A DNA stretch of 28,636 bases, from assembly GCA_964509525.1 (NCBI GenBank), contig CAZDYZ010001058.1, forward strand, positions 1 through 28,636. Direction: 5' to 3'. Position numbers and translations under genes: made by a program. Every line of letters begins with the position of its first letter. The first letter of the stretch is position 1. Origin of the DNA: an uncultured Acidobacteriaceae bacterium. GTDB lineage: Bacteria > Acidobacteriota > Terriglobia > Terriglobales > Acidobacteriaceae. Below are positions 1 through 28,636 of the stretch, piece after piece. The notes under the pieces are model-generated. The model was not told the origin of the DNA, ran no database searches, and was given only the letters and a program-made list of their open reading frames with translations.

Positions 1-287
1 TTGATTTCCTTAATGCCCGCCAGCACCGCCGAGAATTCAATGAAGTCAGCATGAGTCATGTGGGCAATGATCTTTGCCAGAGTGGTCTTGCCAACGCCCG
101 GAGGTCCCCAGAAGATGAGCGAGCCTGTGTCGTCGCGCTCGATCTGTACCCGCAGCGTCTTTCCGGGTGCCAGGATGTGCTCTTGCCCGACAAACTCGTC
201 AAGCGTGCGCGGACGCATGCGATCAGCCAGGGGTCGCGACTTGTCCACCGCATCGTCGGGTTGAGGGATTTGCTGGAAGAGACTCAC
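1..287 (-). CDS. rarA: Replication-associated recombination protein A (RarA/MgsA AAA+ ATPase), N-terminal part, cut by window edge
   Basis: Manual translation from GTG at 287: [95 protein letters not shown]. It has the PLADRMRP motif and Walker A. Not in the supplied ORF track because it runs off the edge. Confidence 0.95.
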
Positions 288-534
288 GTAATCTGGTTTA
301 TCCCAAACCTGGAGTTTCTGAAAAAAGGACCGCTTTGCTCACGGCAACCTTCTGGCCGGAACAAGTCCCAGGCTCCGAACGACCTAATCTGCCGTCACAC
401 CGGAAGCCTGAGGATACTCAATGCGCCGAAAATTCACGCCGCAGGGAGCCATGTGTCGCCCCTTCGAGTGGCTCTCTGCACCGTCACGTTCAAGTACGCG
501 GCATAGCCAAATTCTAGTCCTTCACGGGGCATTT

Positions 535-1383
535 CTATTGCTCTCCGTGGCCCCCGTTTTTCAGACCCGTTTTTCTCTGCCTGGCGGCTTCATACAGCAT
601 GATTGAGGCTGCGATGCCTGCGTTGAGCGACTCCACCCGCAGACGCTGCGGGATTGCGACCACCTCATCGGCCTGGGTCAGCAGGTTCTTTGGGATTCCT
701 GCCCCTTCATTGCCCACAAGGAGTGCCACCGCACCGCACAGATCCGCCTCGTCGATCAACGTGCCCTTGTGCGAGGAGGTTGCAAGAATGCGAACCCCGC
801 GCGACCTGACCTCGTGAAGCGTTTTTTCCACTTCCACTTTCACCATGGGCAGGCGAAACAATGATCCTGCCGATGCTCGCACTGCCTTCCAGTTCCAGGG
901 ACTCACGGTGCGTTCGCCCAGCAGCAGGCCCGTGGCAGCAAAGGCCTCGGCCGAGCGGGCGATGGTTCCCAGGTTCCCGGGATCTTGCAGGCCGGCGATG
1001 ACAAGCAGCAGGACTGGGGCAGGAGAGAAGACATCGTCCAGCGCGAATGCTTTCGGCCGCACAAGAGCCGCGATTCCCTGAGGAGTTTCGCTAGGCACCG
1101 CGCTGGCGAAGACATCATCCGGCAGGAGCAGAGTTTCCGTGTGGGCGGAAAGCTGCGGCAGCAGCTTGTGCACCCGGTCGCGTGCCGACTCACTGAAAAA
1201 GACGGTTCCGAGCCGCAGTCCGCTCCGGATGGCCTCTTCCACGAGGTGCATGCCTTCGATGGCAACCGCCCCGTGTTCATCGGGTCCGGCGTCAGTGAAT
1301 CCCCGGCGCAGCTGCTTGACCCGCGCATTCTGGCGGCTATTGACGGGCCGCAGGCGACTGTCGAGCTCGATTGAATTGGCCAT
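535..1383 (-). CDS. TrmH/SpoU family RNA 2'-O-methyltransferase
   Basis: SPOUT motifs LQDPGNLGTIARSAEAF, VRASAGSLF, LLVGNEGAG and VESLNAGIAASIMLYE. Start placed at ATG 1383; the ORF extends to 1494. Confidence 0.92.
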   Translation of the reverse strand: MANSIELDSRLRPVNSRQNARVKQLRRGFTDAGPDEHGAVAIEGMHLVEEAIRSGLRLGTVFFSESARDRVHKLLPQLSAHTETLLLPDDVFASAVPSETPQGIAALVRPKAFALDDVFSPAPVLLLVIAGLQDPGNLGTIARSAEAFAATGLLLGERTVSPWNWKAVRASAGSLFRLPMVKVEVEKTLHEVRSRGVRILATSSHKGTLIDEADLCGAVALLVGNEGAGIPKNLLTQADEVVAIPQRLRVESLNAGIAASIMLYEAARQRKTGLKNGGHGEQ

Positions 1384-1618
1384 AGCCAGCGATGACCGGC
1401 GTCTATCGTACACCGCAGGAGCTGTATCCGTACGGTGTGCCAGTTTCGGCGTTTGACTAACCATTCTGCGTCCCGCAACGAGTTGGGCGATCATGCGCGC
1501 GGCAAGCGGCTGCGTCGCAGACTCGGTTACGGCATGGTAATCTGCTAAGTTGCCGTTCTACGGGGCGATGTGTTACGGTTTCGCCCCATCAACTCCTCAG
1601 CAGCAAGAAGAGGTACGG

Positions 1619-2266
1619 GTGCGCCCCGAAATCGTCAAGATCAGCAATGAGCAGCCAGAAGCCTCCCTGGTCACCTACGTGGCGGAAAAGATCCGCTCCG
1701 GCCTGGTCCTGGGCATGCCGACCGACACGTTTTACGGACTCGCCGCCGATCCCTTCAACCTCCATGCGGTGGACCGGGTTTACGAGATCAAGAACCGCTC
1801 GCGTCACAAGCCGCTGTCGCTGCTGATCGAATCGGTGGACCAAGCCGCAGATCTGGCATGGCCGGTTCCAGAAATTTTCTATTTGCTGGCCCGGCGTTTC
1901 TGGCCCGGGCCCATGACCATCATCGTCAAAGCCGATCCCAAGCTGCCACTCAAGGTCACTGCGAACACCGGGAACGTGGCGCTTCGCGTGCCCGCCGCCG
2001 AAATTCCGCTGGCCATCATTCGTTCTGCTGGTTTGCCCATTACGGCAACCTCGGCAAATCTGCATGGCGCTGCGGAATGTACATCCGCGCTGCAGGTGCG
2101 AGATCAGTTGGGCGATTGTGTTCCCGTCATTGTGGATGGCGGCCAGTCGCCGCGAGACATGCCTTCCACCATTGTCGATCTGACCAGCGAGGATGGAAGC
2201 TGGCGGCTGCTGCGGCACGGCGCCATTCCCGAAGAGCAGATCGTCGAGCTGCTAGGCCGGGAGTAG
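1619..2266 (+). CDS. tsaC: L-threonylcarbamoyladenylate synthase (TsaC/YrdC type, no Sua5 C-terminal domain)
   Basis: Motifs PTDTFYGL, IKNRSRHKPL, RFWPGPMT, VALRVP and ITATSAN. GTG start at 1619 inferred after a purine-rich RBS-like tract. Confidence 0.92.
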   Translation: MRPEIVKISNEQPEASLVTYVAEKIRSGLVLGMPTDTFYGLAADPFNLHAVDRVYEIKNRSRHKPLSLLIESVDQAADLAWPVPEIFYLLARRFWPGPMTIIVKADPKLPLKVTANTGNVALRVPAAEIPLAIIRSAGLPITATSANLHGAAECTSALQVRDQLGDCVPVIVDGGQSPRDMPSTIVDLTSEDGSWRLLRHGAIPEEQIVELLGRE

Positions 2267-2292
2267 TCGTCACGCCTGCGGGACCCTCCAAG

Positions 2293-2877
2293 TTGCACCT
2301 CAAAGTCTGGATCGTCCTCCTGGCCGCAGTTGTCGCGGTTGGCATGCTGTTGCACACCAGTGTGCAGATCATGCGTGATGCCGGCGTGGATGAACCTCAC
2401 GCCGCCGATGCCATCGTAGTCTTCGGAGCGGCCGAGTATGTCGGCCATCCGTCGCCGGTTTATCGGGCGCGTCTGGATCATGCCCATGATTTGTTCGAGC
2501 GCGGACTTGCTCCCGTTATCATCACCACCGGCGGCGCAGGCAAAGACCCTCGCTATAGCGAAGGACAGGTGGGCCGCGATTACCTGGAAGCGCGCGGCGT
2601 AGCCGACCTCAACTTGATTGCCGAGACTCAGGGCGGCAATACCGACGAATCCACACGTCGAGTGGCCAACATCATGCGCGCTAATGACATGCATAGCGCC
2701 CTGTTGGTCAGCGACGCCTATCACCTGTATCGCGCCAAGAAGATGATGGCGCGTGAGGGAATCCAGGTATATACATCACCTCGCCCGGGCTCGGTCCCCA
2801 AGACGGCATTCGGACGCTGGATGGCCGCCCTGCGTGAAGGCTTCAGCTACATGCTGTACCGGGCCCATGTTACGTAG
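2293..2877 (+). CDS. YdcF/DUF218 (ElyC/SanA-like) protein with N-terminal membrane anchor
   Basis: ADAIVVFGAA, ARLDHA, TGGAG, E..GGNTDES and VSDAYHLYRA. The start is uncertain (TTG 2293 chosen); the upstream part of ORF 1858..2877 overlaps tsaC and is treated as spurious. Confidence 0.85.
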   Translation: MHLKVWIVLLAAVVAVGMLLHTSVQIMRDAGVDEPHAADAIVVFGAAEYVGHPSPVYRARLDHAHDLFERGLAPVIITTGGAGKDPRYSEGQVGRDYLEARGVADLNLIAETQGGNTDESTRRVANIMRANDMHSALLVSDAYHLYRAKKMMAREGIQVYTSPRPGSVPKTAFGRWMAALREGFSYMLYRAHVT

Positions 2878-3019
2878 GAACCCGGTCTGCAATCAGAACC
2901 CGGGCCGTTGGTTCTCCGCTCGGTCTTGCAGCATCATCCTGATTTTCCGTGTGCGGCTCTTGTGCCTGCGACCTTCCCAACCAACCAGCGGCACCGGCGA
3001 GGGAAACCATGCTATGGGT

Positions 3020-3811
3020 TCAGTTCACCAAGGCCAGGATTCGAACTGGCCCGCCCGATCCCTTTTCCAGCTTAATGGGTGCTACCACTACGGTCGCTCC
3101 CGACGGCGGCACCAGCCCAAGGTTGGCGACATTTTCCAGGTGGTAAACGCTTTCCTTGGCGGTAAACAGGTGTACGGGATAGGTGGTAGTCGCACCAGTG
3201 TCCACGCTCATGGTGTCGATGCCGAGCCCTACCACCGCGCGTGTCTTGACCAGAAATGTTGCGGTCTCGAGGGCGTAGCCCGGATAGTGGGGCAGGTGGT
3301 CGTGCCCAAGATTTTGGAATTCCTGCTGTGAATTCCAGCGAACGTCCCAGCCGGTGTGGGCCATGACGACGGCGCCGGTTGGAATCTGGCCATGCTCATC
3401 TTCCCAGTCGGCTACGTCCTGGACACTGATCAGGTAGTCCGGATTATTCCTGACCTTTGCCTGAACGTTCAGCACCACCAGGGGCCGTACCAGCCTCTCC
3501 GCAGGAATCTGATCCACGGTCCACATGCCCTTGGCAAAATGGGCGGGCGCATCCAGGTGGGTTCCGTAATGCTCCTGCGTGGTGAAGATGCGCGAGTAAT
3601 ATCCATCCCGGTCAATGTTGCCTAGCTCTTTCGCTTCGAAAGGCGACCCTGCCGTGTCTTCCCAGTTGGGCGAGTGGTCGTTCAGATTGTGCGTCAGATC
3701 AATTACGGAGCGATAGACGGTGTGGTTGGGCATCGCGGGTTTGTGCTGGGCGAACAGGAACAAAGCTAGCGCCAGACTACAGCCTATAGCAAATGTCTTC
3801 CAGCGAGTCAT
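3020..3811 (-). CDS. Cyclase family metal-dependent hydrolase (KynB-like) with signal peptide
   Basis: HxGTHxDAPxH motif (EHYGTHLDAPAHF), LGIDTMSVD, HLENVANL and GSGGPVRILA; hydrophobic N-terminus. Confidence 0.9.
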   Translation of the reverse strand: MTRWKTFAIGCSLALALFLFAQHKPAMPNHTVYRSVIDLTHNLNDHSPNWEDTAGSPFEAKELGNIDRDGYYSRIFTTQEHYGTHLDAPAHFAKGMWTVDQIPAERLVRPLVVLNVQAKVRNNPDYLISVQDVADWEDEHGQIPTGAVVMAHTGWDVRWNSQQEFQNLGHDHLPHYPGYALETATFLVKTRAVVGLGIDTMSVDTGATTTYPVHLFTAKESVYHLENVANLGLVPPSGATVVVAPIKLEKGSGGPVRILALVN

Positions 3812-4130
3812 CACCTGGGTTGAGGGGTCCCCTTCTCTTATTGGATGCGCCCAGGGGCGCAACAGCTTCCACGACTTACGTTAACAGGAAGTTAAGACCA
3901 CACTGCGGAATCCTACTGGTTCGCGATACAGGCGGTACCAGGCGAACCACTATCGCGCGGCGCGACGTTGCGCCGTTGGGAGTTGTGATTGGATTTGCCT
4001 AGCGTTTGCGCTAATTGCCGGTAAGAAGCCCAAGAACAGTCTACGGTCGATTCACGCAACGGGATAAGGGCATAGGTCAAATTCAATGATGACCGTCATA
4101 CCGCCAGATCCTTACGGCCAGGGGCTTCGA

Positions 4131-4153
4131 ACCATCCATCCGCCATGGATGGT
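4131..4153 (-). terminator. Perfect 9-bp hairpin just downstream of the VWA gene stop; no U-tract
   Basis: ACCATCCAT-ccgcc-ATGGATGGT, about 20 nt after the VWA stop codon. Confidence 0.35.
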
Positions 4154-4174
4154 GCATGCTATGAGCTCCCATGT

Positions 4175-5188
4175 TTAAGGCTGGGACTCGACTGCCCAAT
4201 AACCGCTGCGGGCCAGCACAGTTGCATTCGCCGGTTCCTTGAGACGCACCGTCAGCCGGTGTAGCCCGGGATGGGGATGCGTAGGCTGAAAGCTCAACAG
4301 ATACCGGCTATGCAGGTGATTGGAGAAGTCGTTCATTCGGGCGTCAAAACCGTGGCTCGAATCGAACATCTCATACTCGCCACCACTAAGAGAGGCGATC
4401 GCCTTGGCTGTATTCCTGCGCATGGCCTGGGCGGCCAGCACAAGCGGCGCCAGCAGATCCGGGCCTTCATGGATCTCGGTTTGTTCGTGATGCAGGTCAG
4501 GATTGTTGGCGCCACGCAGGGTGTCAAGCACGTTTGACTTCGAGGGCGAAAATGCGAGGGTATAGACGACGGTGTTGCTGTTACCGATTGCTCTTATAAC
4601 GTCATCCACGGTGGCGGAATGGCTGCCGTGATCACGCGTTTCGCTGATCAGCAACAGGACTCGTTTGCGATTCTTCGGCATCCCCTGAAGCAACCTCACC
4701 GAATAGCTCACTGCATCCAAAATCGCGGCACCACCATCGCCGGGCTGCAAAGTTCGCAGCACGGTTTCCACAGCGCTCTGATCGCCGGTGAAATTCTCGA
4801 TCATGTGCACCTGACTGTCGAAGGCAAGCAGGGCGACCTTGCTCTGCGGTTGCGCCATCACGGGCTGCAGCATAGTGCCCAGTCCATGCATCCTGGGAAG
4901 TTCATAGTCGGCCCGTCGCCCGCACTGAATAGCAACCACCAGTGATACCGGGTCGGACTCCGCTGTTTCCTCAAGCCGGACAGCCTGGGGTATGCCATCG
5001 TCTTCCACGATGAAGTCGTCGGCCCGCAGACCATAGACGATTTCGCCAGCTTTGTCGCGAACCAGAGCGGGTACCAGCACGACATTTGACTGCGCACGGA
5101 AGGTGGGCTCCTCTTGTGGGTTCGCGAGACTAACCATTAGCCAAAAGAGGAGCGTGATGCGAAGCCAAGGGAACTTCTGATTCTTCAT
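4175..5188 (-). CDS. Secreted VWA-domain protein (acidobacterial VWFA-related family)
   Basis: Signal peptide, PTFRAQSNVVLVPALVRDK, L..DDFIVEDDGIPQ, AILDAVSYSV, KRVLLLISETRDHGS and LHSRYLLSF. Confidence 0.88.
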   Translation of the reverse strand: MKNQKFPWLRITLLFWLMVSLANPQEEPTFRAQSNVVLVPALVRDKAGEIVYGLRADDFIVEDDGIPQAVRLEETAESDPVSLVVAIQCGRRADYELPRMHGLGTMLQPVMAQPQSKVALLAFDSQVHMIENFTGDQSAVETVLRTLQPGDGGAAILDAVSYSVRLLQGMPKNRKRVLLLISETRDHGSHSATVDDVIRAIGNSNTVVYTLAFSPSKSNVLDTLRGANNPDLHHEQTEIHEGPDLLAPLVLAAQAMRRNTAKAIASLSGGEYEMFDSSHGFDARMNDFSNHLHSRYLLSFQPTHPHPGLHRLTVRLKEPANATVLARSGYWAVESQP

Positions 5189-5243
5189 GAATCTTCCGAT
5201 TTGTACCACGAATTGCAGGCGTCAACCGGAGCCAAGGCAGAAT

Positions 5244-5578
5244 AAGGCCCGCCGCCAAGAAACAGAAGCGAGGCGCTGTTGTATCGCACAGTCGTTGCTT
5301 ACCTGATCTGTCTCTGCAAGTCCGGCCGGGCGCAGCAGCAGACGCACAACCCCAACGGGCGTGAACAGGCCAACGGGCGGCCGTCACCGGAACACAGAAA
5401 GGCAGCGGCTCACTGGAGCAGCGCCCGAGTGCAGCAGGACGGGTCCCAGCCTCGGCTTGCCGCACCACGTGCCACTCCCCTTACGAGCACGCGACGACGG
5501 ACACATTTGCGGATATCCGATGGTGCCTGGAAGAGGGTGAGCAACCCCATCGGGGGACAAGAACATGGCGGAAGCCCT
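5244..5578 (-). ncRNA. Candidate ~335-nt structured RNA, unassigned family
   Basis: The ends pair (5578-5566 with 5257-5244, 13 bp with one bulge) and there are several internal stems. G-U pairs arise on the minus strand and become A-C mismatches on the plus strand. No convincing ORF. Folded by eye only. Confidence 0.4.
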
Positions 5579-5591
5579 GAGGATGCCAACG

Positions 5592-7565
5592 CTAATTATT
5601 GCGTTTCAAGGCAAACCCAAACCACAACGAATTTGAGCCGTTATAGTTCACTTCCGATTTTTGTTGTGAGCCAAAGCCCATCCGTTCGGCTTTGATCGAA
5701 CAACCGCGGCACGGGTTCTCCAGCACAAATTCGTATCGCCCGTCTTTTCTTGAGTTCGTGGCTGCTAATACCTTTCCGGCTGCATCGCTGAGCGTGACGC
5801 TAGCCCGGGGAAGCGGCCAGCCGGCTTCATCGGTCACTACGCCTTGAACTTTCCCGCGAAGAGGCATCCCTTCCGGCACAAAGTCCCGCATCATGTATCC
5901 GGGTCCACGCAACGGACGTCCGCCTAACTGCCCGGTGACAGTGTCATGTTCCAGCGCTAGCACGCCGTTCACGAAGACATAAGCGAATCCAACCGACGGC
6001 CGGTTGGGATCGTCATAAGTTGCTGTGTCGCGCACTTTTTCGGGATCGAAAACTGTGATGTCGGCGAAATAGTCTGCCCGCAGCAATCCCCGATGGTCAA
6101 GCTTTTCTCGCTGTGCTGGCAGCGAAGTGAACTTGCGAATCGCATCTTCCAATCGCAGGTTGTGTTCCTCGCGCACATAGGTGCCGAGAATGCGCGCAAA
6201 GCTGCCATAGGCCCGAGGGTGCGACTTCGACTCGCCCAGCGTTCCGCTCGGGTTAACCGCTGCGTAATCTGTCCCAACACTCACCCACGGCTGGCGCATG
6301 GCCAGTTTCACGTCCTCCTCGCTCATCAGGAAATATACGGCGCCGGTGTTATCCCGGTCGGCTATAACCAGGTCCATCACCGCATCCAACGGATCTTTGT
6401 TGTCCATCTTCCCAATCTGCGCGGCTGTCTTGCCTTCGTACTTGCGAAGCTCAGGGTTCAGCACTGCGATGACCAGGACGCCGTCGGCGCCGCCGGCGCC
6501 TTTCCACAGATTCTCGAACGAAGTGTCGGAGCTGGCGATGTCCTTTCGAATCCGTTCCCGGAGTGCCGGGTCCTTGAGCCGCTTCACAAATTCGTCGGGG
6601 CCGCCCGCGTGATACTTGGGAGGAATGACGGCGCCTAGCGAAGTTGCTGCACCGGTATAGGGATACTGGTCAGCGGTGACATCAACCCCACGGGCCCGCG
6701 CCTGCTCGATGGCGGAGATCACTTGTGGCATCTTGCCCCAGTTCTGCTTGCCGGCAACCTTGAGATGGAAGATCTCCACCGGAATATTGGCCTCGCGGCC
6801 GATGCGAAAGGCTTCACTCTGCGCCTCCATTTCGGCATCACCTTCGTTGCGCATGTGGGATGCATAGATGCCACCCTTCTTGGCTGCGACCTTGGCCAGT
6901 GCGATTAGCTCTTCGGTCTTGGCGTACGAACCCGGCGAATAGATCAGCGCGCTGGAGATGCCCATCGCGCCGTCGCCCATGGCGTCGTCCACCAGGATCT
7001 CCATCTCTTTCAGCTCGTCGGCGGTGGGTGCACGATCGGAAGTGCCGATCACCATGTGGCGAACCTGAGCCGCTCCCACATAGGTCGCCAGATTGATCCC
7101 ACTGCCCTGCTGGGTCAAGCGCTGGAAGTATTCTTCCAGCGACTGCCAGTCGGGAGTGAGATGGTAGTGTCGATAGAAATCCGCATGCTCTTGGTTGAGC
7201 GCATCGTTGGTGGGCGCAATGGAATCGCCTTCCCCCGTGATCTCCGTCGTGATGCCTTGCGTCAGCTTGCTGACCGCCTGTTTGTCAATCAGCAGATTCA
7301 CCTCCGACTGGCCTAGCATGTCAATAAAGCCGGGAGCAACCACCAATCCTGTAGCGTCAATCGTGCGCCTGGCGGTGATTCCAGGATCGGCTTTGCCGAG
7401 GAACGCGATGCGATCGCCAATGACGCCAACGTCCGCATAGATCCAGGGATTACCGCTGCCATCTACAACGCGACCGTTGCGGATCAGCACGTCGTATTGT
7501 TGTGCCAGAAGTGGTGTTGTGAGGGCGATAAGAACGGCGGCCAGGGAAAGTTTATTTGTCGGCAA
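5592..7565 (-). CDS. Exported N-acyl-D-amino-acid deacylase (amidohydrolase) with C-terminal carboxypeptidase-regulatory-like beta-sandwich
   Basis: DVLIRNGRVVDGSG, VAPGFID, YASHMRNE, VEIFHLK, HPRAYGSFARILG, GLLRADYFADITVFDP. The extra C-terminal ~90 aa is VQGVVTDEAGWPLPRASVTL..GRYEF. Confidence 0.9.
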   Translation of the reverse strand: MPTNKLSLAAVLIALTTPLLAQQYDVLIRNGRVVDGSGNPWIYADVGVIGDRIAFLGKADPGITARRTIDATGLVVAPGFIDMLGQSEVNLLIDKQAVSKLTQGITTEITGEGDSIAPTNDALNQEHADFYRHYHLTPDWQSLEEYFQRLTQQGSGINLATYVGAAQVRHMVIGTSDRAPTADELKEMEILVDDAMGDGAMGISSALIYSPGSYAKTEELIALAKVAAKKGGIYASHMRNEGDAEMEAQSEAFRIGREANIPVEIFHLKVAGKQNWGKMPQVISAIEQARARGVDVTADQYPYTGAATSLGAVIPPKYHAGGPDEFVKRLKDPALRERIRKDIASSDTSFENLWKGAGGADGVLVIAVLNPELRKYEGKTAAQIGKMDNKDPLDAVMDLVIADRDNTGAVYFLMSEEDVKLAMRQPWVSVGTDYAAVNPSGTLGESKSHPRAYGSFARILGTYVREEHNLRLEDAIRKFTSLPAQREKLDHRGLLRADYFADITVFDPEKVRDTATYDDPNRPSVGFAYVFVNGVLALEHDTVTGQLGGRPLRGPGYMMRDFVPEGMPLRGKVQGVVTDEAGWPLPRASVTLSDAAGKVLAATNSRKDGRYEFVLENPCRGCSIKAERMGFGSQQKSEVNYNGSNSLWFGFALKRNN

Positions 7566-7622
7566 AGTCAGCTCCGAAGCTGGGTATGAGCTAACAAACT
7601 AACACGCGCGCAGCTCCGATTC

Positions 7623-8363
7623 TCAGGCAGCCATTTTCTCCACCACTATCGCCGCAAGCAGGGCGAGGTCGGCAGCAAAGACGGTACTCACAAAATTCAC
7701 TGCGTCGTTTTCCAGCTTGCCCGAGTTTTCCCAAGTTGCTCCCAAAACGCTATCGAGGAACATGCCTGCGATACCGGACATGGCGATAACAGGTGTTCGT
7801 TGCCAACTCACAACTCCAACCATCGCGCTGCCCCACCCCACTGCGGCGGCAGCGATGCACCCGCTCAAAGTGCCTTCGAGGCTGATCGCGCCATTGGTCC
7901 CGATCGGCACCTGATGAAAGTTGGTGATGATGTAGGCTCGGTCTGCTGTCGCCTGTCCGATTTCGCTGGAGACTGTATCGGCCGCTGCCTCCGCCAAGGC
8001 AGCGGTCGCGGCCACGAGCAGGATATCGCTGCTGTGTGGGAACCAGAGCACCGGCAAAGCGCACAGCGCCGCCGCAGACAGGTTGGCGAGAACCTGCCAG
8101 GCTGTGCGTCCACGGTTGCGCTCAGCCACTCCCAAACGCTGTTTACGCGTGTAGCCCCAGTGGGTCGTCACCAGAGTCAGCACAAAAACCACCAACAGTG
8201 GAACAAAGCCGGGAAGCCCGGCGCCGAGCATCAGGCAGAAGGCCATCAGCACTCCTACCAGCGCTCCCCCGTCGGTCACTGCACCTATGACGCGGGCTAC
8301 CAGCGCGAAGCCGATGGCAATGACTGCGGCAGGCAAACCTCTTGAATGGATGAGACTTGTCAC
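7623..8363 (-). CDS. DUF92/TMEM19 family integral membrane protein
   Basis: GRTAWQVLAN, ALAEAAADTVSSEIG, GTNGAISLEGT, FLDSVLGATWE and NDAVNF. GTG start at 8363 is inferred. Confidence 0.88.
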   Translation of the reverse strand: MTSLIHSRGLPAAVIAIGFALVARVIGAVTDGGALVGVLMAFCLMLGAGLPGFVPLLVVFVLTLVTTHWGYTRKQRLGVAERNRGRTAWQVLANLSAAALCALPVLWFPHSSDILLVAATAALAEAAADTVSSEIGQATADRAYIITNFHQVPIGTNGAISLEGTLSGCIAAAAVGWGSAMVGVVSWQRTPVIAMSGIAGMFLDSVLGATWENSGKLENDAVNFVSTVFAADLALLAAIVVEKMAA

Positions 8364-8559
8364 GCTTCCTGGGCCAGTATCGCATGCCAGGGTCGTGCCC
8401 TGCTCCCTGCCCGCCAGACAGCACAGCAAATGGTGCAGCTCATCGCGCAAATCCTGCCAATCGAACAGATTGGCAATCTTGGGTCTTGACAATCTCGGCC
8501 CGGTGAACCATGCTGTGCCGGGGTTATCGCATAACTTTCTCGGCCGGAATGGTGAAAAC

Positions 8560-9423
8560 ATGGCAGCTTCTGTGTGGTCTGGTTATCTGACATTCGGACT
8601 GATCTCTATACCGGTGCGGCTGTTTTCAGGCGCACGCGGTAACCATATTGCGTTTCACATGCTGCATCGGGACGACAACACACGGATCAAGCAGCAACTC
8701 TGGTGCCCACACGACGAGCGCGTGGTGGAGCGTAGCGAAATTGTCAAAGGCTTCGAATACCGCAAGGGCGAGTACGTAATCATCGAGCCTGATGAAATCA
8801 AGAAGATTGAACCGAAGACCGCCAAGGCGATGGAGATCCTCGAGTTTGTCAAGGCCGAGGAAGTCGATCCGGTTTACTTCGAATCTTCCTATTACCTGAT
8901 GCCGGAAGAGGCTGGGCGCAAGCCTTACGCCTTGTTGTCGCGCGCGCTGGAAGAAACGGACTACGTTGCCATTGCCAAGCTGACCATGCACAACCGCGAA
9001 TACACAGTATTCCTGCGCCCCTATGAAGGCGGGCTCATGTTGCACACCATGTATTACAAAGAAGAGGTGCGGAAAGTGGAAAGTTTCGGCCGTCCGGACG
9101 TTGAGTTGAAAGAGGCCGAGGTTAAGATTGCCCACCAACTGATCGACGCTCTTGCCGGCAAGTTCGAACCGGAAAAGTATCATGATAGCTTTGAAGAAAA
9201 CCTTAAGACCCTTATCAAGGCGCGCCTCGAGGGGGATGAAGTCAGCTCTTTGGAGAAGCCTCGCAAACCCGCGCCCGTAGTGGATTTGATGGCCGCACTG
9301 AAGGAGAGCCTGGCGCAGCTACCCAAGAAGCCTCCACAGCGAGTAGCAGAAGCGCATCGGGAATCGGAAGTGAAGATCGTGCGGAAAGGCACCAAGACTT
9401 CGCGGCGCAGCAGCGCTGCCTGA
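8560..9423 (+). CDS. ku: Non-homologous end-joining protein Ku
   Basis: WSGYLTFGLISIPVRLFS, IVKGFEY, IDPVYF-like VDPVYFESSYYL, KPYALL..AL and VVDLMAALKESL, plus a basic C-terminal tail. Confidence 0.95.
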   Translation: MAASVWSGYLTFGLISIPVRLFSGARGNHIAFHMLHRDDNTRIKQQLWCPHDERVVERSEIVKGFEYRKGEYVIIEPDEIKKIEPKTAKAMEILEFVKAEEVDPVYFESSYYLMPEEAGRKPYALLSRALEETDYVAIAKLTMHNREYTVFLRPYEGGLMLHTMYYKEEVRKVESFGRPDVELKEAEVKIAHQLIDALAGKFEPEKYHDSFEENLKTLIKARLEGDEVSSLEKPRKPAPVVDLMAALKESLAQLPKKPPQRVAEAHRESEVKIVRKGTKTSRRSSAA

Positions 9424-9460
9424 AACCCCGGCCTGAAACCCCGGCCTAAAACCCCTCCGG
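9421..9460 (+). repeat. 13-bp tandem duplication starting at the ku stop codon
   Basis: TGAAACCCCGGCC x2, followed by the degenerate copy TAAAACCCCTCCGG. Confidence 0.8.
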
Positions 9461-9571
9461 CAGACAACCTAGGAGAAGTCGTTGTAATACTTCTACGTTG
9501 TCTAGCACCTTAGGTGTATCATAATGAAACACTAAAGTAATACTTTGCTATAGACGAAGAGTGCTCGTCTG

Positions 9572-10276
9572 ATGAGCTTGACTGCAAAGAAAACGACGGC
9601 AAAGAAGCGGGACGCGAACACAGCTCCTGTGAAAGAACCGATTCGTGTTGCAGTGCTCGAAAGTGATCCCCTTCGCTTCGAGGGTTTTCGCGCTATTTTT
9701 GGCTCCCATGCCGAGTTCCGCGTCCGCTCTTCAACGGTGCCGATGATTCTGAAGGCACTGGACGACGATGTTGTTTTGATGACCAGCAGCCGAGGCGCTG
9801 CGTTTTATTCCGCTCTGTCTGCGTTAAAAGCTGTGCGTCCGGGTGTGCGGGTCATTGTCACCGGTCCGGGTAGAAACGATGAAGACATTTTGCGGGCGAT
9901 TGCTGCGGGAGCGAAGGGATATGTTCCGGAAGATGCCAGCGCCGCGCACTTCAAGCAGGCCATCCGCTTGGTGCACAGCGGCTCGGTATGGGCTCCCAGA
10001 AGGCTGCTGGCAATTTTCATCGAGCGCGTAACCGGCTCCTCGGCCACCCGCCTGATACGGCCGCACAACGGCCAAATGATCAGCCGCCGCCAACGCCAGG
10101 TCTTGGCACTGCTGGCCGTGGGCAGCTCCAACCGCGAGATCGCAGGCGAACTTGGCCTCAAGGAGCGCACTATCAAGGCTCATGTCTCCGAGCTGCTTCG
10201 CAAGATCGGCGCCCCCAATCGGATCGCTCTGTCGGTCCATCCCCTCACGCACACGCTGCTCGCGGTCGATCTCTAA
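9572..10276 (+). CDS. NarL/LuxR-family response regulator with degenerate (pseudo) receiver domain
   Basis: C-terminal HTH ISRRQRQVLALLAVGSSNREIAGELGLKERTIKAHVSELLRKIG. The receiver has DVVLMTS where DVVLMD is canonical. Confidence 0.9.
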   Translation: MSLTAKKTTAKKRDANTAPVKEPIRVAVLESDPLRFEGFRAIFGSHAEFRVRSSTVPMILKALDDDVVLMTSSRGAAFYSALSALKAVRPGVRVIVTGPGRNDEDILRAIAAGAKGYVPEDASAAHFKQAIRLVHSGSVWAPRRLLAIFIERVTGSSATRLIRPHNGQMISRRQRQVLALLAVGSSNREIAGELGLKERTIKAHVSELLRKIGAPNRIALSVHPLTHTLLAVDL

Positions 10277-10323
10277 ATCGGCTGGTTTTGAAGGTTGCCC
10301 CAAACCTTGCCCCAGCCCCTGAC

Positions 10324-10418
10324 ATGGTAAGGTTACCATACCCCCAGTTTATTACTAAAGTACAGTTACCTAACATGTACCTTCGTAACTTGCATTCAGT
10401 TACCTTTAAGGGCATACT
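10324..10418 (+). promoter_or_regulatory. Sigma70-type promoter with overlapping inverted-repeat operator candidates
   Basis: TTGCAT (10390-10395)-N17-CATACT (10413-10418); perfect 7-2-7 inverted repeat ATGGTAA-GG-TTACCAT (10324-10339); GTAACT-N7-AGTTAC (10385-10403) spanning the -35; CAGTTACCT repeated at 10363 and 10397. Confidence 0.6.
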
Positions 10419-10424
10419 GCATTC

Positions 10425-10495
10425 ACCTACCACAGAACCTGGGAGACGGGGCTGGAAGAGGTTACGAGGGTCTCCTTTTTCAGCCCCCTTGTTTT
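10425..10495 (+). ncRNA. Candidate ~70-nt small RNA or attenuator leader
   Basis: Predicted start ~7 nt after the -10 box, ending in an intrinsic terminator. No ORF with a credible RBS. Confidence 0.4.
10448..10495 (+). terminator. Rho-independent terminator
   Basis: 14-bp stem GGGGCTGGAAGAGG / CCTTTTTCAGCCCC (with G-U pairs) followed by TTGTTTTT. Confidence 0.7.
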
Positions 10496-10527
10496 TCGGG
10501 CAACCTGACCGACATAGATGCCGCTGA

Positions 10528-10578
10528 GCTGGTTACTCTCTAGGTTCCTCCTCCGACACTAAAGAGTAACCAGCTTTT
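10528..10578 (+). terminator. Second hairpin, possibly a terminator or a long-spaced operator
   Basis: Perfect 12-bp inverted repeat GCTGGTTACTCT (10528-10539) / AGAGTAACCAGC (10563-10574) followed by TTTT; the loop is 23 nt. Confidence 0.45.
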
Positions 10579-10675
10579 ATCCTTCTTCCGGCTCAAACTG
10601 GTGTCCAACCGACGTAAGATGACAGCAGTCGGCTCATCGCAGGCCGAGAACACGCGTTGGATCGGAGTCGAGTGA

Positions 10676-11572
10676 ATGAAAAAAATTGCAGTGGTCACGC
10701 TTTCCGCACTTTCCCTGGCTTTGGGTGCCGTCGCATCGAACAGGCACGAAGCGACCATGGATCGTGTGCAAACTTCCAGCACCGTACTGCGCCAGATCAT
10801 GTCGGCTCCGGACCGCGCCATTCCCGATGCAATCATGTCGGGAGCCAAGTGCATTGCCATCGTGCCCTCGACGTTGAAGGGGGGCTTCATGTTCGGCGCC
10901 AACTATGGAAAAGGTGTCGCCACCTGTCGCACAGAACACGGTTGGAGCGCGCCAGTCTTTTTCCTGATGACCGGAGGCAGCTTCGGCTTTCAGGTCGGTG
11001 GACAGGCCTCCGATCTGGTTCTGGTTATCCGCACCGACGACGGCATGCAGCACCTTTTACAGAGCAAGTTTAAGTTAGGTGCCGATGCCTCCGCGGCCGC
11101 CGGGCCTGTGGGGCGAGATGCTCAGGCCTCGACCGACCTTACGCTGCGCGCCCAGGTGCTTACCTATTCACGCTCGCGTGGCTTGTTTGTTGGCGTGTCG
11201 TTAGGAGGCGCCGTCATTCGTCAGGACCAGGCGGACACACAAGCCTTCTACGGCAAGGGCTGGACCTTTTATTCCCTGCTGAAGGGACAGGTTCCAGCTA
11301 CCCCGGATTCCCTCGTCTTACTGAATACTGTCGAAAAGTACGCTCCGACGGGGAAAGCTCCCGTCCCGGCCACGCCTACTGTTGCTCCTTCGGCAACCAG
11401 CACGCCGCCGGCAATAAACCCGGCGCCGCCACCGGCCAACACTGCAGCGAAGACGCCGGAACCAGCTGAGACAACGCCGGCCGCCACTCCCAGTACGACT
11501 GCTGCCGCAGCCTCCGCACCTGTGGCATCAACTGCCCCTGACGCGTCAGGCAGTGCAACTACGCAACGGTAG
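10676..11572 (+). CDS. Lipid-binding SYLF/YSC84 domain protein, secreted, with Pro/Ala/Thr-rich tail
   Basis: AIPDAIMSGAKCIAIVP, KGGFMFGANYGKGVATCR, GWSAPVF, GGSFGFQVG, AAAGPVGR and YSRSRGLFVGVSL. Confidence 0.93.
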   Translation: MKKIAVVTLSALSLALGAVASNRHEATMDRVQTSSTVLRQIMSAPDRAIPDAIMSGAKCIAIVPSTLKGGFMFGANYGKGVATCRTEHGWSAPVFFLMTGGSFGFQVGGQASDLVLVIRTDDGMQHLLQSKFKLGADASAAAGPVGRDAQASTDLTLRAQVLTYSRSRGLFVGVSLGGAVIRQDQADTQAFYGKGWTFYSLLKGQVPATPDSLVLLNTVEKYAPTGKAPVPATPTVAPSATSTPPAINPAPPPANTAAKTPEPAETTPAATPSTTAAAASAPVASTAPDASGSATTQR

Positions 11573-12230
11573 GTCCAGGTCAAGCACAACCGATTTTGTG
11601 ACACCCCTGGGGTAGATTCCCCGACGTTTGCGTCCGGCAAGTTAGCCTCGCACTCGCCAGAAGCGGGGTCCTCGCCGGCGAACCCTTGGAAGGCCTACTC
11701 GCCGAGCGACAGCGCGATGTGTCTGCAGGGCTTCGCTCTATCGCAATGACGGCTGAACTCACGGCCAGGAAGAGCCCACAACCTCAGGAAGTTTCCGTTC
11801 GCTGATGAGACCCAGGCTGCAGTCATCCCCCGCCATTTCGTTGACTGCCTTTTCTGAGGGCGAGTGAATTGCGGGTATATCCTACAATGTGGTATACGAT
11901 GGCAATCTGCGCCAACCACCCGCGCCAACCCTCACAAAACGTGGTGACGATACGTACTTTTCCACAGCCGACTCACATCCGTGCCATAAAGAAAAAGCAA
12001 GATGGCGCGCACAACGTGATCCGCAGATTTGGTCGACCCTGTGCTTTGTTGCACTTGCGTCCCCAAAAAGCATCGCGTTGAGCTCCTGCGGAAATCAGAT
12101 GCATCGGCACGCTGATGATGGTTTACAGAGTCGCTACGACCGTCGATAATATTCAGGTGTTCGCGCGTCATGTCCAGGCTCTCGTCTCTTTCAGAAATAA
12201 TGTGTCTTACGTTGTAGGAGCAATGCATTT

Positions 12231-12461
12231 ATGGAATCTGTAGTGGAAACTCTTCCCCAAGTCAGTGATCGCGACCGTATTTGGTTTTTCCCCGACAAAT
12301 TCTGGCGAGCCACCAAGGGCATGTCGCAGGAAGCGGTGTCGGCTCTGTTGCAAGAGGTCGAAGCATACGCGGCGGCGGGCGACGTTCAAGCCCTCAAGAA
12401 ATATCCGTTTGTGTTTGTTGGAGATCCCTACAAGAGAAAGAAGACCAAGCCCGCTGCCTAG
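12231..12461 (+). CDS. Small hypothetical protein (76 aa)
   Basis: AGGAG RBS about 10 nt upstream and protein-like composition. WFFPDKFWRATKGMSQEAV weakly recalls DUF1376/YdaU N-termini. Confidence 0.5.
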   Translation: MESVVETLPQVSDRDRIWFFPDKFWRATKGMSQEAVSALLQEVEAYAAAGDVQALKKYPFVFVGDPYKRKKTKPAA

Positions 12462-12499
12462 GCCTACGCCGCTGGTTTGGCAGCATATAAGGAGGATCA

Positions 12500-12720
12500 T
12501 CGTAGAACATCGCATCCATCGGCATCGATCTAGGCAACACCAGCTTTCACCTGGTCGCATTGGGGGAACGTAACAAGGTTCTGGTTCGCAAGAACTTCTC
12601 CCGTAAGCAGCTGTCAACCTATACCGCGAAACTGCCCGCCTTGCTCATCGGCTTTGAGGCCTTTGCGGGGGCGCACTTTCCCGAGTGCGGCCCTTGCAAG
12701 AGCAAAGACACCAGAAGCGC
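12500..12720 (+). mobile_element. IS110-family transposase (DEDD recombinase) N-terminal remnant
   Basis: IASIGIDLGNTSFHLVALGERNKVLVRKNFSRKQLSTYTAKLPALLIGFEAFAGAHF matches the IS110 N-terminus (GIDLGK..FH...IGMEAC.GAH). There is a GGAGG RBS, but a TAG lies where the start should be. It frameshifts after GAHF and has no C-terminal domain. Confidence 0.85.
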
Positions 12721-13079
12721 GAAGTCGTGGCTGGAAGACGACCCGTCCTTGTTAACTAGACCGACTGATCTTGGTCAATCTCATTGACTTACGACTACTT
12801 TGTGTTCGGCAGTGTGCAGCCGTTTTCATCGATTTTGCGCTCTGATGCAGTAAGACTCGCGGGCACAGAGACTTGAGAACGAAGGTTAAACATAGGATGT
12901 CACTGAGCGGCCTTTGGGTCCGATCGCGCTTCCACCGCAGCAATCACAAAGCCAAAGGGCATGCGTCACCGCCAGTTAAGCCAGTTGTCGTAATAATCCA
13001 CAGCAGAGGCAATAGCATCATATCTGGAACGGTACTAGCTCCGCGACCGAAGGCGACTCAGAGCCAGTCTGAGTTCGCA

Positions 13080-13382
13080 ATGCACGGTTCACGAGATGAG
13101 ATTTACGCAACGGGCAAGGCTCTACACGAGAAGTGCCTGCGAAAGGGCTACGCCGACTGGAAAGCGGCCGCCGACCGACCCGATCCGGGTCGATCCGGTC
13201 TTGCAGGCAGAGAAGGGGCGGTTGCCCGAACTGTTACCGTTGCGGCATGGGCGCATGGTGCGCTCGGCATTCACCTTCTACCGTGGGGCAGCATTCACAA
13301 TGGCCTTCGATTTGGCATCCACTCCTTCCAACGGAATACGCGTCCAGTGCTGCCCGATGCCCACCTTTGTAATTGTGGGAGG
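13080..13382 (+). pseudogene. DUF2252 family protein, 5' fragment with two frameshifts
   Basis: Across frames: GKALHEKC...DRPDP / VLQAEKGRLPELLPLRHGRMVRSAFTFYRGAAFTMAFDLASTPSNGIRVQCC / DAHLCN(C)G, matching the DUF2252 RYGRM..SPF.FYRG.A..MA.DL...VQ.CGDAHL.NFG signature. Truncated. Confidence 0.85.
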
Positions 13383-13389
13383 TCAAGCG

Positions 13390-13916
13390 GCTATGCGCCG
13401 AAGCTGAAAAAGCGAACAGCGCTGCTGGCCAAGCTGCGGGAGATCTTCCGACATAGTGTCAGCCAGCCGATAGGCAGAGTGATTGAACAAGTCAATCCGA
13501 TCCTACGGGGCTGGGTGAACTACTTTGCCATCGGCGATTCGAGTGAATGCTTCTCGTTTTGTCAGAGACTGGGTAGAAAAGAAGGTGCGGCGGCATCTGA
13601 TGCGTGCCCGGGAGGGTTCGGGTTTCGGCCGGCGACGGTGGAGTACGAAGTGGCTGTACGCGAAGCTGGGTCTTTATCACGACCATCGGCTTCGTCGCCT
13701 ATGGTAATCTCCGAAAGCCCCGTTGGCGGAAACGGTCTCATAACCTTAGATTCGAAGCACGTAGGTAAGCCCATTGCGGGAAATCGGCACGATGGTTTTG
13801 ATGAGGCGGGGGCTGGGAACCAGCTTACGGTTTGGCTCGTGAGGCACTCCCAGAGGAAAACGGGGAGCAACGGCTAGGCTGGGCCTAAGGAGTATGGCGC
13901 CAGTCCTCCACCCGAC
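13390..13916 (+). mobile_element. 5'-truncated group II intron: maturase tail, domain V and long domain VI
   Basis: DV at 13767-13799, AAGCCCATTGCGGGAAATCGGCACGATGGTTTT, keeps the AGC triad and AC bulge but has two stem mismatches. A typical extended DVI ends ...GGCGCCAGTCCTCCACCCGAC. Confidence 0.85.
13392..13707 (+). pseudogene. Group II intron maturase (X/thumb domain) fragment, frameshifted, RT domain missing
   Basis: YAPKLKKRTALLAKLREIFR..SQPIGRVIEQVNPILRGWVNYFAIGDSSECFSF, then +1 shift in a T-run at ~13560, then VRDWVEKKVRRHL...GFGRRRWSTKWLY. Confidence 0.88.
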
Positions 13917-14083
13917 CAAACGCGCCGCCGAATCCGCAAATAAAGACAAACGGGCTGCTGAGCACAGAGTTCGCGGGTGTCAGTATCGGGAAGGCGAACG
14001 AATCGTAATTTTGTGACGGTCCCGGCAGAGAAGCAAACGGCGCGACAGAGCTTCCCGACCGATGTGAGGTTTTTGATGGAGCC

Positions 14084-15028
14084 ATGCGATTTCGTCTGGC
14101 AATCCTAATCTGCGCAGGAATGTTTGTGCAGCGTTTCTTCGCTCAGGACCTCGCACCAAGGGCTTATGTCATCACGCCCAAGAATGGTAATGCGCTGACG
14201 CTGACCTGGTCCTATTACAACGGCGGGCTCAACTTCAATGGGGCCATTCCGGTAAACGATGCTCACGGTACCTACAACCTGGGAGTTGGGACCCTCTATC
14301 ATTCGTTCAGTTTCTTTGGACGCTCTGCCAATGTTACCGCCTCGCTGCCATACGCGGTCGGCGATTTTACGGGCGAACTGTTTAACCGGCAGCGGTCGGT
14401 GTATCGCTCCGGCCTGCTCGACTTCAACGTGCGTTTCGCCGTGAATCTCTACGGCGGCCGAGCCATGGATTTGAAACAGTTCTCCAAGTGGAAACAGAAA
14501 ATGCTGTTGGGCGCGAGCCTCAGGGTGGTTGCGCCAACGGGACAGTATGATCCTGCCAGGCTCATCAACTGGGGGATCAATCGGTGGGCCTTTAAACCCG
14601 AGTTTGGCTATTCGCAGCGCTGGGGCAACATCATTTTGGATGGCTATGCCGGGGTATGGTTCTACACAACCAATCCCGCGTACTTCAATATCCCGGTCCC
14701 GCAGCCGCAGACCGAGGAGCCGGTCGGAAGCTTCGAAGGCCACCTGAGCTATGACTTCCAGCGCTTCGGCGTGATGAAGAAGCTTAGAGGTTGGGCCTCG
14801 CTGGACGGCAATTTCTGGTGGGGTGGCATCACGGCCGTGAACAGCATTCGCAATCTTGCTTCGAGGCAAACGAGTTCGCGCATCGGAGCAACCATCTCAA
14901 TTCCCTATTCCCACCACCAGTCGTTGAAAATTGCATATAGCGACGGCGCATACATCCGCGTCGGCGGCAATTACCAGAGCGTATCCGTAGCCTGGCAATA
15001 TTCGTGGATTGGGAAGAACGTCAGGTAG
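14084..15028 (+). CDS. Putative outer-membrane beta-barrel 'transporter' (SphA/MetA-pathway PF13557-like)
   Basis: Signal peptide, AQDLAPRAY, PTGQYDPARLINWGINRWAFKPEFG and a C-terminal WQYSW beta strand. Confidence 0.85.
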   Translation: MRFRLAILICAGMFVQRFFAQDLAPRAYVITPKNGNALTLTWSYYNGGLNFNGAIPVNDAHGTYNLGVGTLYHSFSFFGRSANVTASLPYAVGDFTGELFNRQRSVYRSGLLDFNVRFAVNLYGGRAMDLKQFSKWKQKMLLGASLRVVAPTGQYDPARLINWGINRWAFKPEFGYSQRWGNIILDGYAGVWFYTTNPAYFNIPVPQPQTEEPVGSFEGHLSYDFQRFGVMKKLRGWASLDGNFWWGGITAVNSIRNLASRQTSSRIGATISIPYSHHQSLKIAYSDGAYIRVGGNYQSVSVAWQYSWIGKNVR

Positions 15029-15319
15029 TGGGTCAAGCATTCTCCATTGCGATGCGCCCTTAAAGAAGCTGATGAAGAGGCATGGCGCATTGCTGGCTAA
15101 TTGCTGCTTCCTGAGGAGGCGGCACGGACGGAAATCACCAGTCCCCCTAACTCCAATCCGTGAAAAATAAAACGGCTGGCAAGTCGCTGAAATCACCGAC
15201 GGCTTGAATTTTGGCGATCGACAACCGATAACCGAACGCCGGGGTGGCTTACGGCGTACAGACACGAAATTGAGACGGGAAACTATCCACCAACCGCGAT
15301 CCGCTGCTATAACAACCTC

Positions 15320-16339
15320 ATGCCTCAGAACCTGCAATCGCTGGCGGAATTCACAGCCACTCGCCTGATCGGCGACGGCAGCATCGAAATTAGCGGTGTT
15401 GCCAGTATCGCGCAAGCGCAACCGGGTGATCTGGTCTTTGTTCAAGAGGAGCGCCACTTGGCGCAAGCGATGGCTTCGGCAGCGAGTGTCGTTATCGCCG
15501 GTGAATTTGCAGTTGCGCATTCCGGACGCAAGCCATTGCTGATCGCCGCTCATCCGCGGCTGGCTTTTGCACGGGCTGCGGCCCTGCTGTACCCCCCGAG
15601 GACCTATCCACCGGGCATTCATGAGACCGCGGTAATTCACTCTTCGGCCAAGCTGGCTCTGACTGCCAGCATCGACGCCTATGTCGTGATCGAAGCCAAC
15701 GCGGTTATCGGACCGCGGGTGCATCTGGGAGCGGGCTGTTACGTCGGCACCGGAGTGGTGATCAGCGACGATTGCAATCTCTATCCGCGCGTGGTTATTT
15801 ATCCGGGGACGACGCTGGGACGGCGGGTGGTGGTGCATGCCGGCGCGGTTCTCGGATCCGACGGTTTCGGTTATGTCCGCGACGAGGTATATGGCCGCTA
15901 TCAGAAGTTCCCGCAGATCGGAGAGCTTGTGATTGGCGACTATGTGGAGATCGGGGCCAATGTTGCCATCGATCGCGGCGCGCTGGAGAAGACGATCATC
16001 GGTCCAGGCACAAAGCTTGACAACCTGGTGCATATCGGCCACAACGGCAAGGTCGGAGCTAACGTTGTGATCGCGGCGCAGACGGGTGTTTCGGGAAGCG
16101 CTAAAATCGGCGACGATGTTGTCGTCGGGGGGCAGGTCGGTCTTGCTGATCATGTCACCATCGAGGACGGAGTCATCCTTGGGGGCCAATGTGGCGTACC
16201 GCCGAATAAGGTCATTCGGGGAAAGGGAGTTGTGTTCTGGGGCACACCGGCTCGTCCTCTGCGCGAGTACTTGAAGGGGTTGGCGGTGCTGGCAGGCCTG
16301 GCTCGCAAGGGCGAAAAGAAGACCGGCTCTACACGCTAG
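15320..16339 (+). CDS. lpxD: UDP-3-O-(3-hydroxyacyl)glucosamine N-acyltransferase
   Basis: N-terminal LpxD domain (SGVASIAQAQPGDLVF, HPRLAFARA), hexapeptide repeats, IGSDGFG-like LGSDGFGY, IDRGAL and KLDNLVHIGHN. Confidence 0.95.
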   Translation: MPQNLQSLAEFTATRLIGDGSIEISGVASIAQAQPGDLVFVQEERHLAQAMASAASVVIAGEFAVAHSGRKPLLIAAHPRLAFARAAALLYPPRTYPPGIHETAVIHSSAKLALTASIDAYVVIEANAVIGPRVHLGAGCYVGTGVVISDDCNLYPRVVIYPGTTLGRRVVVHAGAVLGSDGFGYVRDEVYGRYQKFPQIGELVIGDYVEIGANVAIDRGALEKTIIGPGTKLDNLVHIGHNGKVGANVVIAAQTGVSGSAKIGDDVVVGGQVGLADHVTIEDGVILGGQCGVPPNKVIRGKGVVFWGTPARPLREYLKGLAVLAGLARKGEKKTGSTR

Positions 16340-16984
16340 TTGCAAGTCGCTGAGAAACCTGTGGCAGTTATTGTCGTCGGCGGACATTCTCGCAGCGTGG
16401 GCAAGACCAGCGTCGTCGCCGGTCTGATCGCCGCCCTGCCCGAGCTGCGCTGGACGGCTGTCAAGATCACCCAATACGGCCACGGCATCTGTTCCGCCGA
16501 CGGAAAACCCTGCGAATGCGCCACCGACGATCACTCCTGGGCGTTGAGCGAAGAACGCGATAGCAGCGGCAAGAGCGACAGCTCGCGCTTCCTGCTGTCA
16601 GGAGCGGCCCGCTCACTCTGGCTTCGTACGCGCCAGGGAATGCTGGCGGAGGCAATGCCTCGTCTACGCCAGGAGCTCCGGGGAGCAGATCACGCCATTC
16701 TGGAATCCAACTCAGTCATGCGTTTTCTCCGGCCGGACCTTTACATCACGGTACTGGATCCCGCCGTTGCCGACTTCAAGGTGTCGGCCCAGCACTTTCT
16801 CGACCGCGCCGATGCTGTGGTCCTGCACGACTGCAGCAATCAGTTTGCCTGGGCGAAGGTATCACTCAAGCCGGTGGCGGACAGACCGCTATTCCGCATT
16901 CGCCCGCCGCATTACGTCACCCCGGAGCTGGTAGCCTTCGTGCGCCGGAAGCTAGGGGTGGCGGCAAGATTGCAAAGTAGCTGA
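16340..16984 (+). CDS. Uncharacterised P-loop NTPase, MobB-like, with Cys cluster
   Basis: Deviant Walker A VVGGHSRSVGKT, AVKIT, HGICSADGKPCEC and ILESNS. It abuts the lpxD stop; the start may be GTG 16361. Confidence 0.7.
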   Translation: MQVAEKPVAVIVVGGHSRSVGKTSVVAGLIAALPELRWTAVKITQYGHGICSADGKPCECATDDHSWALSEERDSSGKSDSSRFLLSGAARSLWLRTRQGMLAEAMPRLRQELRGADHAILESNSVMRFLRPDLYITVLDPAVADFKVSAQHFLDRADAVVLHDCSNQFAWAKVSLKPVADRPLFRIRPPHYVTPELVAFVRRKLGVAARLQSS

Positions 16985-17078
16985 ATTTGCCCTCCAGTCA
17001 TGGGCCGCCGGATCTCCCAAGGCAATGCCAGGCCGGGAGGCCCTCCTCAGGTTGAGCTAGGGAGAAGGCCTTCCGACG

Positions 17079-18059
17079 GTGCAGGTCGTTATCGCCGAGG
17101 GTCAGATAGAATCGCCTCTGGATCCACCCATGGAAGTCCCCAGCCAGATCCGCCCTTTCCAAGTGCTGTTCGACCACGCCGAGCCGAGCGCAATCGACGA
17201 CGCCGCTTTCCTTCTTTACGGCAACTTTGGCTTCCCTGCCCCGCCTGTTGGTCGCCCATGGATTTACTCCAACTTCGTGCAATCGCTCGACGGCATTACC
17301 ACACTGCTGGGAAGGCATAGCTCGGGTGGCGACATTTCACAGTCACTCGAAGACCGCTGGCTGATGGACCTGCTGCGCGCCCATGCCGATGGCCTGCTCA
17401 TGGGCATGAACACCATGCTGGAGGAGCAACGAAGTCGCGGACCCCAGAGCCGGGGAATTGTCTTCCAGGTGGCAGACCCTCGGCTTCGTATCCTTCGCCA
17501 ACGGATGGGAAAAGGGCGCGAGCGAAACATCTTCGTCACCCGCGCCACCAATCTCGATCTCTCGCGCCATAAAGTGTTCGATGGCGACGTGGTGGATTCG
17601 GCGGTCCTCACCTCGCCAGCGGGTGCTGCACGCCTACGCTTCCAGGGAAGTCATCCGCACGTCGCCATTCTTGCAGCGGGCGAGGGCGAATCACTTGATC
17701 TGCCACAGGCCATTGGAAAACTTCGTGAGGAACTGGGCGTCGAGTATCTGTTGTGCGAAGGCGGGCCGACCCTTTACGGGAACCTGGCGCGTGCCGACCT
17801 CGTGGATGAGAAGTTCATGACGGTTTCGCCGATCGAGGTCGGCCAACTGGTCCCGCCCGAGCAGGAACGTCTCCCGGGGGAGTCAAACATTTCCTCTCTG
17901 CTGCGTCCAACCGTCTTCGGCGGTCCTGGATTCACCTGGAATCGCCTAACCCATTGGACCTGGCTAAGCTGCCGCAAAGGGGGCGATCACCAGTTCAATC
18001 GGTACCGCAGGAGACGTGGCCTAGAGCGAGGCGACCTGAACACGGCACAGGGTCACTAG
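17079..18059 (+). CDS. RibD C-terminal domain reductase (dihydrofolate reductase family)
   Basis: YSNFVQSLDG, DRWLMDLLRAHADGLLMG, LLCEGGPTLYG and LVDEKFMTVSP. Confidence 0.85.
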   Translation: MQVVIAEGQIESPLDPPMEVPSQIRPFQVLFDHAEPSAIDDAAFLLYGNFGFPAPPVGRPWIYSNFVQSLDGITTLLGRHSSGGDISQSLEDRWLMDLLRAHADGLLMGMNTMLEEQRSRGPQSRGIVFQVADPRLRILRQRMGKGRERNIFVTRATNLDLSRHKVFDGDVVDSAVLTSPAGAARLRFQGSHPHVAILAAGEGESLDLPQAIGKLREELGVEYLLCEGGPTLYGNLARADLVDEKFMTVSPIEVGQLVPPEQERLPGESNISSLLRPTVFGGPGFTWNRLTHWTWLSCRKGGDHQFNRYRRRRGLERGDLNTAQGH

Positions 18060-18682
18060 AGAGAGCGTCGCGGAATCCGCGGCGCGATGGCGTAGTTGAG
18101 TTGCACCAGCACGATCAGGGCGATGCTCCAGTAGGTGCTGAAAATGCAGAGTGCGCTCGCAAACGCATACCATGCCTGGCCGGTCATGATGCGCCGTTTG
18201 ATGGCGACTGGGACCTCAGGGGGCAAGTCACTTTTCACCAGTCCCTTTCTGGTGGCGCATTGCCAGCTAAAGTACAGAATCGATCCCAGCAGCAGAATAT
18301 TGATCCAGTAGGTGAGCAGAGCCACGCGATAGCCGGGAAATTCGGCCAGTAACATGGTGGAAAACGGCGTGAGGGTTACGGCGAACAGAAAAAAGATATG
18401 AATCCAGGAAAGGCTGCGGTCAGAACGTGTCAGATAGTTGAGCTGGGTCTGCTGACCAATCCAGAAAATCCCCAACGTCAAGAAGCTCATCATGTACATC
18501 AGCAGCCGGGGAGAAAGTGCCAACAGGGTGCGCCATAAATCCGGCTCACTGTGTACTGACTCCTTCACCGGCAGCCTGAGATCGAGCACGAGGATTGTCA
18601 TGGCAACGGCGAATATGCCGTCACTCAGGGCCGCTAGCCGTTCCACGCTTTGGCCGGCAATTCGATTGTACAAAGTAGTCAT
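18056..18682 (-). CDS. TMEM175 family K+ channel (DUF1211)
   Basis: ERLAALSDGIFAVAMTILVLDL (RxxxFSD-like signature), YMMSFLTLGIFW and FAVTLTPFST. Confidence 0.92.
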   Translation of the reverse strand: MTTLYNRIAGQSVERLAALSDGIFAVAMTILVLDLRLPVKESVHSEPDLWRTLLALSPRLLMYMMSFLTLGIFWIGQQTQLNYLTRSDRSLSWIHIFFLFAVTLTPFSTMLLAEFPGYRVALLTYWINILLLGSILYFSWQCATRKGLVKSDLPPEVPVAIKRRIMTGQAWYAFASALCIFSTYWSIALIVLVQLNYAIAPRIPRRSL

Positions 18683-18773
18683 GGGCAGTGAGTCTACCAA
18701 GGCCAGACATTGTGGCCCAAGGCCTCCGACAGTCGGCAACGAGGGTTTCATGCAGGTAAAGCTGTTGTGTGGT

Positions 18774-19082
18774 CTAAGCCCACCTCTGCACAATCCATCC
18801 TGCCAGTCCTCCAAATATCACGCCGCTACCCAGGACTCCAGGGTATGCCTGTAAAGCGAATGCATCGGGCAGGCTGATCAGCAAGCCTACCAGCGCGCCT
18901 GCCAGTACAGCTGGCATCCGAAGCGAGACGTTGGCAGCCAGAAAGCCGATGGCGCAACGGCTGGAGAAAGCCTACAACAGCATAGTCGTAGTTCTTTCCG
19001 GATGATTGCCGAACACGGTCATCAGAACGTCGATCACGCCGAATGCAATCCCGCACAGAATTCCCAGCACGATGCGATTCAT
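18774..19082 (-). pseudogene. Small 3-4 TM membrane protein interrupted by an in-frame TAG (codon 37)
   Basis: MNRIVLGILCGIAFGVIDVLMTVFGNHPERTTTMLL*AFSSRCAIGFLAANVSLRMPAVLAGALVGLLISLPDAFALQAYPGVLGSGVIFGGLAGWIVQRWA. Spans 103 codons and has a GGGG RBS-like tract upstream. Confidence 0.75.
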
Positions 19083-19144
19083 GTCGCCCCTTGTACACCA
19101 ATGGGCGTTTCTCGACAACCAGCAATCGCTTGACGCCTGGATTC

Positions 19145-19828
19145 CTACCTGACCAGAAACACCAGGAAATAGTCCACCCCGTCGTTCTTCACCAGGTCGT
19201 CGTGTTCTTCCAGCAGGCGGTAGCCCGCTTGCCCGGCCTCGCGAATCACGACCTCCTTCTGCACTCCGTGATCTTCCCCGTTTCCGTCCCGGTCGATGAT
19301 GCCCACCCTGGCGCCTGGCTTCAACGAACCTCGGAGATTGCGCAACAACGCAACCGGATGGGCGACCTCATGGTATGTCTTAAGGAGGAGGACGGAATCT
19401 ATGCTGTTGGCGGGCAGTTCTGCATCATCGGGTTTGCTCAGAATGGTCTTCACATTGTGAAGGTGTTCTTTCCTGACCCGGTTGTTGATGTATTCAATGG
19501 CCCGGGGGTTGATGTCGACGGCGTAAACCGTGCCCGAATCGGTGACTCTCTTGGCGGCTCGAACGGTAAACCATCCGGATCCGGCGCCGATGTCAGCAAC
19601 CGTCCTGGCCGGCACAATCGACAGAACATCCATCACCTGATTGATATGCAGCCGTTCGTCCCTACCGGGCGCGTCGAAGATCGACAGATCACCGGTGTAG
19701 GGCGTGCTGGTGTTGCGCTCTCCGGCCTGCGAGCCAGCCGCCTGCTGTGACCAGCAGGCTGGCCCGGCAGGGGCAGCACCAATGATTAACCACAAGGTGA
19801 AGAGAACCGCAGAACGACGTAGCCGCAC
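19145..19828 (-). CDS. Secreted class I SAM-dependent methyltransferase
   Basis: VADIGAGSGWF, VYAVDI and SIDSVLLLKTYHEV; N-terminal signal peptide. Confidence 0.9.
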   Translation of the reverse strand: MRLRRSAVLFTLWLIIGAAPAGPACWSQQAAGSQAGERNTSTPYTGDLSIFDAPGRDERLHINQVMDVLSIVPARTVADIGAGSGWFTVRAAKRVTDSGTVYAVDINPRAIEYINNRVRKEHLHNVKTILSKPDDAELPANSIDSVLLLKTYHEVAHPVALLRNLRGSLKPGARVGIIDRDGNGEDHGVQKEVVIREAGQAGYRLLEEHDDLVKNDGVDYFLVFLVR

Positions 19829-20032
19829 GGCTGACTCCAGAGAATTGGACGTACGACCATGATAGTTTGGCTCCGGAGCGGCCTTGCTTCACGCAGCGTC
19901 CGTTTGTCCCCTGAAGGCGGCAGTCGCGCGATTCGAGGTGGTCGAAAGCAGTTGATCCTTGCTGGGTCCCGAAACTGGCGAGGTACCTGAGGGCTAATCC
20001 GAAGACCAGTGGCAGGTGCTAATATCGGAGGC

Positions 20033-20359
20033 ATGGCTTTCCGCGGCGTCAGCCGTGACTCCAATTCGCGACCCGACAGGATTCCTCCACCCGACGACAC
20101 TCACCAGGAGGCGGCGTACCTCAAGATGCTGGGCGAGAAGCAGCGCCCAGTGCGCATCAAGCTGCTGACCGGCGACGTTGTCCGTGGCTGGATTGAATAT
20201 TACGACCGACGCATGGTGCGGCTGACGCGCGACGGCGAGCCCAATCTGTTTATCTTCAAGCACGAGATCGCCTATATCGCTGAAGACGCGGGCCGTCAGC
20301 CGCGCTCCAACAATCTGCCCGGCGCGCAACATAGCAACTCGAGGGGCGCCTCCCCATGA
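20033..20359 (+). CDS. Hfq-like Sm-fold RNA chaperone (divergent paralog)
   Basis: QEAAYLKML...PVRIKLLTGDVVRGWIEYYD...LFIFKHEI aligns with Hfq QD.FL..L...V.I.L.NG..L.G.I..FD...YKHAI. GGAGG RBS. Confidence 0.8.
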   Translation: MAFRGVSRDSNSRPDRIPPPDDTHQEAAYLKMLGEKQRPVRIKLLTGDVVRGWIEYYDRRMVRLTRDGEPNLFIFKHEIAYIAEDAGRQPRSNNLPGAQHSNSRGASP

Positions 20360-21189
20360 TGCAGTACCGCGGGGAGGTCGAAGCGATTGCACGCGAAGCC
20401 GGCAGCCTGCTCATGAGCTGCTTCGCTCGCCACATTGGTTTTGAATACAAGGGTGAGGTTGACCTGGTTACCGAGGCTGATCGCGCTTCGGAAAAGCTGA
20501 TTGTCGAGCGCCTGCGAGCGCGCTGGCCAGAACATGGCATCGTGGGGGAGGAAGGAGCTCGCAGTCATCCTGAGGCAGAGTATCGCTGGTACATCGATCC
20601 TCTGGATGGTACGACCAATTTTGCCCACGGATATCCGGTGTTCTGCGTCTCCATCGCGCTGGTTTACAACGATGAGGAGCTCGTGGCCGGCGTTCTCTAC
20701 GATCCCACGCGCGACGAGATGTTCTCTGCCGAGCGCGGGCAGGGCGCGACGCTGAACGGAAAACCGATCCACGTCTCCAAAACCACGCGGCTGGCGGAGT
20801 CCCTGCTGGGTACCGGCTTTCCCAGCCATAAGCGGCACCAGAATCCCAACATTTACTTCTACCACCAGATCACATTGCGCTCGCACGGGGTGCGGCGCGC
20901 AGGCTCAGCGGCACTTGACCTTGCCAACGTGGCCTGCGGCCGCTACGACGGTTTCTGGGAGTTCAATCTCAATCCCTGGGACACGGCCGCCGGCACATTG
21001 CTGGTGCGCGAGGCGGGAGGACTAGTCACCCGTTTTGACGGCTCGCCCTATCGCCTCGACAGCCGCGAGGTACTGGCCAGTAACGGCCTGATCCACGACA
21101 AGCTGATGAAGAACTTCCGCGAGATCTTTGCCGGACGGGGATTGGAAGCCCTGCCTTCGCCGGTCGAGTATGCCAAAACGCGCAAATAG
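20356..21189 (+). CDS. suhB: Inositol monophosphatase family protein (SuhB)
   Basis: DLVTEAD, LGEE-like VGEEG, WYIDPLDGTTNFAHG, RRAGSAALDL and LNPWDTAAG. ATGA overlap with the Hfq-like stop. Confidence 0.92.
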   Translation: MMQYRGEVEAIAREAGSLLMSCFARHIGFEYKGEVDLVTEADRASEKLIVERLRARWPEHGIVGEEGARSHPEAEYRWYIDPLDGTTNFAHGYPVFCVSIALVYNDEELVAGVLYDPTRDEMFSAERGQGATLNGKPIHVSKTTRLAESLLGTGFPSHKRHQNPNIYFYHQITLRSHGVRRAGSAALDLANVACGRYDGFWEFNLNPWDTAAGTLLVREAGGLVTRFDGSPYRLDSREVLASNGLIHDKLMKNFREIFAGRGLEALPSPVEYAKTRK

Positions 21190-21243
21190 CGCATCCTACT
21201 ACTAGAGACGGTGTTTAGTATCGTCATGGGGAGGTCTTCAAAT

Positions 21244-21888
21244 ATGCATCGCATCGCGATTCGGACTTTGGTAATTTCGCTTTGCCTGATCGCATTACCG
21301 GCGCTGGCACAGCAGAACCGTGTCGTTCGCGTGGGCGTGGCGATAATGCAGAGCCACACCAATCCCACCATAACCGGCGACGTGGGACGCAACCGCCTGG
21401 TGACGGCGCTTGACGAGGAAAAGCCCGACAAGAAGCACCACCTGAAGCTACAAGGTGTTCCGCTGGCGGGGACCACTCCGGAGGAGATAAGCGCCGAAGC
21501 CAAACAGCAGAACTGCGATTATGTGGTTTACACCAGCCTGGTGGATTTGCAACAAGCATCCAGCGGGAATGTTGTGCCGCAGCAGCCGCAGTCACCGCCC
21601 GGCACGATGCAGCCCTATCCCGGCGGGTCGTTGGGCATGCCGCCAAATGCGGGTAATCCTAACACCGGAGGGATGGGCACGGGAGGCGTCGGGATGAATC
21701 AGGGGTACCGGGCAACGGTGGACTATCGTCTGTACCGCGCCGGTGACTCGAACGCTATAGCCAGCAGTTCAGTTTCCGGCCAGCAGAGCGGGCCGCAGGA
21801 GATGGTGGTTTCGCAGGTATTGAACCAAGTTGCCAACCGCGTGATGACGGAGGTGAAGAAGTCGCCGCCTGCAGCGGCGCAGCAATAA
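21244..21888 (+). CDS. Secreted hypothetical protein, paralog 1 of a tandem triplet
   Basis: Signal peptide (ALA-QQ), GGGAGG RBS, VVRVGVA, EKPDKK, CDYVVYT and VVSQV..QVANRV. Confidence 0.85.
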   Translation: MHRIAIRTLVISLCLIALPALAQQNRVVRVGVAIMQSHTNPTITGDVGRNRLVTALDEEKPDKKHHLKLQGVPLAGTTPEEISAEAKQQNCDYVVYTSLVDLQQASSGNVVPQQPQSPPGTMQPYPGGSLGMPPNAGNPNTGGMGTGGVGMNQGYRATVDYRLYRAGDSNAIASSSVSGQQSGPQEMVVSQVLNQVANRVMTEVKKSPPAAAQQ

Positions 21889-21903
21889 GTCGAAGGATTC
21901 TCT

Positions 21904-22497
21904 ATGCATCGCTTTAGAACATTTGCTTTGATTCTTTGGCTTTGCCTGATTACCCTACTGACACTGTCGCAAGAGACCCGTGTTGTCCGCGTTGGGGTGG
22001 CGGTGATGCAGAACAAGGCCGGGCGCAGTGTTCCCGGCAACATTGAGCGCGACCGGCTGGTGGCCGCCTTGAATCAGGAGAAGCCCGACAAGAAGCAGCA
22101 CATCAAGATGCAAGGCGTGCCGCTGGACGGCATGACGCGGGATGAGGCGGGCGACGAGGCTGCACAGAAGAAATGCGATTACGTGGTGTACACCACTCTG
22201 ATCGAATTGCAGGCGTCTACCGATCCCGCGATGCCAGTCCCTGGCACCCTGCAAAGCCGTCCGAACGGTGTGTGGACCAATCCGAACAATACTGAAACCA
22301 GAACACTCAATCCTGAATACCGCGCTACTGTGGAATATAAGCTCTATCGTACGGGTAAGCCAGACGCCATTTCCGGAGCTGCTTTTTCCAACCGGCAGAT
22401 CATGCCCGAGGCGGAAGTGGTTTCGCAGGTAATGGATCAGATCGCCAACCGGGTGTACGCGGAGGTCAAGAAGGCGCCTCCAGTGATGCAGGAATAG
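21904..22497 (+). CDS. Secreted hypothetical protein, paralog 2
   Basis: Shares RVVRVGVAVMQ, RDRLV.AL..EKPDKK, CDYVVYT.L, YRATVEYKLYR and VVSQVMDQIANRV.AEVKK.PP with paralog 1. Confidence 0.85.
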   Translation: MHRFRTFALILWLCLITLLTLSQETRVVRVGVAVMQNKAGRSVPGNIERDRLVAALNQEKPDKKQHIKMQGVPLDGMTRDEAGDEAAQKKCDYVVYTTLIELQASTDPAMPVPGTLQSRPNGVWTNPNNTETRTLNPEYRATVEYKLYRTGKPDAISGAAFSNRQIMPEAEVVSQVMDQIANRVYAEVKKAPPVMQE

Positions 22498-22709
22498 CTC
22501 ACGACGGTGAAGCAGCCGGTGCTCGTCCGATAATGGAACGCGGAAGGGACGCTTCGCGTTACGGGCAAGACTTCCACGATGCCGGCGGGTTCAACAAATT
22601 AGAAAAGTCAAAGCACAGTGCATGAACGTTATGCACCGCGTGTATGACGCGGTTGTGAAGGCGGCTACGCACTAGTGGCCTTGAACTGGCATCGGGCGAA
22701 GGAGGCGTT

Positions 22710-23264
22710 ATGCGACGTATGGTGTTTTGTTCTCTGCTCTCGATCGTCCTTATCGTTCCCTTCCTCGCCTCCGCGCAGCAATCAGGACTGGTGCGGGTTG
22801 GTGTAGCTGCTAGCCAGCTTGTTGACAACCAGTGGGTGCTTAACTGGACGCCCCAGGCCCGCTGGCAGCGCGATCAAGTCGTCAACGACATCAATCGAAG
22901 GCAACCGGATAAGAACCGGCAAATCAAGCTGGCGGCGGTGGCGCTCGCGAAGACTGCGCCGAGCGATGCTCTGTCGGAAGCGCGAGGGAAAAGTTGCGAA
23001 TATGTCGTCCTGGTACAGGTTTCCTATCCCGGGCGCTTCGCCCTGGACAACGCGCCCCAGCCCAGTACCCTTGTGGACTCCAACCAGCCTGCCTTTCCCG
23101 GGCCAGAAACGCAGATAGGCATCATAGGTTATCAACTGCACAGGGTGAGCGACGATGCCGTGGTGTCGCAGCAGACTTACGCCTCCCCATTGGCGCCCAC
23201 ACCATCGATCGCGATGCAACTTGTGAATAGCGTGTCCCACGCGATTGTAAGAATGGCTCCGTGA
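22710..23264 (+). CDS. Secreted hypothetical protein, paralog 3 (more divergent)
   Basis: AGGAGG RBS, signal peptide, VRVGVA, RDQVV..IN..QPDKNRQIKL, CEYVV and YQLHRV. Confidence 0.82.
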   Translation: MRRMVFCSLLSIVLIVPFLASAQQSGLVRVGVAASQLVDNQWVLNWTPQARWQRDQVVNDINRRQPDKNRQIKLAAVALAKTAPSDALSEARGKSCEYVVLVQVSYPGRFALDNAPQPSTLVDSNQPAFPGPETQIGIIGYQLHRVSDDAVVSQQTYASPLAPTPSIAMQLVNSVSHAIVRMAP

Positions 23265-23353
23265 CCTCGAGCGGCTCAAAATTCAACGGCATTGGTCAAA
23301 GTTGGGCTGCTCCCCTACCGGTGGCGCAATTATTTCTGCGGTAAAATCAGCTA

Positions 23354-25390
23354 GTGAACAACTCGCTGTTGAATCGCACCGTTGAAAAGCGCCCTGAGAT
23401 GGTGCATCTAACCGGGCGTATTCTCTTTCTGACCGAAGATCCTGAACTCATCAAACGCCAGCTTGCCGGCGAAGACCTGCCCTGGGACACGCAGCATCCG
23501 GAGCGCAATCCCAAGCTGCGCGACGACATCTCGACCGACGAGATTACCCCGGCACACATCTGCTTCTTCTTCGATGAGACGCTGGGAGAGTTTCCTTACA
23601 CCGGGCTGAAGTGCGGCAACGAGCTCCCCATCAGGCGCGGCGACGCGAAGCGCGGCGGATTTGTGGCGTCGGTGAGCGGCAAGCGGCGCGGGAAGGGCTC
23701 CAGCCGCGAGCAGTCGCCTTATGCCGAGATGTCGGCTGGCATCAAGGTGGTGATCGCCGAGAACATCGAGCGCATTTACAAGCAGAACTGCCAGAACCTC
23801 GGCGTGCTGACGGCGACAGATTTCGGGATTATCGACAAGATCCGGCGTGGCGAAGAGATACCGCTGACCGAGTTCACCCAGGGCGAAGATGAGATCACGC
23901 GCCAGGTGATCGAATATGGCGGACTCTTCCCATTCAACGTGGCTCGCATGCAGAGCAAGGTCTTTCTGCCACCGATCACAACCAGGCCGCGGCCGATGAC
24001 GATTGCGGAAAAGATTTTTGCCCGCCACATGCTGCACGGCGCCAACCACGTCGGCGTCGAGGCCGTGAAACCCGGCGATACGGGGTTTGCGCGCACCGAT
24101 CTGCGCTTCAGCCACGAGTACGTCACGCCCATGGCGGCGATCTTCTTCGAGCACTTTCTCGGCAAGCACGAGCCGGTTACCGATCCGAGCACGGTCATGT
24201 TCTTTCGCGATCACTTAACGTTTCTGGACGAGGTGCTCTCCGAAGAGAAGCGCAAAATGGGTCTGCTCGATCTGGCGGGGCAACTGAAACTGAAGCAGGA
24301 GGAGTTTGCCCGCTCGCGCGGCATCAAGCTGCATGGGGAACTGCGCGACCGCAAAGGCTCAGAAGGAATCTGCCACTCCATCGTGACCGAAACCTACGCC
24401 CTGCCGGGGCAGCTCAATGTGGGCTCCGATTCGCACACGCCGCATGTAGGGGCGATGGGTTGCGTGGCGTTTGGCATTGGCACCACGGACGTATTTAACT
24501 CATGGTTCACCAAGGACGTACGGGTTAAAGTTCCAGAATCGGTTAAAGTTGTGATTCGCGGCCAGAAGCGCGCTAACGTAGCCGCCAAGGACTTCATCCT
24601 GAAGCTGCTCTCATTGGAGTACATCCGCCACGGGCACGCTTTGGCAAAAGTCATTGAGTATTCCGGCGAGGCCATCGAGGCGCTCGGGGTCGACGAGCGC
24701 GCTACCTTGACCAACATGGCGGCGGAGGTGGGGGGCTTTACCGGCATCGTCGCGCCAGACCAGAAGGTGGTGGACTTCCTGGTCGAACGCCGCAGCATGA
24801 GCAGGACGGAGGCAGAGACGTTGGTGGAAGGCTTGTACAGCGATCCGGAGGCTCACTATTCGCATGTGATTGAACTGGACGCCGCCAACATCTACCCCAT
24901 GGTTGCTACTCCGGGGGATCCGGGCAACGGCAAGTTCGTCCGCGAATTGCACACGCCTGTGCCGGTTGAGATCGCCTACGGCGGCACGTGTACGGCAGGC
25001 AAGAACGAGGACATGGACATGTACGCGCACGTCCTAAGTGACGCCTTGAAGCGAGGCCTCCGGGTCGCAGTCAGCTGCAGGTTCTACCTGCAATTCGGTT
25101 CTCAGGAGACGCGGGAATACTGCGTGCAAAAGGGCTATCTCGACATCTTCCGGCAAGCTGGCGCCCTGGTCATTGAGCCAAGCTGCGGGGCCTGTATCAA
25201 TGCGGGTCCCGGAGTTTCGACACGTCCCGAGCAAGTTGTGATCAGCGCGCAGAATCGAAATTTCCCGGGTCGCAGTGGCCCGGGCCAGATGTATCTGGCA
25301 AGCCCTCTGACCGTGGCAGCCAGCGCGGTTGCGGGTTACATCGTGGAATACGAACCCGCTGGCCAGCGTGAACCGCTGGAGGTGGCTTGA
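23354..25390 (+). CDS. Single-chain aconitase-family hydro-lyase: LeuD-like swivel domain fused N-terminally to a LeuC-like [4Fe-4S] domain
   Basis: Swivel motifs DDISTDEITP and GKGSSREQSP; core motifs GSDSHT, YGGTCTAG and EPSCGACI (three cluster Cys). Confidence 0.9.
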   Translation: MNNSLLNRTVEKRPEMVHLTGRILFLTEDPELIKRQLAGEDLPWDTQHPERNPKLRDDISTDEITPAHICFFFDETLGEFPYTGLKCGNELPIRRGDAKRGGFVASVSGKRRGKGSSREQSPYAEMSAGIKVVIAENIERIYKQNCQNLGVLTATDFGIIDKIRRGEEIPLTEFTQGEDEITRQVIEYGGLFPFNVARMQSKVFLPPITTRPRPMTIAEKIFARHMLHGANHVGVEAVKPGDTGFARTDLRFSHEYVTPMAAIFFEHFLGKHEPVTDPSTVMFFRDHLTFLDEVLSEEKRKMGLLDLAGQLKLKQEEFARSRGIKLHGELRDRKGSEGICHSIVTETYALPGQLNVGSDSHTPHVGAMGCVAFGIGTTDVFNSWFTKDVRVKVPESVKVVIRGQKRANVAAKDFILKLLSLEYIRHGHALAKVIEYSGEAIEALGVDERATLTNMAAEVGGFTGIVAPDQKVVDFLVERRSMSRTEAETLVEGLYSDPEAHYSHVIELDAANIYPMVATPGDPGNGKFVRELHTPVPVEIAYGGTCTAGKNEDMDMYAHVLSDALKRGLRVAVSCRFYLQFGSQETREYCVQKGYLDIFRQAGALVIEPSCGACINAGPGVSTRPEQVVISAQNRNFPGRSGPGQMYLASPLTVAASAVAGYIVEYEPAGQREPLEVA

Positions 25391-25488
25391 GGCTGGGGCG
25401 GGGCTGCATTTTTTTTGATAGTATCGATATATCGCTTCCGTCCAGATGTGTTCCACCTTGGAGGGGTTCTTAGGGAGACTCTAGTTTT

Positions 25489-25749
25489 ATGGCTTATGTG
25501 ATCGCGGAACCTTGTATTGGCACGAAAGACACGGCCTGCGTTGATGCTTGTCCGGTGGACTGCATCCACCCCAAGAAGGACAGCGAGAAATTCGCGACGG
25601 AGGAGATGCTCTACATCGACCCGGTCGAATGCATCGATTGCGGTGCATGCGTTCCCGTCTGCCCCGTTTCAGCGATTTTCGCCCTCGACGATCTGCCAGA
25701 GAAATGGAACCAGTATACTGAGCGTAACGCCAAATACTTCGGCCGCTAG
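25489..25749 (+). CDS. Dicluster ferredoxin (FdxA/7Fe-type)
   Basis: CIGTKDTACVDACPVDCI and CIDCGACVPVCPV. Confidence 0.95.
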   Translation: MAYVIAEPCIGTKDTACVDACPVDCIHPKKDSEKFATEEMLYIDPVECIDCGACVPVCPVSAIFALDDLPEKWNQYTERNAKYFGR

Positions 25750-25814
25750 CAGAAACTGCAGTATTTCCGGAGGCTGCACCGTCCTGATGCGGCTTCTTGC
25801 TCTCTGGGGCTGGT

Positions 25815-26174
25815 TCACATCAACTGTTCAATCTTTTTGATCAAGACCTCGGGGGGATCGCCTTTCGTGATAAACGCGTTTGCCAACTCTAGCGCACGAG
25901 GAGGCAGCGAGAAGTAAGCGGAAAAGAAGATGATCGGGATGTCGGCCCGACGACGCCGCAGCTCAGCCGCCACATCTCCGCCGTTCAGACCGGGCATGTA
26001 GTAATCAAGCACGACCACATCAACGTGGTTCTGGTCGAACAGGTCGAGCCCCCGCTGACCATCGGTGGCAGTGAGGACACGAAAACCGTGCTCTTCCAGC
26101 ATCAGCTTTCGCACCCGCAGACCAATTTTCTCGTCATCAACGCAGAGCACTGTCTTCGGGTGGACAGCGTTCAT
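25815..26174 (-). CDS. Stand-alone response regulator receiver protein
   Basis: VLCVDDE, VVVLDYYMPGLNG, IIFFSA and FITKG; canonical phospho-acceptor set. Confidence 0.9.
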   Translation of the reverse strand: MNAVHPKTVLCVDDEKIGLRVRKLMLEEHGFRVLTATDGQRGLDLFDQNHVDVVVLDYYMPGLNGGDVAAELRRRRADIPIIFFSAYFSLPPRALELANAFITKGDPPEVLIKKIEQLM

Positions 26175-26582
26175 CCGGTTCACTATCGTCTCCAATTGCA
26201 CTCGATTGTCTATATCGCGTCGTCCGATGCTGCCCGGTTTCCGGGTGACTGACAACCGTTTCCGTTCTTATGGTGAATGCAGCGCTGGCAAAGTATGACG
26301 ACAAAGAACCCTTTTGGCCATGCCGAAAACGTGGTAGATGGGTTTTACCATGAACATTCATAAAGGGTTAGTTTCCTGTGTAGAGCGACTACTATGGTGT
26401 TTGCAGTACGCGCGCAGCAACCTTTCCAGGCTTGGTGCTAATGCAGCGCTGGCTTGCGAGCGAAAAATCTACGGTCGCGAGACGCTTGCAGAATTGCCAC
26501 CTCCAGCAAGATGGCCAGGAGAACCATGATTTTCGCTTCGCGCTCACGGCATGGTATTTTCAAACACTTACAGACAAACTCA

Positions 26583-27095
26583 ATGATCCGTTCCTACAAG
26601 GGAATCACACCCGTTATTCCATCCTCATGCTACGTCGACGAATCGGCACAACTCATCGGCGATGTGGTGCTCGGTGACAACGCCAGCGTTTGGATGAACG
26701 CGGTGCTGCGCGGCGACGTTCACTACATCCGTGTCGGTGCTAACAGCAACATTCAGGATTGCAGCGTGCTGCATGGCATGCTGGGAAAGTGGCCGGTGAT
26801 TGTAGGCGATTGGGTGACGGTCGGGCACTCGGTGACGTTGCACGGGTGCGTGGTCGAAGACCGCTGCCTGATTGGCATGGGCGCGGTGATTCTGAACGGA
26901 GCCCGCATTGGTGCAGGCTCGATCATTGCGGCGGGCACCCTGATTCCGGAAGGGGAGATCGTCGAACCGGGCTCGCTGTGGATGGGCGTCCCAGGTCGGT
27001 TCCAGCGGAAGTTGGAAGACGACCAGATGATTCTACGCTACGCGCGGAACTATCTGGGTTACAGGGAACAGTACCTGCTAGAGATGAAGAGGTAG
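26583..27095 (+). CDS. Gamma carbonic anhydrase family (YrdA/PaaY-like) hexapeptide protein
   Basis: IGDVVLG..ASVWMNAVLRGD, IRVG..SNIQD.SVLH, VGHSVTLHGC and GVPG; His ligands are present. Confidence 0.93.
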   Translation: MIRSYKGITPVIPSSCYVDESAQLIGDVVLGDNASVWMNAVLRGDVHYIRVGANSNIQDCSVLHGMLGKWPVIVGDWVTVGHSVTLHGCVVEDRCLIGMGAVILNGARIGAGSIIAAGTLIPEGEIVEPGSLWMGVPGRFQRKLEDDQMILRYARNYLGYREQYLLEMKR

Positions 27096-27168
27096 GGGTG
27101 TGCTTGCCGTCGGGTGCGGCGTCAACCTGGCGAGCCAAAGGAAATTCCAAAGACCCCAGGATCTGAAG

Positions 27169-28482
27169 ATGATCAAGGCTGTCCGTGGAACTCGTGACCT
27201 TCTTCCGCCTGAGACCGATCTATGGAACCGGGTGGATGCCAAGGTGCGGGAGGTTTTAGCTCGCTATAACTATCACGAAATCCGAACGCCGATCTTCGAA
27301 GACACACAACTGTTCTCGCGCAGCGTCGGCGAGGAAACCGACATCGTCTCCAAGGAAATGTTTACCTGGGAGGACCCGCCGAGACCGAAGGCAGCCGAAG
27401 CTCACGGCGCTGCGCCGAGCTCGGGCGAGGGAGTGCAATCTCTGACCCTCCGCCCGGAAAATACCGCGGGCGTAGTCCGGGCCTACATTCAGCACCGGCT
27501 GGACAGGGCCGGCAAATTGCAAAAGCTGTACTACATCGGGCCGCAATTCCGCCGGGAACGGCCGCAGAAGGGGCGCTACCGCCAGTTCTACCAGATTGGC
27601 GCGGAGATGATAGGACCACCGAGCGCAGGCAGCGAATCCCCGTTGCGCGATGCTGAGCTGCTGGAGATGCTGGCCACGTTGCTCGACAACATCGGCTTGC
27701 GCGACTGGCAATTGCAGTTGAACTCGGTCGGCTGCGCCGGGGACCGGGCGCGCTACAATCAGGCACTACGGAGGGCGCTGGAACCGGTTGTACACCAGAT
27801 GTGTGCTGATTGCCAGCGCCGGGCCAGTACCAATCCCCAGCGCGTGCTCGACTGCAAAGTTCCAGAAGACCAGCCCATCATCGAGAAGCTTCCCAAGATC
27901 GGAGAGTATCTCGACGAGCCTTGCCGCGAACATTTTGCTGCGCTGTGCGCGATGCTGGACGCGGTCGGCGTTGCTTACACGGTTAACGAGCGTATGGTGC
28001 GCGGGCTGGACTATTACACCCGCACAACGTTCGAGTTCACGCACGGCGGCCTCGGTGCACAAAGCGCTGTGGTCGGCGGCGGCCGCTACGATGGACTTTC
28101 CGAGTCTCTTGAAGGTCCAAAGGCGCCCGGCATCGGATTCGCCATTGGTGAGGATCGACTGATCCTGGCCTTGCAATCGCAAGGCGAAGTGAGGGGGGAG
28201 AAACTGCAAGCCTATGTTGCTCCACTGGGCGCAGGAATGAACGGGCATGCTCTACGGCTGGCCAGTGAGTTACGTCGCGAGGGCATCATCGCTGAGCTGG
28301 GTGATGAATCCTTCCGGCTGAAAAAATCATTCGAGCTCGCCGAGAAGGCTGGTGCGCGCTTCCTGGTGATCGTAGGAGAGAATGAAGTCGCCGCCGGACA
28401 ATACGCAGTAAAGGAGCTCGGGAGTGGCGCACAGGTGCCGGTGCCGCGTGCACAACTCGCTGCCCACCTGCGACAACAATAG
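27169..28482 (+). CDS. hisS: Histidine--tRNA ligase
   Basis: [50 protein letters not shown] and GGGRYDGL. Confidence 0.98.
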
Positions 28483-28523
28483 CGGAACAGGGAAAAATGC
28501 CTTCCCGGAGGTACTCTGAATTC

Positions 28524-28636
28524 ATGCTTGACTTCCTCGGTAACTTGAAACGTACCCATATGTGCGGTCAGTTGCGCGCCTCCGACGCCGGCTCCAACGT
28601 CGTACTCATGGGATGGGTGAACAAGCGGCGCGACCT
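28524..28636 (+). CDS. aspS: Aspartate--tRNA ligase, N-terminal fragment cut by window edge
   Basis: [37 protein letters not shown] matches the AspS start (RTH.CG.L...V.L.GWV..RRD); GGAGG RBS; typical hisS-aspS order. Confidence 0.93.

Follow-up and report, generated by a model that had tools for sequence, protein, structure and literature searches.

A pseudo-receiver LuxR-type regulator, a predicted small RNA and a SYLF gene form a likely regulatory module conserved throughout the Acidobacteriaceae

In enterobacteria, the NarL/FixJ-family regulator RcsB activates the promoter of the small RNA (sRNA) RprA, where a palindromic box lies just upstream of the -35 element. The upstream activating sequence of GacA/UvrY, TGTAAG-N6-CTTACA, is also palindromic, and VpsT carries the c-di-GMP motif W[FLM][TS]R. 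Acidobacteriota are among the most abundant soil bacteria; to our knowledge, almost no trans-acting regulatory RNA or circuit has been described in this phylum. In a table of a 2022 review, 4 annotated sRNAs are given for Acidobacteriota (PMC9029176).

The window considered here, meaning the whole stretch of DNA analyzed (28,636 nucleotides from an uncultured Acidobacteriaceae bacterium), carries a LuxR-type regulator gene separated by 399 nt from a Ysc84/SYLF gene. In the gap, a predicted sRNA gene is preceded by an array of short repeats. Comparative analysis suggests that regulator, sRNA and SYLF constitute a three-gene regulatory module conserved throughout the Acidobacteriaceae, in which the adjacent regulator probably controls the sRNA. 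The features of the locus, in window positions, are as follows.

Up to 9423, + strand: Ku gene, the upstream neighbor of the LuxR-type regulator gene
9498-9525, + strand: promoter-like site of the regulator gene, TTGTCT-N16-CATAAT, from a consensus scan
9572-10276, + strand: LuxR/GerE-type regulator with a pseudo-receiver domain, 234 aa (Pfam GerE, E = 2e-16)
10324-10339, no strand: perfect 7-2-7 inverted repeat ATGGTAA-GG-TTACCAT, from a repeat search and direct reading
10351-10364, no strand: distal 5-4-5 site A, ATTAC-TAAA-GTACA (GTTAC-N4-GKACA in the consensus), shared by the genus and about 80 further species in the -10-anchored alignment
10365-10374, no strand: genus-specific 10-nt spacer between sites A and B, GTTACCTAAC, from the -10-anchored alignment
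10376-10389, no strand: proximal 5-4-5 site B, TGTAC-CTTC-GTAAC, directly adjoining the -35 box, with ACCTTCGTAAY beside TTG retained family-wide
10390-10418, + strand: predicted sRNA promoter P1, TTGCAT-N17-CATACT (-35 at 10390-10395, -10 at 10413-10418), from conservation
10425-10447, + strand: invariant, predicted single-stranded 5′ region (seed), ACCUACCACAGAACCUGGGAGAC, from 115 distinct sequences
10425-10497, + strand: whole predicted sRNA, about 73 nt (covariance-model match at 10425-10498, 90.8 bits)
10448-10497, + strand: intrinsic terminator, stem 10448-10461/10474-10487 with conserved AGGGUC in the loop and a U-tract, from covariation
10527-10575, no strand: inverted repeat GCTGGTTAC...GTAACCAGC upstream of the SYLF promoter, from a repeat search and the genus alignment
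10616-10621, + strand: -10-like TAAGAT of a separate SYLF promoter, within CTAAGATGA, which is conserved in the genus
10676-11572, + strand: secreted SYLF/Ysc84-domain protein, 298 aa, with a signal peptide (Pfam Ysc84, E = 2e-37)

In NCBIfam, the SYLF protein also matches, weakly, the BPSL1445 family of SYLF lipoproteins. The sequence elements named in the original prediction (pentamer array, 7-2-7 and 6-7-6 repeats, a pair 34 nt apart, promoter and 14-bp terminator) are all present. Its eight pentamer occurrences resolve into seven exact copies of GTTAC/GTAAC at 10332-10570, versus 28 copies across the entire 28.6-kb window, and an eighth "half", GGTAA, at 10326. This cluster is the densest per 250 nt in the 5.14-Mb assembly, the runner-up having 5. 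GTAACT-N7-AGTTAC at 10385-10403 straddles the TTGCAT box, a further GTTAC (10399-10403) falls within the 17-nt promoter spacer, and CAGTTACCT occurs at both 10363 and 10397, 34 nt apart. A simple consensus promoter scan left TTGCAT-N17-CATACT unflagged; with agreement at no more than about 7 of the 12 consensus positions, P1 is read as weak and probably activator dependent. Across about 100 loci, CATACT is invariant and the -35 spacing fixed, with invariant sequence beginning 6-7 nt downstream, and this conservation points to a promoter of its own, independent of the flanking genes.

The predicted transcript is both structured and deeply conserved. The RNA at 10425-10497 folds at -31.6 kcal/mol (z = -3.0; 0 of 200 shuffles equal) into a 14-bp hairpin followed by a U-tract, with the stem running directly into CUUGUUUUUC. 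In a DNA search, positions 10352-10496 were recovered in 35 of 36 genus genomes at about 80% identity (about 90% over the RNA part) and in none of 24 sister-family genomes. The genus alignment contains an invariant -10 CATACT and an invariant stretch of the first ~23 transcribed nucleotides, while the hairpin arms vary with compensation. Among 115 distinct sequences, each of seed positions 1-22 is either unchanged or conserved to at least 90%, and 98.1% of the terminator cells are paired, versus 36-59% for slid partners. Double-change cells number 136, versus 8-46 for slid partners, with 0 of 500 shuffles equal, and double changes occur at 10 pairs, so that the terminator is supported by covariation; its loop retains the AGGGUC motif. 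The exact seed 21-mer CCTACCACAGAACCTGGGAGA is present in at least 120 species genomes. Among the matches listed, which include Ca. Sulfotelmatobacter, Ca. Angelobacter and Terracidiphilus, all but one are labeled Acidobacteriaceae, Terriglobales, Terriglobia or Acidobacteriota, the sole outlier being a bin labeled Verrucomicrobiia.

A covariance model found the sRNA in 68 of 122 family genomes and in 0 of 28 sister-family genomes; this tally includes the unpublished genome G127, on which no conclusion rests, and in all counts reported here related genomes are non-independent samples. Loci missed by the model (four genera) or scoring weakly (two large genera) retain the core CAGA(N)CUGGGRGA and the terminator, and are flanked by orthologues of LuxR (36-41% identical) and of SYLF (about 52%). 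Rfam 15 gave no gathering-level match in the window, and matches at E <= 10 were at chance level only; literature searches on the sRNA found no paper. On conservation and covariation, the 10425-10497 transcript is regarded as a real, undescribed sRNA, with a predicted start at A10425. The short terminated transcript with its own promoter is thus borne out at the level of deep conservation, invariant -10 box and terminator covariation.

The architecture of the upstream region was delineated by anchoring about 80 loci at the -10 box, which yielded the consensus GGTTACt-N3-GgACAnTGACCTcgGTAATCTTGt-N17-CATACT. The upstream block of this consensus reads as two abutting 14-bp units, A (GTTAC-N4-GKACA) and B (xTGAC-N4-GTAAT). 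The center of site B is at -42.5 relative to the predicted start, which is a class-II activator position. The ACCTTCGTAAY-TTG junction is kept in the most distant lineages, including those with regulators 36-41% identical. From this alignment, the conserved operator is two 5-4-5 units of the form GTTAC-N4-GTAAC, the putative sites of the regulator. The 7-2-7 heptamer repeat that had been put forward as the operator was rejected: it occurs once genome-wide, is unique to the window's genome and is absent from orthologous loci, with GGTTACC (10330-10336) alone conserved, and that within the genus only.

Sites A and B abut in a broad clade that does not have the 10-nt spacer of the window's genus, and two loci have a 5-nt spacer. 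Such variation in spacing (0, 5 and 10 nt) is unusual for a rigid tetramer and counts against the proposed binding model; an argument from helical phase for the 10-nt spacer was dropped, as 5-nt variants exist. A sigma54 reading of the upstream block was also set aside, its spacing being wrong as judged by eye. The combined A+B module is present in one copy in the window's own genome (G000). In three sister species (G028, G029 and G006), 9-11 other, unrelated loci carry it joined to a consensus TTGACA promoter, so that its binder is not necessarily the local regulator; these multi-copy loci have no Rfam match. Scanning the window's genome for GTTAC-N4-GTAAC returned 4 perfect and 2 near-perfect sites, mostly within ORFs and not above the control pattern, with one non-coding cluster on contig C743.

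The regulator matches VraR/LiaR, DevR and NarL over its full length, and its AlphaFold2 model (pLDDT 77) gives fold matches to LiaR, VraR, NarL, RcsB and VpsT, consistent with a receiver fold followed by a C-terminal GerE helix-turn-helix. The phosphorylation apparatus is missing. Thr71 aligns with the phospho-acceptor Asp of VraR, the acidic pocket has ES instead of DD, and the position of the conserved Lys is occupied by Glu/Pro; no conservation of the Asp position is seen in any comparison of the 27 orthologues. By sequence, the protein is therefore an atypical, pseudo-receiver member of the NarL/FixJ family, as originally proposed. With that Asp gone from the receiver, abundance or a ligand, and not a kinase, presumably sets its activity. 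The 27 orthologues share a nearly invariant GSVWAPR where helix alpha6 starts; its WAPR has the W and R of the VpsT motif and differs in the middle residues. For a residue-level alignment with VpsT, a 56-aa fragment gave no PDB match.

Several observations link the regulator to the sRNA. Orthologues scoring above 150 bits are present in nearly all family genomes, while the sister family, from which the sRNA is also absent, has paralogue-level scores only (about 100 bits); this tally includes the unpublished genomes G127, G041, G046, G050 and G052, on which no conclusion rests. The match between the two family-level distributions is counted as a link. Gene order gives another. Among 65 loci with both flanks available, a LuxR gene (at most 1.2 kb upstream) and a SYLF gene (at most 0.8 kb downstream) are both present in 43, SYLF only in 14, LuxR only in 7 and neither in 1, so that SYLF lies downstream, on the same strand, in 57 of 65. 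Several of the apparently missing regulators are found 1.3-2.1 kb upstream of the sRNA, and the two non-syntenic loci with recognizable downstream ORFs (L006 and L017) have IS transposases there. Within the Acidobacteriaceae, the LuxR-sRNA-SYLF order persists even at 36% regulator identity. The adjacency of regulator and sRNA seen in a single window is thereby retained across the whole family, and the proposed check of synteny and covariation in other acidobacteria came out in its favor.

The promoter of the regulator gene itself offers a third connection. In a large clade with regulators 45-54% identical, 62 of 82 distinct loci carry GTTAC-N4-GTAAY ahead of the regulator gene, at the same position each time, and the motif has no match in the 628 kb of remaining locus DNA. 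This sister-clade palindrome, whose perfect form is GTTAC-N4-GTAAT, precedes a regulator promoter TCTTTGCA-N17-TATGCT. Across four near-complete genomes, the extended form TGTTAC-N4-GTAATT has 1-2 copies per genome, one of which is always 70-90 nt upstream of the regulator gene. The window's genus has the palindrome upstream of the regulator gene in 0 of 6 cases. P1 carries the same pentamer half-sites as the sister-clade regulator promoter, and an autoregulated, dimer-binding factor would give such a pattern; an autoregulated regulator that also drives the sRNA would fit this sharing of pentamers.

A probable target of the sRNA lies immediately downstream. In a broad clade, the entire seed has its complement in the SYLF 5′ UTR, with either of two architectures: a bipartite site, AUCCCAG ... 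UGUGGUGAGG, the latter part being the Shine-Dalgarno region (for example, locus L072, -24.9 kcal/mol, z = -6.1), or a contiguous site, UCUCCCAGGUGAGG (for example, locus L045, -20.0 kcal/mol). When the seed was compared with shuffled SYLF translation initiation regions (TIRs), 48% of 112 distinct loci had p <= 0.05. Over 64 distinct TIRs, the mean was -15.7 kcal/mol for seed versus SYLF TIR, as against -9.7 when the seed was reversed and -9.5 when the LuxR TIR was used, with the real pairing better than the reversed seed in 60 of 64 and than the LuxR TIR in 57 of 64. Because two site architectures face one invariant seed, the interaction appears to have been maintained, within the limits of non-independent genomes. 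An element of the -10 type (TTTACAAT, ATAGAAT or CTAAGAT) precedes the SYLF ATG by a median of 43 nt in 60 of 97 distinct spacers, suggesting that SYLF has its own promoter and that the predicted pairing site lies within a short 5′ UTR. SYLF is thus a probable target in sister genera, judging from this complementarity, and translational repression is predicted since the complementary stretch of the SYLF mRNA is its ribosome-binding region.

The window's genus differs. Seed-SYLF complementarity is absent there, and for the window itself neither the SYLF TIR nor the leader matches the seed significantly (-9.4 kcal/mol, with 58% of shuffles equal or better). A search for perfect-complement k-mers gave target counts at chance level, and a duplex scan of 10,912 candidate start sites gave no convincing target, its top hits being internal GTG codons or implausible ORFs. 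Ahead of its SYLF promoter, this genus alone has the inverted repeat GCTGGTTAC...GTAACCAGC, whose right arm CACTAAAGAGTAACCAGC is the better conserved. As a speculation, direct transcriptional control of SYLF may have replaced RNA control in this lineage. With respect to RNA chaperones, the proposed link to an Hfq paralog encoded in the window did not hold up: that Sm-like gene, 10 kb away, scores only 28 bits, whereas a canonical Hfq (80 bits) is encoded on another contig, C584. A search of 41 genus genomes, including 27 of high quality, found no CsrA, and ProQ was not found in the window's genome. A CsrA-sponge RNA of the CsrB/RsmY type was rejected, as no CsrA turned up in those 41 genomes and the RNA has a single hairpin with loop GAGGGUC.

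The evidence can also be read in ways that detach the RNA from its neighbor. The sRNA could be real and its promoter module bound by some other, global factor, with the LuxR regulator controlling something else (for example, SYLF, or itself only) and the adjacency reflecting a shared pathway. The copies of the A+B module at unrelated TTGACA promoters in three species speak for it, as do the P1 sites, half-degenerate next to the perfect palindrome with which the regulator gene is preceded in the sister clade, and the lack of that palindrome in the window's genus. The pentamer half-sites common to both promoters, the adjacency of regulator and sRNA down to 36% protein identity and the coincidence of their family-level distributions weigh against it, and this reading is considered rather unlikely. 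An extension of local control is more doubtful still: the regulator might be a ligand-sensing switch dedicated to noncoding RNAs, with c-di-GMP as a candidate ligand in view of the invariant VpsT-like W-x-x-R at alpha6, its operator module having been copied to about 10 promoters of boxA-led, tandem-repeat noncoding RNAs in some species of the genus, in a GacA-like regulon without CsrA and with SYLF as the ancestral target.

Other alternatives concern the RNA itself. Binding to a protein, as a sponge or decoy for the regulator or another RNA-binding protein, with the 5′ region and AGGGUC loop as recognition elements, would account for a seed that stays invariant in the window's genus despite its lost SYLF complementarity, for the conserved loop and for the GGA/GGG motifs in the RNA; given that CsrA was not found in the 41 genus genomes, nor ProQ in the window's genome, and that most sister genera have a bipartite seed match at the Shine-Dalgarno region of SYLF, it is judged improbable. 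Slightly less probable is the alternative originally offered, that the ~70-nt unit is an attenuator or leader of SYLF in which GGAGAC (10442-10447) pairs with GUCUCC (10470-10475) and blocks the terminator. The unit does lie upstream of SYLF on the same strand at most loci, and 5 of the 6 proposed pairs can form in most sequences, both sides being conserved. However, this pairing shows no covariation (0 double changes), 93 of 115 sequences break it at the middle pair and shuffles give equal values; moreover, SYLF has a separate -10 element at a fixed distance before its start, the unit is also found without SYLF and in extra copies, and a 22-nt invariant single strand would be atypical. Finally, there might be no separate RNA gene at all, the hairpin being the terminator of the regulator mRNA, which has no other terminator from its stop codon (10276) up to 10448, and the 22 conserved nt being a DNA operator. 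With an invariant -10 box at fixed -35 spacing immediately upstream, persistence of the unit at loci lacking an adjacent regulator gene and complementarity of the 22 nt to an mRNA site in sister clades, this is very hard to credit.

Control of the sRNA by the adjacent regulator therefore stands as the likely reading of the locus. Under this model, regulator dimers would bind GTTAC sites and, once bound, would activate the weak sigma70-type sRNA promoter, giving a Rho-independent-terminated sRNA of about 73 nt from 10425-10497 whose first 22 nt, invariant in sequence, would do the base pairing. For most sister genera, pairing of this seed across the Shine-Dalgarno region of the SYLF mRNA is predicted, with repression of SYLF translation; in the window's genus, the SYLF site would have been lost and the SYLF promoter would have gained GTTAC repeats. 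From conservation, covariation, synteny, motif sharing and complementarity, we infer transcription, regulator binding, the direction of regulation and the use of Hfq.

So construed, the module is a circuit retained across the family, with its regulator, its operator, its sRNA and a target site that is predicted for most genera. It also offers a case of regulatory turnover, with one invariant seed, two target-site architectures and no SYLF site in the window's genus. The module is also present in complete, single-contig genomes, presumably from cultured isolates, of two large genera and, if they are cultured, would be directly testable at the bench.

By its predicted properties, the sRNA belongs to a known kind, the transcription-factor-controlled base-pairing sRNAs. 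As in OxyR-OxyS and GcvA-GcvB, a transcription factor gene adjoins the sRNA gene it would control and the pair is conserved as a unit; those pairs are divergent with LysR-type regulators, whereas in the present locus a LuxR-type pseudo-response regulator is encoded in the same orientation as the sRNA and the predicted target gene completes the trio. The regulator itself resembles VpsT/CsgD-type proteins in its non-phosphorylated receiver-like domain, extra helix alpha6 and GerE helix-turn-helix. VpsT is among both its sequence and fold matches, and Trp-x-x-Arg (WAPR) marks the start of alpha6, although WAPR does not fit the c-di-GMP motif of VpsT. With GacA/UvrY and RsmY, RsmZ or CsrB, the locus would share a FixJ/NarL-type regulator largely dedicated to sRNA genes and, in sister species, an upstream module copied to several noncoding RNA promoters; the Rsm/Csr RNAs, however, sequester CsrA, whereas here no CsrA was found in the 41 genus genomes and the RNA has one hairpin and a long single-stranded seed. 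The comparison with RcsB-RprA has its own contrasts: RcsB is phosphorylated and its gene is not beside rprA, whereas here the Asp is lacking, the genes are adjacent and there are two 5-4-5 sites, and the sRNA, which has no Rfam match, is without sequence similarity to RprA. Nevertheless, RcsB-rprA promoter structures are among the fold matches of the regulator model, and the predicted RNA resembles RprA as an Hfq-type sRNA with a 5′ pairing region and an intrinsic terminator.

The module upstream of the sRNA promoter, GGTTACC-N13-GTTACGAAAGTACAGTTACC-N5-CTGTACCTTCGTAATC, is also found outside the window in the same genus, where, in three genomes (G028, G029, and G006), it is joined to a consensus TTGACA-N17-TAnnnT promoter at 9-11 loci per genome (L021-L040 and L161-L170). 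At these multicopy loci, GGAGAC.GGG reads as the transcript start, and the transcripts carry a boxB-like hairpin and a boxA-like element, GCTCTTTGACAAT, followed by 1-3 tandem units of ~100 nt each with GGGAGGGGG at the end. The genes located 3′ of these loci are mixed, including recA (in two species), a cyclase, DUF1223, and a 1436-aa protein, with others being convergent, and no match to the loci was found in Rfam. They look like an amplified promoter/ncRNA cassette.

Duplication of the sRNA itself was observed in another genome, G075, which has two tandem copies 1.3 kb apart, both on the minus strand of locus L196 (1989-2057 and 3300-3373). The two share the same terminator, but the 5′ region of the second copy differs (AAUUAAAACAGC..GGAGAC), which makes it a paralogue with an altered seed.

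Two places in the window hold the 9-mer ACACTAAAG with (A)GTAA after it: 9531-9545, directly 3′ of the promoter-like −10 element of the LuxR-type regulator, and 10555-10569, on the right arm of the inverted repeat that precedes the SYLF gene promoter. A relative of this element, ACTAAAGTAC at 10354, lies in site A, the distal 5-4-5 unit (GTTAC-N4-GTAAC type) upstream of the sRNA promoter. Upstream of the regulator, the element shows only weak conservation within the genus, and ACACTAAAG/(A)GTAA may represent an additional common operator element. Elsewhere in the window's own genome, at ~6591 on contig C743, GTTACTTCGGTAACCATGGTAAC combines a perfect 5-4-5 palindrome with a third pentamer in a stretch lacking a long ORF; this may be a further site bound by the same factor as the 5-4-5 units at the sRNA promoter.

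The promoter and sRNA unit as a whole is bracketed by a 13-nt inverted repeat (10292-10304/10494-10506; 12 of 13 positions complementary, arms 189 nt apart). The left arm shows no conservation among relatives, and the repeat is therefore probably due to chance. No link to the sRNA was found for the Sm-like gene in the window (20117-20281), which scores just 28 bits against Pfam Hfq; a canonical Hfq is encoded on contig C584 of this genome (80 bits), and a third, weak copy is on C81.

In the regulator, the GSVWAPR motif is near-invariant among 27 orthologues, and a possible ligand site is the following region:

9989-10000, plus strand: regulator residues W140-R143, at the start of helix alpha6

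The start of this helix is the position at which VpsT bears the W[FLM][TS]R motif that binds c-di-GMP.
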